DNA of 64,000 bases from Thermoplasmatota archaeon. Its GTDB lineage: Archaea > Thermoplasmatota > Penumbrarchaeia > Penumbrarchaeales > Penumbrarchaeaceae. Positions 1 through 64,000 of the stretch are shown one piece after another. The stretch spans positions 79,047 to 143,046 of the forward strand of contig CBDDUX010000003.1 of NCBI GenBank assembly GCA_965234725.1. The letters run 5' to 3'. Every line of letters begins with the position of its first letter. The stretch's first letter is position 1. The notes beneath the pieces are model-generated. The model was not told the DNA's origin. It saw only the letters and a program-made list of their open reading frames with translations, and made no database searches. A program made the translations under genes and the position numbers.

Positions 1-97
1 TTACTATGCAATCCTCTCTCTCTTCGGTCCCTGCGATCCCTTCCCTTTTCAACTTATACGTCAATGTCATTTTATCGCCTTTTCTTATTTATCATGA

Positions 98-2020
98 TCA
101 GGATATTTGGTTCCTGGTATAGTTCAGAGTGCCTCCCTCTCTAATGACCTCAATTTCCCTATCAGAAAGGTCATGGACAAGTGAGATCTTGAGGTTCTTG
201 TTCTTAACTTCCAGGATAAGTTCTCCGGAAAGATCCGATAATCCTATTTGCAGAAGATCTCCCTGTTCAAGCAGATCGTAGTCCGATTGGTCCTTGAAGG
301 TAAGGGGGAGAATTCCAAAGTTTACCAGGTTAGCCCTATGTATCCTGGCGAAGGATTTCACGATAACAGCTTTAATTCCAAGATATTTTGGAGCAAGGGC
401 AGCATGTTCCCTTGAGGAACCCTGACCGTAATTATCCCCTCCGATGATGAATCCGCCTCCCTTTTCAAGTGCCCTTTTTGGGAAGGTCTCATCGACCTGA
501 GAGAAAACGTATTCAGATATTGCAGGAATGTTCGATCGAAGAGGTAGGATCTTCGCTCCTGCAGGCATGATATGATCGGTTGTAATATTGTCCTCTACTT
601 TGATAAGAACCTCACCCTCCGCGGAAACCGGTAGTTCATGGAAATCAGGGAGAGGTTTGATGTTTGGCCCTCTGATTATTTCTACCTTACTAGCTTCATC
701 AGCCGGGAGAGGATGTATGAAAAGGTTGTTATCCACGAGATAGGATTCAGGTTCCTGGACTTTGGTGAACTTTCCCAGTTTCCTTGGATCGGTTATTTTA
801 CCGAAAAGAGCTGTTGCAGCTGCAACCTCAGGGGAGACCAGATAGACATCTGCGTCCTTTGTCCCCGACCTTCCAGGGAAGTTCCTGTTGAAGGTCCTGA
901 CAGATACTGCACCGGATTTTGGTGCAAGTCCCATTCCGATACAGGGACCGCAGCCAGACTCAAGTATCCTGAATCCTGCCTCAACAAGGTCTCCGTATGC
1001 ACCAGTTCTTACCATTTCCCTGATGATCGTCCTCGAACCGGGTGATATGGTCCCTGAGATGTCCTCATGGATCCTTCGTCCTTTTACAGCATTAGCTACG
1101 GTCATCAGGTCCCTGAAAGAAGAGTTAGTACAAGACCCGATACAAACTTGGTCGACCTTCATTCCCTCTAACTCTGATATCTCTACCACTGATCCTGGGG
1201 AATGGGGTTTTGCTGCCATGGGGACAATTGAGGATAGATCGATCTCCATTATTTCATCATAGACAGCATCCGGATCCGCCTTGATCTCAACCCATTGTTC
1301 TCCCCTTCCCATAGCCTCCATGAACTTCTTTGTAACATTGTCTGAAGGGAATATCGAGGTTGTAGCACCGGTCTCCGTGCCCATGTTGGTCACTGTGGCT
1401 CTGTCAGGTACGGAGAGGGTAGAAACCCCCGGACCGAAGTACTCAAGGATATATCCTCTTCCACCCTTGACATCCAATCTTTTCAGTACTTCCAGAATAA
1501 TGTCCTTACCAGATACCCAATCCGGAAGCTCTCCTGTTAGTTTTATCCCCAAGATCTTGGGGTACTTCAATTGGAATGCTCCACCAGCCATTGCAACCGC
1601 AATATCCAGACCTCCAGCCCCGATAGATATCTGACCGATACCTCCGGCGGTGGTTGTATGGGAATCCGATCCGATCAATGTCTTTCCTGGTTTTGAGAAC
1701 CTTTCAAGGAAGACCTGATGGCATATACCATTCCCAGCCTTTGAGAGGACAATGCCATATCTCTTTGCAATGGATTGAAGATATCTGTGGTCATCGGCAT
1801 TCTTGAAATCGGATTGAAGCATGTTGTGATCGATGAAGGAAACGGAAAGTTCCGTCTTGACCCTGTCGAGGTTCATGGCCTCGAATTGCAGGTACGCCAT
1901 TGTCCCAGTAGCATCCTGGGTCAAGGTATGGTCCATTCGTATCGCGATCTCTTCTCCAACTTTTTCAGTTCCTTCCACTAAATGCTCTTTAAGGATCTTC
2001 TGAGCCAAGGTAAGTCCCAT
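98..2020 (-). CDS. acn: Aconitate hydratase (single-chain, ~640 aa type)
   Basis: QDATG, DHN, GICHQ, GSDSHT, IGSCTN and GCGPCIG (Fe-S cysteines); C-terminal swivel domain with TTDHIMP and NYGQGSSREHAA. Confidence 0.93.
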   Translation of the reverse strand: MGLTLAQKILKEHLVEGTEKVGEEIAIRMDHTLTQDATGTMAYLQFEAMNLDRVKTELSVSFIDHNMLQSDFKNADDHRYLQSIAKRYGIVLSKAGNGICHQVFLERFSKPGKTLIGSDSHTTTAGGIGQISIGAGGLDIAVAMAGGAFQLKYPKILGIKLTGELPDWVSGKDIILEVLKRLDVKGGRGYILEYFGPGVSTLSVPDRATVTNMGTETGATTSIFPSDNVTKKFMEAMGRGEQWVEIKADPDAVYDEIMEIDLSSIVPMAAKPHSPGSVVEISELEGMKVDQVCIGSCTNSSFRDLMTVANAVKGRRIHEDISGTISPGSRTIIREMVRTGAYGDLVEAGFRILESGCGPCIGMGLAPKSGAVSVRTFNRNFPGRSGTKDADVYLVSPEVAAATALFGKITDPRKLGKFTKVQEPESYLVDNNLFIHPLPADEASKVEIIRGPNIKPLPDFHELPVSAEGEVLIKVEDNITTDHIMPAGAKILPLRSNIPAISEYVFSQVDETFPKRALEKGGGFIIGGDNYGQGSSREHAALAPKYLGIKAVIVKSFARIHRANLVNFGILPLTFKDQSDYDLLEQGDLLQIGLSDLSGELILEVKNKNLKISLVHDLSDREIEVIREGGTLNYTRNQIS

Positions 2021-2189
2021 TTGAAGCCTCCACTGATTGAAACCCCTCTGAGGGTTGAAGGTTAATTCGAAAAGCCCTATTTATATATTACTGAAATTTG
2101 ATATTCTGTTTTCCTTTGCGAAATAATGGAAAGAAAAATTTGTAAAGAAGCTCAACAATTCATCATATTTAAATAATAGATTACCAATC

Positions 2190-3323
2190 ATGGAAAAAGT
2201 GTCAATGATGAAGGGATTATCAACCACAGAGAAGCTTGTCTTCATGGGTCTGATCACCTATCCGGACAATAAGGATACAGAGATAGCAGAGATGCTTTCA
2301 CTTCCAAATTCCACCTTCGCATCGGTAAAATCAAGGATAATGGAGGAAGGTTTTCTTTACGAGAGATATATTCCCATATTTCCGAACCTTGGATTCGAAC
2401 TTCTTGCTGCAGTTTACAGTGATTTTAACCCATCTGTATCAGTTGATGAAAGGATAGCAAATACCCGAAGGACCGTTGAGATATATCCGGAGATGATACT
2501 CTCAATGGGAGAATCCCATAGAGGTTTCTCACTTTCAGTAGCAGAGAATATAACCCGGATAATGAGGATATCCCACCAGAGGATGAAGATCCTTGCCGAT
2601 CTGAACCTTCTGGAGATCGAGTTACCAAGAGAAGTGATATTCCCATTCGAGATGTCCACAATTCACCGTTTCTTCAACCTGGCCCCCCTCCTGTATGCAA
2701 AGCTTTCTGGCGAAAGAGACCTGGTAATGAAGGATATCTCGGGTCTTGAGAGGGACATATACAAGAAGGACCCCATCCTTCAGGTAAAGTACCCCAATAG
2801 CAAGAAGAGACCGGTGGATGTGAACTTATCTCGGAAGCAGTTGGAGATATTGTACTACCTGATAAAACACCCGGAACTATCGGCCTCTCGGCTTTCCACC
2901 ATCATTCCTTATTCCAGGCATACGATCTCTCGTGCAAGGGAGATGTTAATTGAGGAAGGATATTTGGCCTGCACTCGTATACCTGATCTTTCCAAATTGG
3001 GTTATTCGATGCTTTCACTATTCCATGTGAAGATGGATCCAAAAAACCCCATTGATCCTCAGGTATGTAAGAGGAAGGAACTCCTCCAGGATGATACCGT
3101 ATTCTTTGTATCGAGACCCACAGAGCTGATGATGCTGGCTGTTTACGAGAATTACCCACATTATAATAGAGGGATGTCCATATTCAGCCAATATTTGAAA
3201 GTCGAGGGATACATGTCAACGATCCCCACGATAAGGAATCATTCTCTTTCCGAGGCAGTCTGGATCAAGAAGTTCATTCAACATCCGATAATAAAGGATG
3301 CTTTCCACCTTGATATTGATTGA
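2190..3323 (+). CDS. Putative transcriptional regulator with two tandem HTH + Lrp/AsnC-like ligand-binding halves
   Basis: Two similar halves: DTEIAEMLSLPNSTFASVKSRIMEEG...IP..LG and ASRLSTIIPYSRHTISRAREMLIEEG...IPDLSKLG. Confidence 0.65.
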   Translation: MEKVSMMKGLSTTEKLVFMGLITYPDNKDTEIAEMLSLPNSTFASVKSRIMEEGFLYERYIPIFPNLGFELLAAVYSDFNPSVSVDERIANTRRTVEIYPEMILSMGESHRGFSLSVAENITRIMRISHQRMKILADLNLLEIELPREVIFPFEMSTIHRFFNLAPLLYAKLSGERDLVMKDISGLERDIYKKDPILQVKYPNSKKRPVDVNLSRKQLEILYYLIKHPELSASRLSTIIPYSRHTISRAREMLIEEGYLACTRIPDLSKLGYSMLSLFHVKMDPKNPIDPQVCKRKELLQDDTVFFVSRPTELMMLAVYENYPHYNRGMSIFSQYLKVEGYMSTIPTIRNHSLSEAVWIKKFIQHPIIKDAFHLDID

Positions 3324-3348
3324 ACCGGGAAAGGATTATAAGTTATTA

Positions 3349-4053
3349 ATGGACAATATAGTGACCATGGAGGAGGTAGTCGGTCTATTCTTGAAGCTTG
3401 CCTTAACCCTTCTTCTTTCAGGGATCCTGGGTATTGAGAGGGAGGTTACCGGACATAAAGCAGGGATGAGGACCTTGATCCTTGTTGGTATAGGTGCCGC
3501 TTCACTTGTAATGCTCGTTGATCGATTGGATATTCCAAAAGCAGAACTAGGCAGGATAATAGCAGGTGTTGCGACCGGTATAGGGTTTCTTGGTGCTGGT
3601 GCAATTATAAAAGAAGGGATAAATGTAAAGGGACTCACCACCGCAGCCACCATATGGGTGACCTCTTCCATCGGGGTGGCAGTAGGTTCAGGTGCTTACT
3701 ATATTGGGTTCATTACCTTTGCATTCACATTGATAGTCCTTACGATATTCGGGGTCATAGAAAGGAAGTTCAGGCTCAAACCCAAGGATGGGATCTTGAA
3801 GATATCGCTCGAGAAGAACGCTCCGATACCAAGGAAATATCTAAAACAGCTTCAGGAGAGCGGCGCCAGATTCCCAAGGATCAGTATCGATTCAATAAAT
3901 AATAAAAAAATTGTGACGATCGATATGGAACTTTCAAGGAAGATGCAGATCCTTGATCTTATTGATAAGGTAGAAGAGTTCGATGGTGTAAAGAAGGTCG
4001 AATGGGAGGACCTTGAAATGAAAGGAACTTCCAATATTCTGAATTCAATATGA
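3349..4053 (+). CDS. MgtC/SapB family membrane protein with C-terminal ACT-like domain
   Basis: GIERE, AGMRT, GIGFLGAGAI, GLTTAATIW motifs; start placed at ATG 3349 to avoid overlap. Confidence 0.9.
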   Translation: MDNIVTMEEVVGLFLKLALTLLLSGILGIEREVTGHKAGMRTLILVGIGAASLVMLVDRLDIPKAELGRIIAGVATGIGFLGAGAIIKEGINVKGLTTAATIWVTSSIGVAVGSGAYYIGFITFAFTLIVLTIFGVIERKFRLKPKDGILKISLEKNAPIPRKYLKQLQESGARFPRISIDSINNKKIVTIDMELSRKMQILDLIDKVEEFDGVKKVEWEDLEMKGTSNILNSI

Positions 4054-4087
4054 AACCGGATCATGACCCGTTCATTTTTATGGTCTT

Positions 4088-6232
4088 TTACTCACCAGAT
4101 ACCTCTAGCCATCTGTATGCTGATCTTGTATAATCCTGGAAATAACCCCTGTCGAAGGAGTTACCAGTGCAGAGATAGGATACTATCCTATACAATCCTG
4201 GTCCACCCTCTTCCTCTTCCAGCATGAAAGATACAGTGAATGTCTTTTTTTCATTCGATGATATATTGAAAGAATGATCCAGTGAGGATATATGGTCACC
4301 TCTCAGGTTGTAGATATTGATCCCGAGAAATGCCTCCACATCGTCCTCATCGGACAATACTGAATATTGATGCTTCAATGTATCCTTGAATCCGTCACCA
4401 TCCTCGTCGGTTGTGGTGCAGGAAAGAAGGGCAGTATCGAAATGGAGGACTTTTGGGGCTCCTGCACCTTCGAGATGATCGAAGTACGTTGAAAGCAGAG
4501 CCGTCCATGATGTGTCTTTTGCAAACTTCAGATCTGAATAATCATTGTTCTGGTCCATAACATCCCTGAAATCCGGCGCGTAAATGGATAATCCCCTCAA
4601 ACCCTCGATGGACCAACCTCCAACCTGAGTTGAATTGAAGTTCAATACAGCATTGCTGATATCGTCAAGAACGGTCTGTGACAGTTCTCTGATCGAAGAT
4701 GTTTCCGTCAATTTCTGTATATTCTCAACGAAATCGAATAGATCGACAGCATCCGAAGTATGTCCCTCCTGTATGGGTTGAGCATACTTTCTTGCTATGT
4801 TCATATTATATAGTTCAGCGGACCCTGATTCTGCAATGGTATTTGAAAGTGTATTCAAGGACCTTGCAATGGCATCCATTCCCTTCAGATCATAAACCCC
4901 CATGCTCATAGAGGTTTTTGAGCCCAGCTTTCCCATTTGGTCCAGATAGTCAACCATGAATAGTTCCGAAAGAGAAGCGGGAGAGATGTATGGATCCTGT
5001 TTGAGCTTTCCAAGTGTGAGATAATCCCAACCGTATGCAGGCTCGGTGATCTCAGATCCTACCATAAGGTCGCAATATGGTGAGATCTCATAAGCTACCT
5101 CGAATGCAGACATAAGGCATGCATCGAATCCTAGAATATCCAGATCCCTTCCTAAATGGGAGGTTATCCTATCCAGAGCCCATCCCAGCTGGTCAATTTT
5201 CATGACCTCCTCCTCCTCAAGACTCTGTTCCCAACAGATCCCATCGGTTCCCGAACCATGGTTCCATAGGATAAGGGCATTATGATCGGCAGGGTAATTA
5301 TCCATGGACCAAGTAGCAAAATCCACAAGTTCCTCGGGGTCGGCCGAATCGATCTCGCCGATATCACTTAACTCCTCTGATGTGATCATTTCACTATCAT
5401 CATCAAGGTCGATCCTGAACCTCTTTGCAGTTGTCCAATTGCCGTCGGTCCTATCATCTTTGGGTGACAGGCTCTCCCATCTATCCAGTTGTACTATAAT
5501 ATTCACAAGGGAAGAAGATCCGATCGACTCCAGCTCATTGATATCTTTCAAAGCCCAGGATTCAAGATCACAATCGCTCATATAGATCATGAATGTCCAT
5601 TTGGGAGGGGGTCGATAGACCTTCTCAAATGAGATACTGTCAGAGATATAATCAGCCTTTTCAGCCGTGATATTTACATTGAAGGTGCCCTCATCATTAA
5701 AAGAAGGCAATTCCACAAGTACCTCGAAATTACCATTGGGATCTGAAACAGACCTGAATTTTTTATCGGAGATACCAGGTATACTCACAGCGACTGATGC
5801 GCCATCGATGTCTGCACCCTTTTGGGTCTTGACCTCTCCGGAAAAGGTCATTCTTGAACCTGAGATCAGCAAGTCAGGACCATCTTTGATGGTAAGAACG
5901 AGTTCGGTGTTCTTCTCCTTTCCATCATCTCTTGACGATCCTTGATCATTTATATCATAGACAATGTAATAAAAACCAGGGATCGTGAGAAGAAGGAACA
6001 TCAGAAGTATGACCACTATGACATATAATGCTCTGGATGGAGATCTGGCCTTGACCTCAATGGCTCTAATGCTCCTTCCGGTATATCCATTGGTCATATT
6101 GGGCCTACCCAGGAGATCAAAGATCATCCCGAAGAAAAAATCAGTTGTTGGACACTTAAAGGTTTCCGTCAAACGTTCAAAATGTGAGTCAACCAACATG
6201 TCATATCCTGTGGCGTCTGTTGATCTTTGCAT
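4088..6232 (-). CDS. Clostripain-related (C11) cysteine peptidase, membrane anchored, with Ig-like domain
   Basis: WTFMIYM..DLE, LWNHGSG (His), GFDACLM (Cys), GSE, GLSIY; hydrophobic N-terminal anchor; real start probably near 6097. Confidence 0.88.
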   Translation of the reverse strand: MQRSTDATGYDMLVDSHFERLTETFKCPTTDFFFGMIFDLLGRPNMTNGYTGRSIRAIEVKARSPSRALYVIVVILLMFLLLTIPGFYYIVYDINDQGSSRDDGKEKNTELVLTIKDGPDLLISGSRMTFSGEVKTQKGADIDGASVAVSIPGISDKKFRSVSDPNGNFEVLVELPSFNDEGTFNVNITAEKADYISDSISFEKVYRPPPKWTFMIYMSDCDLESWALKDINELESIGSSSLVNIIVQLDRWESLSPKDDRTDGNWTTAKRFRIDLDDDSEMITSEELSDIGEIDSADPEELVDFATWSMDNYPADHNALILWNHGSGTDGICWEQSLEEEEVMKIDQLGWALDRITSHLGRDLDILGFDACLMSAFEVAYEISPYCDLMVGSEITEPAYGWDYLTLGKLKQDPYISPASLSELFMVDYLDQMGKLGSKTSMSMGVYDLKGMDAIARSLNTLSNTIAESGSAELYNMNIARKYAQPIQEGHTSDAVDLFDFVENIQKLTETSSIRELSQTVLDDISNAVLNFNSTQVGGWSIEGLRGLSIYAPDFRDVMDQNNDYSDLKFAKDTSWTALLSTYFDHLEGAGAPKVLHFDTALLSCTTTDEDGDGFKDTLKHQYSVLSDEDDVEAFLGINIYNLRGDHISSLDHSFNISSNEKKTFTVSFMLEEEEGGPGLYRIVSYLCTGNSFDRGYFQDYTRSAYRWLEVSGE

Positions 6233-7670
6233 CCTTTGATGTGGTCCAAAAAATCGAAATGAAGAAATAGGATATTACTGCAAGCAGTAAAGAGGATACT
6301 ATGATGGGAATGAATAATAATTCATTCTCGTTCCAACCTAGTCCATTGAAGATATCCAAAGCTATGATCATCGATCCTGTAAGGAATAGCAGGGTCTTTC
6401 CGAGTTTCATACTCCAGAAGAACGGGATGAAGGCAAGTATTATGATATAGTATCCCGAATGGATCTTGGGAAATATCATTAAGAATAATAGTATGAAGAG
6501 CATAGAAGTGTTCAGAGTCCCAAATTCCCTTCTGAACGATAAAAGTAGGAGAAGGGATCCCAGAAGGACAATAACAGCCGTATTGATGAAAGGATAATAG
6601 CCGATCTCCCCGAGATACCTCCAGAGGGAGATCCCCTGAAGCTGACCTCCTGAGTCTCCGGTGAAGTAGAGTTTGGCAAATGTAGCTACACCGTCAGGTG
6701 AAAGATAAGTTACAGGAGCAAGGAAGGCTGCAAGGACGACCAAGGCAAAGATGGATTTGAAGATCCTCTTGATCAATTTTTCTCTTTCGGATAACAAACC
6801 AGGCATCATCAGGAGGTGAAAGACCTTCGTTGCCATCCCGATCCCAATGAGCATTGAAGCCCATGCTCCTCTTTTTCGTACGATGGCATGCACCGTCAGG
6901 ACGAATAGGAATGCCACAATGATATCGTCCTGGACGGCACCGACCGTTGAATAGATGGTCAAGGGATTGAGAACAAAAAGGGAACCATATACCACTGATC
7001 TCCATTTGCCATCAGGCCAGAATGTTCTCATCACCATGAAGGCTGACATCAGGGCAAAGAGGGCAAAGTATGTCCTGAATACGATGAATGATCCCCCCAG
7101 AAGTGCAGGGAGGATCCAGAATATATTGATCAATGGTGGATTTAGGGTAGGGACATCTTTGTAGATCATCCTGCCTTCGAGCAGGGTCTCTCCTCTGTCT
7201 TTGTAGAATGGAGCATCTGTCTCCTTCTTATATACCTCGATCTTCCAGGTTGTGTTCCTACCTTCCTCTCTTATCTTCTTCACATCACCATCAAGAAGCT
7301 TCCAGGTCCGGTTGTCATCATAAGGAGAAGAGGTATAGAGCTTGGTATGGTTCACCAGTTCGAGTCTGATGGGAATATAACCACGGGGAGTAAGGACTCG
7401 AACATCGCTCCCATTTAAACCGAATTCAATGAAAAGCATGGTGTCGTTGGTTATTTCACTATATTCCCAGACATCATCACTTGTGGCAAATAGATCATCC
7501 GGTCCTATGGTGACTGTGTAGTGGTCTTCCTGGAAATTCAGACCGGTATATACCAGTAAAGGTACATAGAATACAAGCCAGGCAGTAAAAATGGTGATAA
7601 AGGGATGGAGGGCAAGAGACTCTATCAACTTCCTCTTCAAAGGATGTTTGTTCCTTGCCCCTCCAGCCAT
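6201..7670 (-). CDS. Polytopic membrane glycosyltransferase, GT-C fold (GT87/DUF2029-like)
   Basis: Many TM helices; LNP...GAVQDDII and GMATK motifs. Confidence 0.65.
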   Translation of the reverse strand: MAGGARNKHPLKRKLIESLALHPFITIFTAWLVFYVPLLVYTGLNFQEDHYTVTIGPDDLFATSDDVWEYSEITNDTMLFIEFGLNGSDVRVLTPRGYIPIRLELVNHTKLYTSSPYDDNRTWKLLDGDVKKIREEGRNTTWKIEVYKKETDAPFYKDRGETLLEGRMIYKDVPTLNPPLINIFWILPALLGGSFIVFRTYFALFALMSAFMVMRTFWPDGKWRSVVYGSLFVLNPLTIYSTVGAVQDDIIVAFLFVLTVHAIVRKRGAWASMLIGIGMATKVFHLLMMPGLLSEREKLIKRIFKSIFALVVLAAFLAPVTYLSPDGVATFAKLYFTGDSGGQLQGISLWRYLGEIGYYPFINTAVIVLLGSLLLLLSFRREFGTLNTSMLFILLFLMIFPKIHSGYYIIILAFIPFFWSMKLGKTLLFLTGSMIIALDIFNGLGWNENELLFIPIIVSSLLLAVISYFFISIFWTTSKDAKINRRHRI

Positions 7671-7720
7671 GGTCCCGGATGTATATTAACGGATATTTTT
7701 ACCTTTTTACAAGATCGCTT

Positions 7721-8878
7721 TCAACTATCGGATGAAAGTAGGAATTCCTTGCCCATCCTTTTAATACCATATTTTTCCTCGATATCCTTGAATTTCTCTA
7801 AGAGACGTGTCTTGTCTCCCATAGTGAGATATTTGTTTGCCAGAGGGAAATAATATTCCTCTTCCCTTTTAAGGTGCTCCCTCAAGATCTTGATATATCT
7901 TTTTAGAGCCCTTTTTAGCGCTATATGTTTCATGGAGGATCCGATTGACTTCCCAATAATGGCTGTTACTCCGCTTCCACAATCCGGACATTCTCCTTTG
8001 AAAGAGTAGTTACCAGTTTCCATCTGGAAGATCGTAGGTTCTTTCATGATGACTTTTTCCTTGCATTTCAGACAGTAGGCTGGAAAATCATCTATATGTT
8101 CCATTATATTGTAATCCTTGCTGGCTTCAGGGTCTTTATCAAGGCTCTCCTTGTAGCTTGTGAACAATTCCTTTATCTCTTCAACCACTGTTTCGAGTTT
8201 GACATGTTCTTCTTCGATCAACTTCGATGATGATTCCTTCAGGGTCTGATTCACCTCTGACTGGGATTTTATCAATCTATCCATAAAGGCAATCGAGTAC
8301 TCGTTCTCCTTATCCTGATGTATGCTGGTTTCGAGTACAAAAGATCTTCCTGAAAGCCAGTCCACCAATTTGTTCTTCGCTTCCTGATCGACCCTTTCGA
8401 TCAGCTCCTCGAGCTTCTTTGCCTGAAACCTTAGGATACCGTGTTCGTCAAGCAGGTTTTCAACAGGGTCTGTTTCGCTCTTTTCAACCTCTTCAGGAAG
8501 TTCTAGGAAATAATCTATTGCTGTCTCCAACCTCTCCATGATAGTGCTCCTATCGTATGGTTTGGTGAGTAGATCATTGGCTCCCATCTCCGTGGCGTTC
8601 ATTATATCATATCTACCACCCCTATCACCAGTGATGATGATATAGCAATCCCTGTTATTGTGGTGGTTGAGCTCCCTGATCTTGGTGGCCAGTTCAAGTC
8701 CATCGATGCTGGGGAGGTTCCAATCTAAAAATAAGATGGATATCTCCTCATCTTTTTTATATGCCGTTAGGACCTCTCCACCTGAATCAAGGATGATGGG
8801 ATCGTGTTCCTGTGTCCTCAAAGTGTTGGCAATCATCGTCCTGTAAGCCTCATTCTCATCAGCTATGATAACCTTCAT
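7721..8878 (-). CDS. Response regulator receiver + hemerythrin-like domain with inserted DUF5679-like Zn ribbon (paralog 1)
   Basis: MKVIIADE, FLDWNLP (phospho-Asp), ITG, TKP; DEH, HQDKE, EEH, HLKREE..FP; AYCLKC...KGECPDCG; start at ATG 8878 gives 385 aa, same length as paralog 2. Confidence 0.85.
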   Translation of the reverse strand: MKVIIADENEAYRTMIANTLRTQEHDPIILDSGGEVLTAYKKDEEISILFLDWNLPSIDGLELATKIRELNHHNNRDCYIIITGDRGGRYDIMNATEMGANDLLTKPYDRSTIMERLETAIDYFLELPEEVEKSETDPVENLLDEHGILRFQAKKLEELIERVDQEAKNKLVDWLSGRSFVLETSIHQDKENEYSIAFMDRLIKSQSEVNQTLKESSSKLIEEEHVKLETVVEEIKELFTSYKESLDKDPEASKDYNIMEHIDDFPAYCLKCKEKVIMKEPTIFQMETGNYSFKGECPDCGSGVTAIIGKSIGSSMKHIALKRALKRYIKILREHLKREEEYYFPLANKYLTMGDKTRLLEKFKDIEEKYGIKRMGKEFLLSSDS

Positions 8879-9068
8879 AATCAGTCCCCTTTTATTTTTC
8901 CACAAAAGATTTTTGTGTATTTAAGGGATTGCCTTGAAATAAATGAGGAATAATTGGCAATGCAAGAAAAACTGAATAAGGCAATTTCATCTAAACCGGA
9001 TGACTTGTATTCAAGCCAATATTGGACCTCAATGTGAAATAAGATCGGATCAAATATTCATCGATCGA

Positions 9069-10226
9069 TCAATTTGAAGGGGAAAGAAGAAAATCCTTCC
9101 CCATCCTGTGAATACCAAATTCATCCTCTATCTTTTTGAATTCTTCAAGGAGCCTTGTCTTATCCCCGCTTGTAAGGTACCTATTGGCTAGGGGGAAGTA
9201 AAGGTCCTCCTCTCTTTTCAGGTGATCCTTAAGGATATTGAGGTATTTTTTTAGCGATCTCTTCAGCGCTGCATGTTTCATTATGGCTCCTATGGATTTT
9301 CCAATAATGGAGGTGACCCCGCCATTACAATCAGGACAGTTCCCTTTGAAAGCATAATTCCCTGTCTCCAACTGGAAAATGGATGGTTCCACCATTACTA
9401 CTTTATTCTGGCATTTAAGGCAAAATGCAGGATAATCATTCACATGCTTCAAAATATTGTAATTTTCTGGAAGTTCCTGCGGGGAATCAAGACTCTCTTT
9501 GTAGCTGTTGAACCTGTCCTTCACCTCAGAAACGATCGTATCCAGCTTGTTATGTTCACTCTCCACCCATTGGGAGGATGATTCGGATAGGGCTTGATTC
9601 TCTTCCCCGTGGGCATTCATCAACCTTTCCATGAAAGCTACAGAGAACTCGTGTTCCTTGTCCTGGTGTACTTTAGTCTCAAGGACAAATATCCTTCCCC
9701 CCATCCAGTTTATGAGCTTACTAGGTGCCTCTTCATCCACACTGTCAAGCAGGTCTTCCAACTTGTCTGCTTGGAATCTTAAGATCCCATGTTCGTCCAT
9801 TAGATGCTCTACAGGATCCTTCTCGGTCTTTTCGACCTCATCAGGCAGCTCAAGAAAATGATCGATAGCGGTCTTCATTCTGTCAGCTATGATATTGCTG
9901 TCATATGGTTTGGTAATGAGGTCATTCGCTCCCATCTCCATTGCATTCATTATATCATACCTTCCACCCTTTTCCCCTGTTATGATTATATAACAATCCC
10001 TGTTCATGTGGAAATTGAGGTATCTTATCTTTGTTGCAAGTTCCAATCCATCCGTTCCTGGGAGGTTCCAGTCCAAAAATAGGATATTGATATCATCATC
10101 CTTTTCATATGCATCCAGGACATTTTGGGCTGAATCCAATACAATTGGTTCATGGTCCTGTCTCCTTAGTGTATTTATTAACATGGTCCTGTAAACCTCA
10201 TTTCCATCGGCTACTATAACTTTCAT
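9069..10226 (-). CDS. Response regulator receiver + hemerythrin-like domain with inserted DUF5679-like Zn ribbon (paralog 2)
   Basis: Same motifs as 7721-8878, colinear over the full length. Confidence 0.85.
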   Translation of the reverse strand: MKVIVADGNEVYRTMLINTLRRQDHEPIVLDSAQNVLDAYEKDDDINILFLDWNLPGTDGLELATKIRYLNFHMNRDCYIIITGEKGGRYDIMNAMEMGANDLITKPYDSNIIADRMKTAIDHFLELPDEVEKTEKDPVEHLMDEHGILRFQADKLEDLLDSVDEEAPSKLINWMGGRIFVLETKVHQDKEHEFSVAFMERLMNAHGEENQALSESSSQWVESEHNKLDTIVSEVKDRFNSYKESLDSPQELPENYNILKHVNDYPAFCLKCQNKVVMVEPSIFQLETGNYAFKGNCPDCNGGVTSIIGKSIGAIMKHAALKRSLKKYLNILKDHLKREEDLYFPLANRYLTSGDKTRLLEEFKKIEDEFGIHRMGKDFLLSPSN

Positions 10227-10317
10227 ATTCCTGCCACCTTTAAATATAAAAATGAGGGGATTGCGTATATAAGTGAATGTATAGATAACCTACAACAAGT
10301 AGTATATCATTTCAATA

Positions 10318-12216
10318 TTAACCAACGAATTTCGGCCTTTTCGACAGCAAGATAGGCATACATAGGATATCGAAAGGAAGTCCTCTTTGTTTTGTTCTGA
10401 ATTCGTCCCTTAGCTCTTCTTTTGTCATCTGGACCTGAGGCTTACCCGGTTCTCTCTTTCTTATTGTCAGGATGCCGGATTCCTTCTCCTTATCACCAAT
10501 GACTGCAATATACGGGATCCATTCTTTTTCGGCATCCCTCATCTTTCTTCCCACTGTCCTGTCCGTATCTTCAATATCTACCCTTACTCCAGAGAAATCC
10601 TCCACAAGGTCCAAGCAGGATTGAAGGTGTTCTTCGCTGACAGGGATCAATCTCAACTGTGTAGGAGAGAGCCAATAGGGAAGTTTCGTGGGTTCCCCCT
10701 TCAAAGAATCCAGATGCGCCTTTTCAAGAAGAGCATATATCTTTCTTTCAATGGCTCCGGAAGGAGAGAGATGGAGTATGTACGGATACTGATCCTTACC
10801 TTCCTGGTCAGTGTATGTTATTCCGTACCTTTCACCATTTTCCACATCTATCTGATCAGTGGTAAGGGCCGAGCCTTTCCCCATTGCATCGATGAAATTG
10901 AACTCATACTTTAAGAGGAAGTAGAAGAACCTCTCCTTCCACATCTCAACAACCACAGGGGTACCATAAGCCTTGACCATTTCCTTAACGAAATCCATGT
11001 TCTCCTCGTAGAAGTCCTTGGTGACCCTGATGGCCATCTGAAGCCCCTCCGGCACCTTGAATCCCGTTTCTGAGAGGATCGATCTGGCAAGATGGAATCT
11101 AACCATCATCTCCTCCTTGGCCTGTTCCATTCCAGCACAGAATGCATGACAATCGGGCATAGTAAAGGCTCTAAGTCTTCTAAGACCGGCAAGCTCACCC
11201 CTCTGTTCCACTCTGAAGCTGTACCTCGTAAGTTCGTAAAGTCTGACAGGCATCTGTTTGTATGACATGGTGGCGTCATGGGCCATGAGGAACTGTCCGA
11301 AGCAGGCAGCGAACCTCAGGAAGACCTTCTTGTCAGGTGTATCTATGGTATATTGTCTTGCGGGGAATCTATGCATGTACGACTTCAGGGAGGGATGCTC
11401 AAAATCATACATTATGGGGGATTCTATCTCCATACCGCCATATTCCTTCACCCTTTTGGTCACATATCTCTCAAGCAGGGATTTCATGAGCCTCCCCTTG
11501 GGGTAGAACCTGAGATTTCCAGGGTCCGAACCCGGTTCGTAATCTGCCAATTCGAGCGCCCTCATGTATTTGACATGAGGTGGCTCCTCGGAAACCGCCC
11601 TTGATTTGGCTATCTCGTAATGGAGGAACCTCTCCAGGTCCTGATGACCTTTGAAGTCAAATCCCTCGATCTTACCTTCTTGGTCCCTTACCGGATGAAG
11701 TAATCCTTCGGTATCCAGGACGAACCATTCCGACCTGGCAGTTTCTTCACTTTTTAGTGCTTTGGAGACCTCTTCTTTCTTCTTTCTACCTTCAAGCCAC
11801 GGTCTAATTTCCCTTGAAAGTTCTGATAATGGGTGGCCTTTACATGATATCTCAAAAGCCTTGTACCATCCAAATGGTGATCGGGTAACCTCGATCTCCT
11901 GACCGGAAAGCCGTTCTTCAAGCATTTTAAGGATCGAAATAGCATCAGTTGCTTTTGCCAGGTCTGATGATAGATGAGCGTAGGGATAGATCATTACCCT
12001 GCCTGTGTTGACCTTTGATAGCATATCTTCGATGGCTGATGCAGCTCCTTCGATCACATCGTCAAGGAATTCACCATCCTTAGATTCGACGGTGCAGAAG
12101 GCGACAAGGCATTCTTCCATTCGTTGAAAATCCTTCAAACCTTCTTCAGCAAGACCCTTTATTGCCTTTGTCACCTTGTATTCCATGTGGTCCGAATGGA
12201 TAAGAAGCAGTTTCAT
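10318..12216 (-). CDS. thrS: Threonine--tRNA ligase, archaeal type with N-terminal editing domain
   Basis: MKLLLIHSD, YPYAHLSS, PFGWYKAF..CKGHPLSELSR, RFAACFG, FTMPDCH, HLSPSGAIER. Confidence 0.97.
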   Translation of the reverse strand: MKLLLIHSDHMEYKVTKAIKGLAEEGLKDFQRMEECLVAFCTVESKDGEFLDDVIEGAASAIEDMLSKVNTGRVMIYPYAHLSSDLAKATDAISILKMLEERLSGQEIEVTRSPFGWYKAFEISCKGHPLSELSREIRPWLEGRKKKEEVSKALKSEETARSEWFVLDTEGLLHPVRDQEGKIEGFDFKGHQDLERFLHYEIAKSRAVSEEPPHVKYMRALELADYEPGSDPGNLRFYPKGRLMKSLLERYVTKRVKEYGGMEIESPIMYDFEHPSLKSYMHRFPARQYTIDTPDKKVFLRFAACFGQFLMAHDATMSYKQMPVRLYELTRYSFRVEQRGELAGLRRLRAFTMPDCHAFCAGMEQAKEEMMVRFHLARSILSETGFKVPEGLQMAIRVTKDFYEENMDFVKEMVKAYGTPVVVEMWKERFFYFLLKYEFNFIDAMGKGSALTTDQIDVENGERYGITYTDQEGKDQYPYILHLSPSGAIERKIYALLEKAHLDSLKGEPTKLPYWLSPTQLRLIPVSEEHLQSCLDLVEDFSGVRVDIEDTDRTVGRKMRDAEKEWIPYIAVIGDKEKESGILTIRKREPGKPQVQMTKEELRDEFRTKQRGLPFDILCMPILLSKRPKFVG

Positions 12217-12272
12217 GAAACTCCCCATAGCCCGTCAAGGTGAGGGATTACTTAACGATATCGAATCCACAT

Positions 12273-14579
12273 TTAGAGTTTTAGAGGAAGGAACTCTTCG
12301 CAATAGCGTCTACTGATCTCTACCAGATACTCAGCTGGTACGATGTCCCCTGAGGAGAAACTTTTCTGGGCTTTTGTATACATTGTTAAAGGTTCGGTGA
12401 TATCCATTCCCTGTTCTTTTCTCTTATAGATCTCGAACTTACATTCTGTAAGTTCAGTTTCCACCAACCCCTTTCTATCTTCTGGAAGGATAAGTCCTGA
12501 AAATTTATCAGTAAGGTTCCTGTAACTATCCATAGCTTTTCTGTATCTTCCCAGTTCTTCCATTTTCCGCAACAGGGGAATATATTTGTTCCTGATGTGG
12601 AATATTATTGGTTGATCACGGTGCCTGTCCATGACCGCCTCGAGAGAATCCCTGTGTATGGATGTGAACGTTTTCATGAAATCCTGATTCTCCCTGACCA
12701 TCTTCCTCATGTCATGAACGATCTTATCCAACTGTTTGAGGCCTTCTGACCTGGCTTCTTCCTTGAGAAGGTTCTTCGCTTTCCTCACCCTCCGTTCGAT
12801 ATCCATTGTTCCAAGGTTCAGGTTCTTCATTCTCAGAAGAAGGATCCTTATCTCGATCATTCCATTGACGATCCTCCTTGACCTTTCGACACTGAGGGTC
12901 TTGGCCTTTGAACGGAGTTCTTTTAAAAGAACCGCTCCATCCTCTTTCACTTTTTCATGATCGCCTGATCCATAAGCTGTCTTTATTGATTCGAATGTGG
13001 ATTGGAAGACCTCATGGTCCTCCAGTTCATTTGCATGGACCATCAGTCCTTCGATCTCCTCGATCAGGGATTTGACCTCGATCTCATTCTTGACATGTTC
13101 AAGGGAGCTGAGCTCCTTTTCAAGATCTTCTCCGATCACAAGTACATCTTCGAACCTTCCATTCTTGATATATCCTTTCAGGAAAGTTAGTTTCTTTTTT
13201 GCATCGGTAAGATCATGTTCACTCCCCTCGAGTCTTTTGACCCTGTTGGACAATCTGATCTCGATCTCCTTTGCTTCGGAATAGGATTCTACTCTTCTCT
13301 TGACATCATCCAATGAACTTGTTATCTGTTCAAGCACCTTTCCAGCACTGGTATTATCTCTCCTTTTTATCAACTGTTCAGCCGATTCAAGGATGGAGAT
13401 GAGCTCATTGATGTCATCTTGGAGAATATTCTTCTCCATTAGTCTCTCGAGTTCATGTTTGATATCTTTTGCCCTTTCCTTGATCATGATACTATCCGGT
13501 TCCGTTAGATCGATAATAACGTTCATTACTTTCTTTGAAAGCAGGTTTGCTTTCTCGTACTCATTGGTGAGAAATGCCTTCATAGCATTGTCAATGTCCT
13601 TCTTCAGATCATCAATTATTGAGGGGGTGTCGATCTTATCACTCTTTTCAAGGTCTTCAACCATCTCCTTGGCCTTGTAGAGAGTATTCTGTATGCGGTT
13701 CTCTAGGTCATCCTGTGCCTGGATCTTGATAGTTTTCAAACCTTCCAAGGCTACCTGATGAGCTTTGTGGAACCTTTTTTCCTTGAAAAGCTCCATAGCT
13801 TCAAGACATCTATCTTTTACAGTATTGAACTCCTCTTGAGACAGATCCGCACTTTCTATGAGGGAGTTCAATTTCTCCAGTGAGTTCTTAGCCTTCTTCT
13901 GTAAAAGATCGATCCCTCCTGCCAGGTCGGGATCAAGTACCTTTGTCTCAGTATCCTCAAAGGATATCTCAGGTATCTCCTTTTCGATCGGAGCTGAGAT
14001 GCCGAGTCTTGACATGATGGGAGAGAACTCCTTCTTCATAAGATCAGAAAGGGATCCCATTGACATTGCCATTTTGAAAAGGTCCATTGCGGCCTCCTCT
14101 TCACCCTTGTTGAGTTTGATCTCGATCAATTTCTTCAAGTTGATAAGTATGTTTTCCGCTTCACCGGCATAATGTCCCATCAGGTCCGCCTCAATATCGG
14201 GGTGGATGCCTCCTTCACTTACCTCATTGTAGGGAGATTCAGTCTGAAGGTAGATATGGTCCTCAATAGAATCAAATCCTCCCCTCATGTCGTCATCTTC
14301 CAGATCTCCTCCATCCTCTACATCATCGTGGAAAAGTAGCTTTTCCATTTTTGATCTCTCGATCTTTTCGATCCTATCAATGGAGTCCATGACCCCATCA
14401 ACCCTTTCAGAGAAATCTGAGAAATGAGATTCAACTTCCTCCTCTAGTACACCGGTGCTTTCTATCTTCTTCATCAATGCATCAAGGAGGTCCTGCTCCT
14501 CATCATCCGTATCTTGGATGACCTCCATATCTTCCAAAGCATCTCCGGAAGGACCTTTTTCCTTCTTTTCCCCTGACAA
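12273..14579 (-). CDS. Hypothetical acidic, alpha-helical/coiled-coil protein
   Basis: 768-aa ORF, E/K-rich helical repeats, no catalytic motif recognised. Confidence 0.75.
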   Translation of the reverse strand: MSGEKKEKGPSGDALEDMEVIQDTDDEEQDLLDALMKKIESTGVLEEEVESHFSDFSERVDGVMDSIDRIEKIERSKMEKLLFHDDVEDGGDLEDDDMRGGFDSIEDHIYLQTESPYNEVSEGGIHPDIEADLMGHYAGEAENILINLKKLIEIKLNKGEEEAAMDLFKMAMSMGSLSDLMKKEFSPIMSRLGISAPIEKEIPEISFEDTETKVLDPDLAGGIDLLQKKAKNSLEKLNSLIESADLSQEEFNTVKDRCLEAMELFKEKRFHKAHQVALEGLKTIKIQAQDDLENRIQNTLYKAKEMVEDLEKSDKIDTPSIIDDLKKDIDNAMKAFLTNEYEKANLLSKKVMNVIIDLTEPDSIMIKERAKDIKHELERLMEKNILQDDINELISILESAEQLIKRRDNTSAGKVLEQITSSLDDVKRRVESYSEAKEIEIRLSNRVKRLEGSEHDLTDAKKKLTFLKGYIKNGRFEDVLVIGEDLEKELSSLEHVKNEIEVKSLIEEIEGLMVHANELEDHEVFQSTFESIKTAYGSGDHEKVKEDGAVLLKELRSKAKTLSVERSRRIVNGMIEIRILLLRMKNLNLGTMDIERRVRKAKNLLKEEARSEGLKQLDKIVHDMRKMVRENQDFMKTFTSIHRDSLEAVMDRHRDQPIIFHIRNKYIPLLRKMEELGRYRKAMDSYRNLTDKFSGLILPEDRKGLVETELTECKFEIYKRKEQGMDITEPLTMYTKAQKSFSSGDIVPAEYLVEISRRYCEEFLPLKL

Positions 14580-14698
14580 TTCATACCACCTACCGGGACG
14601 ATCTCATTTCCGCACTTCCATTTGGTACTGTAACAATATAATCTTTTCCTTGATAATAGTTGAATTGATATATGATTTAACATGGGATTATCATGGTC

Positions 14699-15322
14699 CT
14701 ATTCGGGGTAGAGGTAGAGAGGAACATCAGACGACCTCATCGAACACATCTTCCTTTCCAATCTTCCTATCTCATTTCCGTCCTTGAAGACTGTAATAGT
14801 TCCACTGCTGGAGAGGACGACCGCGACAGTTCTTGTTCTTTTGGTGATGAACCTTGCCGCTCTCCATCTTGTTCCTGAGCCTTTTCCCTTTCTCCTTTCG
14901 AAATCAAACTCGATTTCACCACATTCAGGTCCTCTGACGTTGATCATCCTTCCCGCATAGTGGACGAAACCTCGCGAATCGAAGACCATTGCTCCATCCA
15001 TCTGGGTAAAGGATTCAATTGTGGGGATCTGATCATGGTCTCCAATATTGATATCTTTCCACCCTTTAAATGGATTGATTATCATCTGGGTGGAATTCCT
15101 TCTGATACCCTCGATATCCCCCACAAGATAAAGGGCTCCGACGGACCTTCCTTCATACCCTTTTAGAGAAAGGCCCATAAGGATCTCCATCGCATTCCTC
15201 ACAGTGGTACCTTTTGTCCCCTTCAGACATAGACCCTCCATTATTGCAGATAGATCACCCTGAAGGCAGAGAAGATGTACATCATTGCCATCTTCCGAGT
15301 TCTCTCCTTTGAATGAAGACAT
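14699..15322 (-). CDS. Stand-alone diadenylate cyclase (DAC/DisA_N, DacZ-like catalytic domain), motif variant
   Basis: EGRSVGALYLVGD, INPFKG, DGAMV, GSGTRWRAA (RHR motif with H>W), AVVLSSSG. Confidence 0.8.
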   Translation of the reverse strand: MSSFKGENSEDGNDVHLLCLQGDLSAIMEGLCLKGTKGTTVRNAMEILMGLSLKGYEGRSVGALYLVGDIEGIRRNSTQMIINPFKGWKDINIGDHDQIPTIESFTQMDGAMVFDSRGFVHYAGRMINVRGPECGEIEFDFERRKGKGSGTRWRAARFITKRTRTVAVVLSSSGTITVFKDGNEIGRLERKMCSMRSSDVPLYLYPE

Positions 15323-15388
15323 TGGATCCCACCGAAATTCTAATGGGAAGGACCGGGGTCCGATCTCTTCACCGAACCCCGTATCACA

Positions 15389-15823
15389 TCAGACCTTGTT
15401 CTCTGTATCCCCTTCAAGGTCATCATTCTCATCCAGATCATCCAATATGGACTTTCCGGAAACGCGGGTGGTAAGCGGTACCGTGGAGGGAAACTCCCTC
15501 ATGCCATCCAATCTGTTTGCAAAGGAAAGGGTCCGTTCCAGATCGTTCGACAGGTATGAATCGAAAGCTTTGTGGAACATCTGTTGAGGCTCGGTTATGG
15601 CCCCTATCCTTATCAATTGGGTCAGGACATGTGTTTCCATGAGGTTAAGATCTATCCTCAAGGAACTGGGTGTTTTCTCGCTCTCCACTTCCCTGATATA
15701 CTGGATCAGTGCTTTTCTGACGTAATGGCTGACCGAGACATCCGTATCATCGGAAAGGACCTGGATACGATGAAGGAGCTCCGGTTCGATCTTCACTGTC
15801 ATCTTGCTGGTAAGTCGAGGCAT
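15389..15823 (-). CDS. Ribbon-helix-helix (CopG-like) DNA-binding protein
   Basis: N-terminal KMTVKIEPELLHRIQVLSDDTDVSVSHYVRKALIQY; a possible second RHH-like segment follows. Confidence 0.75.
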   Translation of the reverse strand: MPRLTSKMTVKIEPELLHRIQVLSDDTDVSVSHYVRKALIQYIREVESEKTPSSLRIDLNLMETHVLTQLIRIGAITEPQQMFHKAFDSYLSNDLERTLSFANRLDGMREFPSTVPLTTRVSGKSILDDLDENDDLEGDTENKV

Positions 15824-15908
15824 TGGCCCACCTTCCTGGTGCCTGTCAATGGGATAGGACCTATCCTACCTCCCGCATGACATCCCTAAATCCCCCTTTG
15901 TCCAAAAT

Positions 15909-15959
15909 GGTAAGACGAAGGTAAGACCAATAATGACGTATATATAAATATAACTTTCG
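15909..15959 (-). promoter_or_regulatory. BRE-TATA promoter with two GTCTTACC direct repeats over the predicted start site
   Basis: Minus strand CGAAAGTTATATTTATATA; GGTAAGAC at 15909-15916 and 15920-15927. Confidence 0.55.
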
Positions 15960-16083
15960 GATACCTCTCCCCTTTCAGATAAAAAGTCATACAAAGGTCA
16001 TACTTATTATTAAATTAGAAATTAGCCTGTTATGATCTATGAAAAAATAATTTGGATGGAAATGACCCAAAGGATCCTTTCCA

Positions 16084-16629
16084 TCATCTCTTGATGAAAA
16101 GGTGGTACTTCTGAGAATTGTCCTCCATCTCCTGAATGATCCTCTGAGAGAGATGCTTTTCAGGATGATGCAGGTGTGTTCTCGAGTCAAGGTCCTGGAA
16201 ATCCTTGAAAGGTCCTTTCTTCCTTTCTTCAATGATATGCCACATGGTCTTCTTCCCCAAACCAGGGACCAGTTCCAGCATATGTAGCCTGGTGGATATG
16301 GCCTGTGCCTCATTGAAGAATCGGACGAACTTCTCCTCATCTTTGATTATTATCTCCTCGAGAATATAGGGAAGTTCGGATTGTGCAGCAGCTGTCAGAT
16401 CTGTGTAGTTAACACGTCTTTTAACGTGCTGGACCTTGTCCCGTAGTTCCAGTTCCTTCCCAATATATACCTTCTCTCCGATCATTAGACCGGCATTGGG
16501 TTTGGGTGAAAGCTCTAATAATTTGAACTCGGTCTCACCCAGACCGAATGCAAGAGGTTCTCTTTTGAACGTCTTCCTTTCGGGATGACCCTGCGGCAGA
16601 TAATCCAAGATATAGGCATAATCCTCCAT
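16084..16629 (-). CDS. DUF655 family putative nucleic-acid-binding protein
   Basis: EDYAYILDYLP.G, F.LLEL, TRLHMLEL.PGLGKK; conserved position downstream of rpo4. Confidence 0.93.
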   Translation of the reverse strand: MEDYAYILDYLPQGHPERKTFKREPLAFGLGETEFKLLELSPKPNAGLMIGEKVYIGKELELRDKVQHVKRRVNYTDLTAAAQSELPYILEEIIIKDEEKFVRFFNEAQAISTRLHMLELVPGLGKKTMWHIIEERKKGPFKDFQDLDSRTHLHHPEKHLSQRIIQEMEDNSQKYHLFIKR

Positions 16630-16649
16630 AAGCCATCCCTCCTATTCGA

Positions 16650-17093
16650 TCATATCCTGTACTTGTCAACGGTAGCTATGATCTTCTTCAGTTCTTCCGG
16701 TTCCAGGGTGAACCTGTCCTTGGCAAAAACAGGCCTAAGTTCGGTTTCGTCCCTGGGCATTATCTCTGCGATCTTGAATGCGTGGATATCAGATACCCTT
16801 TCAATATCGGTCAGTTCCTTCATCATCTCATTCGCTTTTTCCTTGTCAATATGTTTTGTTCCTGAAACATGGTCCATAGTGGCCCTCTTCTCGAAACTGA
16901 GCTTGGATAGGGGGTCCAATTCTCCTTCATCCTCAGCTACATCTACGGATTCATCGACAAGGAATGTCCTCCTGTCGTTGGAATCCTCTTCGGGGCCATG
17001 GTAGATCTTATCAGGTTTCTCCATGGAATCCTTCAGGATCTCCTCCACTTCTGCATGTGTCAGGAGTCTCTCATTCTCTTCCTCAGACGACAT
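16650..17093 (-). CDS. rpo4: DNA-directed RNA polymerase subunit Rpo4 (RpoF)
   Basis: LT.AEV.EIL, LSFEKR...DH, KIAEIMP...ELR.VFAK; synteny with rpl21e and DUF655; start placed at ATG 17093. Confidence 0.88.
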   Translation of the reverse strand: MSSEEENERLLTHAEVEEILKDSMEKPDKIYHGPEEDSNDRRTFLVDESVDVAEDEGELDPLSKLSFEKRATMDHVSGTKHIDKEKANEMMKELTDIERVSDIHAFKIAEIMPRDETELRPVFAKDRFTLEPEELKKIIATVDKYRI

Positions 17094-17234
17094 TTTTATC
17101 CACCATTTATCGTTGTTTTGAAGCATTTTTCCGGTTTGGAACAGGATCGGCTGTTGTATGCATATAGTTTATATTAAATACTTTTCTAAAACCCTGCGCC
17201 AGACTCTTGGACCTGTCTGCCCAATGAAAAGGGA

Positions 17235-17528
17235 TCATTTGATAGGCTTGAGGTGTTCGGGTCGAATTATTAGGTCCTTATGTGTCCTTTCAAGTTTGAC
17301 CCTCACGATGTATGCTTCCCCTCTTTTATCGATTATCGTACCTACTTTCCCCTGGTATCTCCTGTGGGGGAGACCTTTCTGGCTGGAGGATTCGATCACA
17401 ATATTGGCACTTTCACCTATCTGGAACTCCCTAAGGAACCTTGTAATAGGGGGCATACCCCTGTTCCTGGGTTTTTTCCTAAATATCTGGCGGGTGCTTA
17501 CCATTATTCCCTTCGACCTCTTTACCAT
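17235..17528 (-). CDS. rpl21e: 50S ribosomal protein L21e
   Basis: MVKRSKG..TR..FRKKPR.RG, KGLPHRRYQGKVG, K.LIIRPEHLK; start ATG 17528. Confidence 0.96.
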   Translation of the reverse strand: MVKRSKGIMVSTRQIFRKKPRNRGMPPITRFLREFQIGESANIVIESSSQKGLPHRRYQGKVGTIIDKRGEAYIVRVKLERTHKDLIIRPEHLKPIK

Positions 17529-17547
17529 GGGATTCAACCTCTTTCGG

Positions 17548-18969
17548 TTATGTCCTCTGATCCATATATTGAACACCTGTGACATCAAGGGATTCCACCA
17601 TGACCTCCACCCCCAGCAAGGAAGAAAGGGACGGTTCTGTCCTTCCTCCGTCACCATGAAGGAGCTCCTTTATGTAAAGACCTCCTTCGGTAGTGAGTTC
17701 GACCAAGGCTTTTCCGTCAGGAAGGACCTTGGCGGAGATCTGATACACAGTTCTTCGTCGAACCTTATCGGCTCTCCTATGGGCTACCCTTGTTGGCGTC
17801 CTCTGACCTATGGGACTTTGGGCAAGTAAAGAAATGCTGTATTTAAGGGTTTCTTCCGAGAACCCTCCATTTGTACTAATCAAAGCTCTGTAGCTCTTAT
17901 TAGTTGTTCCTTCCTTTATTATGGGAACTTCCTTCCTTGTTGTTATCCGAAGGTCCGAGATCTCTACCTTATCACCATTATCGATCTTTATCCGTTCTTG
18001 GAAATCAACGAGATCGATCATCCTATTATGTGGTTTCGAGATCTCGATAATGAACGGTCTACCAGTGCCAAGGGAAAGAACATCAATATCCTCTCTCCCC
18101 ATTCCGTGTAACTTGAAATCATCCCCATTGAGGACTTTACATGGATAACTACCGATCAGTTCTTCTACGGATGTTTCATACATCCTTCCGGTCCCTTTAC
18201 ATTGGGGACAACCTTTTCCTTTGCAGGTTCTGCAAGGCCACCTGGTCTGAGGTATTCCCCTTACAAGCTTCCTGTATCTCCCGTAAATGAATACCGGTTT
18301 GACCTGTGTTTTGACCGTTTCATATAGCGGGTCGACGATGAACGCAATGTCAGGGTCCGACCTTTCATGTACCTTTTCCGGTTTTATTTCCCAGAACCTC
18401 TTTCCAATCGATCGATTAAGTTCCTCCTTCAATGGCTCAGGTGTAGGGGGATCACTCTCCTGCCAGAGCATTTGCTCTCTCTCAACGGTCTGCGGGTCAA
18501 CCTGGCATCCCACTAGGAAAGTTCCAAACTCCCAATTATTAGATTCATCAACGACCTTCTGAACCAGTTCTTCCACTTTTTCGAAGATATCTTCACAAAC
18601 CCAGCATTTGACCTGATCCTGATCCAGGTCTTCCCTAGGTCTCCTGAAGGAGGGTGTCTGAGGATCGTTCCATTCCGAGCTTTCCTCAATTGCCTCTTTG
18701 ACCTCTATCTCCTCTTTAACACCACCATGTACAGGAAGTGATGTGGAAAGGTGATCCGGCAAACCCTCTATTTTCGGGTTCGAGGTCTCCAATTCAAGTG
18801 CAAGAACATATCTTACAGACATTCCTCTCTCTTTATTTGTAAGACCAAAACCCGACCTTGCAAACAACCTTCCAAGACACCTGTCACAGAGTTTCCTTCG
18901 AAGGGCCTTTATTGCCGTGTCCAGAACTCTACTGCCGGAATAGAGTTCAGCTTCTTCGTCAGAATTCAC
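17548..18969 (-). CDS. pus10: tRNA pseudouridine(54/55) synthase Pus10
   Basis: LCDRCLGR, GRYRKL.RGIPQTRW, HG.GREDID, QRTP.RV.HRRADK.R, GGLYIKEL..GD.GRT. Confidence 0.95.
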   Translation of the reverse strand: MNSDEEAELYSGSRVLDTAIKALRRKLCDRCLGRLFARSGFGLTNKERGMSVRYVLALELETSNPKIEGLPDHLSTSLPVHGGVKEEIEVKEAIEESSEWNDPQTPSFRRPREDLDQDQVKCWVCEDIFEKVEELVQKVVDESNNWEFGTFLVGCQVDPQTVEREQMLWQESDPPTPEPLKEELNRSIGKRFWEIKPEKVHERSDPDIAFIVDPLYETVKTQVKPVFIYGRYRKLVRGIPQTRWPCRTCKGKGCPQCKGTGRMYETSVEELIGSYPCKVLNGDDFKLHGMGREDIDVLSLGTGRPFIIEISKPHNRMIDLVDFQERIKIDNGDKVEISDLRITTRKEVPIIKEGTTNKSYRALISTNGGFSEETLKYSISLLAQSPIGQRTPTRVAHRRADKVRRRTVYQISAKVLPDGKALVELTTEGGLYIKELLHGDGGRTEPSLSSLLGVEVMVESLDVTGVQYMDQRT

Positions 18970-19008
18970 ACCAAAAGAAGGGTTTGATATTTATTATGGT
19001 AGGTTGTC

Positions 19009-19989
19009 TCAATCGAAAATGTAGACAAGAAGGAATCCGATCTGCATTCCCATGAGGATAAGGTACATCTGCATCCATACAGGCGAGTTCTCGAAATGCT
19101 TGTCTTCCCTGTCGGCTTCTCTGAAAAAAAGGACTGTTACCACCAAGGCCCAAAACAACATTACAATACTAAGGAAAATTGTTGAGAAGGGGAGGAGACC
19201 AAAGAACCAGTAGATACCAAGGATAAAAAATGGAATAATAAGGAAGGGAATGGAAAGGAAGATCGCAGCCTTTTTACCATAGACAACAGGAAGGGTCCTG
19301 ATCCCAAATTTCTTATCACCCTTGATATCAGTGAAGTCCTTTGCCGTAGTGGAGCCGATAAGGAAGACGCCCATGATCGATCCGATGAGCCAAGGAATTG
19401 GATTCCACGGGTCAGCTGTAATACTCCAGGCAGCAACCATTCCAAGGACCCCTCGAGGGATCGCAATGGATAGGTTGGCAATCCATAGTCTTTTCTTGAA
19501 TCTGATGGGGGGGATCGAATAGAGGACAGTAATTATCGCAAGGAATGTAATGAAGAAGAAGAACCACCTGTTGACAAGGGCGGCCCTCCAGAGTGAGAGA
19601 CCATAAAGGAACAATGCCAACCAGAAGCCTTCCTTTGGAGATACTATTCGAGAAGGTATGGGTCTGTATGCTTTGTTGACCTTGTCAATATCCCTATCGT
19701 AGACCTGGTTAAGGATATTTGAAGCAGCGTTCACAAGTATCAGGGAGATTATCCCGGAGAGGAGTTTAAGGAATGGAAGTCCGTTCCAAACAAGGAACGG
19801 ATACCCGGTTGATATGGAGGGGGCGGATAGCTTATCTGTAGCTATCAGTCCAAGAAAGGACCCTGATAAACCTCCGAGAAGAGGTGCAAGAAGTGTAAAA
19901 GGTCTGACCAGATCGATAAAGGCCCTGAACCTTTTCGGTGCATAGACCGTCTTTTCAATTGGGTCCTTCATGAATAATTTGGGTGACAA
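19009..19989 (-). CDS. UbiA-family prenyltransferase (DGGGP synthase/chlorophyll synthase-like)
   Basis: LVRP, NQVYDRDIDKVNKAYRPIPS, KDFTDIKGDKKFGIRTLP; polytopic. Confidence 0.9.
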   Translation of the reverse strand: MSPKLFMKDPIEKTVYAPKRFRAFIDLVRPFTLLAPLLGGLSGSFLGLIATDKLSAPSISTGYPFLVWNGLPFLKLLSGIISLILVNAASNILNQVYDRDIDKVNKAYRPIPSRIVSPKEGFWLALFLYGLSLWRAALVNRWFFFFITFLAIITVLYSIPPIRFKKRLWIANLSIAIPRGVLGMVAAWSITADPWNPIPWLIGSIMGVFLIGSTTAKDFTDIKGDKKFGIRTLPVVYGKKAAIFLSIPFLIIPFFILGIYWFFGLLPFSTIFLSIVMLFWALVVTVLFFREADREDKHFENSPVWMQMYLILMGMQIGFLLVYIFD

Positions 19990-20066
19990 TTTATTTCACT
20001 CAATGGTTCTAGCCTTATCTTTAACTTAAAACTTTTCAGTGAACCCTGGAGCAATTATAAATCTGG

Positions 20067-20717
20067 ATGTATGACTTCCGCAGTATGGACATTCCTCACA
20101 CATTCGGTGGCATTTGCTACCAGGAAACAAAAGGGGTATATCCCGTCGAAAGGGATACGCTGATGATCATAGAGGCACTTGAGAGAGAAATTGAAGGCTC
20201 AAAAACGCTTATTGACATGGGATGTGGTACTGGATTGGTCACGCTCTATGCATCCTCCAAGGGCCTATCTACCATTTCTGTCGATAGGGAACCATTGGCA
20301 TTGATCCAATTAAGGAAGAACCTTTGTATCAATGAACTGATCTCAAAAATTTTCCTGTCTGATCTTTATGAGGGTATACCTAGATCCTACCATGGCTTCG
20401 CCGATATCATTACTTTCAATCCACCATATCTTCCGGGAGACCTGAACCACTATGAGAGAAGGTTGGACCTTCCCCTGATCGGGGGAGAAAGAGGTTGGGA
20501 AACCGCATCTCGGTTCCTCCAGGATTCCATTCCCTTTTTATCGGTAAATGGTATGATCATCCTTTTGTGTTATGAGGATTGGTCTATTGATGATCTTGAT
20601 CCACTCGGCAATTTCATTTGTTCCAAAAATCCACTGATCAAACGAGACCTGGATGGTGAGAGGTTATGTGTCCTTTCCTTTCAAATAGCAAAAAAGAATA
20701 TATCAAATATGGAATAG
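20067..20717 (+). CDS. HemK2/MTQ2-like SAM-dependent protein methyltransferase
   Basis: VYP..DT, DMGCGTG, SDL, FNPPYLP, GG..G. Confidence 0.85.
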   Translation: MYDFRSMDIPHTFGGICYQETKGVYPVERDTLMIIEALEREIEGSKTLIDMGCGTGLVTLYASSKGLSTISVDREPLALIQLRKNLCINELISKIFLSDLYEGIPRSYHGFADIITFNPPYLPGDLNHYERRLDLPLIGGERGWETASRFLQDSIPFLSVNGMIILLCYEDWSIDDLDPLGNFICSKNPLIKRDLDGERLCVLSFQIAKKNISNME

Positions 20718-20736
20718 AAGTGGACGGAGACAAATC

Positions 20737-21591
20737 ATGATCGTGATCAAACTTGGAGGTTCATCGATTACCTACAAGAAAGAAGACAGTTTGCCTCCAT
20801 ATCTTCCTAACGAACTGTCCAGGACATATAGGGTGAAGGAAAGGACCATCCATAGAATAGGTTCTCTACTATCTGATTTCAAGGAAGAGAGATTGATCAT
20901 CATCCATGGAGGAGGTACACATGGTCACAGGACGGTCAACAGGTGGAGAATGGGGATCAGGAAAGGTACAGAACAGATGATGGCATGGGAGGTGAAATGG
21001 AGGATGGACCAGCTCACCGGGATAGTGATAAAGACCCTGGGAGAGGAGAAGGTCCCAGTAGTATCAGTTCCAACATCCACTATTACCCTTTCCGATCAAG
21101 GCGAGGTGGTAGGATTATCCTATTCTCCGATAAAATGGATTTTGGAAAGGGGTTCCATTCCTGTTCTGAGGGGGGACATGGTTCCGGATGTGAATGGTGG
21201 ATGGTCAGTTATATCCGGGGATACCCTCATCCAAGAACTTTGTAAAAATGGGAAAGAAGAACTTGAACCGATCTCCAAGGTGGTAATGATCCTGGATGTT
21301 GAAGGTTTTCTTGATCCAGAGAATGGTGAATTGATCAGGGATATCGATAGGATCATCTTCCTATCTAACCGTGAGAAATGGGAAAAGCTTCTTGTAAAGA
21401 ATCCAGGTGATGTCAGTGGAGGTATCTGGGGGAAAGTGAGAACATGTTATGGATCGGCAGCCATGGGAGTTGAAAGTTTCATGATAGGAAGTGAGAACAT
21501 TGAAGGATTGAATGAGATCCTCCATGGCGGCAATGCAGGGACAAGATTCATTCCCTTTCAAGAGCAGGTGCTCAAGGAGGATCGGAAATGA
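20737..21591 (+). CDS. ipk: Isopentenyl phosphate kinase
   Basis: IKLGGSSIT.K, IHGGG..GH, PVLRGD, ISGD, DVSGGI.GK; overlaps the IDI-2 start. Confidence 0.85.
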   Translation: MIVIKLGGSSITYKKEDSLPPYLPNELSRTYRVKERTIHRIGSLLSDFKEERLIIIHGGGTHGHRTVNRWRMGIRKGTEQMMAWEVKWRMDQLTGIVIKTLGEEKVPVVSVPTSTITLSDQGEVVGLSYSPIKWILERGSIPVLRGDMVPDVNGGWSVISGDTLIQELCKNGKEELEPISKVVMILDVEGFLDPENGELIRDIDRIIFLSNREKWEKLLVKNPGDVSGGIWGKVRTCYGSAAMGVESFMIGSENIEGLNEILHGGNAGTRFIPFQEQVLKEDRK

Positions 21592-22649
21592 CAATAGATG
21601 GGAGGAAGGACGATCATATACGTATATGTCTTGAAGAAGATGTACAGGCAACCAGGAATTACTGGGATGATATTATTATCCCACACAGGGCCATACCGTG
21701 CGATGATCTTCAAGAGATAGACCTTTCAACAGAACTATTGGGGCGAAAATTATCTGCTCCATTGGTAATCTCTGCAATGACTGGTGGGACAAAACAAGCA
21801 GAAAGATACAATGGCCTCCTTGCTAGGGTGGCATCAGAATTCGGTATAGGTTTAGGGGTGGGTTCACAACGTGCCGGGATAGAGAAAAAGGAACACAGAC
21901 CAAGTTACGAGATAGTTAGGGATTTCGATATCCCCCTTGTTCTTGGAAACCTCGGAGCGCCTCAGTTCTCCAGTTCCATCAGAGATGGAAGGTATGGTCA
22001 TAAGGATATTGTATCGGCTCTTGAAATGGTCGGAGCACATGGAATCTGCATACACCTGAATTATCTTCAGGAGGTCATCCAGCCTGAAGGAGATTGCTTT
22101 GTTAAGGGGATAAGAGACTCGATCAAAGAACTCTCAGTTGAATTTAAAATAATTGCTAAAGAGACTGGTGCGGGAATTTCTCGTGAGGATGCTCTCTTTT
22201 TAAAAAGATCCGGTATATCCGCAATCGATGTGGGTGGAATGTCAGGGACCACCTTTTCTGGAGTAGAGTCTTACAGGGAGGACCCTACCGGAAGAGCATC
22301 TCGAATGGGTAGGACCTTGTGGAACTGGGGTATTCCAACACCTGTTTCCCTCATAGAAGCCGATGTAGGCCTCCCATTGATAGGAACCGGTGGCCTGAGG
22401 AATGGACTAGATGTGGCAAGAGCTATTTCTTTGGGGGCAACGACAGGGGGAATGGCCTGGACGATCCTGAAAGCGGCTTCTAAGGGGTATGAAAGCTTGA
22501 AAGCTGAGATCTCTTCGATCATCGAGGAGATTAGGGCAGTGATGTTCCTATCGGGTGTATCGAATGTGAGTGAGCTGAAAAGAATAGAACCTTGGATCAT
22601 TGGACCAACCGGGCGTATATTGGATCAAATACGTGCAAATGGACGATAA
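21588..22649 (+). CDS. fni: Type 2 isopentenyl-diphosphate delta-isomerase
   Basis: RKDDHI, ISAMTGG, GVGSQR, NLGA.Q, HLN.LQE.IQPEGD, KETG.G, WGIPT. Confidence 0.96.
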   Translation: MTIDGRKDDHIRICLEEDVQATRNYWDDIIIPHRAIPCDDLQEIDLSTELLGRKLSAPLVISAMTGGTKQAERYNGLLARVASEFGIGLGVGSQRAGIEKKEHRPSYEIVRDFDIPLVLGNLGAPQFSSSIRDGRYGHKDIVSALEMVGAHGICIHLNYLQEVIQPEGDCFVKGIRDSIKELSVEFKIIAKETGAGISREDALFLKRSGISAIDVGGMSGTTFSGVESYREDPTGRASRMGRTLWNWGIPTPVSLIEADVGLPLIGTGGLRNGLDVARAISLGATTGGMAWTILKAASKGYESLKAEISSIIEEIRAVMFLSGVSNVSELKRIEPWIIGPTGRILDQIRANGR

Positions 22650-22679
22650 TATCACTTTATGATAACTTTGGATTATCAG

Positions 22680-22697
22680 CGAAATCTTTAATATAAA
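22680..22697 (+). promoter_or_regulatory. BRE-TATA promoter of the DnaA-like gene
   Basis: CGAAATCTTTAATATAAA; spacing favours ATG 22766 over 22706. Confidence 0.5.
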
Positions 22698-22765
22698 ACC
22701 AGGGAATGGTTCAATTCAGAGAAGCTATTGTTCCGAATACCGGACGGTCAGGCAAGGGATATATT

Positions 22766-24022
22766 ATGGGTATTATAGACTGGATCAGGGGAAGAAGGAA
22801 GAAACCTTCATCCGGATTACCCAGAGGTAAAGGTCCAGCTGTAGAAAGGAAACGGGGTAGAAAGGAGGAAATGGAACCCATTTTGGAAGAGCTGGAGATC
22901 GAAAGGATCCGCAACAGAGAACAGGAGAACAGGATACAAGAAATGGAACAGAGATTCAACTCTCTTCAATCAAGATGGGCCTCCATGTTGGAACATCAGC
23001 AGACCACTATGATCAAATTGATAGAAAAGGGAGATGAAGAGGCAGATCCTGAAGGTGTCGTTTCATCAGGAAAAAAGAGAAAAGGAAAGTCCTCCCAGAA
23101 AAAGGGAAGTTCTTCATCCATCTCCCGTTTTTCATCCCCTGTCCTTCCAGAAAAGAAGTTCGAGAATTTCGTGGTCGACGATTCAAACAGATTCCCCTAT
23201 CTTGCTTCGGAAGCTGTTGCTATTGGAAAAGGAAGAAAGTACAATCCTCTTTTCATTTTCGGACCGGTGGGAGTTGGAAAAACACATTTACTGCATTCTA
23301 TCGCCAACAGGATGCGTGAAAATAACGGCGACCTTAAGATACTCTATTCATCTACAGAAAGGTTCACTGATGAATTGATAAGGTACCTTGATTCCGATGA
23401 TATCAGGGGATTTAGGAATCTTTACCAGGAGGTCGATGTTCTCCTTGTCGATGATATTCAGATGTTATCAGGCAGAGAGGCGACCCAGAAGGAATTCTTT
23501 CACATGTTCAATTACCTATACAACTCCGGAAAACAGATCGTCCTTTGCTCTGACAGGCCTCCAAGCGATATCAAGGAGCTTGAAACCAGGCTCAGGTCAA
23601 GGTTCGAGGGAGGTCTGATAATCGACATCCAGGTTCCCACTTTCGAGGGAAGGAAGCAGATCCTCCTAAATCTATCTCAGATGGAAGGTTTCTCTATTTC
23701 ATCGGAGGTTCTGGATTATCTATCATTCTACCTTGATTCCTCAGTAAGGGAGCTGGAAGGTGGGTTCAACAGAGTGACAGCCTATGCTTCCCTAATGAAG
23801 GAACCAATTACGGTTAACCTGGTCAGGAAAGTATTGGAAGGGTCGCTACAGAGAAGGGAATCTGTTCGGAAGGAAGATGAAGCTCAAAAGGAAGACCACC
23901 GCAGGTATGCTGAAAGTGAAACACATCAGGAAGAAGGCCCATACGATGATCTAGACCTTGAGGAAGAGACCGATATGATCGAGGAGGAACTCCTTCAGGA
24001 ACTGAGGAAAAAACCCCAATGA
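22766..24022 (+). CDS. DnaA/Hda-family AAA+ ATPase (DnaA domain III) with N-terminal coiled coil, lacking domain IV
   Basis: FENFVV..SN, YNPLFIFGPVGVGKTHLL, DVLLVDDIQ, TQKEFFH.FN, SDRPP, RLRSRF.GGL, VRELEG; acidic tail in place of the DNA-binding domain. Confidence 0.9.
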   Translation: MGIIDWIRGRRKKPSSGLPRGKGPAVERKRGRKEEMEPILEELEIERIRNREQENRIQEMEQRFNSLQSRWASMLEHQQTTMIKLIEKGDEEADPEGVVSSGKKRKGKSSQKKGSSSSISRFSSPVLPEKKFENFVVDDSNRFPYLASEAVAIGKGRKYNPLFIFGPVGVGKTHLLHSIANRMRENNGDLKILYSSTERFTDELIRYLDSDDIRGFRNLYQEVDVLLVDDIQMLSGREATQKEFFHMFNYLYNSGKQIVLCSDRPPSDIKELETRLRSRFEGGLIIDIQVPTFEGRKQILLNLSQMEGFSISSEVLDYLSFYLDSSVRELEGGFNRVTAYASLMKEPITVNLVRKVLEGSLQRRESVRKEDEAQKEDHRRYAESETHQEEGPYDDLDLEEETDMIEEELLQELRKKPQ

Positions 24023-24094
24023 TGCATCAATAAAAGAATATCCAACAGATAAGTTATATATTATCAGATTTAGTTAAGGTTACAGGTGGGATAA

Positions 24095-24766
24095 ATGGAC
24101 CGAGTAGGGGAAATCGAAAGAAGTGGCTTTGATGAATACCCGAGGACCGAGATGTACTTGCCAAAAAGGATTGGTTCTTACCTTCTCGATCTGGCAGTAT
24201 CAAGCTTCATCGTGATAATGATTTTCTATTTTGCAGGTGGCGACCTGGAAGACCCATGGACCTGGTTGATCATAATTGGAATATCAGGAATAACTTCCAT
24301 ACTCCTCAAGGCCGTATTGGAGACAGCGACGAGTAGGTCCATAGGCAAGGCAGTATTTGGATTGAAGGTGATCTCCCTATATGGAGAGATCGGTTTCGGG
24401 CAGATCATTACAAGGAATATTTTCGCGGTCATTCCGATAATAGGGCCATTCGTTGACTTCATATTCGGAAAGGGATCAGCGGAAGATGACAGACAGAAGC
24501 TTATGGACATCCAGTCTGGAACACTTGTTGTGGAGGATCTGGCAATTCCTGTGGAAGAACCCAGAGTAAGGGTGTACAGGGAACCTGTCAAGATGGAACC
24601 CAAGGAGAAGATGAAGCTCGATTTTAGGTCAATCAGGGTAGGTCATTGCCCTAGATGCGGAGCTCCTTACAGGATCACACCTCCAAATGACACCTCATTT
24701 TCCGGTCTCTGGAATCACAGGTGCACATGGTGCAATCATCTTATTACCATGGATGATAATGAATAA
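24095..24766 (+). CDS. RDD-family membrane protein with C-terminal Zn ribbon
   Basis: KRIGSYLLD, SIGK.VFGLKV, TRN, Q.L.D...GT.VV; CPRC...CTWC. Confidence 0.85.
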   Translation: MDRVGEIERSGFDEYPRTEMYLPKRIGSYLLDLAVSSFIVIMIFYFAGGDLEDPWTWLIIIGISGITSILLKAVLETATSRSIGKAVFGLKVISLYGEIGFGQIITRNIFAVIPIIGPFVDFIFGKGSAEDDRQKLMDIQSGTLVVEDLAIPVEEPRVRVYREPVKMEPKEKMKLDFRSIRVGHCPRCGAPYRITPPNDTSFSGLWNHRCTWCNHLITMDDNE

Positions 24767-24805
24767 GGGGTATGATTATAACAAGATCAAGCATATGGTT
24801 GATCG

Positions 24806-25762
24806 ATGCCTATATCATGCGACAGGTGCAAGCTACCATCCATAATATTCATAAGGTATTCTGGCCAGCATCTTTGTTCCATCCATTTTCTTGATCTAAT
24901 AAGACGCAGGGTCAAAAAAGAGATGAGATCCCAGAAGGTCTTCAAAAAGGGAAGAAAGGTGGGAATTGCAGTTTCCGGTGGTAAGGATAGCCTACTTTTA
25001 TTGAAATTGGTCAATGAGGTCTCTTCAAAATTAAAAGCACCTCCCCCAGTGGCCATAACGATCGATGAAGGGATAGCCGGTTATAGGCCATCTTCTTTGG
25101 ATCTTGTAAGGAAAGTAGTGGAAGAATCTGAGGTCGAATTGAAGATCATTTCCTTCAAGGACCTCTACGGGAAGACCATGGACGAGCTGGTGATCTCCAG
25201 TGGAATGGGACCATGTTCCATATGTGGGATACTAAGAAGAAAGGCCCTCAACCAGGGTGCTGTAGAGACTGGAAGCGGTATTCTCCTTACAGGTCATAAT
25301 CTGGATGATACGGCACAGACAATTTTAATGAATGTACTGCAGGCTGATGTGAATCGTCTCGCCCGTCTTGGGCCCCACCTTGATCCAATAGATGGATTCA
25401 TTCCAAGAGCAATGCCTTTAAGGACCACACCGGAGACTGAGACATATCTTTCGGCTGTCCTTCTTGGTCTACCGATACATGGGCTGGAGTGCCCATACTC
25501 CGGATCAGCAAAAAGGGGCCATTACAGGGATATGATCCTTAAGTTGGAAGAGGAGACACCAGGGACCAGACATTCTCTACTTCGATTCTATGATCAAGTG
25601 GCACCCTTGATCCCCAGATCAAAACCCATTACGATCCCATGTATGGGATGCGGAGAACCCGTAATAGAAAATGAACGAAAAACATTATGCCGATCCTGTT
25701 CAATAATGAATGAAATTAGAAAGGACAATGACAGGAGAAGATCTAAGGGGGTAATAAAATGA
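24806..25762 (+). CDS. tRNA 2-thiolation PP-loop ATPase (TtuA/Ncs6 family)
   Basis: CDRC, SGGKDS, IDEGI.GYR, CSICGILRR, TGHNLDD, CPY, C-terminal CxxC pairs. Confidence 0.92.
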   Translation: MPISCDRCKLPSIIFIRYSGQHLCSIHFLDLIRRRVKKEMRSQKVFKKGRKVGIAVSGGKDSLLLLKLVNEVSSKLKAPPPVAITIDEGIAGYRPSSLDLVRKVVEESEVELKIISFKDLYGKTMDELVISSGMGPCSICGILRRKALNQGAVETGSGILLTGHNLDDTAQTILMNVLQADVNRLARLGPHLDPIDGFIPRAMPLRTTPETETYLSAVLLGLPIHGLECPYSGSAKRGHYRDMILKLEEETPGTRHSLLRFYDQVAPLIPRSKPITIPCMGCGEPVIENERKTLCRSCSIMNEIRKDNDRRRSKGVIK

Positions 25763-26388
25763 AAAGAAAGAGGTTGGAGATGATACTTTCCGATCTTCCC
25801 CATATGATGGAACCAAGACCAGACCTTGAACAATACAGGACCCCATCTCCCATGGTATGTGACATTCTCTATGAAGCGCTAGGACGTGGAGATATCGAGG
25901 ATAAAAAGGTTTGTGAGCTTGGCTGTGGGGGGGCTCCCTTCGCAATAGGTTCATGGATACTTGGTGCGAAGGAGGTTCTGGGCATTGATGTCGATGATAA
26001 AGCCCTTGGTCTTGCCAAAACGAACGTTGAAAAAGCCAGATCCAGTTTGAAGGATGTCCCACATGCACCTTTCGAGTTCATGCTCCATGATCTAAAGGAG
26101 AAGATACCTCTTTCACCCAGGTTCGATACTGTGATGATGAATCCACCTTTTGGAGCACAGAACAGACATGCTGATCGTCCATTTATTGAAAGAGCCCTGG
26201 AGATCTCACACGTTTGCTATTCCATCCATAACGGCAACTCCTATGTTTTCTTGAAAAGCATCTCAAAAGCATTAAAAGCCGATATGGAGGTCCTGTGGGA
26301 GGATTCTCTCGAGATACCGGCAATGTTCCACTTTCATACAAAAGAAAGAACATCTGTAGGTGTTGTGATTGTGAGGTTCTCAAAATGA
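25759..26388 (+). CDS. METTL5-like RNA methyltransferase
   Basis: LEQY.TP, ELGCG.G, MNPPFG.Q..HAD..F, YSIH, F.FH. Confidence 0.9.
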   Translation: MKRKRLEMILSDLPHMMEPRPDLEQYRTPSPMVCDILYEALGRGDIEDKKVCELGCGGAPFAIGSWILGAKEVLGIDVDDKALGLAKTNVEKARSSLKDVPHAPFEFMLHDLKEKIPLSPRFDTVMMNPPFGAQNRHADRPFIERALEISHVCYSIHNGNSYVFLKSISKALKADMEVLWEDSLEIPAMFHFHTKERTSVGVVIVRFSK

Positions 26389-27786
26389 TCAATCAAGCAT
26401 GTTGAAGTCCTCGTAAATGATATTCCGGTTATGGATACCCAGACCCTTGAATCCTTTGGAAAGTCCGTACATCATACCGGGAGGACCGCACATGAAGATA
26501 GCCCTATTCAGGAGTACTTCCTTACCACCTATGATATCAACGATATCGGACGCTGTTATCCTGCCTTTTTCAGAAGTGAACCAATGAATGTAATCGAACT
26601 GCTCATTCCGTTTTGCTTCCACGAAGAGCTCACTATCATGGAATGCATCTTTTCTGTTCTTGATCACCCATATAAGATGGATCCTTCTTCCGGTTGATGA
26701 TATGGTTTCATGTTTTGCAAGGGAAAGGAATGGAGTAATACCTATACCTCCCGCTATCCAGATCATGTCCCTACTGTGTCGTAGATATTTCTCTCCGAAC
26801 TTTCCATATGGCCCCATCACAACCGCTTCATCTCCTTTCTGAAGAGCTGGAACCTTATTCCTTGTATAATCTCCACCTCTCCTTATGGAAAGCCTGATCA
26901 CTTCTCCTCTGGGTTCGCTTGAGATGGAAAATGGAAAAAGCTCCTTGTATCCTTCAAACCTGGGGAATCTTATGAACAGATACTGACCAGGTTGGAAGTG
27001 GAATCCATCTGGTTTGTAAAAATAAATTTCAGTGATGTCCTTTAAGTGCTCCACCCTGTCCAAAGTAACATTGAATTTGGGGCCCACTATCTTGTAGAAA
27101 AATAGCATGTAGAGCCACGATACCATTCCCCATGTACAAATGAAAATTACCCAGAATCTGAGGGCAGAATATTGAGCAAGGTCAGAACCGGAAGATACCG
27201 CATGAAAACCAGAGAGCAAGAGTACTATACCAAGGAACTTATGGCTATTATGCCACCAGTGATATGGGATATTGATCGCTACGGTCAATGTTATCAACAC
27301 CAAGAAAAGATATACTGCTATAATACCGGCCGAGACATCGATTCCACCAACTGGAACAATTAATTCCATTATTTCATTGAGATCGGGTACCTTTGATATC
27401 ATCAGGAACATTGGATGGAGCAGGATGAAAAGAAGGGAGGACCTCCCCACCACTTTATGGACCCTGTACATTCTGTCCAGACCATGGAACATGTCCTCAA
27501 GGAATTTGAACCGGGCACTAAGAACAAAGTTCAAGGACAGAGTGGATATGGCCATGAATGCATTGAACTTGGCAAGTGCGATCAGGGGATTATTCACCGA
27601 ATCAGGATCGTAACTCAACCAGATGAGAATAGGTGAGAGAATGAGGATCATGATCAGAAGGGAACCAGGACTTACAACCTGTGTTCTCTTTAAACCATCG
27701 AACATCTCCAGGGGAAGGAATCCTTTGATCCAACCTTTTTTTAGAAGGTTATTTTTATTAGTTCTTTCACCATTGTTTTTTATCAT
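26389..27786 (-). CDS. Ferric reductase-like transmembrane domain + ferredoxin-NADP reductase (FAD/NAD-binding) domain protein
   Basis: GLDRMYRVHK, LLHP, W...HK, FHA (heme His); FQPGQY, PFSIS, GPYG.F, IAGGIGITPF, CGPP.M, EDF. Confidence 0.88.
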   Translation of the reverse strand: MIKNNGERTNKNNLLKKGWIKGFLPLEMFDGLKRTQVVSPGSLLIMILILSPILIWLSYDPDSVNNPLIALAKFNAFMAISTLSLNFVLSARFKFLEDMFHGLDRMYRVHKVVGRSSLLFILLHPMFLMISKVPDLNEIMELIVPVGGIDVSAGIIAVYLFLVLITLTVAINIPYHWWHNSHKFLGIVLLLSGFHAVSSGSDLAQYSALRFWVIFICTWGMVSWLYMLFFYKIVGPKFNVTLDRVEHLKDITEIYFYKPDGFHFQPGQYLFIRFPRFEGYKELFPFSISSEPRGEVIRLSIRRGGDYTRNKVPALQKGDEAVVMGPYGKFGEKYLRHSRDMIWIAGGIGITPFLSLAKHETISSTGRRIHLIWVIKNRKDAFHDSELFVEAKRNEQFDYIHWFTSEKGRITASDIVDIIGGKEVLLNRAIFMCGPPGMMYGLSKGFKGLGIHNRNIIYEDFNMLD

Positions 27787-27842
27787 CGCTCTTGTATCAA
27801 TTGAATTAATTTAAAACTTTCATGGATGATGTCTAGCATTCT

Positions 27843-28316
27843 TCAGATCTTTGAAAGGTAACTGTGTTTTTTTCCCATCCTTCTTTTAATGAATTCCTTG
27901 TGTTCCATCATTTTGATCCTCTTTCCCTTCAATACACTTGGAAGATCGTTGATCTTTATACCTTCCTCTGTCTCAGATCTATTGATGTGCACAGGGTCTC
28001 CATGTTTCATTATGAGGATCGTATCAGGTCCATGGGGGACATAGAAGGAGATCTCTTTAAAATAGATACGTCTGTCCACAATGGTCCAGATCGGAAATCT
28101 GCGCGATCTGACAGTTATATGATCATTGCATACGACAACCCTATCTCCCAGGAAGGACCATATCACCAAATAGAGTATGGATGCCATTCCCACCAATGCC
28201 AGAGCTATACCATCAACTATCAGATTAAGGGGATAATGTAGGACCACACCAAAGACCATGATCATGATAAGAAAAATGGCAACTACCGAAAGGGAGATAG
28301 CCCTGGTCCTTTCCAT
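27843..28316 (-). CDS. Hypothetical membrane protein (2 TM + PH-like beta domain)
   Basis: 157-aa ORF with two hydrophobic helices; TATA-like element about 25 nt upstream. Confidence 0.65.
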   Translation of the reverse strand: MERTRAISLSVVAIFLIMIMVFGVVLHYPLNLIVDGIALALVGMASILYLVIWSFLGDRVVVCNDHITVRSRRFPIWTIVDRRIYFKEISFYVPHGPDTILIMKHGDPVHINRSETEEGIKINDLPSVLKGKRIKMMEHKEFIKRRMGKKHSYLSKI

Positions 28317-28371
28317 ATAACGGAATGATCCGGGACCGCTATATGTTTTTCCCGTATCTATCCCTTAATGT

Positions 28372-28671
28372 ATGAAAATTCATGAAAGCGGGTTGTAATC
28401 CTTTTTCATACACCCGCAAAGCAGTGTCTATAATTGACGATCTGTTATGCTGGGTTTCGAAGTCACATAACTTATGTGATTGGCGAGACCTTGAAATTGC
28501 TGAACCCTATCCAATCTCTCTGAATTTCAAGGCATGCACAATAGTGCTTTCAATTGACGCTCTATTGTTGCTATGGATCGAAATTCCGCATCATATCGAA
28601 TTGACGAAAGGAATTTACGAGCTCCTTTGAAAAAGGAGTGACTTACGAAAAAACCCGCTTATCATTTTCAT
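28372..28671. ncRNA. Candidate structured non-coding RNA or MITE-like element
   Basis: Terminal complementarity (ATGAAAAT/ATTTTCAT; AAGCGGGTT/AACCCGCTT), at least five internal hairpins, three AATTGACG motifs. Confidence 0.55.
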
Positions 28672-28711
28672 CCTATGTTGTGAGCATTTGACTCATGAGG
28701 GTTTTTAGTAT

Positions 28712-29443
28712 CTATGACATGATCTCCATCATGAATGCGTGGCCCTCTTCTCCATTTACCTTCAAGGTGACGATCCTCGAACCTTTTTCGGAACCAGTGT
28801 AGATCTCGACGATATTTCCAACGAAGACCTCTGACCTATAGCTGAGGAGTAGATCTGCGGATCTGTTGATCCCCCTACTATTCAATGAGAGTCCATCGAA
28901 ACTCCATCTGACATATTCTGTGTTGTTTACATGCCCATTCATGTCTATGGAACTTTCACAGACCTTGATCGTATCCACTAATTCCAAATTTGAAGGGGAA
29001 TTCTTTCTGGATATAGTGTCGAAATTCCTTCTGCCCTTGGAAGGAAAATTAAAATCAAGGTCCTCTGTTCTTATCGGTCTCTTATTCTTTATATCTAGGA
29101 CCATCCAAACCGATGTTGCCTTTAGTATTTCCTGATCATTCCTGTCAGTCAATGTGAATTCCCTGTAAGCTCTCAGATCATCAAATCCGGAAGGGATCGT
29201 GAAGAGAGTGCAGTTTTCGTTCCAGAGAGGCGATCGGTCCACTTTCATTCGAATATCAACAAGGACCCAGATCCGGCCGTTCTTGATCATCCAACCCATT
29301 CCCAATCCCATTTTCTCCGCATGATCTGAGGCAATTTCCTGCAGATGCTTCATGAGATCATGGATCCGCATCCTTCCATCAGGACCACATTCATAGGTTC
29401 TTGGTATAAGGTCACGTTCAAGGGCAGCTATCATGGTCATCAT
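28712..29443 (-). CDS. Acyl-ACP thioesterase family (double hotdog) protein
   Basis: R.YE..P.G, LQE.A..H, W+L, IDMNGHVNN.EY..W. Confidence 0.88.
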   Translation of the reverse strand: MMTMIAALERDLIPRTYECGPDGRMRIHDLMKHLQEIASDHAEKMGLGMGWMIKNGRIWVLVDIRMKVDRSPLWNENCTLFTIPSGFDDLRAYREFTLTDRNDQEILKATSVWMVLDIKNKRPIRTEDLDFNFPSKGRRNFDTISRKNSPSNLELVDTIKVCESSIDMNGHVNNTEYVRWSFDGLSLNSRGINRSADLLLSYRSEVFVGNIVEIYTGSEKGSRIVTLKVNGEEGHAFMMEIMS

Positions 29444-29557
29444 TCCTTTATACTCGGAAAATGAATATAATGATAGCATCCAACCATATTAATCGATGTG
29501 TGAGACATGGTAATGTTAAATAACCGCTATGGCTTTCAGGACGCTGGGTGGATGTTA

Positions 29558-30823
29558 ATGTCTTCCAGTGAGTTCCGGGCAAGGATGACCAAGGGTGGAC
29601 TGGCAATGAAGAACCAGGACTATCATTTGGCCCTAGATGAATACACAAAGGCCGTGAAAGAGGATACAGAAGACCCTGATGGTTTTTTCAACAGGGCAAT
29701 TGCACTTCAGAACCTTATGAGGGATGATGAAGCAATTGAAGCCTATAAGAAGGCAATAAAGATCGACAAGCATTATTCCAAAGCTTGGAACAATCTTGGC
29801 TCACTTCTTGCAAGAATGGGAGAACCCAAGGATGCAATGAGATGTCTTGACAAGGTGACTGATCTGGATAAGGAAAATGTTGAAGCATGGTTCAACAAAG
29901 GGGTACTTCTTGCAAAATACGGAAGGGTAAAGGATGCAATAGTCTGTTTCAAAGCTGTTCTCGATCTTGATTCAAGGGATACAGAGGCTATGTACAATCT
30001 GGGAGTCGTCTACGAGGCAATGGGAGAGAAGAAAGATGCGGAGACCTGGTTCGAGAAAGCCCTTTCGGAAAAGGTGACCATAGACGAGGATTCCTACAAG
30101 CGCTACAATGTTGATGTTTTCTCCATGTTCGATACTGATGAAGAGGGTAAACTAATCTCAGATGTCGAATGGCTTGATAGAGGTTCAAAGTTCATGCTTG
30201 ACAATGATATAGACAGGGCGATCTTTTGTTACAACAAGGCATTGGAGCTAAATCCAGGTAATCCAGATGCATGGTTCGCTTACGGAAATTCCATGCATGT
30301 CATCGGAAAGCTTGAGGAGGCCCTTGAATGTTACAAGAAATCCCTGAAGTTGAGACCAAAGAAATCAGAAGTTTGGTACAATATGGGTAACGTTTTCATG
30401 GATATGAAGAAGCTTCACAAAGCCATCGAGTGTTTTGATAAATCACTATCACTTAATCCGCATAAATGGGATGCTCTTGCAAATAAGGGGGCAGCCTTGA
30501 AGAATCTTGGTAGGATCGAGGAATCCATCAATGTCTATGAGAAGGTCCTTGAACATGATCCGAAGAACTCAATGGCATGGTTCAACCTCGGTAATGCATA
30601 TGATGCTCTGGGTAAGTTCAGGAGGGCTATATCATCCTTTGATAAAGCAATAGCCCTGGAACCGAACAACTCGGAATACTATTACAACAAAGGTGTCATA
30701 CTTTATGAGAAGGGTAGGATCATAAAAGCAAAAGAGGCTTTTGACAGGGCTTTGGCCCTGAATCCGACATTCATAGAAGCTGCTATGGCCAGAGATGAGA
30801 TCATTAAAGGTCTCAGAACGTGA
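29558..30823 (+). CDS. Tetratricopeptide repeat protein (two TPR blocks)
   Basis: Repeated AW.N.G..L..G...EA...Y.KAL...P units; start uncertain (29507/29558/29585). Confidence 0.92.
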   Translation: MSSSEFRARMTKGGLAMKNQDYHLALDEYTKAVKEDTEDPDGFFNRAIALQNLMRDDEAIEAYKKAIKIDKHYSKAWNNLGSLLARMGEPKDAMRCLDKVTDLDKENVEAWFNKGVLLAKYGRVKDAIVCFKAVLDLDSRDTEAMYNLGVVYEAMGEKKDAETWFEKALSEKVTIDEDSYKRYNVDVFSMFDTDEEGKLISDVEWLDRGSKFMLDNDIDRAIFCYNKALELNPGNPDAWFAYGNSMHVIGKLEEALECYKKSLKLRPKKSEVWYNMGNVFMDMKKLHKAIECFDKSLSLNPHKWDALANKGAALKNLGRIEESINVYEKVLEHDPKNSMAWFNLGNAYDALGKFRRAISSFDKAIALEPNNSEYYYNKGVILYEKGRIIKAKEAFDRALALNPTFIEAAMARDEIIKGLRT

Positions 30824-30967
30824 AATTAACCCTATATATTGCCAACATCGACACTGTTATCAATTATCTATGGATGATAATAAAAAAGGAGATCCTGTCA
30901 AAGATACAGGACCCCCGGGGTTTTTTTCAACAAATATGGATATTTTTCATTGGATCCAATTTTGATA

Positions 30968-32656
30968 TTATTTTGATAGTTTTCCCTTCTTACCGCATTT
31001 CGGACATGTGACGACAATGGGTCTTTTTGGAGATTTTACCACGATCTTTGCGCCGCATTGATTGCATTTTACAACCTTTGGTTTGTACGCCTTGGATTCC
31101 ATTTCCTCTTCCTCCTGTTCCTTTTCCTCCTTGGCGGGTGGCTCTTCCTCCTCCTCATCATCTTCTATGATCACTTTGGCCTTTTTCTTCTTCTTGGTTG
31201 AAACCTTTACTGTGATCTCTTCTTCTTCATCCTCTTCGGGAGGTTCCTCCTCCTCGATCACCGGAGCCTTCTTCTTAATGATCCTTCTTCTAGAGGTTTC
31301 CTTCTTCTCTTCCATATCTCCGTAAGGTTCCTCCATTTTCTTTGCTTTGAGCTCCTCTATCTCCTTGTTATGGTCTTCCAAGGGAATATATTGACTTCTT
31401 TCCTCATTGAAGGAATCCATCTCTTCCTGGAGGGATCTCCTCTCATTCTTCAGGAGCTTCATTTCCTCCTCGATTTCGGTCTCCTTCTCCACCATTCGTT
31501 GTCTGTCCTTTTCAATTAATTTACTGGCATTTTCAAGGTCCTTCCTTTCATTTGTCAGGTCCTCTTTCATCCTATCAAGGTCCATCTGTTCCTTTATGAA
31601 GGATTCTCTTTCCTTTTTCAATCCTTTCGATTCTTCCTTAAGCTCCTCTTCATCCCTTGAAAGCTTCTCTTCCCATGCCTCTATCTTGGACTGACCCTTT
31701 TCATATTCTTTGAACTCTACCCTGAACTTGTTATATCTATCCTGAAATTCTTCGAATTCCTTCTCATGCTGTTCCCTTTCTTTCTGGAACTCATCGACAT
31801 CCTTCTGATAAAGTTCCCTCTTCCTCTCAAGGGCTTCGGATTCCTTGTCTATCAGCATGCGTTCCTTCTTTATCTTCGATTCCAGGGTTTCAAGGTCCTC
31901 TCTTTCCTTTTTCAAAGCTTCCTTTTCATCGAAGAATCTCAATTCTCTATCTTCTTGTTCCTTCCTCTGCTTTTCTATCACTTTCTTGTCCTGTTCAATG
32001 GCGGATTTCTGGACATCAAAGGTTTCTCTTTCTTCCTCGATCTCCTTTCTCATTTTCAAGAACTCGTCCCTTTCACCTTCAAGGGCTTTGATCTCTTTAA
32101 GCAGGTTCTCTCTCTTGTCCATAAGGTCCTTTCTTTCCTTGCCTAATTTGGTCTCCCTTTTCTCGAGTTCATCTCTGTCATCCTGGATGGATAAAATGTG
32201 GGCCTTGATGTATTTCTCCATCATTGCTAAAAGGTCCTTCTCACCATCGATAAGTGTTGATCGTTTCTTGGTCAGATCTTCATATGAGGATTCAATATCA
32301 TCCTTCAAGTTCATCGCATTCTGGAGGTCCTCATTGAGCCTGTAACCCTCCAGATCCTCTTCTGGATCTTCCTCATCTACTTCCTCAACCTCTTCATGGT
32401 CCTCCATTTCTTCTTCCTCTTCATCATCCTCAATGAGGACCACAGGTTTCTTCTTCTTTGATTTTACTGGGACCTCTTCATCCTCGTAATCTTCCATGAC
32501 GATAGTTGCCCCTTTTTTCTTGGGAGTGACCACGATCTCTTCTTCCTCCTCGAACTCTATTTCTGGTTTGGTCTTTCCCTTTGATCGTTTCTTTGAACTT
32601 TTAACCTCGACATCATCATCATCTTCTGACCATTCGACCTTCGCCCTTCTCGGCAT
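30968..32656 (-). CDS. Long coiled-coil protein with acidic/basic low-complexity ends and C-terminal Zn ribbon
   Basis: GGAGGTG SD before ATG 32656; heptad-like E/K/R region; KCNQCG...CPKCG at the C-terminus. Confidence 0.85.
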   Translation of the reverse strand: MPRRAKVEWSEDDDDVEVKSSKKRSKGKTKPEIEFEEEEEIVVTPKKKGATIVMEDYEDEEVPVKSKKKKPVVLIEDDEEEEEMEDHEEVEEVDEEDPEEDLEGYRLNEDLQNAMNLKDDIESSYEDLTKKRSTLIDGEKDLLAMMEKYIKAHILSIQDDRDELEKRETKLGKERKDLMDKRENLLKEIKALEGERDEFLKMRKEIEEERETFDVQKSAIEQDKKVIEKQRKEQEDRELRFFDEKEALKKEREDLETLESKIKKERMLIDKESEALERKRELYQKDVDEFQKEREQHEKEFEEFQDRYNKFRVEFKEYEKGQSKIEAWEEKLSRDEEELKEESKGLKKERESFIKEQMDLDRMKEDLTNERKDLENASKLIEKDRQRMVEKETEIEEEMKLLKNERRSLQEEMDSFNEERSQYIPLEDHNKEIEELKAKKMEEPYGDMEEKKETSRRRIIKKKAPVIEEEEPPEEDEEEEITVKVSTKKKKKAKVIIEDDEEEEEPPAKEEKEQEEEEMESKAYKPKVVKCNQCGAKIVVKSPKRPIVVTCPKCGKKGKLSK

Positions 32657-32854
32657 CTCTTCACCTCCTTTCTGGGTTTTTACACTCCAGTATATGTAAT
32701 ATAATGTTGGAAGGAGCCATCTCCTTATAAATTTTTTTATTAAAGATATAATATATGGAAATGATATTATTATTATTGAAAAATGAAACGTTATAGTGTG
32801 GTGAAAAATAATGACTTCAAAAATCATCGGAGAGATCAAAGGGGCTCCCTTAAA

Positions 32855-33259
32855 ATGCCCTTTTCTTTGAAAGAAACCCAGACAATATCATCTGCAACAA
32901 GATTCGTGATGAAAAACCCCAATATCAGAGATTTTGCCGTATTGGATGAAAATGATAGAGTGACAGGTTTCCTTCCGATGAGCGAGCTGGCAAAATACAC
33001 TCTTACAAAAGTGTTTCCAAAACTTACATCCGAAGTGGAAATAGACCATATCTTACCTCCATCCATAGTTAAAACGATCTCACTTCCTCCAGTAACTGTT
33101 CATTTCGAAGATACACTACAAGATGCTATCAAGATAATACTATCACACGTCTCAAGCGAGGTACACATAGTTAATGCGGATAATGTACTATTGGGTTCAT
33201 TGGTCATTGAGAAACTGTTTTCAATATTACATGAAACAGGAAGCATTAAGAAATTATAA
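32855..33259 (+). CDS. CBS-domain pair protein
   Basis: FAVLDENDRVTGFL and VTVHFEDTLQDAIKII...IVNADNVLLGSL. Confidence 0.7.
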   Translation: MPFSLKETQTISSATRFVMKNPNIRDFAVLDENDRVTGFLPMSELAKYTLTKVFPKLTSEVEIDHILPPSIVKTISLPPVTVHFEDTLQDAIKIILSHVSSEVHIVNADNVLLGSLVIEKLFSILHETGSIKKL

Positions 33260-33419
33260 CAAATAATCAAATATATTCAAAATATATTTTAAATCCAGTT
33301 TGAATTAATGTTTTCAGACATTTTTCCGAAAGATATCAAATAGGTTTAGACGATGGAAAATGATTTGTCATCATTCGTTATTGACCCAATTGGACACAAG
33401 GGCTCCCGGAAGGATCAAG

Positions 33420-36400
33420 ATGGAAACCGAACAAGGGGAAATGAAAAGGAAATGTCAAAAGGATCCGAACGATCCCAAGATAGAAGGAAAGGACCAGTGG
33501 TCCGTGGAGCTTGAGGATGAAGGGGTACTATCCGTAAGGACCCCTTTGGTTCCCCTTACTGATGATAAAGATACATATATTGTCCTTGGTAGAAGCAGTT
33601 CTTCCCACAAGAAATGGCGAAGGAAAGGTCTTCTGGAGATCGGAGCTGTAGGTGAACACCAGGATACCGGCAGAGACCTGTTCGGAAAGAAGGTCTTTCT
33701 CGATGCAGCGTTCCCACATATCATTTTCATTTGTGGAAAGAGAGGTAGTGGCAAATCATACACTTTGGGCATCTTCGCTGAAGAACTTATGAGATCGGCC
33801 ATCGGAGTTGGTGTGATAATGATCGATCCCATAGGGATCTTCTGGTCATTGAAGGAAGAGAACCGATCGAAAAGGGAGAAGAAGGTTCTTGAGAAATGGG
33901 GTCTGGAACCTCATTCATTTCCAGAGGTCAAAGTGCTTGTTCCTGAGGGATCCATGGGACATACATCCGGGATAACCGATGGAATATTCTCAATAGGTGT
34001 TGGAGAAATGACAGCTGAAGACTGGTGCCAGGTCTTCGATGTGGATAGGTTCAAGACCCAGGGTCTTTTGATCGGATCAGCCGTAGACCAGGTGCGGAAT
34101 GGTTATGATTCCGTTAACGAAGGGAGGATCGTCCATATAAAGGGAAGAAAGGACAGATTCTCGATCGGAGATATTGTCCAATGCATGGATACTTCCATTG
34201 TTCTCACCTCAAAGACCGGTGGATTCACAGTACAAACGCGAAGATCCATCATTGCCAGGTTCAATGCTGCTGCCGGATGGGGTATCTTTTCTGTTGATGG
34301 AACTCCTCTTCGAGAGATGACCTCCGCTAATCGAGTCACTGTGCTTGATGTTTCCGATCCAAGATTGGGTGATGAGAAGAGAAGTCTGATCACAGGGGTT
34401 ATTGCTCGGAAAGTACTTTCAGCCAGGATATACTCGGCAAGGCTGGAGGAGAGAGAGATATACGATGAACTTGACCCAGATCTTATTCCGGTAACCTGGC
34501 TCTTGATCGACGAAGCGCACATAATCCTCCCACATAATAGACAAACTCCTGCCACAGAAGCTCTGGTCGAATATGCAAAACAGGGTAGAAGGCCAGGATG
34601 CGCCCTAATCCTTGCAACCCAGAGACCTGCTTCTACCTCAGATGAGATCCTCTCTCAGGTGGACCTTCTGATAGGGCATAATCTGGCTCTTGAAGATGAT
34701 ATGACAGCCCTTAGGAGAAGGGTTCCTGCAAAACTACCATCCGAATTCGCAAATTCCGATTTCATCAGAGCAATTTCGGTAGGAACTGCCATAATGGCGG
34801 ACCAGAGAACACAGCAGAGATCGTTCCTTCTGAGGGTAAGACCAAGGTTCTCTCACCATGCAGGTTCCTCTGCAATGCCCAGAGCATTCATCGAGAGACC
34901 ACAGATCCCCTCTACCCCCATACCCGTTTCCGGATCCTACGACCTGGTCAGAGACCATTATAAGGTTGATAGACCTACTCCGTTTCCCGCAGAAAGTGAA
35001 GATACCGAGAAAGTATCCGATCAAATACAAGGTCCAAATGACCAGACCATGTTCGAAAAGATAGTATCATCAGATCCCGATATAGGAATAGTGAACGAAC
35101 CGGAAAAAATGGGCAATGTTACACAGAGATCAACTGAAGAGGATCAAGAGACCTTCAAAGAACCATTTGAACTAGGTTTAAAGGATGGATCGCTCAACAG
35201 GTCCGATCTCCAATGGATGTGCCAGGTCATGGGAATATCCATGGAAGGATCTGATACAGATATTCTCTCAAGGATACTGGATCAGAGTATCGTAAAGGAT
35301 GAGATCGAACAGGGGCATTCTGAAACAGGGGAGCGACTTGCATACCTGATGGGATCTGCAAGGAAAGAAAGACAGGAAAATGATAAACTCCTTGAAAAGA
35401 TCGACATTTTGGAGAAGAAGCTTGAAGGAAAAACAAGAAAAAAGAAGAAGATAAAGGGAAGAGGGATGGTCCTTGAATGGGAAGGTAAGAAGAACCATCC
35501 GGATGTGGAAACATTGGTTAGAGAGGTCCAATCCGTCAAAGAGGAATTGGAGGTTACTAAAAATAGAATAGCACCGACATCCGATCCCGCACTTATTGAA
35601 CTCCTCAAAAGGATGGAAGAGGAAAGAAAAGAGAACATGAAAAGGCTCGAGTTGATGGAGCATGTATTGAGAAAGGAGCTAAATGATATTCGGAAGGGAT
35701 TGAAACAAAGACAAGTCTCAAAGGAAATGACACATTCGAATGATGATTCAAGCAAAAGCCCATCTTCAAGTATCAAAAGAAAGGAGAGAACCCTTCCTCC
35801 AGTGGAGAAATCACCTATTGTGCCGAAAAAGAAGGTGTTGAAGAAAGGAAAGAGTGCAGTTGCAATATCACCTATGATCGGAAAAAGGACGGCATCAGAA
35901 TCAGCAAAAAGGAACCTGAAAAGAACATTCCTCAGAGGACCCAAGGAGATGATAGAATCGATTATTCCATTGTATTTGCCCATATATCGCTTTCTTATTA
36001 GATATAAAGGTAACATCATAGTAGGAAAAAAGGAAGGGGATCTTTTCATTGACGGGATACTTGGGGAGATCTTATGCGGAGGAAGGAGTGAACTGGGAAG
36101 ATCCAAGGGATTGAAAGATCTTCTAAAAATGACGGATCTCGAGACACGGGTCTATAGAGGAATAGGTAATGGAAAAAGAGAAGACCTGCAGATATCCAAG
36201 AAAGCATCTGTTCCTTTGAAGGAGACAAGGAGGGCGCTTACCTCTCTTCAGAAAAAGGGTATAGTTGACGTCACTTCCCTTGAAGGCGAGATCAAGATAT
36301 ATTCCATCAGCACTGAAATTGATATACCCAGAAGGTCTTGGTGCAAGGACCCTGGCCTTGACCCAAAGGTTCTGAATGGGATAGAAGAAGCATTTATAGA

Positions 36401-36620
36401 ACCGATCATCTCGCTGAATGAGGCTGAGAGGTTGGTCCATTTTTTATCGGAGGATATTTCCATAATTCAGAGTGATATCATAATGTATCCATTCTATGTG
36501 GCCTCTATTGTTGGTGAAGGAAGAGAAAGGTATGTTGCTGTTGACGGTGTTTCTGGGAAAGTCGATAATGATCTGGCTCCAGCCCTACAGAAGGTTATCG
36601 GATCGTTGAATAGGAATTGA
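33420..36620 (+). CDS. HerA/FtsK-superfamily ATPase (DUF87/DUF853-like) with long C-terminal extension
   Basis: GKRGSGKS, IDP.G, LLIDEAH, QGR..G, ATQRP; then SAP-like segment, coiled coil, wHTH; start uncertain (33360/33420). Confidence 0.88.
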   Translation: METEQGEMKRKCQKDPNDPKIEGKDQWSVELEDEGVLSVRTPLVPLTDDKDTYIVLGRSSSSHKKWRRKGLLEIGAVGEHQDTGRDLFGKKVFLDAAFPHIIFICGKRGSGKSYTLGIFAEELMRSAIGVGVIMIDPIGIFWSLKEENRSKREKKVLEKWGLEPHSFPEVKVLVPEGSMGHTSGITDGIFSIGVGEMTAEDWCQVFDVDRFKTQGLLIGSAVDQVRNGYDSVNEGRIVHIKGRKDRFSIGDIVQCMDTSIVLTSKTGGFTVQTRRSIIARFNAAAGWGIFSVDGTPLREMTSANRVTVLDVSDPRLGDEKRSLITGVIARKVLSARIYSARLEEREIYDELDPDLIPVTWLLIDEAHIILPHNRQTPATEALVEYAKQGRRPGCALILATQRPASTSDEILSQVDLLIGHNLALEDDMTALRRRVPAKLPSEFANSDFIRAISVGTAIMADQRTQQRSFLLRVRPRFSHHAGSSAMPRAFIERPQIPSTPIPVSGSYDLVRDHYKVDRPTPFPAESEDTEKVSDQIQGPNDQTMFEKIVSSDPDIGIVNEPEKMGNVTQRSTEEDQETFKEPFELGLKDGSLNRSDLQWMCQVMGISMEGSDTDILSRILDQSIVKDEIEQGHSETGERLAYLMGSARKERQENDKLLEKIDILEKKLEGKTRKKKKIKGRGMVLEWEGKKNHPDVETLVREVQSVKEELEVTKNRIAPTSDPALIELLKRMEEERKENMKRLELMEHVLRKELNDIRKGLKQRQVSKEMTHSNDDSSKSPSSSIKRKERTLPPVEKSPIVPKKKVLKKGKSAVAISPMIGKRTASESAKRNLKRTFLRGPKEMIESIIPLYLPIYRFLIRYKGNIIVGKKEGDLFIDGILGEILCGGRSELGRSKGLKDLLKMTDLETRVYRGIGNGKREDLQISKKASVPLKETRRALTSLQKKGIVDVTSLEGEIKIYSISTEIDIPRRSWCKDPGLDPKVLNGIEEAFIEPIISLNEAERLVHFLSEDISIIQSDIIMYPFYVASIVGEGRERYVAVDGVSGKVDNDLAPALQKVIGSLNRN

Positions 36621-36688
36621 TGATTTACCCAAAAGGTTTTATTGGAAAAAAGGCTGGTCCCAGTTACCTGTTTGGTTGGTGAGAACGT

Positions 36689-37603
36689 TTGGCAAAGAGA
36701 AGAATGGTAAGACCCGAAGCAGAAGACGAGGAGGAGGAGGAAAAGAAGGAGGAGCATAAAAAACATGCTTTCAAACCTCCCGAATTTGATGAGACAGAGT
36801 TCCTCCAGACAGAGAACAGGTCAGCCAAGCTAATATATATCTCACTGGCAACAGCGCTTGCGGCAGGTATTGTGACATTTGGTATCATGACCGGACTTCA
36901 TATGTTCGGTATGGGAGGGGTTTTTGTAATCCCCTTGATTATCCCCGTGATCTTTGCAGGTGTAACAGTATATCTTTTTTCCAGGTTTGGTATAGATGTG
37001 AGGAACCTTGAATGGAAGAAATGGTTGGAGAATGGTTTCATGTATGTGGTTGCATGGTTCGCTGTGTGGCTTGTATCAATGAATCCACCGTTCTCAGATT
37101 TTGCAGACCCCCTTGTTTCAGAGCCTTTAATCGAGATCGAGGTTGGATCAGGACAGACATTCCATTACATCGGTGATACCATGTTCGTAGATGGGACGGA
37201 GCAGGAATACAGTTCCATTTCGAATATTGAGGATGTATCCAGAATTCACATATATACCACCATTACAGACAACTGGGACCTCAAGAATGTTGATATTTCG
37301 GTTGAATACAGTGTTGAAGGTTCAACCCGGGTCATTGAGGAAGGTTCAATGCTGAACCTTTCGATCGTCAAGGCCAAAGAGAATCTGGACGTTCCGAAGA
37401 ATATATCAAGGGCTCTGGATAACGAATGGTTGATCACCAATGATGATGTCAGGAAAGAGAAGATGTATATCGTATCAATGGTGTTCGACAATCAGACGGA
37501 CCTTGACCTTTCCGATGGTATCACGTTCACGATCATCTTCAAGGCAGAGGATACTCGTAACAACGATGTAAGAAAAGAACTATCGATTAAGATAACATCT
37601 TGA
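36689..37603 (+). CDS. Conserved archaeal membrane protein (3 TM, NPPFSD motif, extracellular beta domain)
   Basis: TTG start; F.PPEFDE.EF, three TM helices, NPPFSD. Confidence 0.75.
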   Translation: MAKRRMVRPEAEDEEEEEKKEEHKKHAFKPPEFDETEFLQTENRSAKLIYISLATALAAGIVTFGIMTGLHMFGMGGVFVIPLIIPVIFAGVTVYLFSRFGIDVRNLEWKKWLENGFMYVVAWFAVWLVSMNPPFSDFADPLVSEPLIEIEVGSGQTFHYIGDTMFVDGTEQEYSSISNIEDVSRIHIYTTITDNWDLKNVDISVEYSVEGSTRVIEEGSMLNLSIVKAKENLDVPKNISRALDNEWLITNDDVRKEKMYIVSMVFDNQTDLDLSDGITFTIIFKAEDTRNNDVRKELSIKITS

Positions 37604-37697
37604 TATTCATTTGATATTTTTTGGCCAAAAAATAAATACACATGCTCTGCCTGGTAAGGTAGTATGGGTTTTCCTTTACGTTTCGGGTTGGGATCTG

Positions 37698-39263
37698 ATG
37701 GTTGATAGAAAAGCATCCAAATTGGTCATCGACGAAGAAGAGGATGATGATTGGGACAATTGGGAGGAGGAAGAGGAAGATGAGATCATCGATGACGAGG
37801 ATGATGAAGATGAAGGATCTGAAAAAAGTAAAGATCGTTCAAGTTCCAAGAAAAGGTCTCGATCAAAAGGAAATACCGTAAAAAGAACAAGAAAGCCAGG
37901 TGGATTCAGGGAGGCTATGGAGCATCCCGGTCTAAAATGGTCTGTTAGGATATTCATTACACTTCTTGTGGTATTCCTCTTGTTTGCCCCATTGGAACCA
38001 CTTCGAAATTTAAGAGAGGCTACAGGTATTGATTCTCTTAAGAACCTGATGAGACCATATAGAACATTCCCGGAAAGAGTGGATGTAACCATGGAGGTCT
38101 CTTTCGATCTCAGTGTAAAATACGGTGCAGCAGATGAGATAGATATTCAAGTTGCCAGTCCTTTTGATATTCCCCTTGAACCAGATTCTGGTAACAGAAC
38201 GTTCATTGTTCAAGATGTAAAGAATATTGTCATGACCCCGGATCCCACCAGACCCCTCCAAGATTTCAACAAAGAATATAATTTCATCTCAGGATGGAAT
38301 TATTACAACGTGGTTCCAAGCAACTACCAGTTCAAATCTATTTACGAAGTTACTCTATATACACATGAATGGAAATTGACAGAGGATGATTCTGGAACAG
38401 TGGATGACATTCCCCAAGCATATAAGGACAAGTACCTTGGAGATGACTGGCCTGTTTTTTTTAACGGAGTTCAGAGGGATCAAGACCAGGACGGTAAACC
38501 AGATCTCTATAGGTATCATCCATCCGATCCTATGATCTCTTCCATAGCCGAATCATTGACAAGGAATGAAGAAACCGTACTTGGAAAGGTCAGGGTGATC
38601 TATGAATGGATCGTGGACCATTTCAATTACACTAATCCGGAACAGAGGATCAGAGATTCCAATCTTTACTTCGATCTTCCGAAATGGCCCACGGCATGTA
38701 TAGCAGATTGGTATGGTGATTGTGACGATCAATCACTCCTGATGGCTTCTCTTTGCAGATCCGTGGGGATCCCTGCCTGGTTAGAGATCGGTTATCTTTA
38801 CGATCAGGTTAAGGATGAATGGGGTGGACATGGATGGTTCAATGTGGTCATCCCCCTGAAGAACTCTGAAACTCCTTTCGTTGTTGCACCGATCGATCCA
38901 GTAAACAGTGAGTTCTTATTCAGAGACCCTTTCAGGATAACGGATTGGATCGATAACGGAAGTTATATTGTGAACGATGAAGGTAAGACGTTGTACAACT
39001 TGGATGATTATTACAACTTCTTTTCCCTTAAACGCCCTAGCTTCGTAGATGTGGATATAATCTCATCGTTCAGAAGCGTGAACTACGAGGAACATGGTTC
39101 CATTAAGAAATACGTTGACCAGAAGGTAGAATCAGGAAATCTACAGGGAACTGAACAGGGAATACCTGAACTCCCATCCTTAAATCCGCTTTTAGTGCTT
39201 CCCGTCCTATTCATATTCATAGCAATTCCCACAAGGAGACTCTTTCTGAAAAGGGGTTCATAA
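37698..39263 (+). CDS. Transglutaminase-like (Cys-His-Asp) membrane-anchored protein
   Basis: GDCDDQSLL..SLCRSVGIPA, GHGW, IDP; N-terminal TM and C-terminal hydrophobic+basic tail. Confidence 0.88.
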   Translation: MVDRKASKLVIDEEEDDDWDNWEEEEEDEIIDDEDDEDEGSEKSKDRSSSKKRSRSKGNTVKRTRKPGGFREAMEHPGLKWSVRIFITLLVVFLLFAPLEPLRNLREATGIDSLKNLMRPYRTFPERVDVTMEVSFDLSVKYGAADEIDIQVASPFDIPLEPDSGNRTFIVQDVKNIVMTPDPTRPLQDFNKEYNFISGWNYYNVVPSNYQFKSIYEVTLYTHEWKLTEDDSGTVDDIPQAYKDKYLGDDWPVFFNGVQRDQDQDGKPDLYRYHPSDPMISSIAESLTRNEETVLGKVRVIYEWIVDHFNYTNPEQRIRDSNLYFDLPKWPTACIADWYGDCDDQSLLMASLCRSVGIPAWLEIGYLYDQVKDEWGGHGWFNVVIPLKNSETPFVVAPIDPVNSEFLFRDPFRITDWIDNGSYIVNDEGKTLYNLDDYYNFFSLKRPSFVDVDIISSFRSVNYEEHGSIKKYVDQKVESGNLQGTEQGIPELPSLNPLLVLPVLFIFIAIPTRRLFLKRGS

Positions 39264-39281
39264 GAGGGAATCTTTAATCCC

Positions 39282-39794
39282 ATGATCCCATTCAAGTCCA
39301 TGGAACACAGGATAGAACTTGACGGATGGAAAAGCGGCATCAGATTTTCAGCATGCCATATGTTGTTGAAACACGATAAATGCTCCAGACTTCACGGCCA
39401 TTCCTACTGTATACATCTTAAAGTTCACGGAAAGATAGATGAAAACAGCATGCTACTTGATTTTGGTAAGATCAAGGGTTATTTGAGGGAATTCGCCAAG
39501 GAACTGGACCATATGACCCTTATACCGACCAATAATGATGAGATCATTATTGTGAAGGATGAAGTCCAGGGAATTGTCCATGTGGATATGTGCGGAAAGA
39601 AATATTCATTCCCTTTACCCGATGTTAAATTACTTCCCATTCCTACAACAACTGTTGAAGAGATGTCAAAGTATCTTCTAGGGAAACTTCTGGATGGGTT
39701 CGTTTTTCCATCCAATATTTCAAAGGTTGAATTAGGTATTGACGAGGGAATGGGTCAGGGAGCTTGGGTATCTAAGGAAATGAACGGAGAGTAG
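39282..39794 (+). CDS. queD: 6-carboxy-5,6,7,8-tetrahydropterin synthase
   Basis: FSA.H, CSRLHGHSY, DFG, LDH, TTVE; next to queC/queE. Confidence 0.93.
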   Translation: MIPFKSMEHRIELDGWKSGIRFSACHMLLKHDKCSRLHGHSYCIHLKVHGKIDENSMLLDFGKIKGYLREFAKELDHMTLIPTNNDEIIIVKDEVQGIVHVDMCGKKYSFPLPDVKLLPIPTTTVEEMSKYLLGKLLDGFVFPSNISKVELGIDEGMGQGAWVSKEMNGE

Positions 39795-39799
39795 TATGA

Positions 39800-40471
39800 A
39801 TGAAGGCTGTTGTGCTATTGAGTGGAGGTCTTGACTCTTCTACTGTGACCGCCATAGCCAAAGAGAAGGGATACGAGATCCATGCCCTTACCATGATCTA
39901 TGGTCAGCGTCATGATCGTGAGATAGAAAGCGCAAGGAGGGTAGCGAAATATCTCAATGTGAAGGAACACAGGATCACTGAACTTCCACAGGGAATGTTC
40001 TCAGGTTCCTCTTTAACATATGATTCTGAAATACCCTTGGAAAGGGACGTGGATATTGTAGATAGCATACCGTCCACATATGTTCCAGCAAGGAACCTTG
40101 TTTTCCTTTCCATAGCTGTCAGCTGGGCAGAATCACTTGATGCAGACGCTGTATTCATTGGAGTGAACGAAGTTGATTATTCAGGATATCCTGATTGCAG
40201 ACCGGAATTCATCGATGCTTTTCGCATTGCCCAGAAATTTGCTACGAAGAGGGGGATCGAAGGACGGCAGATCGAGATAATAACTCCCATTATTTCCATG
40301 ACCAAAGCTGACATCATAAGGGAAGGTAACAGACTTGGTCTGGATTTCGCATTGACCTGGTCATGTTACAGAGGTGGAGAGAAAGCCTGTGGGAAATGCG
40401 ATTCATGTAATTTTAGATTGAAGGGTTTTATAGAGGCTGGATCGAAGGACCCGCTGTTGTATGAGGAATGA
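39800..40471 (+). CDS. queC: 7-cyano-7-deazaguanine synthase
   Basis: SGGLDS, YGQRH, TYVPARN, GYPDCR, TWSCY, CGKCDSC. Confidence 0.97.
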   Translation: MKAVVLLSGGLDSSTVTAIAKEKGYEIHALTMIYGQRHDREIESARRVAKYLNVKEHRITELPQGMFSGSSLTYDSEIPLERDVDIVDSIPSTYVPARNLVFLSIAVSWAESLDADAVFIGVNEVDYSGYPDCRPEFIDAFRIAQKFATKRGIEGRQIEIITPIISMTKADIIREGNRLGLDFALTWSCYRGGEKACGKCDSCNFRLKGFIEAGSKDPLLYEE

Positions 40472-41157
40472 AAATGACCCTTTACATTAATGAGATATTC
40501 ACATCTGTTCAGGGAGAAGGTATCCATACAGGCCTGGTTACCACCTTCATAAGGCTTGCAGGGTGCGATCTACGGTGTACCTGGTGTGACACACCATATT
40601 CTCTTTCCACTGAGGACGGCCTTCCCTTGTCTATTGAGAAGGTTATGATGGATACCATGACCTTTGGTTCATCCATTGTCTGCATAACGGGAGGAGAACC
40701 TCTTGTGCAGAAGGAGACGGTTTCCCTTGTGGAAAAACTGTTAAAAGAGGGATTTAAAACAGATATTGAGACAAATGGTGCCCAAGATGTATCCATCCTT
40801 CCTTTGAAAGAAAAAGGCCTTTTTCTTTCCGTTGATGTAAAGACACCTTCATCAGGAGAGTCCGGAAGTTTCCTTATGAAAAATATAGATAATATGAGGA
40901 AAGATGATCAATTGAAATTTATTATCAAGGATGTAATGGATCTGGATTTTACTTTTTCTTTTCTGCAAACATATCTACCTTCATGCAATATTATCCTTAC
41001 TCCATGTTCAAATGAAGGTGGAAAGGTCATCGTAGAGAGATTGATATCATTGCGTCGTGAGGAAATGGATGGGTCTTTCAAGAATGTACTCAATAGAATA
41101 AGAGTTATGATCCAGACACATAAGATTCTGTGGCCGTCGGATGATAGGGGTGTCTGA
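40468..41157 (+). CDS. queE: 7-carboxy-7-deazaguanine synthase (radical SAM)
   Basis: EIF.SVQGEG, FIRLAGCDLRCTWCDT, TGGEP, ETNG, QTHK. Confidence 0.95.
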   Translation: MKMTLYINEIFTSVQGEGIHTGLVTTFIRLAGCDLRCTWCDTPYSLSTEDGLPLSIEKVMMDTMTFGSSIVCITGGEPLVQKETVSLVEKLLKEGFKTDIETNGAQDVSILPLKEKGLFLSVDVKTPSSGESGSFLMKNIDNMRKDDQLKFIIKDVMDLDFTFSFLQTYLPSCNIILTPCSNEGGKVIVERLISLRREEMDGSFKNVLNRIRVMIQTHKILWPSDDRGV

Positions 41158-41164
41158 AGGTTGA

Positions 41165-41776
41165 TTATCGGTACATTGACCTTGTGAGTTCGAGGATCTC
41201 TTCTTCGGATAGTTCTTCCTCAATGACCCTTCCATGTTCAGATATCATCGCGGAATTTCCCTGAGGGTCCTCTAAGATGACAGAAAAGGACCCATCCTCC
41301 TCCGGATGTCCGTCCATTGCTGTTTCTATCCTCTTCATGAGGTCACTGGTCCTTTTCATTCTATCCTGGATATCCACAAATTCCTCACTTCTATCGGTGA
41401 GGTCCCTCTCAACTTGAAGGAGAATGCCGTGGACCCTGCTAAGGACACCTTCAACATTGGTTATATATCCTTCATGAGCACTGCCAGGTTGTATTGTGAT
41501 CCCCAGTTCAGGGATCCTTATGGTTGAGGTTGAAGACCTGATGACCCGGATATCGAGATCTTCTTTCGATGTTATCTCGACCGAGAATCTGGATGGAGGC
41601 CTGTTGTCCACAGGCATTACATCTACCGATCTGTAACCGCAGGAAGTACAGATCATTGTTGAGATGACCACATTCCCGAAATGCGGGATCGCAATCTCCT
41701 CGGTATTTATCTTCAGTTCACCAACCCCGCAAACAGGGCAGGTAAGAACGGGTTCTTCTCCCATCTGAATCATCAA
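41165..41776 (-). CDS. ZPR1 zinc finger protein
   Basis: CPVCG, IPHFG, CTSCGYR, IPELG..I.PG, G.ITNVEG, EDP.GNS. Confidence 0.93.
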   Translation of the reverse strand: MMIQMGEEPVLTCPVCGVGELKINTEEIAIPHFGNVVISTMICTSCGYRSVDVMPVDNRPPSRFSVEITSKEDLDIRVIRSSTSTIRIPELGITIQPGSAHEGYITNVEGVLSRVHGILLQVERDLTDRSEEFVDIQDRMKRTSDLMKRIETAMDGHPEEDGSFSVILEDPQGNSAMISEHGRVIEEELSEEEILELTRSMYR

Positions 41777-41788
41777 CTTAAAGTCAGC

Positions 41789-42190
41789 TCATATTCTGTT
41801 CTTCTGGAGCCTCTTCATCTTCTTCTTGTCGATGGAATAACCTTTGGGTGCCACGATCAAGAGGTTCTGTGATATTCCAGCAATATCCCCCTGGATATCC
41901 TCAACGACTCTCTTGAGTTCCGTGATCGTCCTCTTGAGTTCAAGATCATCATTGGCTATCGGGGTGAAATCAAGTACCAGAATATTTCCCTCGTATACAA
42001 GGTTCGAAAGTTCCGGAATCTGTCGGTATCCATCTATATCAGCGAACTTGATGAAGGGACCTCCGGACTTCCTTGCCGTCTCCGTTGCACCGCCTTTGAG
42101 GAGTCCAAGATCGATATAACCTCTTCCCATTCTCATTTCATCAGCCGGGTATTCCTCCTCAGGTTCTGCTCTCTTTTTAAACCAACCCAT
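41789..42190 (-). CDS. sepF: Cell division protein SepF
   Basis: Amphipathic MGWFKK start, YIDL, VYEGNILVLD, GDIAG, ++V.P. Confidence 0.9.
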   Translation of the reverse strand: MGWFKKRAEPEEEYPADEMRMGRGYIDLGLLKGGATETARKSGGPFIKFADIDGYRQIPELSNLVYEGNILVLDFTPIANDDLELKRTITELKRVVEDIQGDIAGISQNLLIVAPKGYSIDKKKMKRLQKNRI

Positions 42191-42344
42191 CTTCTATCCC
42201 TCCATGTTTGGAACCATATCCTTGCTTTGAGGGGATTTAGCTCTATTATTAAATACTTTATCCCCTCCTAACTGTAATTATCGTTTTATCTGGAATATCT
42301 GGCCGAAATTACTTTCGGATAGAAGCATCCCATTAGAACTCTAT

Positions 42345-45300
42345 TTACGTATCCGGGAGGTCGACCTCAGGGTGTGATCGTTGTTCAATGGTTTCTTCTG
42401 GTTCCGGCACCGTTTCAATGGGTAAAGACCCCATTAGTGCTGGACCTGAATGCAGCAATGGATCTTCCGGAAGTTCATAGTCCCCTCCGGGAATTTCCTC
42501 CTTGGGTATGTTCAACGGCTGGAAGATCTCATCTATCCGATCAAAATTATCACCGCATTGATCTGTTTCATCCACTTCAACACAGGAATAATCAATATTT
42601 CGGTCAAGGTCGGAACCTGTTTTCTGGATGAACTCATCCATGGACTTCTTTGAAGCTTCTATTGCCTCTTGTCTCTGCTTTTCCAATTCCTCTTCCTGTT
42701 TCTTCTCTTCTATCCTTTTGAAGAGGAAGAAACCTCCGACTACTAGGCCAATGATCACCAGGATAATCAGGGCTATAAGTATGAAGATGAAGGGAGAGGT
42801 ACTCTCTTTATCATTCTTGATCTGAACAGTTACCGATTCAATATCAGAATATACCGCACCATCCCAGCCCCTTACCTGGATCAGGTATTCACCATCCTTG
42901 TATTCATTGGTATTGAGATTGTATGACCATCTCCCCTCTGAGAACAAGCCATCCACCCACTCGCTGTCCCCCACCTTCACTTCAACGGTCCTTATTGAAG
43001 AAGGAGTAAGTACCAATTCACCACCGATCTGAACCTTTCCTTTCAGCGTCTGGCCATCCTTCAATCCCTGTATCTTGAAGGTCCAGTATCTCTGGGACCT
43101 TTCCACAGAAAGAGTATAGTTATAATAGATAACGAAAACAGTTGATGACAACTTGATAGAAAGGTTGAAATCACCGATCTGGTCCACATCAGGTATCCAG
43201 GTTAGGTTCTGGACGACATCATTGTATTCGAGTCCTTCGGGTCCTTCTACCAGTTCTACTTCGATCCTGTTCTCCTCCGCATCAAAGACATCAAGGTGGA
43301 ATACCCATTCCTCTGTATCGAAAAGAGCTGTTCTTGGATTAGTTCTGAGTATTGGTGATGAATCAGTAAAGGAAGTGTTCAAAGAGAATTTCAAGTCTGT
43401 GGCGTGTCCGTCCACATCACGTGCTCTAACGACGAACTCTATAGGGAAAGGGTAATGCTGGGGAGGTGTCCAGGTGAAATGACCTGTCTGAACATCGATC
43501 CCGGCTCCTTGTATCGGGAAGACAATGATATATGTCACCCGGTCACCAATATCAGGGTCGATCGCTGAAAAGTTATAGATGAATGTAGTTCCCACGAGAA
43601 CCTTCGTTGAGGGATTCGGAGGTTGGGTTAGGAATACTGGGTTATCAGGTTCATCCTTGATCTCAAGTGGGAATGTATAGGACCTTTCATCGGTACCATC
43701 AGAGAGTATGACGGTGAAGTTAACGAATCCTACTTCCCATTTGTTAGGTTTCCAGGAAATGGTCCCTGTCGTATAATCTACAGACATATTGATGGGACAT
43801 TTTGAGTAATCTAGTGTGATATTGATCTCATCCCCCTCATCGTCGATCTTGGAAGGAGAGAAGATAAACATACTGTCCTGATAAACAAATTCACTTGGTG
43901 TCTGTAGAAGGGCAGGAGCATCATTTACCTCATCCACTACTAATTTGATATTGGAATAGGTCAACCTGCCTCCAAGATAATCATCAACTGAGAGGATAAG
44001 ACCCATCTCTCCTGACCAGTTCTTGCCCATATCATCGGTCTTGTTTGTTAGGTCAACACCAAGATACCTATGTTGGGTAATATATACATCAACGAATTTC
44101 TTTTTCGAATCCTCAACTCCAACTGAGAAGTTGAGGTATGGATCAGATGTTACATTATCTGCAAAGATGGTGTAGAGATCTATGACCTTATCATCATGGG
44201 AATCCTCAGGAACATGAATTTCCTCCGGATCATACTCTACATATGGTATCTCATCCACTTCTACATCAATGGCTTCAATCCTGAAATTTCCAGGTGTCTT
44301 CGCTGTTACAGAAAGTGGGACAGGTATGATTTTTTGACCCTCAATTACTTTCATCGACTCATCGAAATTTAAAATGAAATGGTTCATTGCAACTTCCAGA
44401 TCTTCAAAATCAACGGTCTGGTCGTACCTGAAATCAAAATTGGTCAGATTGAAACTATCCGACCCCTCCAATGTGTCAGCGGCAATGGAATCGAATGTTA
44501 GATCAAGATAGACAAAACCCTCGAAATCTGAAGAGTAATCAGAGGTTTTGCTCGAGAGATAGTTGTTGATAATAGTTGAAAGGTCTCCCGATCTTACCGT
44601 ACCTGATAATTTATCACCAGGAAAGGTCCATATGGTGTTTGTATCTATCTTAAGCATTGGTTTATTATCTGTCAATGAGTCTATATCGTAGTATTCATAA
44701 AGCGAAACCTCTCCGGGACCAGTAGAGGATGTTCCAGAGAACTGTGGAGAACCTATGATGATATCCGCAAACGGATCGGGGAATGAGGTCCCTCGTAGAT
44801 TGGCAATTCCGACAGAATGACCGAACATATCACTTGAAGGTCCAGTGTAAGGGATCGATTTCATTGGATTTGAACTGGCTCTTTTCATTACAAGAACAGA
44901 TGATTGCCAAGAGGATGTTCCAGGTGATCCCACTATGATTTCATTGAAATTGTCATTATCCAGGTCTCCTGAAGAGAAACCTGTTCCGAATCCCTGAACA
45001 GGAACAGCTGGAACAAGTTCCTGGTCCAGGACAGAATCCGGAGAAGGTCCCCCATCGTAAAGTAGGATGGAACCTGCTGATTGAGTAGGCACTCCAATAC
45101 CTAAAGTCCCTACACTCTCACCTGTATCTCCCAGAAATTCTATCTTGCCGAATTCGGATGCTCCAGAGTCTCCCAAGGGGTCGATGGTAAGGTCTGATAT
45201 GAGGTCCCAATCTTGATCACTTAGGAATATTCGGACATTATCGTCCGAGGATATGATCAGATCTTCAAATCCGTCGGAATTCATATCACCTGCAGTAATG

Positions 45301-46388
45301 TCACTGCCAAAATGAAGCTCTCCCATTGTTCCATTCAAGACGGTTACAAGGGTAGCGGAGGTGCTGGTGATCTCGAACATGTAAACAACACCGACTCCTC
45401 CATTGGCATCCGGTGCACCAACGAACAATTCTTTGTTCTTGTCCTCGTCGAGGTCACAGACCGCAACCGAAGCTCCAAATCCTTCCCCACTATTGTTCCC
45501 GATTAACTTCACATCATGTGTGGATTGGGAGACACCAGGTGAGTAGGAGAATGTCTTTACAGTTCCATAATTGCCAATTTCATCGTTTGGCGCTCCAATA
45601 GCAACAGCATTACCAGCTGTATTCGAATACTGGAAGACAGGGGAGATCGAACTCCCGAAATAGGCCTTTGATTGTGTTGTTGAAGCGAATAGCACAGGAT
45701 TTTTTTGAAGGGGATAAGAAAGATGATAGACCCTTCCTGCATCCACATTATCATTTGGCGCTCCTACAAGTACCTCGTCTATCCCATCTCCGTTGGTATC
45801 TCCCAATACCTTAATCAGTTCTCCGAAATGAGACCCTGAACTTGAAAGGTTCGTTTTTGTGATATTGAACTCATCTGATCTCTGTGACCCATTGATGTCT
45901 ATTGTGGCCTTGGTCAAAGTTGCATTCTTGGGAAATGCGAACCTTAATTTCACCGGTCCACCCATTGTTTGAACGGCACTGAACACCGACCCATCAGTTG
46001 TCTGATAATTCCGTCCCCAGTCCCCCTGGTATACGAGTTCTTCATTGTTGAACTCATATTCCCTGACTCCCTGAGCAAAATTGATCACCACATCTTTTGG
46101 ATAATCCCGTCCGTCCTCAGTGAATGGATGAACGGAAACGGACATATCCGCGGAAATTACAGTGGCTCCTTCGGGAATTGGATAATAGAAGGAATTATTG
46201 AACTTCTTGGTCTCTGTGATCGGGATAACGGACCCAACCTTCATCTGCAGATCCTCTTCTCCGTCCCTGGATGGTATATTTTGCCGTTCTTCAGTTCCTA
46301 TTGCGAACAAATTCAGAGTTCCCGGAACAACAAGAAGCAGGGTCAAGACAAGAATGGTTGTCATCTTAAAGGCTTTCATCATGGGCAC
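42345..46388 (-). CDS. Cell-surface protein: signal peptide, seven FG-GAP repeats, several Ig/cadherin-like domains, TM anchor, acidic tail
   Basis: FG...GD.N.DG..E+LVGAP repeats; VNDAP, D.E.D, G.ISW.P Ig/He_PIG-like units; TM FIFILIALIILVIIGLVVGGFFLF. Confidence 0.88.
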   Translation of the reverse strand: MPMMKAFKMTTILVLTLLLVVPGTLNLFAIGTEERQNIPSRDGEEDLQMKVGSVIPITETKKFNNSFYYPIPEGATVISADMSVSVHPFTEDGRDYPKDVVINFAQGVREYEFNNEELVYQGDWGRNYQTTDGSVFSAVQTMGGPVKLRFAFPKNATLTKATIDINGSQRSDEFNITKTNLSSSGSHFGELIKVLGDTNGDGIDEVLVGAPNDNVDAGRVYHLSYPLQKNPVLFASTTQSKAYFGSSISPVFQYSNTAGNAVAIGAPNDEIGNYGTVKTFSYSPGVSQSTHDVKLIGNNSGEGFGASVAVCDLDEDKNKELFVGAPDANGGVGVVYMFEITSTSATLVTVLNGTMGELHFGSDITAGDMNSDGFEDLIISSDDNVRIFLSDQDWDLISDLTIDPLGDSGASEFGKIEFLGDTGESVGTLGIGVPTQSAGSILLYDGGPSPDSVLDQELVPAVPVQGFGTGFSSGDLDNDNFNEIIVGSPGTSSWQSSVLVMKRASSNPMKSIPYTGPSSDMFGHSVGIANLRGTSFPDPFADIIIGSPQFSGTSSTGPGEVSLYEYYDIDSLTDNKPMLKIDTNTIWTFPGDKLSGTVRSGDLSTIINNYLSSKTSDYSSDFEGFVYLDLTFDSIAADTLEGSDSFNLTNFDFRYDQTVDFEDLEVAMNHFILNFDESMKVIEGQKIIPVPLSVTAKTPGNFRIEAIDVEVDEIPYVEYDPEEIHVPEDSHDDKVIDLYTIFADNVTSDPYLNFSVGVEDSKKKFVDVYITQHRYLGVDLTNKTDDMGKNWSGEMGLILSVDDYLGGRLTYSNIKLVVDEVNDAPALLQTPSEFVYQDSMFIFSPSKIDDEGDEINITLDYSKCPINMSVDYTTGTISWKPNKWEVGFVNFTVILSDGTDERSYTFPLEIKDEPDNPVFLTQPPNPSTKVLVGTTFIYNFSAIDPDIGDRVTYIIVFPIQGAGIDVQTGHFTWTPPQHYPFPIEFVVRARDVDGHATDLKFSLNTSFTDSSPILRTNPRTALFDTEEWVFHLDVFDAEENRIEVELVEGPEGLEYNDVVQNLTWIPDVDQIGDFNLSIKLSSTVFVIYYNYTLSVERSQRYWTFKIQGLKDGQTLKGKVQIGGELVLTPSSIRTVEVKVGDSEWVDGLFSEGRWSYNLNTNEYKDGEYLIQVRGWDGAVYSDIESVTVQIKNDKESTSPFIFILIALIILVIIGLVVGGFFLFKRIEEKKQEEELEKQRQEAIEASKKSMDEFIQKTGSDLDRNIDYSCVEVDETDQCGDNFDRIDEIFQPLNIPKEEIPGGDYELPEDPLLHSGPALMGSLPIETVPEPEETIEQRSHPEVDLPDT

Positions 46389-46500
46389 CCTCTTTGAGGT
46401 AGGATGGCCGTCGCTATGACATAATCTCTATTTATTCTTTCCAATTTTCCGTGACCAGTAGGTTTATCAAGTCAGGTCCGATGCACTGCATGGTGCTAAC

Positions 46501-47340
46501 ATGAGGATGAGGCTCCAATGTATGCCATGCTTCCTAAGACAGGCTCTCATGGAAATGGACGGTTCGAAAATGTCCGAAGAGAGTATGGACAAGGCGATGC
46601 GGGAGGTCCTTCTTGTTCTATCAGATATCGATTTCGATCTTCCTCCCGTAGGTGTTTCCCTTGTTCTTCATAGAAAATTGATGGAGTATGGTGTCGCTAA
46701 AGATCCTTACCTTTCCCTTAAAAACCTCTCTACTAACAAAACAAAAGAGATCCTCAATGAACTGGAAAGTATGGTCGAAACATCAGGAGATCGACTTGAA
46801 TTGGCAGCAAAGATCGCCATTGCCGGTAATGTTGTTGACTACGGAGCAGCCAATCAACTCGACTTAATGAAAACTCTGAAAAGTGCTATACAAAATGGAA
46901 TGGGGGTGGATGATCATGAATTGTTCAGAGAGGAACTTGCAAAGGCGGAGACCTTGTCATATTATCTTGATAACTCAGGTGAAGTCGTCCTTGATGGTCT
47001 ATTCATGCGTGAGCTCATAAGACAAAGACCCGGTTTGGTCATTAGTGCCTATGCCAAGAAGGTCCCCCTTCTTAATGATGTGACTATAGATGACTGTATC
47101 GAGGCTGGGTTGAACACAATTGAAGGTGTAAGATTGGAAGAACTCAGGGATGAAGGATGGGCATCACCGGAAATGATATCCTTGAATGGAGGTGATATCA
47201 TCATTGCCAAAGGTCAAGGGAATTACGAAAGTCTTTCAGATATGAAGGGACTTTATTTCTTGCTGGTAGTAAAATGCGATTTGATATCAAAGGAGTTGGG
47301 AGCTTCCGTCGGCGAAATGGTTTTCAAGAAGTCATCCTGA
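46501..47340 (+). CDS. DUF89/ARMT1-like metal-dependent phosphatase
   Basis: CMPC, DPY...K, AGN..DYG, DNSGE..LD, NDVT, KGQGNYESL, KC. Confidence 0.92.
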   Translation: MRMRLQCMPCFLRQALMEMDGSKMSEESMDKAMREVLLVLSDIDFDLPPVGVSLVLHRKLMEYGVAKDPYLSLKNLSTNKTKEILNELESMVETSGDRLELAAKIAIAGNVVDYGAANQLDLMKTLKSAIQNGMGVDDHELFREELAKAETLSYYLDNSGEVVLDGLFMRELIRQRPGLVISAYAKKVPLLNDVTIDDCIEAGLNTIEGVRLEELRDEGWASPEMISLNGGDIIIAKGQGNYESLSDMKGLYFLLVVKCDLISKELGASVGEMVFKKSS

Positions 47341-47349
47341 TACACCGAT

Positions 47350-48945
47350 ATGGTCGATGGTGATATATGGGGGGGTATACCTCCAGTTGGGAAAGGCAAA
47401 ATCACCAATAAATGGTCCTTCCTTTTGATCCTGCTGACCGTGATCCTGTTCGAATGGGTTCTCTGGGCTACGTATCGTTATTTATCCCTCCCCATAATCG
47501 AGAGTGCTTTTACCAGACTGGGATTCTTTTTTCATATATTTGCCGCACCAATTATTGGACTCACTCCGATCCTTATATACTGGAAATTCGTGGCTCATGA
47601 GAAAGGTCCTCCATGGAGGTTCACAAAGAAGAACCTGTTCACTTCCATTACTGTTGGAGCAACATCAGCGGCCCTCCTAATGTTGGCATATCAAGTTGCC
47701 AACTGGTTTGTTCTTGTGATCTCCGGGCAAGCAGAACTTACTTCCGCTGCATTGATCTCCCTCTGGAGATCATCCATTGCAAACGGTGATATGGACTGGT
47801 TCATACTGATGACATTTACATTTTTCTTCATTGTTGGGCCGGTAGAGGAACTTCAATATCGGTCATTTCTCCAAGATCAGATAAGCAGGGCATTCACACC
47901 CGCAACAGGTCTACTGCTTGCATCAGCAATGTTCGCACTTTCGCATCTCCCCATTTACATCTTGATTTACAGACTCGAACCCATACAGGTCATGTTGACC
48001 TTATGCTGGACTTTCACAATGGGATCCGTCCTCGGACTTTTCTATTTCCAATCAAGGAATATCATGGGTCCAATAATAATGCATGGATTCTGGGATTGGG
48101 TCCTATCGGTCTGGGTCCTTGATGTCAAGGTAAAGGATTCATATTTTGATCTTGGGCATGCAACTGATGTCCTATGGTTGATCTCTCTGATACCAGTCTC
48201 ACTTCTGATAGTCTTTTTCATCAATATCATGTATTCTTCTTTCTGGAGAGGTAATAGACCTGATAGATCATTCGGGATAGGGCCGATAAGGGGTCTTTCA
48301 AAAATTGCTGATAGGATCGGAGCATCACTTGCCAAAATTAGACCCATGAAGATCTTTAAAGGTTTGGACTCTTCTTCTCTGTCGTTAGGAACAAGGATCA
48401 CCCGCTCAGTTCTATCTGTAGTAATTATTGCCTTGGTAACAATGCTTCTTTCAGCCCCTGGAGCTCTGATATTGAATGATGATATTGGTCTCGAAAGGAC
48501 AGGACCTCCCTTTGATCATGAGGGGCTATCGACTCTTTCATTTTCCCAGGGTCTCTATGTTCAAGAGGGGGAAACTGTTGAGGTGAACATTCCATTAAAT
48601 GAAACGTGGTCTCTACTATCGATAAAGGTGACCATATTCTGGATGGATGAGGATCCTGTGGGGCCAAGGTTCACCAACCTACCCGATATCTTCTCCTCGA
48701 TCCTTGAGATCGATATGGAAGAGACTGATCCCCAGGGTCCTTCTGAATCAGGGTCCCTGATACATTCCTGGGATAGCGTGGAAGGGAACCTTTCCATCAA
48801 GGAGGCAAAGGTCCTGATAAAATGCGAATCAGCAGGTGATGAGACCCCAATTGTTGATCCGATCGGATTGAGAAGGAGAGCGGATGATGGAAATGATGTG
48901 ACAGTATCCGTTCAGATCGGGTATTATGAGACTGTATATTATTAA
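47350..48945 (+). CDS. CPBP/Abi (CAAX-like) intramembrane metalloprotease fused to a C-terminal beta domain
   Basis: EELQYR, FALSH, H...D motifs; extra TM and soluble C-terminal domain. Confidence 0.88.
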   Translation: MVDGDIWGGIPPVGKGKITNKWSFLLILLTVILFEWVLWATYRYLSLPIIESAFTRLGFFFHIFAAPIIGLTPILIYWKFVAHEKGPPWRFTKKNLFTSITVGATSAALLMLAYQVANWFVLVISGQAELTSAALISLWRSSIANGDMDWFILMTFTFFFIVGPVEELQYRSFLQDQISRAFTPATGLLLASAMFALSHLPIYILIYRLEPIQVMLTLCWTFTMGSVLGLFYFQSRNIMGPIIMHGFWDWVLSVWVLDVKVKDSYFDLGHATDVLWLISLIPVSLLIVFFINIMYSSFWRGNRPDRSFGIGPIRGLSKIADRIGASLAKIRPMKIFKGLDSSSLSLGTRITRSVLSVVIIALVTMLLSAPGALILNDDIGLERTGPPFDHEGLSTLSFSQGLYVQEGETVEVNIPLNETWSLLSIKVTIFWMDEDPVGPRFTNLPDIFSSILEIDMEETDPQGPSESGSLIHSWDSVEGNLSIKEAKVLIKCESAGDETPIVDPIGLRRRADDGNDVTVSVQIGYYETVYY

Positions 48946-49091
48946 TAAAATAATCAAATAGAATTTGGTGTAGAGAGAGGGATTCGGTACAGCAAAATCC
49001 CTACAGGATTTCGCGTACATTTGTTCATAGTACAGATGTGATGAACAAATAACCAAGGTTCGAATCCCAAGGTTGACATTTGAACAGAAAG

Positions 49092-49175
49092 TGCAGGGAG
49101 AGGGATTCGAACCCACGAACCACTAAGGATCGGATCTTAAGTCCGACGCCGTTGGCCAAGCTAAGCTATCCCTGC
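49092..49175 (-). tRNA. tRNA-Leu (anticodon TAA), no intron, CCA not encoded
   Basis: GCAGGGA/TCCCTGC acceptor stem, TCGGA-CTTAAGA-TCCGA anticodon arm, long variable arm, GTTCGAAT T-loop; one T-T mismatch in the T stem. Confidence 0.93.
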
Positions 49176-49394
49176 AGATTATCAGAATTTTGGGTTACAA
49201 TGCAGGGATACTATTTTAGGCCAACGGCGTCCCCTTTTAGCTTAAAAGAAATTAAAGGGGTTATGGCCAAGATGGGCTATCGAAGATGCCCTATCCGTGA
49301 ACGAAATTCTCGAAGAGAATTGGGTTCTAAGCTATCCCTGCAGATAATCAGAATTTTGGGTTACAATGCATGGATACTATTTTAGGCCAACGGC
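49161..49394. repeat. 68-bp direct repeat (49161-49228 and 49327-49394) containing tRNA-Leu 5'-end sequence in both orientations
   Basis: The copies differ at two positions by eye. Confidence 0.9.
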
Positions 49395-49448
49395 CCCCTT
49401 TTTTATTTCCATACCTATCGAATCTTCAATAGTTTTTTAACCAGATTC

Positions 49449-52016
49449 TCAAGAAGTTGGATCTTGAGGAGGTTGGTATTGTGGAGTTACAGGACCTGGT
49501 TGTGCTTGCATTCCCGCCTGATCCGGTTGTGTATAATCTGGTTGAGGTGTGGACTCTTCAACTTGAGGTCCCGACACTTGCTGGGTGGTTGTTGTATCTT
49601 CTGATCTTGAGGTGCTTCCATACAAGTCATCGTATGTGAGATGATGCTCTTCATGGTCTCCTGAATGAGCATCGATCGTTGAAATGGGGACATCCGTGTA
49701 TTGAGACATCATCTCCCTTCTTTCCCGTATCAATCTTTCCTCCCTCTCTGAATCACTTTCCTCTAAGATAGGGATATCAGTCTCTTCTTTCTCCATTTCC
49801 TTCTTTTTATTTGATTGAACAACGGCGATAATAACAATAATCACCATGATGATGATCACAACAAGGGCAAGTAAGATCCAAATAACAGCATTTCCCCCCG
49901 GGTCACTTGATGATTCCTCTGCTGGGATCTGAACGAATATCACCAATGATCTGGGTCCTTCACCCTTTTCATTTACAGCAGTGATACTATAATAATAACC
50001 GACTCCCGGCTTAACTCCTTCATCCACGAAATCCACACCAGGATCAAGTTCCATGATAAAGGTGAGATTATCCCTTTGCAGTCCTCTGTATATCCTATAT
50101 GAAGATATCTCACTCCCACCGTTACTTGTGGGTCCCGTCCAAGTGATGACAATCGTTCCGTTCTTTGTATCTAGAACACCCACAGTATTCTTTGTGTCCA
50201 GGGGTGGTCCTTTTGGCATGATCTCAACGATCTCTGTGCTGTTACCCTCCAACTCAACATTGAACGCTGAGATCCTGTAATAATAGGTATTTCCATTCTT
50301 GAGGTTCGTATCATTATAGAATGTCTGCATTCCCACAACGGTTGCTACCACTGTTAGGGTTTCTCTTTCAGTTCCTCGGAAGATCTTGAAACCTTCGATT
50401 ACACGTCCGCCAAAGAAGATTGGCTGATCCCAGGTAAGTTGGGCTGATCCGATATCTGCTACCACATTGAAATTTAGTGGAACGGTGGGTCTCCCAAAAG
50501 GTCTTCCAACAAGGGTTGGTGTTGCCAATCCCTCTCCTATTCTGGACACGATCGTCATTTCGTAGTAGTAAACGGATCCGACAACAACATCCTCATCATA
50601 AAATTGATTCTGGCCATAAGAGAGATTTTTGTATAATTCAAGGTTATCCTCTGAGGAACCCCTGTAAATAAGGATCTCATCATAATCATATTCACCGCTA
50701 TAATCTGGTTTTGTCCAGGATAGTTTCACCTGACCTTCCAGATCTATGATCCTGAAGTTTTCAGGTACCTTTGGCAGTGGTTCTGGCCTTATAAGGTCGG
50801 TTATGGACCCCGGACCTTCCCCTTCGTCATTATACGCCCTTACCTGGAAATAGTGGATCAGATTGTTCTCAAGCCCGGTCAAGGTATATTCAAGTACATC
50901 ACCCGCATCACCACCAAGGGCCATTTCCTCTCCGTGTTTGTTGAAATATATGTTGTATCCCAGGATAGGTGTTCCGCCGTCCTCTTCAGGGGCCTCCCAG
51001 GAAATGGTCACCTCCATATTTCCAGGTTCCAATGTCATGTTCAGAGGCCTCCCAGGTGTGCCCAAAGGAGTTTCCATTGTTGCTGAGGCGAGGTCACTTT
51101 CACCCTCGGAGTTGAATGCAGTTACTGAAAAATAGTATGATTGGCCATTTTCAAGTTCATTTTCCGTAAACGTATTCTCTGATCCTATGGTTGCCACATG
51201 TTCCAATGAGTTAAGGTCTATTCCACGATAGATCCTATGTCCCTGGATCATTGCACCGCCATCTTTCTCAGACAGATTCCATCTGAGGACAACCTTACTA
51301 TCACCCTTTTCGGAGGTCAGATTGTAAGGAGCGGTCGGAACGGTTCGGGGAGTGATCATTCTCACATTGGTCTTTTTACCATCACCAGCAGCGGTGACGG
51401 CACATACTTGATAATAATATGCTATACCATTCTTTAAGCCATGATCAGTGTATGTCGTATCCATGCTTACATTGATCCTGATATCAATATGGTCATCATC
51501 CATACCCTTGAATACAGAATAATAAGTGATAGGTGACCCATTGGCATCATTTGGAGCCTTCCAATCTAAATGAACAGTTTCCGACTCATAAGAAGAAGTA
51601 AAATTCATGGGCGCAGAGGCAGGTCCCCTGGGTACAACAGGGATCGGAGTGGATGGATCACTTGATCCGGAATCATTGATGGACCTAACGCTGTAATAAT
51701 ACGTTTGCCCATTGACAACGGGATCATCAGTATATGTCTGTTCGAATGGACCCAGACTAGCAATTATGTTTGTAACAGACCCGGGGTCAGGACCCTTTAA
51801 CACCGTGAACCCTACTAGATCGTTCCCTGTGAAACCAAGTGGGAAATCCCAATCCAATTTTACCATCTTGTCCTGTGGTGTTGCCGTGACATTTTCCGGG
51901 GGAGGTGGTAGAGATTCCCTGGAAGGAGTGGAAACTGCCGGAATAATGGCAGTGGTTACTAAAATCAGCATACAAGCGATGATCATGTTGTATCTATTTC
52001 TCATAGATCTCACCAT
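49449..52016 (-). CDS. Cell-surface protein with seven fibronectin type III domains, TM anchor and cytoplasmic tail
   Basis: Repeated P..P.N, L.W..P..GG..I.GY.IYRG, L.NG..YYY.V.A.N..GEG. Confidence 0.93.
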   Translation of the reverse strand: MVRSMRNRYNMIIACMLILVTTAIIPAVSTPSRESLPPPPENVTATPQDKMVKLDWDFPLGFTGNDLVGFTVLKGPDPGSVTNIIASLGPFEQTYTDDPVVNGQTYYYSVRSINDSGSSDPSTPIPVVPRGPASAPMNFTSSYESETVHLDWKAPNDANGSPITYYSVFKGMDDDHIDIRINVSMDTTYTDHGLKNGIAYYYQVCAVTAAGDGKKTNVRMITPRTVPTAPYNLTSEKGDSKVVLRWNLSEKDGGAMIQGHRIYRGIDLNSLEHVATIGSENTFTENELENGQSYYFSVTAFNSEGESDLASATMETPLGTPGRPLNMTLEPGNMEVTISWEAPEEDGGTPILGYNIYFNKHGEEMALGGDAGDVLEYTLTGLENNLIHYFQVRAYNDEGEGPGSITDLIRPEPLPKVPENFRIIDLEGQVKLSWTKPDYSGEYDYDEILIYRGSSEDNLELYKNLSYGQNQFYDEDVVVGSVYYYEMTIVSRIGEGLATPTLVGRPFGRPTVPLNFNVVADIGSAQLTWDQPIFFGGRVIEGFKIFRGTERETLTVVATVVGMQTFYNDTNLKNGNTYYYRISAFNVELEGNSTEIVEIMPKGPPLDTKNTVGVLDTKNGTIVITWTGPTSNGGSEISSYRIYRGLQRDNLTFIMELDPGVDFVDEGVKPGVGYYYSITAVNEKGEGPRSLVIFVQIPAEESSSDPGGNAVIWILLALVVIIIMVIIVIIAVVQSNKKKEMEKEETDIPILEESDSEREERLIRERREMMSQYTDVPISTIDAHSGDHEEHHLTYDDLYGSTSRSEDTTTTQQVSGPQVEESTPQPDYTQPDQAGMQAQPGPVTPQYQPPQDPTS

Positions 52017-52299
52017 CCTTACCGTAAGTGAACCGTTGGGTGAACATGAATACCTACGGACCTCTATCTGGTTACCCCTAAGGGCATGGTAAAATCTGCG
52101 GGCTAAGTCTTAAGGTTTTTGTATATTGACAGGATATGGGATACTTTTTCCAGTGTTTTTGAAAGAAAATGGATAGGCCCTCTTGAATTTCAATATCGAT
52201 GAACAATTTATTATGCATATTCTACAGTAATACATTGTACCTTGCGGTGTCTGGACAGGACCGTTAATTCGATATATTAAAAGATCATCCTTGGGATGA

Positions 52300-53880
52300 G
52301 TGATCGCCGGAAAAACAATTCCTTTTAAAGAGAAAAGACCGTTCAATCATCTGAAGCAACCGATCGATCGGACAGTCCTGGCCTTATCGGCAATTCTCCT
52401 TATGATAGCAATTCTACCCAGAATATTCCTTCCAGGGCATGATATATCTCCCAATGGTGTTGATGAAGGTATTCAGATAATGGCTGGAAGAATGATGGGG
52501 TACGGTTATGACCTCTACGACCAGATCAACAGTGTTCAACCTCCCGGAATGCTTTTGATATATGGTTTGATCGACAATTCCCCTTCCTTTTTCAGGCTCC
52601 TCTCATCCATGGCCTCAATATTGATCATTGGGATCGTTATGTTCGCATCCGGCAAAGCTGGAGGTTGGAAGTCAATGATAGCTTCCGGATCCTTTATGAT
52701 GATAGACATAATGTTCCTTCTGGAGTCACGACTTGCCTCTCTGGATATGTTCTGCTTATTCTGGTCAGTAATAGGCATTGCATTGCTGATCGCTTATAGA
52801 GAGACGGGCAACAGAGGAATATTGGCAATGTCCGGTTTGATGATAGGGATCTCCTCTATGGTAAAACTTTTCGGAGTGATCACATTCGGGGCTGTGGGTA
52901 TAATTCTCCTCTTGGACCTTGTGAAGCATAAATGGAGTCCAATACCTTTTATAAATTCTTTAAAGCTCCCACGAAGAGGGGATCACAATATCGGTTTTTC
53001 GGATCTTGTCATATTTTCATCAGGCTTTTTTACGGTCATTATTGGAATCATGATATATTTTGGTCCGATGGAGGTCATAAACGGCACTATTCTGAACCAG
53101 ATGCACAGACCTATCGCACCTGTTTCAATGAAGTTTTCTCAGTTCCTCAAATATTTCCTGCCGGTTGTTCCAACAATGTTCTTCTTCTTCATAGGCGTGA
53201 AGGACCTATATAAGAGGAGAGAAGGTGTCGTAGTCATCATCGGATCTATCTTCTTAGTATATTTTCTGATGCAGGCAATGACATTCGATCATCATCTGAT
53301 CTTTCTTTCTCCAATGTTGGCACTTGGAGCTGGATTGGGGACAAAGAGATTCCTTAACAAACTAAGTAAATTTGGTCATCCTGGATTAATTGCATTAGCA
53401 AGGATCGCGCCTGTCCTTTTGATAATTGCTGCATCCTCCGTGGGTTCCGGTTTGATACTGCATGTTCATTATAGAGGTGAACCTGCTCAGGAAAAGATTG
53501 CCAGATTCGTCGAGGAAATAACTCTCCCGGATGCATTTATTATATCTGGAGACCCACTTATTCCTGTCCTAGCTAATAGAAAAGTACCTCCATCGATCGT
53601 GAATGTGGCAAAGATACAATATCCTGATATTACATCCGACCAGTTGAATGGATCCCTTATCGAATATGGTGTAGAGGTCGTAATTATTACCTATCACCTT
53701 TCTGAGATGGAAGGGTTCAATTTATTCGTTAGTGAGAACTTCAATCTCAGAGCTCATATAGCTGACAGACAAAATCCGATCTCAGATGATACTGTTTATT
53801 ACAAGATCTTTGTAATCAAAGACTCTTCTGAACTGGTCTTATCCCCAGATTGGAGATCAAAGATCGTCATACTGAAATAG
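52300..53880 (+). CDS. ArnT/PMT-like (GT-C) membrane glycosyltransferase
   Basis: DEG, Y.....QPP, SR.A.LD, MVK; polytopic. Confidence 0.75.
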   Translation: MIAGKTIPFKEKRPFNHLKQPIDRTVLALSAILLMIAILPRIFLPGHDISPNGVDEGIQIMAGRMMGYGYDLYDQINSVQPPGMLLIYGLIDNSPSFFRLLSSMASILIIGIVMFASGKAGGWKSMIASGSFMMIDIMFLLESRLASLDMFCLFWSVIGIALLIAYRETGNRGILAMSGLMIGISSMVKLFGVITFGAVGIILLLDLVKHKWSPIPFINSLKLPRRGDHNIGFSDLVIFSSGFFTVIIGIMIYFGPMEVINGTILNQMHRPIAPVSMKFSQFLKYFLPVVPTMFFFFIGVKDLYKRREGVVVIIGSIFLVYFLMQAMTFDHHLIFLSPMLALGAGLGTKRFLNKLSKFGHPGLIALARIAPVLLIIAASSVGSGLILHVHYRGEPAQEKIARFVEEITLPDAFIISGDPLIPVLANRKVPPSIVNVAKIQYPDITSDQLNGSLIEYGVEVVIITYHLSEMEGFNLFVSENFNLRAHIADRQNPISDDTVYYKIFVIKDSSELVLSPDWRSKIVILK

Positions 53881-53949
53881 GGTTCCTATCGGCATATTGG
53901 AATTCAGAAAGTTTTTCTATTTCACATCAGTTAATAGAGTGGGGATGAA

Positions 53950-54621
53950 TTGAAAGAAGTAAGTGCCAATAATAATAAGAAAGAGAGCATGACAAAGGAA
54001 AGGAATGATCTTATAGATAGTGGTGATCGAATAATGACCAAAAAAAACTACCTTAAGGCACTTTCTTGTTTTGAGGAAGTTACGGATCTGGATCCAACTT
54101 ATAGAACAGGATGGTTGCGTAAAGGTGATGCTTTAAGATCATTGAGAAGGTTCAAAGAATCTATCAATGCATACGATCATGCTTTGGTCCTTGACCCAGA
54201 AATGGCTTTGGCCCTTGAAAGGAAATGAATGGCGTTCATGATGCTGAAGGAGTATTCTGAAGCCCTAACTTGTTTTGTTGACTCTTTGAAGATCTCACCC
54301 AATAACAGGGAGACCTGGTACCTAAATGGTCTTGCAAATCCATGTCTGGGTAATTTAAAAGATTCTCTTGATTGCTTCAACCATGCATTGCATATCGACC
54401 CCATGGACAAGGTATCTTGGAAGGGGAAAGCAGATGTACTTTTTTTTATGAGTAGATTTGAGGATTCACAAAAAGCTGTGCAAAAAGCTCTGGATATCGA
54501 TCCATTATATTCAAAGGCCCTGAAATTGAAAGGATCGATCACTATTGAAATGGAAATGGTGGAAGGATCATCCAATGAAAATCTTGAGGAACTCGATGAG
54601 TTGGAAGAATTCAACAGTTGA
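53950..54621 (+). pseudogene. TPR protein interrupted by an in-frame TGA (54226-54228)
   Basis: ORFs 53950-54228 and 54229-54621 share a frame; the stop falls where the TPR consensus has K-G. Confidence 0.7.
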
Positions 54622-54623
54622 TC

Positions 54624-55331
54624 TCATTCTTCAATACCTGGCTCCAGATGGACCAGGTCTAAAACGAGCTCATATGAATTGCCAGGATCGTTAAGACCTA
54701 CCAAACCGATCCCTATTGATGGTGTCCAGTCACCTGCATTTATCAAAGTGACCTCGATGGTGAAATTGCCATTTCTGAAACTGCCCTGGATCTCAGAGTT
54801 ATTCAACTCATGGCTACCGGTCAATGTCCCACTGCTTCCGTCCGATATTGCAAGAACGGTAGAATTTCCTTCAGGGGATAGGACCCTCACAGAAAACTCA
54901 TCCGGTTGATTATCATATCTTCTCAACCTTGGTCTTCCAGGAGGATCTGTATCATCCTTCCATGTTAATCGGTAACTGAAGGATTTCAGGACCCTTTCCT
55001 CAGTATTTTCAATGGTCATCTGGGATGAACTACCTTCGTTGAGATCGCCTGGCATGTTGGATTTTGTTTGGATCTCAACAAAATCCCTTAACTCCCTTGG
55101 AAGGTCTTTTCCCGAGTTTCCACTAGAGCCTATAATGCTCAATATTTCAGCTTTCCCAAGCATGTTGGTCCCAGCTTCTGCATTGAACACCAGATAAGTG
55201 AGGCCAATAACAAGGAAAACAGACACCCAGGAAGTGATCTTCTTGTTCTTCACGAATATGAGCTCATTGATGTTGTGGATGATTTCTCCAATATTCGACA
55301 TATTCAGGGTTGTTTTCCCAGCCATGCTCAT
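54624..55331 (-). CDS. Membrane-anchored hypothetical protein with beta domain similar to the CPBP C-terminal domain
   Basis: One TM; LTWKDD...NQPDEFS...AGD..P...DPGN. Confidence 0.7.
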   Translation of the reverse strand: MSMAGKTTLNMSNIGEIIHNINELIFVKNKKITSWVSVFLVIGLTYLVFNAEAGTNMLGKAEILSIIGSSGNSGKDLPRELRDFVEIQTKSNMPGDLNEGSSSQMTIENTEERVLKSFSYRLTWKDDTDPPGRPRLRRYDNQPDEFSVRVLSPEGNSTVLAISDGSSGTLTGSHELNNSEIQGSFRNGNFTIEVTLINAGDWTPSIGIGLVGLNDPGNSYELVLDLVHLEPGIEE

Positions 55332-55478
55332 ACCTAATGAGAGTTAGGGCTGGATTCATATTATATTTTGTGGTTAGAGGATGGGGAATTTCTCATCAAT
55401 GGTTTTATCCAAGGACTGGTTCGGATAGGTTTTTCTATTAAATCAGCCTTCCATATTCGTTGATGGGGTGAGACCTTC

Positions 55479-56030
55479 ATGGACATTATACTGATGATCC
55501 TTATTGGGTTCGTACTGCTCGCTGCCGTGATTGCCATAATTTGGTTCATCTCGAGACAGCAAAGAAAGCAGGTGGAGGCGATTGAAGAGGAACCGAGGAG
55601 AAGGGGAAGAGAAGAGTTCATTCCCTTTGATGAAGAGGCTGCAGAGGTACTTCAGAGAAGGATCGTAAGGTGCTCAAAATGTGAGGAAGAGGTTAGTCCT
55701 TTCGATGAGGAGTGTCCCCATTGCGGAGCAAGATTATCAGTGGGCATCTATGAATGCTCCGCCTGTGGAAGGGAAGTGGATCCAAGAGATAAGGAATGCC
55801 CTCATTGTGGAGAGAATCTACTTCCAGAACCCTATGTGTGCCCGAATTGTAACAAACCTGTCGAAGCGGATGCCAACAAATGTGATAGTTGTGGTTCAAG
55901 ATTCTGGAGCCCTATATTGCTAGAAGAGGTGACCCAGAAGAAAAAGAAATGGAAAGAAGAACCGGAACAGATCCCCTCTGAAGATCAGGATGCCGATAGA
56001 CGACCTATCAGAAGAAGGTCTTTAAGGTAG
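55479..56030 (+). CDS. Membrane-anchored multi zinc-ribbon (DZR-type) protein
   Basis: N-terminal TM; six CxxC motifs forming three ribbons. Confidence 0.85.
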   Translation: MDIILMILIGFVLLAAVIAIIWFISRQQRKQVEAIEEEPRRRGREEFIPFDEEAAEVLQRRIVRCSKCEEEVSPFDEECPHCGARLSVGIYECSACGREVDPRDKECPHCGENLLPEPYVCPNCNKPVEADANKCDSCGSRFWSPILLEEVTQKKKKWKEEPEQIPSEDQDADRRPIRRRSLR

Positions 56031-56100
56031 ATTGAGATCTAAAATACCCATAATCATCATTCTTAACTATGCGAATAGGTCTTTCGCTAATGGGTCAGAA

Positions 56101-57135
56101 TTAAGATCTTATCTTTATATCAAATGCCATCATGGATTGGGATGGGGAATAATTATGCACTTCCCTTACCCCAGCTGTTTCAAGATCCTTACCTATGGAT
56201 CTACCGACATCCAAGATCGAATGTATGTGTTCCAATATCTTTCCTTCATCAACAATGGAATAAAGATGTATCATACCTTCTTCCATAAGATCAAGTGCAA
56301 CATCAAGATAATCCTTTGCACCATGTGGCAAGTTCATTATTATTCGATCGAATGGACCCATTCCCTGAGGAGCTTCTCTGGCATCTCCTAAGAAGACATC
56401 AACAGTATCCTCCAGGGAATTTAGTCTAATATTGTTCTTAAAAAAATCGACGCAGTCGGGATTAAGATCTATTCCGATCACCTCCTCAGGATCACCATGT
56501 CTTGCAATAGTAATTGAAAAAGGTCCTACACCTGCAAACATGTCCAATATCCTCCCATTTTCTGTTAGTTGGGCGATCCGCATTCTTTCTGATGCTAGTC
56601 TCGGGGAAAAATAGACCTTTCCTGGATCCAATCTGAATCTGAGGTTATTCTCAACATGGACCGTTTCAAGATCATCAGAACCGGAAATGACCTCGAGGTC
56701 CCTGATGCGAAATTCCCCCCTTACTCCCATATCAAGTGCCACGGTTCTTAAATTGCGTTTTGTCTCCATAAGGGCATTTCCTATACGATCCCTATATGGA
56801 AGTAAAGGGTCAGGAAGTTTTATGATGCAAATATCTCCGATGACATCAAAAGAAGATGGAAGCATTTCCTGAAGCTCCCTATCTAGGTCCAATAAGTCCT
56901 TGTAGGTCCTTGGAGGTCTTTCGACAAGTTCAAGATCATCAGTAATTATGACACCTACTTTCTCCAGACTGGTACGATCTCCTTCAATTTTTAGTGGTAA
57001 TAAGACTGATCCATCTATCGCTTTAACCTTCAATTCAAGATTTAGAAGTCCTCTCCTTAGAAGTTCCCGACGTACTTTTTCAGCTTCACTTCTTTTCACC
57101 TTTAAACAGTCCGATTCCATCAAAGGGTCTAACAA
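56101..57135 (-). CDS. Trm5/TYW2 (Met-10+-like) tRNA methyltransferase
   Basis: SFDVIGDI, T.H.EN, KVYFSPRL.SER, DMFAGVGPFSI, DLNP, RIIMNLP. Confidence 0.92.
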   Translation of the reverse strand: MLDPLMESDCLKVKRSEAEKVRRELLRRGLLNLELKVKAIDGSVLLPLKIEGDRTSLEKVGVIITDDLELVERPPRTYKDLLDLDRELQEMLPSSFDVIGDICIIKLPDPLLPYRDRIGNALMETKRNLRTVALDMGVRGEFRIRDLEVISGSDDLETVHVENNLRFRLDPGKVYFSPRLASERMRIAQLTENGRILDMFAGVGPFSITIARHGDPEEVIGIDLNPDCVDFFKNNIRLNSLEDTVDVFLGDAREAPQGMGPFDRIIMNLPHGAKDYLDVALDLMEEGMIHLYSIVDEGKILEHIHSILDVGRSIGKDLETAGVREVHNYSPSQSMMAFDIKIRS

Positions 57136-57177
57136 TTATCAATATTTAATCTGATAGGATATTTTTCATTCCAATTG

Positions 57178-57579
57178 TTACAGATCGCCTTTTGTAATGA
57201 GGCCATCTTCTGGAAGGGGCTCATCATCCAATTCTTCATCATATGTCCAATTCGGATCTTCTACCCATTCGACCTTTTTTATCATGAATTTCCTAAATAG
57301 AATTACTGATATCACAGTCACAAGAGCCATGAAAAGGAGTATAAAAATGACAAGAAACAGATTGAAAATATCGAAAACCCCTTTATCTGAAGTAGGATCC
57401 GTATCAATGCCAGGTTCTGTCAATGGGCCTTCATCTGTGGTGGAATTTTCAATCACCTCAACTTTTGTTGATCCAACTGAAATATATCCATGAATTGTTG
57501 ATACCTCAGAAAGTACAGGGGTCGAATAAGAAAATAATGCGATCAAAGAGACCATAATGACACTTTTTATTAAAGACAA
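57178..57579 (-). CDS. Small single-pass membrane protein
   Basis: Signal-like N-terminus, one TM, acidic tail; TTG start. Confidence 0.55.
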   Translation of the reverse strand: MSLIKSVIMVSLIALFSYSTPVLSEVSTIHGYISVGSTKVEVIENSTTDEGPLTEPGIDTDPTSDKGVFDIFNLFLVIFILLFMALVTVISVILFRKFMIKKVEWVEDPNWTYDEELDDEPLPEDGLITKGDL

Positions 57580-58013
57580 TCCAATACCTCTGGGTTGATA
57601 TAATAAAATATCTTGATAACTATTATATCTTTTTCTATTTTGATATTTATCTAAAAGATAAGAACGACTATTTTAAAAAATTTTCTTGAGGATAATATGA
57701 TACCTGTTAAGGTCTTATTCCTATTCCCCGACTTCATATATGTATTATAATGCCAATGTATTAAGAACAATAAAATTTCATAAATATATGTAAAAATCCG
57801 AATATTAGGCATAATATTTTAGAAAAACTTAACAAATATATTCATATTATCATATTTCCTAAAGAATATTATGATTAATGTTACATCTTAACATAATGTA
57901 CATATTATACACTTCATGACGAATATGAAATGGATAATATATAGCAATGATTATGAGGAATATTAGATTGCAAATAGTGACATTTTATATAGCTATATGA
58001 TTATAACTATGCT

Positions 58014-59186
58014 ATGGAAAAAAATAAAAAAAATAGAAAAGAATCAGAAATGATAAAAAACTTCACGAATACGTGTAGAACAATGTCTACCAAAAGAATG
58101 TATAGAAGATCTGTTGAGATCTTCCTATATCATATCTATGATCATGATCAAGATAAAGATCCTGAATTCCTGGTAAAAAAATATTTGAAGGCAAAAAGAA
58201 ATCATAGGAATGATTTGATCTCATTTATCAATTATTTAGAAGAACAGAATTATTCTCCAAAGACAGTGAATTTATATTTAGTTGGAGTAAAAGAATTTCT
58301 TTTCTATTATAATATTGAATTCACTCAATCTGATTTGAAGGTCATTAAACGGAGAAAACCAAAGTCTGTCAATATCAATAGGGATTTGCCAGTCACACCA
58401 GAAATTTTACACACAATTATTGATCATTTCAATGGTATCCAAGGAAAGGCCCTAACACTGTTCCTGGCTTCTTCAGGTTGCAGGATTAATGAAGCCCTAT
58501 CTATTACCATAAAAGATATAGATCTCTCTCAGAATCCACCTAGAATCTATCTACGTGGATTAATCACAAAGAATCAATGTAATAGAACCACTTTCATTAG
58601 TAATGAAGCAAAAGAAGCCCTTGGAAAATGGTTAGATCTAAGAGAATCTTATATTGAGAAGAAAGTGAAGAATTACAAACATTTAAAAATTAATCCGGTT
58701 AATGATCATGTATTTCCTTATAATGAGAGAACTGCCCATTCTCTATGGAATACTGCCCTCAAAAGATCTGGTTTAGATAAAGAGAAGGATCATGGAACAG
58801 GCAGATTTCTTTATACCTTTCATGGTCTGAGAAGATTCTTCAAATCACAACTTACAGGTCACCTGGAATCTGAAATTGTTGAAAGATTACTTGGCCATGA
58901 GGGATATCTAAATGGATCATATTTTAGGATCTCTGAAAATGAAATGGCAGAAAAATATCTTGAAGTAGAGAATAGATTGGAAACCAAATCACTCTTGAAA
59001 AATGCCTCAAGAGTCAAAGAATTAGAAACAAGAGTGGATATTCTCCAATCAAGAAATGACGGATTAGAAAATATTGTGAATTCACTGAAAAATCAAAATA
59101 ATGATCTAATGAAAATGTTCATTGAATTCAAAGAATTCCATGGTATTCCAGATAATCCTATTATCATAGGTAAAAAATCAGATTAA
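58014..59186 (+). CDS. Tyrosine recombinase/integrase with C-terminal coiled coil
   Basis: SPKT..., SGCRINEAL (R), TKN (K), HGLRRFF (HxxR), LLGH, GSY (Y). Confidence 0.95.
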   Translation: MEKNKKNRKESEMIKNFTNTCRTMSTKRMYRRSVEIFLYHIYDHDQDKDPEFLVKKYLKAKRNHRNDLISFINYLEEQNYSPKTVNLYLVGVKEFLFYYNIEFTQSDLKVIKRRKPKSVNINRDLPVTPEILHTIIDHFNGIQGKALTLFLASSGCRINEALSITIKDIDLSQNPPRIYLRGLITKNQCNRTTFISNEAKEALGKWLDLRESYIEKKVKNYKHLKINPVNDHVFPYNERTAHSLWNTALKRSGLDKEKDHGTGRFLYTFHGLRRFFKSQLTGHLESEIVERLLGHEGYLNGSYFRISENEMAEKYLEVENRLETKSLLKNASRVKELETRVDILQSRNDGLENIVNSLKNQNNDLMKMFIEFKEFHGIPDNPIIIGKKSD

Positions 59187-59503
59187 TATTTTGGTGAGAT
59201 CCTAACATTCAATCTGCCATATCCACTCATTAATCTACCATATATCTGGTTGACTTGTACTCCACCAATTGTCTTTTCCTCTCCAATATCCAATGGAAAA
59301 ATCTTTGGTTCATTTCCACTTGAAATTATTTTTATAGAAATTTGGTGTTTTTTGGATCTGTTTGTGATTGAGACACCATGGCATTTTATGAGATTATCTT
59401 CCAATATATACCAATCTTTTTTCCCTTTTATACCTGGTACTGAATGGTAGTGATTCTTATCAATGATTTTCATTGTCATTTTAATCCTTTTTCCTGACTT
59501 CAA
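59183..59503 (-). CDS. Hypothetical small beta-rich protein
   Basis: 106-aa ORF overlapping neighbours in an operon-like run; start uncertain. Confidence 0.6.
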   Translation of the reverse strand: MKSGKRIKMTMKIIDKNHYHSVPGIKGKKDWYILEDNLIKCHGVSITNRSKKHQISIKIISSGNEPKIFPLDIGEEKTIGGVQVNQIYGRLMSGYGRLNVRISPKY

Positions 59504-59669
59504 TTGTGCCTAATGTTAATTCTTTAAAAATAGGTAACAAGTGCAATAACATTTCTGATTCCTTTGATCCTTTTTTTGATTCTTTTTCAAGAATTGGTGT
59601 GGCCAGATCAAATGCAATAATTCTGATTTTCCTAAATTTTTCGGCCATTTTTTGTCTTCTTTCAAACAT
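59481..59669 (-). CDS. Hypothetical small protein
   Basis: 62-aa ORF, GAGGAGG SD-like sequence upstream. Confidence 0.5.
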   Translation of the reverse strand: MFERRQKMAEKFRKIRIIAFDLATPILEKESKKGSKESEMLLHLLPIFKELTLGTIEVRKKD

Positions 59670-59683
59670 TCATGAAACCCTCC

Positions 59684-59959
59684 TCAACTATAAATTTCAA
59701 TCAATAATTCAGTTTCGTTTCCTATAGTTTCAAGCAAATAATTTAGTTGAAGAAAAAATTCTGAATTTTCAAAAATGTGTGTTTCGTGAGGCCTTAACAG
59801 ATAATGAAAAATAGGCCAATGTGACCTATATGGATATATCCATACAGAGTTCTGACCCTCATTCTGGACCATGACACTACAATCTCTTTTTCCTTTGTTA
59901 TTGAAAATCCTGGAATCCAATGCTGTTGCAGTATCAATGGTATAAGATTCTTTAACCAT
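59684..59959 (-). CDS. Hypothetical small beta-rich protein
   Basis: GAGGGTG SD upstream; VQNEGQNSVWI motif. Confidence 0.65.
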   Translation of the reverse strand: MVKESYTIDTATALDSRIFNNKGKRDCSVMVQNEGQNSVWIYPYRSHWPIFHYLLRPHETHIFENSEFFLQLNYLLETIGNETELLIEIYS

Positions 59960-59972
59960 TTGAGATTCACCC

Positions 59973-60356
59973 TCACTTTACAACTTTTCTAGGTCTTGAT
60001 TTGCTCAAATTCTGTATTTTCTTATCAATATCTTCATTAATGGCAATTGTAGTTCTTTCGACTGCTTTATTTAAAGGCTTATTCCTTTCGTAATATTCCT
60101 CACTCATACTGACACCTGGTATGCGTGTATTCCTGAGTTCTCTGTTGATTTTTTCTTCTCTTAATTTTTCATTTTGTAATTTTCTTGCCTTTATCCTTGA
60201 CCATGCCAGACGCCTAGGACCAAAAATAGAATCTTGATCACTCAACAAAAATGGAACCAATGGATCCTGCAATCTAAAAGCAGAGAAAATTGTATTTTCT
60301 GCCTGATTAAGAATGGATTCTGCCTTTCTGTTGAATCTCTCTCTATCTGAGACCAT
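59973..60356 (-). CDS. Hypothetical basic helical protein
   Basis: GGAGTGAG SD upstream, tight packing. Confidence 0.65.
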   Translation of the reverse strand: MVSDRERFNRKAESILNQAENTIFSAFRLQDPLVPFLLSDQDSIFGPRRLAWSRIKARKLQNEKLREEKINRELRNTRIPGVSMSEEYYERNKPLNKAVERTTIAINEDIDKKIQNLSKSRPRKVVK

Positions 60357-60361
60357 TTATC

Positions 60362-60607
60362 TCACTCCTGGTCACTTTCTCTCTTGAGCTCATTAATAAT
60401 GTCCTGACTGGTGTAATTGCTGGTTGGCCAATGGATTTCTTTGTCTATGCCACTCTCCATTTGTCTGTATATCCCTCTCTGAGAATTGAGAAGATCTCTT
60501 ACACCTACTCCTCTTGACATAACTCTCCTCATTCTTACCCTAGCATTACCAAGATTTTCCAACATTGTATCACTCTCCGTCATTGGTGAGATCATTCTCA
60601 CCTTCAC
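60362..60607 (-). CDS. Hypothetical protein
   Basis: ORF in the same operon-like run; start may be 60583. Confidence 0.55.
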   Translation of the reverse strand: MKVRMISPMTESDTMLENLGNARVRMRRVMSRGVGVRDLLNSQRGIYRQMESGIDKEIHWPTSNYTSQDIINELKRESDQE

Positions 60608-61052
60608 CTCTCATGAATTGACCTCTCATATTGGATCTTGCAACATTGAATCTTTCGGCCAATTTATCAAATAGTGGTTTTTCCTGCTCCAGATCTTCTT
60701 TGGATTTTGGAAATTTTCTTTTGATTTTTTGTCTTGATCCTGGCCCTATACCACTAGAATATCCTGTCATGATTTCCTCCTCCTCCTCCTCCAGATTTTC
60801 TTCCAGATCTTCAAGATTTGGATTATCATTTGGCAATGCCATTCCAAATTTTTCTGCCATTGATTTGAATTTTTGCATTTCTAATTTGGTTTCTTCTTTT
60901 TTGTTGACCTTGTCAACTCGTGTCCGTTCATTATTTAGAAGACCCTGGACCTCATTAATCCTATCTCTGGATTTTGATCTCACCCTGGAAAATATTGTAT
61001 TTCTTTTTTCTTCCTCTGTGATTGGTGCTGTGAGCAGATCATAGATTGTCAT
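60570..61052 (-). CDS. Hypothetical charged helical protein
   Basis: 160-aa ORF with GGAG SD, first gene after an AT-rich promoter-like gap. Confidence 0.7.
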   Translation of the reverse strand: MTIYDLLTAPITEEEKRNTIFSRVRSKSRDRINEVQGLLNNERTRVDKVNKKEETKLEMQKFKSMAEKFGMALPNDNPNLEDLEENLEEEEEEIMTGYSSGIGPGSRQKIKRKFPKSKEDLEQEKPLFDKLAERFNVARSNMRGQFMRGEGENDLTNDGE

Positions 61053-61215
61053 TTTACAACAACTCCATTTTTTTATTTTTTTATATAAATATAAATTGGT
61101 GTTTTTACTATATAAAATGACTTAATTATATAAATATAGCATAATGTAGAGACTATACATTACCCTATACCTTCATATATAATTTTCACAAAATAAAGAA
61201 TAATTCTTATTTTTC

Positions 61216-61413
61216 TTAAATCAAATCTACCTTAACATGTCTGAAATTCCAAACTGCACAACCTACTGGACAATTCCAAGATCCTCTTTTTAATTTTCTA
61301 TTCGGTAATCTTTTCGGAAACCATATCTCTCCACAATGTTTACACCTGAATTTTAGATTCTTATCGTTAAGAATTTCAACATTTTTTGGATTTTGATTTC
61401 TCATTTTTATCAC
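61216..61413 (-). CDS. Small Zn-finger-like protein
   Basis: CKHC...W...CPVGC. Confidence 0.6.
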   Translation of the reverse strand: MIKMRNQNPKNVEILNDKNLKFRCKHCGEIWFPKRLPNRKLKRGSWNCPVGCAVWNFRHVKVDLI

Positions 61414-61499
61414 TATGCATTAATAACAATCACTTCAATATAATATTTTCTTTTTATTTATATACTTCTAACCTGAAAAAATAAATTTTTTTTTTGACC

Positions 61500-62468
61500 A
61501 CTTCTCATTTGTTGGTGTGGTGGTGATTGGATCTATATATCTAACATAACCTCGAGACCTTGAGACCCTGAGATTATCCACACCTTGAGATTTTATCTAA
61601 CAATCTGGCAATGCTTGTATCTGTTGTTGTTTGTATCAATATTTGTACTGTACTACTAGATCTGTTGTTATTTTTTTTTTGTGTTCCCTCCTTAATCCTC
61701 ATTTGTTGGTGTGTGAACACAATTCATGGTGTATGACCAATTCAAATCATGGTAAATGCAATTCCATTCATGGACAATGTATCAATGTATGGATAACCAC
61801 AATGTGTGGATAACCTCAATGTAAAGATAACCACAATTTCTCAATGTCTCAACGTCATGACTTCACAATGTCACAATGTCATAATATCTCAATGTCAAAT
61901 AACATTTTAACATATTTACTATATCATATTCTTCCGTCCACTTTTCTGTCCACAAAAACATAAACCCTAACGTACTCTCTACTATGTACCACTTTATACA
62001 AATCATTTATATACTATAAAAATCACACTGCAAACGTGAGGCTACGTTGGTACTAGGTGGACGGTGGACAGAAGAAAATTTTACCTACTCTGGCTAGTGG
62101 TGTTTTACTGTCCACTGCTGTCCCTGTGTGTACTGGACAATCATGGTGAATCTATTATTACATATCAATCTATATCACTGATTGGCTGGACAATGGTGGA
62201 CGGCAAATGGACAGATAAAATACATGATTTCATGATTATACTGGTGATTTGGTAAAATATATCCTAATAAAGACACTTTTTCTGTTATTACTATCTTTCT
62301 TATTTTTATATTTTCCAATTGTCCACAATTGTCCACCTCATGCTGGACGGCTACTGGACAGATAAAATCACATGATTTCTTGATTATACTGGTGATTTGG
62401 CAAAATATATTCCAATAAATACATGTTCTCTATTATCACTATCTTCTTTATTTTTTCCTTTTCCAATT
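61500..62468. repeat. Repeat-rich origin-like region: 17-bp tandem units, CAATGT repeats, inverted GTCCA/TGGAC iterons, ~125-bp diverged direct repeat
   Basis: Visible directly in the sequence; lies just 3' of the helicase gene. Confidence 0.8.
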
Positions 62469-63967
62469 CTTGATCTTTTGGAATAATTTTTTAAATTTTC
62501 TTTTCCAACATGATCTACCAGATATCTATCAATTCTCTTTTTGAATCCTTCATATTCCAACATGTTTTCTTTTATTAATTTCTCATTAATACACCAATTT
62601 ATATACATGTTGTATAAATCCAATTTTCTAATCTTTTCTTTACTTTCCGAATCAAAATCAAGATACTGATAAATGAAGATAGAAGTAGGATCTGATAATT
62701 TATTCCACAATTCTTTTTTATCAATATTTGTTAATTCTTCCGGATACTTGAAATCATTCTCTAGTAATTTAAGAAATCCTTCTATCATAATATTATTTAA
62801 TGCAGACATTTTTTTCTTATCATTTATAAAATCATTACAAAATGATTTTTTAATGTTCTTGATTCTACCAATCCACCTTATGATAATAATCCTTCTCCAA
62901 GCAGCATTATCATTGTAATCTGTTAACATTGGTAATCTATTAACTGTATGTATAAATCTGGTCTTAAATGAAAAATTAACATATCCTCCATATTTCAAAT
63001 GACCACTATAATCATCCATTACATTGTTTCTATTCTTTAATAATTCTGTATCTAATTTGGACCATGTGTTTTCTTTTTCATTTAGAACAACAAAATGTTT
63101 TCCATTCAATGTGGCTTTCATGAAATTATCTTTTTCAAGTTGTGATAAATTTATATTGTTGGCCTTACTTCTGCCAATTATGGATTTCACAAATTCAAAA
63201 ATAGTTGTTTTTCCTGTATCAGTAGAACCTACATTGAAAATTTCGTTATCATTTGGTATGTCATAGAATAGGCAAGAACCTAGAACCATGTGAAATGTCT
63301 CTCTGTCTTGAATATAAACATGTTCTAATGGATTATAATTATCAACTGCACCTGGATCATAGTCATATTCTAATTGGTTCAGGCTCAGATAATAATCAGG
63401 ATCATGTTCCTCATGAGGAACAAATTTAATATCATTTGCATTTTTAATATGTAAAAATCCATTGTTATAATTTATGGTCCAACCAATGTTTTTATCAAAT
63501 TTATCAAACTGATTATATCTAATTGTTGAATAATCTTTTATTGCAGAAATAATTTCATTTACATATATATTTTTAGAAATTATATTAGCAGATTTAAGCA
63601 GTGATCTAACTATAAAACATATATGACTTTCTGAGTATTGATTATTGTAATTATCTATGTATCCTCCCTTATTATAAATCAATATCTCTTTATCATTATT
63701 TTCTTTTTCTATTGTTTTTATATTAAATGTTAAAATAATGTCTATTGCTAATTTATCATATTTTATTATCAGTCTACCATTTTTTGAATAATTGGAATAT
63801 TGACTCTTTAACATGTTGGATTTTAGAATCTCTAATTTTTCTTCTGTTGAAGCCTTATTTTCTCTCATAATTTTGATCCAATGAAATCTTTCATTTGTAG
63901 ATAAATCATATTTCTTCTGAATCTGACCTTCAGTTTCTATATCATTATCTGGAAAGGTCCAACACAT
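62384..63967 (-). CDS. SF3 replicative helicase of the phage/plasmid P4-primase C-terminal / poxvirus D5 type
   Basis: D5_N-like NYNNG.L, Walker A GSTDTGKTT, Walker B FVVLNE, motif C TVNRLP, A.WRR, C-terminal wHTH-like LY..Y..WC; no primase domain recognised. Confidence 0.88.
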   Translation of the reverse strand: MCWTFPDNDIETEGQIQKKYDLSTNERFHWIKIMRENKASTEEKLEILKSNMLKSQYSNYSKNGRLIIKYDKLAIDIILTFNIKTIEKENNDKEILIYNKGGYIDNYNNQYSESHICFIVRSLLKSANIISKNIYVNEIISAIKDYSTIRYNQFDKFDKNIGWTINYNNGFLHIKNANDIKFVPHEEHDPDYYLSLNQLEYDYDPGAVDNYNPLEHVYIQDRETFHMVLGSCLFYDIPNDNEIFNVGSTDTGKTTIFEFVKSIIGRSKANNINLSQLEKDNFMKATLNGKHFVVLNEKENTWSKLDTELLKNRNNVMDDYSGHLKYGGYVNFSFKTRFIHTVNRLPMLTDYNDNAAWRRIIIIRWIGRIKNIKKSFCNDFINDKKKMSALNNIMIEGFLKLLENDFKYPEELTNIDKKELWNKLSDPTSIFIYQYLDFDSESKEKIRKLDLYNMYINWCINEKLIKENMLEYEGFKKRIDRYLVDHVGKENLKNYSKRSRIGKGKNKEDSDNREHVFIGIYFAKSPV

Positions 63968-64000
63968 CGTTTACCCTAAAAGGCTCAACACATCGTTACC

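Follow-up and report, generated by a model that had tools for sequence, protein, structure and literature searches.

In the textbook view, DnaA belongs to bacteria and Orc1/Cdc6 to archaea. A gene labelled in databases as "chromosomal replication initiator protein DnaA" in the chromosome of a Thermoplasmatota archaeon raises the question of what it actually encodes and of what its product could be doing there. The gene lies in a window of 64,000 nucleotides, i.e. the whole stretch of DNA under analysis, for which an initial annotation made from the sequence alone had claimed a well-conserved DnaA domain III with a non-initiator role, preceded by a possible membrane-targeting amphipathic helix and a coiled coil, and followed by an acidic tail without domain IV. 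The core of this claim is upheld here and the description of both ends is amended. A whole marine-sediment Thermoplasmatota lineage has kept the ATPase engine of DnaA while lacking the parts that read DNA, and has multiplied it into several new architectures.

Gene, start codon and genomic setting

The open reading frame extends from position 22706 to 24022 on the forward strand and corresponds to 438 aa, or to 418 aa from an in-frame ATG at 22766 (Table 1). The latter is the likely translation start, because the MG/VG motif forms the first residues in 27 of the 29 rows of the ortholog alignment (the other two rows having called N-terminal extensions with L-G at the motif position) and because the TATA-like element, which would serve as the promoter, lies only 8 nt upstream of the ATG at 22706, against about 70 nt upstream of the ATG at 22766. 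The sequencing runs matching window positions 21600-25800 are DNA from marine-sediment and salt-marsh metagenomes, mostly with small shares, and none of those listed is RNA.

Table 1. Features of the DnaA-core locus, with positions counted from the first nucleotide of the window
Feature	Position	Strand	Evidence
TATA-like AT-rich element TTTAATATAAAA, possible archaeal promoter	22687..22698	+	Read from sequence; putative role
Stand-alone DnaA domain III protein, 418 aa	22766..24022 (stop codon included)	+	ORF, PF00308, ortholog alignment
N-terminal peptide MGIIDWIRGRRKK, hydrophobic/Trp patch then polybasic run	22766..22804	+	Ortholog conservation
Probable coiled coil formed by a long helix (residues 30-91)	22853..23038	+	AF2, heptad periodicity
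Variable Lys/Ser-rich linker, residues 92-125	23039..23140	+	Gappy and unconserved in ortholog alignment
DnaA domain III, AAA+ base with initiator-specific motif and lid, residues 126-360	23141..23845	+	PF00308, PDB/Foldseek matches, hhalign
Variable charged stretch, residues 361-394, in place of hinge and domain IV	23846..23947	+	Unconserved; no domain IV alignment
Acidic C-terminal helix motif DLDLEEETDxIExELLxELKK, residues 395-416	23948..24013	+	Conserved in orthologs
RDD-family membrane protein with C-terminal zinc ribbon, downstream neighbour	24095..24766	+	Pfam RDD, E 9.8e-11

The closest characterised relatives of the protein are all bacterial, which speaks for an artefact, be it a mis-binned or mis-joined bacterial contig, a chimera of the kind that the initial annotation had itself envisaged, or a decaying pseudogene. 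Against this stand the same 9-gene archaeal block around the gene in 12/12 family loci, from 7 genera and independent assemblies, the archaeal nature of the flanking genes (Pus10 with an archaeal THUMP domain, UbiA prenyltransferase and others), an even GC content (0.42-0.47 across window positions 1-56000), an intact frame with invariant catalytic residues, and a dN/dS of 0.059 relative to a 93%-identical ortholog (0.013 for domain III, 0.155 for the N-terminal part and 0.056 for the tail). Synteny, neighbours, base composition, frame and selection together refute the artefact, which is left with next to no probability. The gene is a single-copy chromosomal one, vertically inherited in a Thermoplasmatota lineage under strong purifying selection; it is present in 22 of 23 family genomes, and 271 of the 301 Thermoplasmatota genomes searched have no match to it.

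Judged by eye, the downstream RDD protein would have three membrane spans and a zinc ribbon lying outside the cell. Its gene follows the DnaA-core gene in 12/12 family loci, as does the entire gene block; in the 4 genomes from outside the family where both genes occur, it does not lie close to a DnaA-core gene. It was rejected as a functional partner, since the adjacency holds only within a wholly conserved block and is absent in those 4 genomes.

A complete DnaA domain III

Regarding the central part of the protein, the Pfam family Bac_DnaA (PF00308) matches residues 130-287 with 195.4 bits for a cut-off of 23 (E 9.7e-58), covering positions 5-162 of the 162 of the profile. Upon hhalign comparison with 20 canonical DnaAs, domain III is complete, about residues 117-367 of the archaeal protein being aligned to DnaA positions 100-350. 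The closest solved relative is DnaA of B. subtilis (PDB 8btg_A, E 8.8e-68), and Foldseek retrieves 8bv3_A from the same protein (E 1.2e-20, TM 0.82 on target, 48% identity). The base, the initiator-specific motif and the lid are shared with bacterial domain III as solved in B. subtilis (8BV3/8BTG), Thermotoga (2Z4R) and Aquifex (2HCB/3R8F), and so are the Walker A and B motifs, sensors I and II, box VII, the arginine finger and most ssDNA-contact residues. The Walker A K172, the Walker B D229/D230 and the sensor I D263, as well as the box VII R275, the arginine finger R279 and the sensor II R328, are invariant in 29/29 orthologs. The AF2 model, with an overall pTM of 0.49, has low confidence over part of the lid (residues 327-362). 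The gene encodes a DnaA-type AAA+ module whose catalytic set is intact and in which domain III comes with its initiator-specific motif and lid, and the domain III of the initial annotation is as well conserved as had been stated.

According to a study on B. subtilis DnaA (PMC10721633), the residues contacting ssDNA include E183, I190, I193, R202, K222, E223 and E228. Once these contacts were transferred to the archaeal protein via the structural-relative alignment, 7 of 9 positions proved to be kept in the archaeal orthologs, as E198, I/L/V205, L/I208, R217, R/K237, E238 and E243. The two remaining positions differ. At the equivalent of Asn187, an essential residue of B. subtilis DnaA that contacts a base, all 28 orthologs have an acidic residue (Asp in 26, Glu in 2), against Asn in 60 of 62 canonical DnaAs, and the equivalent of Asn196 is mostly Asp.

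Absence of the DNA-reading parts

Unlike bacterial DnaA, the archaeal protein has neither domain I/II nor the DnaA-box-binding domain IV at a detectable level; its N-terminal peptide, probable coiled coil and acidic C-terminal helix are new. The full-length NCBIfam model of DnaA (TIGR00362) reaches 307.7 bits, below its cut-off of 343.9, and is matched only at positions 47-345 of 437. With the 20 canonical DnaAs, nothing aligns ahead of DnaA position 100, where domain I would be expected, and the alignment ends at position 350 of 446, leaving domain IV without a counterpart. In six frames of the whole genome, which is 97.65% complete, neither domain IV (PF08299) nor domain I (PF11638) gave a match at E<=0.01, the control search with PF08299 being positive in 10/10 bacterial genomes; a DnaB N-terminal domain was not found in the genome either. 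The expectation in the initial annotation that Bac_DnaA would be present and domain IV absent is thus borne out, even genome-wide.

The host has Orc1/Cdc6 instead. The corresponding NCBIfam model (TIGR02928) returned 5 matches genome-wide, two of them over the cut-off, on contigs C62 and C66, and the DnaA-core gene is absent from the five. Since two Orc1/Cdc6 genes are located elsewhere in the genome, the DnaA-core protein is, on the evidence of gene content, not the replication initiator, and labelling such genes as DnaA initiators misleads the prediction of origins or replication modes in archaeal genomes. Besides, as only the ATPase core is kept and new conserved ends replace the DNA-reading parts, the protein probably has a job differing from that of the bacterial replication starter.

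Other members of the clade likewise do without the DNA-reading domain. Like the archaeal protein, Hda/HdaA, which are related to DnaA and inactivate it as regulators, are DnaA-clade AAA+ proteins lacking domain IV and bearing a short peptide at the N-terminus, which is functional in Hda; the similarity is nonetheless weak (PDB 5x06_E, E 3.5e-10; TIGR03420, 101.9 bits for a cut-off of 194.8), the archaeal domain III is far closer to DnaA, and the archaeal protein exceeds Hda by about 170 residues and includes a probable coiled coil. DnaC, DnaI and IstB also exemplify the reuse of an initiator-clade AAA+ module without a sequence-specific DNA-binding domain, but they are only distant matches, all under the family cut-offs (48.9 vs. 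200 for the NCBIfam IS21 helper and 36.4 vs. 228 for DnaI), and the host genome is without the DnaB-type N-terminal domain. The Pfam match to IstB_IS21 (31.2 bits) covers only the P-loop core, which is covered by PF00308 as well.

New conserved ends

At the N-terminus, the motif MGxLDWFKG followed by a polybasic run is conserved across the 29 orthologs, G2 being invariant and D5 and W6 at least 90% conserved, as the reading in the initial annotation required. Over the first 20 residues, the net charge averages +4. In its strict form, the pattern fits no other ORF start in the genome; related N-termini are found in other DnaA-core paralogues, in which the variable motif keeps an alternation of hydrophobic residues rather than an aromatic pair. 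One unrelated protein of 285 aa, encoded on contig C40, has such a start too. For residues 1-125, the ESM Atlas gave no usable match, and stand-alone versions of this region were not found among shorter proteins.

A parallel with archaeal SepF had been drawn from the start MGWFKK of a SepF in the window, which is indeed encoded at 41789-42190 on the minus strand and begins MGWFKKR. According to PMC8178401, the membrane peptide of the M. smithii SepF, MGFTDALKRSLGF, binds vesicles, lipid binding being assayed by liposome co-sedimentation or tryptophan fluorescence. This peptide (residues 1-12) and the one at hand are both at the extreme N-terminus, both read MG-hydrophobic-x-Asp-x-hydrophobic-Lys/Arg, and both are followed by a flexible linker and then by a functional domain. 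The likeness to archaeal SepF is a resemblance only. The host's own SepF has a different start, and the DnaA-core peptide shows no significant hydrophobic moment relative to shuffled sequences: the Eisenberg moment is 0.40 in an 11-residue window, which is reached by 55% of shuffles, and 0.64 in an 8-residue window, which is reached by 18% of shuffles for the protein of the window and by 10-15% in most orthologs. Its hydrophobic part spans no more than about six residues. Of the membrane-targeting amphipathic helix initially suggested, the conservation, the terminal position and the SepF-like appearance hold, but the amphipathic character is not distinguishable from chance.

The coiled coil proposed to follow is confirmed as a predicted helix (block pLDDT 84-91 over residues 41-80), with a heptad periodicity reached by at most 5% of shuffles in 21/29 orthologs and by 11.6% for the protein of the window. 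The pLDDT falls below 50 at residues 91-116, within and next to the linker. At the other end, the tail does lack domain IV and is acidic, as had been noted, but it also ends in a conserved helix motif that had been overlooked, in which L398, E401, E406, L409, L410 and E412 are invariant and for which AF2 predicts a helix over residues 398-415 (block pLDDT 83 at residues 401-410). Related tails are found in order-level relatives (L027, L028, P0134, P0158 and P0182). The motif was also compared with the FtsZ tails, which proved to be different, so that it is not a copy of them.

Paralogues and distant relatives

Within this archaeal class, the gene is one of a larger set of DnaA-core paralogues, whose cores are joined to DUF835, zinc ribbons, HEAT repeats or coiled-coil repeats. 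This set is apparently undescribed: no paper describing archaeal DnaA-core proteins was found in a literature search of openly accessible main texts, and "DnaA" is not mentioned in the MBG-D/Thermoprofundales papers that this search found. DUF835 is presented in PMC5847659 as an inactivated-KaiC output domain of archaeal signalling. The DUF835 and HEAT-repeat fusions suggest that the module may simply switch by oligomerising, without any part played by DNA.

After the archaeal family, the next-best matches are tandem DnaA-core proteins of Gemmatimonadota (35-45% identity), which have about 560-700 aa, two domain IIIs and no domain IV. Their architecture is that of a non-initiator, as here, but they are bacterial, carry two cores per chain and are without the N-terminal peptide or the C-terminal motif. 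The literature searches found no paper on them, and to our knowledge they have no described function. Neither of the two trees built places them as sister to the archaeal family. These trees are a FastTree phylogeny of 185 domain-III segments, in which 77 of 181 inner branches are unresolved, and a quick IQ-TREE phylogeny of 52 segments, from which one paralogue of this genome (1251 aa, on a long branch) was omitted and in which 22 of 49 inner branches are unresolved; neither resolves a bacterial sister group of the archaeal family. Grouping all 21 Thermoplasmatota rows together is not rejected by the AU test (p 0.266), a result that does not show one origin.

Possible functions

The best explanation, advanced tentatively, is a membrane-proximal, ATP-dependent DnaA-type oligomer. 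ATP binding would drive head-to-tail assembly via the conserved arginine finger, giving a DnaA-like oligomer whose subunits would be paired or bundled by the N-terminal helix, and the MG-hydrophobic-Asp-Trp-hydrophobic peptide together with the polybasic run would keep this oligomer on the inner side of the membrane, as the N-terminal peptide does in archaeal SepF. Through the retained ssDNA-contact residues, the oligomer would hold single-stranded nucleic acid, with a base preference that may have changed because the base-contacting Asn has become Asp, and the acidic C-terminal helix, at the former site of domain IV, might act as a handle for a partner or fold back onto the basic N-terminus. 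Filament formation and ssDNA binding are deduced here from conserved residues, and as regards the nucleic-acid step, the negative charge added by the Asn-to-Asp change could weaken binding instead of retuning it. If the core still forms ATP-dependent ssDNA filaments at the membrane, archaea would possess a nucleoid or division factor of a novel type, which would also be a natural experiment on DnaA domain III acting alone.

That same substitution, falling as it does on a base-contacting position, also agrees with an ATP-driven oligomerisation switch or scaffold making no nucleic-acid contact, the N-terminal peptide of which would dock on a protein, e.g. the FtsZ-binding groove of SepF, rather than on lipid. 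This account is on the unlikely side, though several observations favour it: class paralogues fuse the DnaA core to DUF835, HEAT repeats and long coiled-coil repeats, and the peptide IIDWIR resembles both the tails of the two FtsZs of the genome (GIDFIR and GVQFIR) and LDDFI in the M. smithii FtsZ peptide lodged in the SepF groove (PMC8178401). The conservation of 7/9 ssDNA-contact positions and of the whole initiator-specific motif, at the very low dN/dS of domain III (0.013), would however be hard to explain if DNA were irrelevant, and the polybasic run fits lipid or nucleic acid better than an acid-rich FtsZ peptide, whose Asp residues form salt bridges to SepF in M. smithii (same source). 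The kept ssDNA-contact residues would be equally at home in a replication factor acting via protein contacts, either an Hda-like regulator binding PCNA by a PIP-like N-terminal peptide (hydrophobic-x-x-aromatic-hydrophobic) and modulating Orc1/Cdc6, or a DnaC-like helper of origin melting or MCM loading. Hda and DnaC/DnaI, which are both among the distant matches, provide precedents without a DNA-reading domain, and a short N-terminal hydrophobic/aromatic motif followed by basic residues may be likened to clamp-binding peptides. Such a factor is nevertheless improbable, given that the Hda, DnaI and IstB scores are far under the cut-offs, that the gene is not beside Orc1/Cdc6, the genes of which sit on other contigs, and that the paralogues have no aromatic pair; besides, absence from most Thermoplasmatota implies that the gene is not part of the core archaeal replisome.

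Beyond the membrane-proximal oligomer, a bolder and highly doubtful extension can be put forward, in which an ATP switch derived from DnaA would be stationed at the membrane or the divisome. Its N-terminal peptide would insert in the membrane or mimic an FtsZ tail in the SepF groove, its core would assemble on ssDNA, and the division machinery would thereby be informed of the chromosome's condition, such as the presence of unreplicated, damaged or trapped DNA. If true, a bacterial initiator would have given rise to an archaeal device coupling the chromosome to the septum, and the paralogues would make up a family of ATP-gated scaffolds. Small and soluble-looking, the protein lends itself readily to biochemical assays.

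A DnaA ATPase core without domains I and IV

With DnaA of B. subtilis, the DnaA-core protein shares domain III, i.e. the AAA+ ATPase core, at 48% identity, while nothing in it aligns to the canonical N-terminal domain I or DNA-binding domain IV. Pfam Bac_DnaA (PF00308) matches residues 130-287 (E 9.7e-58), and the NCBIfam DnaA model is matched over profile positions 47-345 of 437 with 307.7 bits, below its cut-off of 343.9. By sequence, the nearest solved structure is 8btg_A, of B. subtilis DnaA, whose positions 95-344 align with query 111-359 (E 8.8e-68), and the nearest by fold is 8bv3_A (E 1.2e-20, TM 0.82 normalised on target, 48% identity), as retrieved by Foldseek with an AlphaFold2 model of mean pLDDT 70.2 and pTM 0.49. 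When profiles of 29 orthologs and 20 canonical DnaAs were compared, only residues 117-367 aligned, on DnaA 100-350 of 446, and neither domain I nor domain IV was covered.

In the whole genome harbouring the gene (3.54 Mb, 97.65% complete), a six-frame search found no match at E<=0.01 to Bac_DnaA_C, DnaA_N or the DnaB N-terminal domain, bacterial controls being positive, and two Orc1/Cdc6 genes score above the NCBIfam cut-off (contigs C62 and C66). Since domains I and IV were not found genome-wide and two Orc1/Cdc6 genes are present, the protein is neither a split DnaA nor the initiator. The DnaA ATPase without domain IV recognised in the initial annotation is confirmed, and the repurposed, non-initiator role proposed there is supported.

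The Walker A, Walker B, sensor I, box VII, arginine finger and sensor II motifs are invariant in all 29 orthologs. Contacts of B. subtilis DnaA with the DnaA-trio strand, as given in the accessible text of PMC10721633, were mapped via the 8btg_A sequence alignment (offset +15); those kept in the family are Glu183, Ile190, Ile193, Arg202, Lys222, Glu223 and Glu228 (B. subtilis numbering). Asn187, described in the same text as essential and hydrogen-bonding the captured adenine, is Asn in 60/62 canonical DnaAs of the sample but Asp (26/28) or Glu (2/28) in the archaeal family, and the Asn196 position is mostly Asp. With seven contacts kept and these two changed, the alignment suggests a single-stranded DNA groove preserved yet re-charged at two base-facing positions.

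Start codon and protein anatomy

The open frame spans 22706..24022 (+) for 438 aa, and the ATG at 22766, the start assumed initially, would give a protein of 418 aa. In the alignment of 29 orthologs, 27 start at the MG (or VG, with a GTG start) of the N-terminal motif, and the two others, called with extensions, have Leu-Gly at that position. A TATA-like element, TTTAATATAAAA, lies at 22687-22698, just 8 nt ahead of the upstream ATG (22706), so that transcription from it probably begins downstream of this codon. Because ortholog starts align at the motif and the element is too close to the upstream ATG, 22766 is taken as the true start.

The first 20 residues carry a mean net charge of +4. Heptad periodicity of the long helix reaches the 5% level in 21/29 orthologs, and for the protein itself the value is 11.6% with a period of 3.5 and 4.4% with one of 3.6. 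The C-terminus, initially described as an acidic tail, turned out to hold a motif conserved among orthologs and is consequently a conserved element rather than filler.

Features of the DnaA-core protein, and bacterial proteins with tandem DnaA cores
Feature	Location	Description
N-terminal peptide	residues 1-13	MGxLDWFKG then basic run; G2 invariant, D5 and W6 at least 90% conserved (29 orthologs)
Long helix	residues 30-91	AlphaFold2; block pLDDT 84-91 over 41-80
Linker	residues 92-125	Lys/Ser-rich, variable across orthologs
Domain III	residues 126-360	nearly invariant across orthologs
Charged stretch	residues 361-394	variable across orthologs
C-terminal motif	residues 395-416	DLDLEEETDxIExELLxELKK; conserved, predicted helical
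Tandem-core bacterial proteins	P0048, P0055, P0058, P0111, P0124-P0142	about 560-700 aa; several labelled Gemmatimonadota

Genomic setting and distribution

The gene belongs to an archaeal chromosome. Its neighbours encode Pus10 carrying the archaeal form of THUMP domain, a UbiA prenyltransferase and two small methyltransferases. Other genes nearby code for a protein of the amino-acid-kinase fold and an FMN-dependent one (putatively isopentenyl phosphate kinase and type 2 IDI, respectively), for a membrane protein of the RDD family and for a PP-loop protein similar to TtuA. The GC content is even across window 1-56000 (0.42-0.47). The same FMN-dependent and RDD genes flank the gene in 12/12 loci from other genomes of the family (7 genera), and wherever the contig extends far enough, the entire block, with Pus10 at one end and the second methyltransferase at the other, is conserved; named records of family relatives are metagenome-assembled genomes of "Thermoplasmatales / Thermoplasmatota archaeon". 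In a single pairwise comparison with a 93%-identical ortholog (in-house Nei-Gojobori script), dN/dS was 0.059 overall, 0.013 for domain III, 0.155 for residues 1-125 and 0.056 for the tail. Towards the end of the window (56000-64000), GC drops from about 0.43 to 0.28-0.36, with ORFs including 58014..59186 (+) and 62384..63967 (-); this end may be a foreign island.

The RDD/zinc-ribbon gene lies directly 3' of the DnaA-core gene in all 12 family loci, which says little because the whole block is syntenic. Outside the family, four of five genomes have an RDD/zinc-ribbon homologue, and in these four it sits on a different contig or over 1 Mb away from any DnaA-core gene; a functional pair is not claimed.

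The gene is present in 22/23 other family genomes, the single miss being 62% complete. In a sample of 301 Thermoplasmatota genomes with a completeness of 80% or more, matches at E<=1e-30 occur in 30: the genome under study, 14/14 from its family, 2/2 from the order's sister family, 6/10 from the class's other families and 7 elsewhere, with none in large families of 37, 23, 39 and 47 genomes. A collection of 5.8 billion proteins yielded 45 family members (P0003-P0047; 333-461 aa, 50-77% identical), none carrying Bac_DnaA_C; 50% clustering reduces the family to two representatives among 1.84 billion. Where given, source names are "chromosomal replication initiator protein DnaA" or "DnaA/Hda family protein"; databases name such archaeal proteins DnaA, and literature searches found no publication on them.

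The N-terminal peptide and a possible mode of action

Of 64,676 candidate starts in the genome, a single one fits the strict N-terminal pattern, and a looser one retrieves a further plausible start, that of a 285-aa protein on contig C40 (L093:5520-6377, +) beginning MGFLDRILGRRKK, for which no Pfam family was found; as this protein begins with almost the same peptide, the latter is a portable module. The C40 gene directly follows a TBP gene. Short DnaA-core paralogues of other families begin alike (MGLIDRLLG.., MGFIDKLVEIFSKKK, MGLFDRLFKKKK, MGFIDKLKALFGG), with hydrophobic pairs around Asp and then lysines being kept rather than the sequence itself.

As regards the membrane-targeting helix suggested initially, the N-terminal motif is conserved and closely resembles, in position and pattern, the M. 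smithii SepF peptide MGFTDALKRSLGF, which binds vesicles according to the accessible text of PMC8178401; its Eisenberg moment, on the other hand, is not clearly set apart from that of shuffles, and the suggestion is partly supported. Alternatively, the peptide could be a mimic occupying the SepF groove, as IDWIR (residues 4-8) resembles both FtsZ tails of the genome, GIDFIR and GVQFIR (contigs C32 and C26; loci L090 and L091), as well as LDDFI, part of the FtsZ peptide that occupies that groove according to the same text. Given the SepF likeness, the moment not set apart from shuffles and the FtsZ-tail likeness, a membrane peptide is the leading reading, plausible but unproven, and the groove mimic its rival.

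In the preferred scheme, which is possible rather than probable, the core would form an ATP-dependent oligomer of the DnaA type, whose subunits would be bundled by the coiled coil close to the membrane and which would retain a grip on single-stranded nucleic acid, the conserved C-terminal helix serving as a handle for a partner or for auto-regulation.

DnaA-core paralogues and origin

Outside the window, the genome encodes a second DnaA-core protein of 1251 aa (contig C21, L030:7194-10949, +), in which an N-terminal domain is followed by some eight coiled-coil repeats with the signature W-x3-G-[YF], then by a diverged DnaA core and two zinc ribbons as a double unit. Pfam gave no match for its N-terminal domain, whose pattern G-G-x-D...F-[ST]-G-Y-L is reminiscent of PATAN/DUF4388. 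Several family genomes encode orthologs about 1190-1270 aa long, whereas the near-complete genomes G008 and G009 gave none. Elsewhere in the class, up to 10 DnaA-core matches per genome were counted (G026), and cores at loci L078-L089 are joined to zinc ribbons and poly-Lys tails, HEAT/Armadillo repeats, long coiled-coil repeats or DUF835, an inactivated-KaiC output domain according to the accessible text of PMC5847659. The DnaA core thus seems to have expanded in Thermoplasmatota as a module of general use, in a way apparently not described before.

In trees, the window's family is a single clade (support 99) whose sister group consists of order-level relatives (91-93). The backbone is star-like and singles out no bacterial donor; the AU test does not reject a single origin for the 21 Thermoplasmatota rows (p-AU 0.266), but this is no proof of one. 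Gemmatimonadota-labelled bacterial proteins lack domain IV and contain a tandem pair of DnaA cores. Their linker bears the motif W-x2-x-G-Y-R, similar to the repeat seen in the long paralogues of archaea, and two giants, P0122 and P0123 (1876 and 1990 aa), also have two cores. Further proteins of 400-850 aa (P0155, P0167, P0172, P0193, P0196, P0230, P0244) have a DnaA core but lack domain IV; they carry a conserved D-x2-R-[YH]-K motif at the N-terminus and Y-K-Y-L-N-L-x-L-D-I at the C-terminus, and the tree places them next to canonical DnaAs. In another Thermoplasmatota genome, the DnaA-core match at G054:C1:320699-321673 lies inside a frame of 864 aa that is interrupted by two in-frame TGA codons, so that the gene may be broken or the stop recoded.

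Follow-up and report, generated by a model that had tools for sequence, protein, structure and literature searches.

An apparently undescribed modular family of hairpin-rich repeats in Thermoplasmatota and the nature of its copies

Does a cluster of hairpins some 300 bases long, found in a 64,000-nt stretch of DNA from a Thermoplasmatota archaeon (the window), represent an RNA gene in its own right? A sequence-only reading had called it an undescribed structured RNA of ~300 nt with a closing stem and a thrice-repeated motif, AATTGACG, and had offered three interpretations, a protein sponge, a conformational switch and, as the last of the three, a non-autonomous mobile element. Comparison across genomes reveals that the cluster belongs to a modular, hairpin-rich repeat family of uncultured Thermoplasmatota, apparently undescribed so far, of which it is a single copy. 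The anatomy proposed earlier was recovered by string search and inverted-repeat scan, with all stems, both pairs of complementary ends and the three occurrences of AATTGACG in place (Table 1). The unit itself is thus real, but its extent had been drawn too small: alignment of the copies and an empty orthologous site in the sister species (G004:C22) place its borders at 28369 and 28706. Taken as a whole, the earlier interpretation was partly supported. In the following, G000 denotes the genome of the window, G004 the sister species and R1 the covariance model of the family.

Table 1. Features of the window copy and its surroundings, in window coordinates
Feature	Coordinates	Strand	Sequence or arms	Basis or remark
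157-aa hydrophobic protein gene	27843–28316	−		ORF list; no Pfam match
Whole element, long form of the repeat family	28369–28706 (338 nt)	+	TGTATGAAAAT ... CATGAGGGTTTTT	copy alignment and empty orthologous site
P1, 5' terminal hairpin, variable loop	28369–28412	+	28369–28378 / 28403–28412	10-nt perfect inverted repeat
Closing-stem 5' arms	28372–28394	+	ATGAAAAT 28372–28379; AAGCGGGTT 28386–28394	partners ATTTTCAT 28664–28671 and AACCCGCTT 28652–28660
82-aa ORF, ATG-initiated	28382–28630	+		ORF list; judged spurious
P2 hairpin	28413–28454	+	CCC 28413–15 / GGG 28452–54; GCAAAGCAG 28416–24 / CTGTTATGC 28442–50	string search; AATTGACG in loop at 28432–28439
P3, long-range stem	28458–28647	+	CGAAGTCAC 28458–66 / GTGACTT-A-CG 28638–47	conserved bulged A
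Local hairpin enclosed by P3	28463–70 / 28472–79		TCACATAA 28463 / TTATGTGA 28472
Nested cassette, four hairpins	28489–28637	+		in P3 loop just after TTGACG-type motif; short/long form comparison
Cassette hairpin i	28489–98 / 28523–32	+	CCTTGAAATT 28489 / AATTTCAAGG 28523	paralogue of P1
Cassette hairpin ii	28536–44 / 28562–71	+	ACAATAGTGC 28538 / GCTCTATTGT 28559	paralogue of P2; motif at 28552–59
Cassette hairpin iii	28579–87 / 28610–19	+	AAATTCC / GGAATTT, inside 28579–28619	paralogue of P3; motif at 28599–606; bulged A
Cassette hairpin iv	28622–28 / 28632–38	+	CTCCTTT 28622 / AAAGGAG 28632	inverted-repeat scan
3' domain	28649–28706	+	P4 AAAAACCC 28649–56 / GGGTTTTT 28699–706; P5 TGAG 28681–84 / CTCA 28692–95	P4 encloses second ATTTTCAT (28664–71) and small hairpin P5
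Acyl-ACP thioesterase gene	28712–29479	−		Pfam PF01643, PF20791

The core of the family measures 188–194 nt and comprises five covarying helices, P1–P5. Nucleotide 1 of the element covaries with the last nucleotide of P1, and in P4 the internal A-run is the partner of the terminal GGGTTTTT, so that the extreme 3' end is base-paired within the element as well. In the window copy, P2 carries a single A.A mismatch, and P3 encloses its local hairpin, the motif variant TTGGCG and the nested cassette; in short forms of the element the arms of P3 lie only a ~22-nt loop apart. This cassette is a precise difference of 147–149 nt between short and long forms, one orthologous pair included. R1 scores 28488–28706 as a second full unit (103.7 bits), and a 31-nt direct repeat with 71% identity links P2 to hairpin ii.

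The description of the cluster as structured was borne out, as was the check by folding against shuffles that had been proposed for it: the + strand folds at −93.6 kcal/mol, whereas shuffles give −63.3 ± 4.9 kcal/mol and none of 200 does as well (z −6.18), and the − strand likewise reaches a z of −5.91. Across the family, 94.7% of 1417 cells are paired, and compensatory changes occur in 30 of 42 pairs. The covariation score of 0.241 compares with 0.098 for shuffles (0 of 500 reach the observed value) and at most 0.048 for slid partners, although the fitting of the alignment to the model and the relatedness of the copies make the shuffle statistics too favourable. Pairing is most complete in P3 (family helix 4; 98.7% of cells, 7 of 11 pairs compensatory), followed by P1 (97.1%, 5 of 8); P2 corresponds to family helices 2 and 3 (88.9% and 94.5% paired; 3 of 3 and 6 of 8 pairs compensatory), and the 3' domain to helices 5 (94.0%, 5 of 7) and 6 (86.2%, 4 of 5). 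The closing stem is present, but it is an alternative to P1, and P1 is the better supported across the family: the 8-bp part of the closing stem is paired in 87.1% of cells with 2 of 8 pairs compensatory, and its 9-bp part is confined to copies of the window's genus. Energy does not choose between the two, with −66.2 kcal/mol for the helices of the family model alone and −69.0 kcal/mol for the closing-stem variant against an MFE of −100.5 kcal/mol. As RNA, the + strand is the stabler one in 32 of 35 copies, with a mean advantage of 7.0 kcal/mol; the strand asymmetry between G.U cells (43) and A.C cells (27) is modest and too weak alone to call the strand.

In the window's own genome, 19 BLAST matches were found, with pieces of the element in differing combinations. 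We identified 36 A-to-D pairs in 14 genomes, one of them cut by a contig start, leaving 35 complete copies: 17 of 188–194 nt, 10 of 211–253 nt and 8 of 298–553 nt. The build is modular, with a fixed 5' part, a fixed 3' part and between none and several inserted cassettes; modules recombine in varied numbers to give a mosaic arrangement that includes arrays of hairpin triads. R1 matches occur in 22 of the 23 other genomes of the taxonomic family (f1) and number 26 in G000, 13–47 in genomes of its genus and 1–10 in other genera; beyond the taxonomic family, 1 of 13 genomes of the class holds a match. A pattern scan over whole species gave eight true matches, all eight in Thermoplasmata/Thermoplasmatota records; two bacterial records were rejected as chance matches, both termini being missing. 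The same kind of scan found nothing in viral contigs and two stretches in metagenome contigs, of which one (L074) is a true copy by R1 and the other fell short of 1e-20, and blastn found no match in plasmid and phage collections. Turnover of modules can be followed at one orthologous pair, where a 190-nt copy (G000 C27) faces one of 344 nt (G004:C9) between flanks 93% identical: the difference is exactly the cassette, and locus-specific sequence is kept in the arms of P3.

As for the loop motif, AATTGACG occurs four times in the 64,000-nt window with 1.88 expected, a count that alone is not significant since 10 of 100 shuffles reach four; genome-wide counts of short motifs were likewise not above expectation. 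What is unusual about AATTGACG is its clustering in loops and not its number. In the more general form YGACG, the motif lies at the 3' side of the loops of P2, P3 and modules ii and iii, and each copy of the element carries 1–6 such motifs on the + strand against 0–1 on the other strand. A hairpin-plus-motif scan proved too permissive, passing 13–16% of the occurrences of any hexamer, and was dropped for the covariance model.

Orthologous sites without the element were found at two loci. The window copy is precisely absent in G004:C22, where ~3 nt stand in its place between flanks 86–88% identical and both flanking genes are contiguous; opposite the copy on C31 of G000, G004:C10 has an uninterrupted T10 behind a terminator hairpin. 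With only these two empty sites, insertion and precise deletion are indistinguishable. The filled and empty versions of the window site differ without any target duplication of at least 2 nt, and at the T10 site any duplication would merge with the T-tract, so that the two filled/empty pairs compared lend transposition no support from that quarter. An 8-nt repeat near the window copy, GTATCTAT, is not adjacent to it on the left and is expected by chance. A blast of the flanks of eight relatives' copies against G000 returned no two-sided match; probably, the copies on C63 and C26 of G000 are without counterparts in G003, and the intergenic regions there are too diverged to align. At one orthologous pair the element is 94.5% conserved and its flanks 85–86%, a contrast that points to selection or gene conversion more than to a neutral parasite.

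The sites occupied by the family share a sharp preference. Of the 35 copies, 32 have TT directly on their 5' side and 24 have TTT, where the background frequency of TT is 7.4%, and T is found at each of positions +1 to +3 in 24–30 of the 35; the copies typically follow an oligo-T tract behind a gene or terminator hairpin. Even arrays of triads without the A and D ends begin right after a hairpin with T9 or a tRNA with T7. Most copies also share the orientation of the ORF on their 5' side (13 of the 17 with usable flanks). The window copy breaks the rule: its 5' flank is TAA, and it lies antisense to both of its neighbours, with the start of the hydrophobic-protein gene 52 nt from its 5' end. 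No gene family recurs beside the copies; only overlapping or orthologous loci clustered.

Given these observations, the window element is probably a copy of a non-autonomous, BOX/BIME-like mobile element, part of a lineage-restricted interspersed family, and not a stand-alone, single-copy ncRNA gene. It is accordingly the last of the three earlier interpretations that fared best, through the multiple copies, their spread across one taxonomic family and the precise absences at orthologous sites of the sister species. The BLASTN check proposed at that stage confirmed multiple copies but gave no evident TSD, and the rule attached to it (multi-copy with TSD meaning MITE, single copy with covariation meaning ncRNA) fails here, as the element is multi-copy, covarying and without evident TSD. 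Mechanistically, we infer that the element would be moved in trans via a folded single-stranded intermediate of the + strand, either ssDNA or RNA, by an enzyme with a preference for oligo-T tracts. Once inserted, it may be transcribed only when read-through from the upstream gene carries it along, and its A6...T5+ tail would then again provide an oligo-T stop for either direction; the loops with YGACG could be what the mobilising protein, or a binding protein, recognises.

A bolder proposal, advanced here with low confidence, would make this a new kind of archaeal mobile element: a promoter-less, hairpin-ended structured module that, folded as a single strand, would move and home in on oligo-T terminator tracts behind genes, be it by SINE-like retro-insertion of a U-tailed transcript or through an unrecognised single-strand recombinase able to read YGACG loops and bulged hairpins. 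That loop motif would also flag where cassettes are inserted. By supplying many unrelated genes with common protein-binding RNA hairpins at their 3' ends, the inserted copies would constitute a mobile post-transcriptional regulon.

Among the rival explanations, a family of trans-acting structured ncRNA genes survives best, although we judge it unlikely. Transcription of each copy would run from nucleotide 1 to the terminal U-run, and the RNA would act as a sponge or scaffold offering 1–6 YGACG loops to an RNA-binding protein or as a switch operated by its 5' arm. The five strongly covarying helices, the conservation of the loop motif in P2, P3 and the extra modules, and the bias of both towards the + strand are all in keeping with this, as are the transcript-like termini (a purine as first nucleotide in 25 of 35 copies, an end in at least five U) and the single orthologous copy that is better conserved than its flanks. 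Sponge RNAs of the CsrB/RsmZ type also show the same short loop motif in several hairpins, a likeness to the archaeal element; they stem from single-copy genes that have promoters of their own, and their partner protein is known, whereas the archaeal element is multi-copy and has no promoter box that we could find. Across the 35 copies, no positional A/T-rich box is present at −24 to −30, where an A+T content of 0.49–0.63 is similar to that of other upstream positions, and many copies abut a GC-rich terminator hairpin that leaves no space for a promoter. Variation from 1 to 47 matches per genome and precise presence or absence between sister species likewise argue against a set of RNA genes. 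The 5' arm, ATGAARAT, has two complementary sites which both track its A-to-G change, but a single clade-wide change is all that underlies this alternative pairing. Through the loop repeats and the dual pairing of the 5' arm, sponge and switch stay in play as possible rather than demonstrated functions.

Alternatively, the copies could be cis elements recruited by the host, either portable bidirectional transcription stops or stabilisers of 3' ends and insulators between genes, an explanation that we hold to be quite unlikely. Its hairpins would protect upstream mRNAs, and RNA polymerase arriving from either side would be halted at the A6...T5+ tail. The positions of the copies suit such a role: they lie behind genes, and among the 17 copies with usable flanks, 13 are co-oriented with the ORF on their 5' side and 9 sit between convergent ORFs, while the window copy ends 5 nt past the stop codon of the convergent thioesterase gene. 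The tail is well kept too: all 35 copies have an A-run of 5–7, which reads as a T-run on the − strand, and 30 of 35 have at least five T at the 3' junction; the 3' domain of the window copy has a T-run of 5 on the + strand and one of 6 on the − strand. In archaea, oligo-T tracts suffice for termination. Against this stands insertion into sites that already held a terminator: at the T10 site a further stop signal was not needed, as hairpin and T10 were in place, and the empty sites of the sister species work without the element. Termination furthermore leaves ~140 nt of conserved P1–P3 structure and the loop motifs unexplained. A sigma-70 promoter/terminator scan found 0 terminator-like sites in the region, by bacterial criteria that are inappropriate for an archaeon.

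Descent from a known single-strand transposon, whether of the REP/BIME plus RAYT kind, as a PATE of IS200/IS605 type or as an orphan TnpB guide RNA, is very improbable. Several traits would fit such an origin, namely the conserved bulge and conserved flanks of the hairpins, folding that is strand-specific, duplication-free insertion 3' of a short, T-rich word and a right end that also finishes in T, but the enzymes are not in evidence: the Y1 transposase (PF01797) was found in 0 of the 24 genomes of the taxonomic family, with a control search positive in 6 of 14 known genomes, and TnpB (PF07282) stayed below cut-off in G000. Nor did the element match an Rfam family: at the gathering threshold nothing was found in the region, in line with the earlier statements that the RNA is undescribed and bears no SRP or RNase P signature, and at E ≤10 (28200–28850) the only hit was CRISPR-DR34, with 15.1 bits against a cut-off of 35. 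ARAGORN detected no likeness to tRNA or tmRNA. That the 82-aa ORF is a small protein gene is practically out of the question: ATG-initiated, it covers most of the region that had been said to hold no credible ORF, yet its frame is broken in the 98%-identical C31 copy of G000 and in an 86%-identical copy of G004, the 188–194-nt short forms lack the cassette it reads through, substitutions obey base-pairing and not codons, and no Pfam family matches it.

Further candidate classes were rejected. A MITE of DDE type would require inverted repeats at the extreme ends, whereas here the first 10 nt pair with nt 35–44 (P1) or with an internal 8-nt copy ~35 nt short of the 3' end; within G000, no resident IS with the same termini was found among the DDE_Tnp_1 and IS110 loci. 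The IS110 (1 locus), DDE_Tnp_1 (3 loci) and group II intron of G000 contain no R1 match and share no terminal words with the element. A group II (IIC) intron was dismissed as well, since no intron family appeared at E ≤10 in 28200–28850, while the same library gave the genome's real intron 129.5 bits. Of the 24 genomes of the taxonomic family, 6 have a reverse transcriptase, and the most copy-rich one (G001, 47 R1 matches) is not among them; the enzyme is uncorrelated with the element, and spread driven by it is therefore not supported at present.

Bacterial REP, BOX and Correia elements influence transcription, the stability of mRNAs and the rearrangement of genomes; to our knowledge, few small structured repeats have been described in archaea, and a literature search found none of such kind for Thermoplasmatota. 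The family offers a tractable case for how 'orphan' repeats move, as it combines a clean covarying model, a sharp oligo-T target and precise gain or loss of cassettes beside the loop motif with the lack of a recognisable transposase. It also causes assembly breaks and spurious calls of small ORFs in these metagenome-assembled genomes and should for this reason be masked in annotation. Archaeal MITEs, for example those of Sulfolobus, are non-autonomous short intergenic repeats whose TIRs and target duplications match a resident IS; the present family resembles them as a non-autonomous short repeat of archaeal intergenic regions, but differs in that no TIR pair, duplication or parent IS was found.

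The closest parallel in design is provided by the pneumococcal BOX elements, which (PMC3049150) are built as boxA–boxB(n)–boxC, create spurious ORFs in their large copies and probably act on co-transcribed genes. Both are small interspersed repeats of narrow lineage with a fixed 5' module, variable internal modules, a fixed 3' module, extensive secondary structure and no transposase of their own (for BOX, PMC3049150). This likeness is one of design only, homology to boxA, boxB or boxC not being expected between Streptococcus and an archaeon, members of different domains of life. Unlike in BOX, the internal modules of the archaeal family are hairpin triads nested in a hairpin loop, oligo-T tracts behind genes are strongly preferred and both extreme ends are base-paired within the element. 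With REP/BIME and RAYT, the family shares mosaics of extragenic hairpins behind genes, structure that is kept over sequence and a probable recognition of the single strand (for REP/BIME, PMC2817692 and PMC3184786). It differs in having no RAYT or Y1 gene in the 24 genomes, in its longer units (190-nt core), in its conserved loop motifs and in the absence of alternating orientation. Group IIC introns, finally, are likewise mobile RNA-structured elements that land directly behind terminator hairpins or T-tracts (PMC1702495), and the window's genome itself contains one such intron of roughly 1.9 kb, right after a hairpin. The archaeal element, by contrast, shows no detected ribozyme domains and has a core of 190 nt, much shorter than that intron, and reverse transcriptase has the limited distribution given above.

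Used as a BLAST query against its own assembly (3.54 Mb, 114 contigs, 97.65% complete), the intergenic region gave 19 matches on 12 contigs, in which pieces of the query were variously combined; the element is thus multi-copy. Alignment of the copies shifts its bounds to a stretch of 338 nt (TGTATGAAAAT ... CATGAGGGTTTTT; table). Profile searches for its 5' part (A) and 3' part (D) over the window's genome and the fetched loci of its relatives yielded 40 A and 41 D hits, forming 36 A-to-D pairs in 14 genomes; one pair is truncated at the start of a contig and 35 copies are complete, of which 17 measure 188–194 nt, 10 measure 211–253 nt and 8 measure 298–553 nt. In this genome and in the related genome G001, copies often lie at contig ends (table), so that the repeat is likely to break assemblies and copies are undercounted.

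All stems that the sequence-only reading had placed in 28372–28671 were recovered by string search and an inverted-repeat scan, as were its three occurrences of the motif AATTGACG. Whilst the motif count over the window is unremarkable (4 seen against 1.88 expected; 4 reached in 10 of 100 shuffles), the occurrence of three copies within 175 nt, every one in a hairpin loop, is unusual. Folded as single-stranded RNA, the 300 nt reach -93.6 kcal/mol compared to -63.3 ± 4.9 kcal/mol for dinucleotide shuffles (z = -6.18; none of 200 as good), and the reverse strand folds with z = -5.91. From 17 short forms (10 genomes), RNAalifold predicted five helical regions, treated as six helices in pair counts: a 5' terminal hairpin (P1), a hairpin with a CCC/GGG extension (P2), a hairpin with a conserved bulged A (P3), the pairing of an A-run plus CCC with GGG plus the terminal T-run (P4) and a small hairpin within P4 (P5). 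When 35 distinct full-length copies are fitted to the model, standard pairs make up 94.7% of 1417 cells and both-side changes occur at 30 of 42 pairs; the covariation score, from an alignment fitted to the model and copies that are related, is 0.241 against 0.098 ± 0.006 for shuffles (reached by 0 of 500), and falls to at most 0.048 when partners are slid by 1–3 columns. Nucleotide 1 of the element (G 19, T 10, A 6) shows covariation with the final nucleotide of P1 (A..T, G..C, T..A), as does the terminal GGGTTTTT with the A-run block (ACTC/GAGT, ACCT/AGGT, ATCC/GGAT): the extreme ends are thus both part of the element and base-paired within it.

The closing stem ATGAAAAT / ATTTTCAT described from the sequence is real as complementarity (87.1% paired) but is weaker than P1 (97.1% paired, 5 of 8 pairs compensatory), since only 2 of its 8 pairs are compensatory, reflecting essentially one clade-wide A-U to G-C change. 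As both partners follow the A-to-G change of the 5' arm, alternation of this arm between P1 and the closing stem is possible rather than demonstrated; the energies of the window copy (family helices alone -66.2, closing-stem variant -69.0, MFE -100.5 kcal/mol) do not separate the models. Nearly all copies have the motif class YGACG in the P2 and P3 loops, directly before the 3' arm, with 1–6 such words per element on the plus strand and 0–1 on the other.

The window copy is a long form: compared to short forms, it carries a single extra block of 147–149 nt (hairpins i to iv, the cassette), flanked by the loop motif (..TTGGCGAGA) and by the 3' arm of P3. The short-form covariance model scores a second complete unit within the window copy, and P2 and hairpin ii form a 31-nt direct repeat with 71% identity, which makes hairpins i, ii and iii the paralogues of P1, P2 and P3, respectively. 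Elsewhere in the genome there are tandem arrays of related triads devoid of A and D ends, and on contig C77 the four-hairpin cassette is again held in one P3-like hairpin. The 253-nt size class exhibits a further optional module of 64 nt with two hairpins (...GGGTCTTGAC...CTGTTTTCTGC...) between P2 and P3.

Features and their locations (G000, the window's genome; C, contig; L, fetched locus)
Feature	Location	Remark
Repeat copy	window 28369–28706 (+)	338 nt
AATTGACG in loops	window 28432, 28552, 28599
Second complete unit	window 28488–28706	103.7 bits
82-aa ORF	window 28382–28630
GTATCTAT direct repeat	window 28354–28361, 28708–28715	8 nt
tRNA (Rfam)	window 49092–49175
DnaA-domain ORF	window 22706–24022 (+)	438 aa
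Triad arrays	G000 C77:41383–41795, C60:17967–18337, C114:2935–3369, C38 about 40590–40900, C26:6450–6628, C27:61616–61766	related to modules i, ii, iii
Copies with 64-nt module	G000:C69:12539–12791; L027, L030, L031, L042	L: 253-nt copies of other genomes
Contig-end copies	G000 C100:1–384, C28:287–365
Hit outside the family	G028 C86:70613–70763	one of 8
Group II intron	L105 about 700–2640 (G000:C47)	RT-maturase ORF 468 aa; GUGUG 5' end 4 nt after perfect hairpin
Tandem ~35-nt units	L108 1–180 (G000:C2:676–855)	five units

The repeat is restricted to one lineage. By BLAST, 15 of the 23 other genomes of the window's family carry it, and 17 genomes from outside the family yielded a single weak hit; the more sensitive covariance model found it in 22 of the 23, with 26 hits in the window's genome, 13, 21, 30 and 47 in other genomes of its genus and 1–10 per genome in other genera of the family. 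Among 13 genomes from other families of the class only one (G028) was hit, 8 times (best E 1.3e-12), which points to either an older origin or transfer. An exact-pattern scan over one genome per prokaryotic species returned 10 stretches: the 8 in Thermoplasmata, Thermoplasmatales or Thermoplasmatota records all carry both termini, while the two bacterial ones carry neither and were rejected as chance. The viral contigs, plasmids and phages searched gave no match.

Presence and absence are precise between sister species. In the sister genome, the genes on either side of the window copy are direct neighbours: query positions 1–524 and 864–1622 align to adjacent segments of one contig (88% and 86% identity), the 338 nt between them being replaced by ~3 nt, with no duplication in the junction alignment. 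The copy on contig C31 is likewise absent from the sister, where an unbroken T10 follows a terminator-like hairpin; in the window's genome the same hairpin is followed by ATTT, the element and TTT. Copies on C69 and C27 are common to both species. In case of C27, whose flanks are 93% identical, a 190-nt form in one species corresponds to a 344-nt form in the other: the difference is exactly the cassette, which is close to that of the window, whilst the P3 arms retain locus-typical sequence, so that internal cassette turnover is precise as well. The GTATCTAT repeat flanking the window copy, its left copy 7 nt off the element end, is of a type expected once by chance in 391 nt and is probably not a target duplication.

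The copies share an oligo-T context. Directly 5' of the element, 32 of 35 copies have TT (24 have TTT; genomic TT frequency 7.4%), and positions +1 to +3 after it are T in 24–30 of 35. About ten upstream flanks, counted by eye, exhibit a GC-rich hairpin right before the T's, and several triad arrays directly follow a hairpin with T9 or a tRNA gene with T7. A promoter at a conserved position is not apparent, there being no A/T-rich peak at -24 to -30 (archaeal TATA box position) across the 35 copies. In a crude analysis of ORFs of at least 100 aa, a 5'-side ORF was found for 17 copies, co-oriented with the element in 13, and a convergent 3'-side ORF in 9 of 17. The window copy is atypical in target (5' flank TAA) and in orientation, lying antisense between two minus-strand genes: an acyl-ACP thioesterase gene that stops 5 nt ahead of it and a 157-aa membrane-like ORF that starts 52 nt beyond it.

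RNA folding is better on the plus strand in 32 of 35 copies (mean difference 7.0 kcal/mol; Wilcoxon p = 1e-5 on non-independent copies), and paired cells contain 43 G.U against 27 A.C. These predicted folds and counts favour a single-stranded plus-strand species, either RNA or ssDNA. The repeat has no coding capacity: contrary to the earlier judgement that no credible ORF covers the stretch, an 82-aa frame does lie across it, but this frame is broken in the 98%-identical C31 copy and the 86%-identical sister-species copy, is mostly missing from short forms, has no Pfam match and was treated as an accident of a long repeat. Accidental ORFs are also reported for large BOX elements (PMC3049150). 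Nor does the element belong to a known RNA family: Rfam at gathering thresholds matched only a tRNA elsewhere in the window, at E up to 10 only a CRISPR repeat (15 bits) in the element region, and ARAGORN found no tRNA or tmRNA there.

No known partner enzyme emerged. Y1 HUH transposase (PF01797) went undetected in the window's genome and in all 24 genomes of the family (control search positive in 6 of 14 known genomes), and TnpB (PF07282) gave no match above cut-off in the window's genome. That genome contains a single group II intron, which encodes an RT-maturase (PF00078, PF08388) and whose Rfam D1-D4 matches score 129.5 and 54.1 bits; its placement directly after a hairpin is IIC-like. Reverse transcriptase occurs in only 6 of the 24 genomes and was not found in G001 (95% complete), the genome with most element hits. 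The IS110, DDE and intron loci of the window's genome showed no covariance model match and no terminal words in common with the element, and ORFs beside 81 fetched loci revealed no recurrent family except at overlapping or orthologous places. Separately, a row of tandem units (table) precedes a DDE transposase ORF; a tRNA gene is close by.

The main rival explanation, that the copies are genes for trans-acting ncRNAs (a sponge, for example), keeps some plausibility through the motifs in the loops, ends that resemble those of a transcript and the strong conservation of one orthologous copy (C69: element 94.5% identical, 300-nt flanks 85–86%). We infer instead a non-autonomous mobile element. 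Such an element could be handled as a folded single strand: its usual place behind genes would make it a passenger of read-through transcripts, the A-run and T-run of its tail would supply oligo-T on both strands, and the YGACG loops, bulged A and conserved hairpin feet may be protein recognition features. Its nearest analogues are pneumococcal BOX elements and REP/BIME mosaics in design and group IIC introns (PMC1702495) in target choice; by their defining tests it belongs to none of these families. Full-text literature searches on Thermoplasmata MITEs and on archaeal intergenic hairpin or mosaic repeats yielded no description of it, and Rfam holds no model. A small structured interspersed repeat is a known kind of object; what appears new is that this one is archaeal and tied to terminator T-tracts, that both ends are base-paired within it and that it nests its hairpin triads next to a conserved loop motif.

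Elsewhere in the window of this Thermoplasmatota archaeon, an ORF strongly matches the bacterial DnaA ATPase domain (PF00308, 195 bits); the usual archaeal initiators are not DnaA-type AAA+ proteins.
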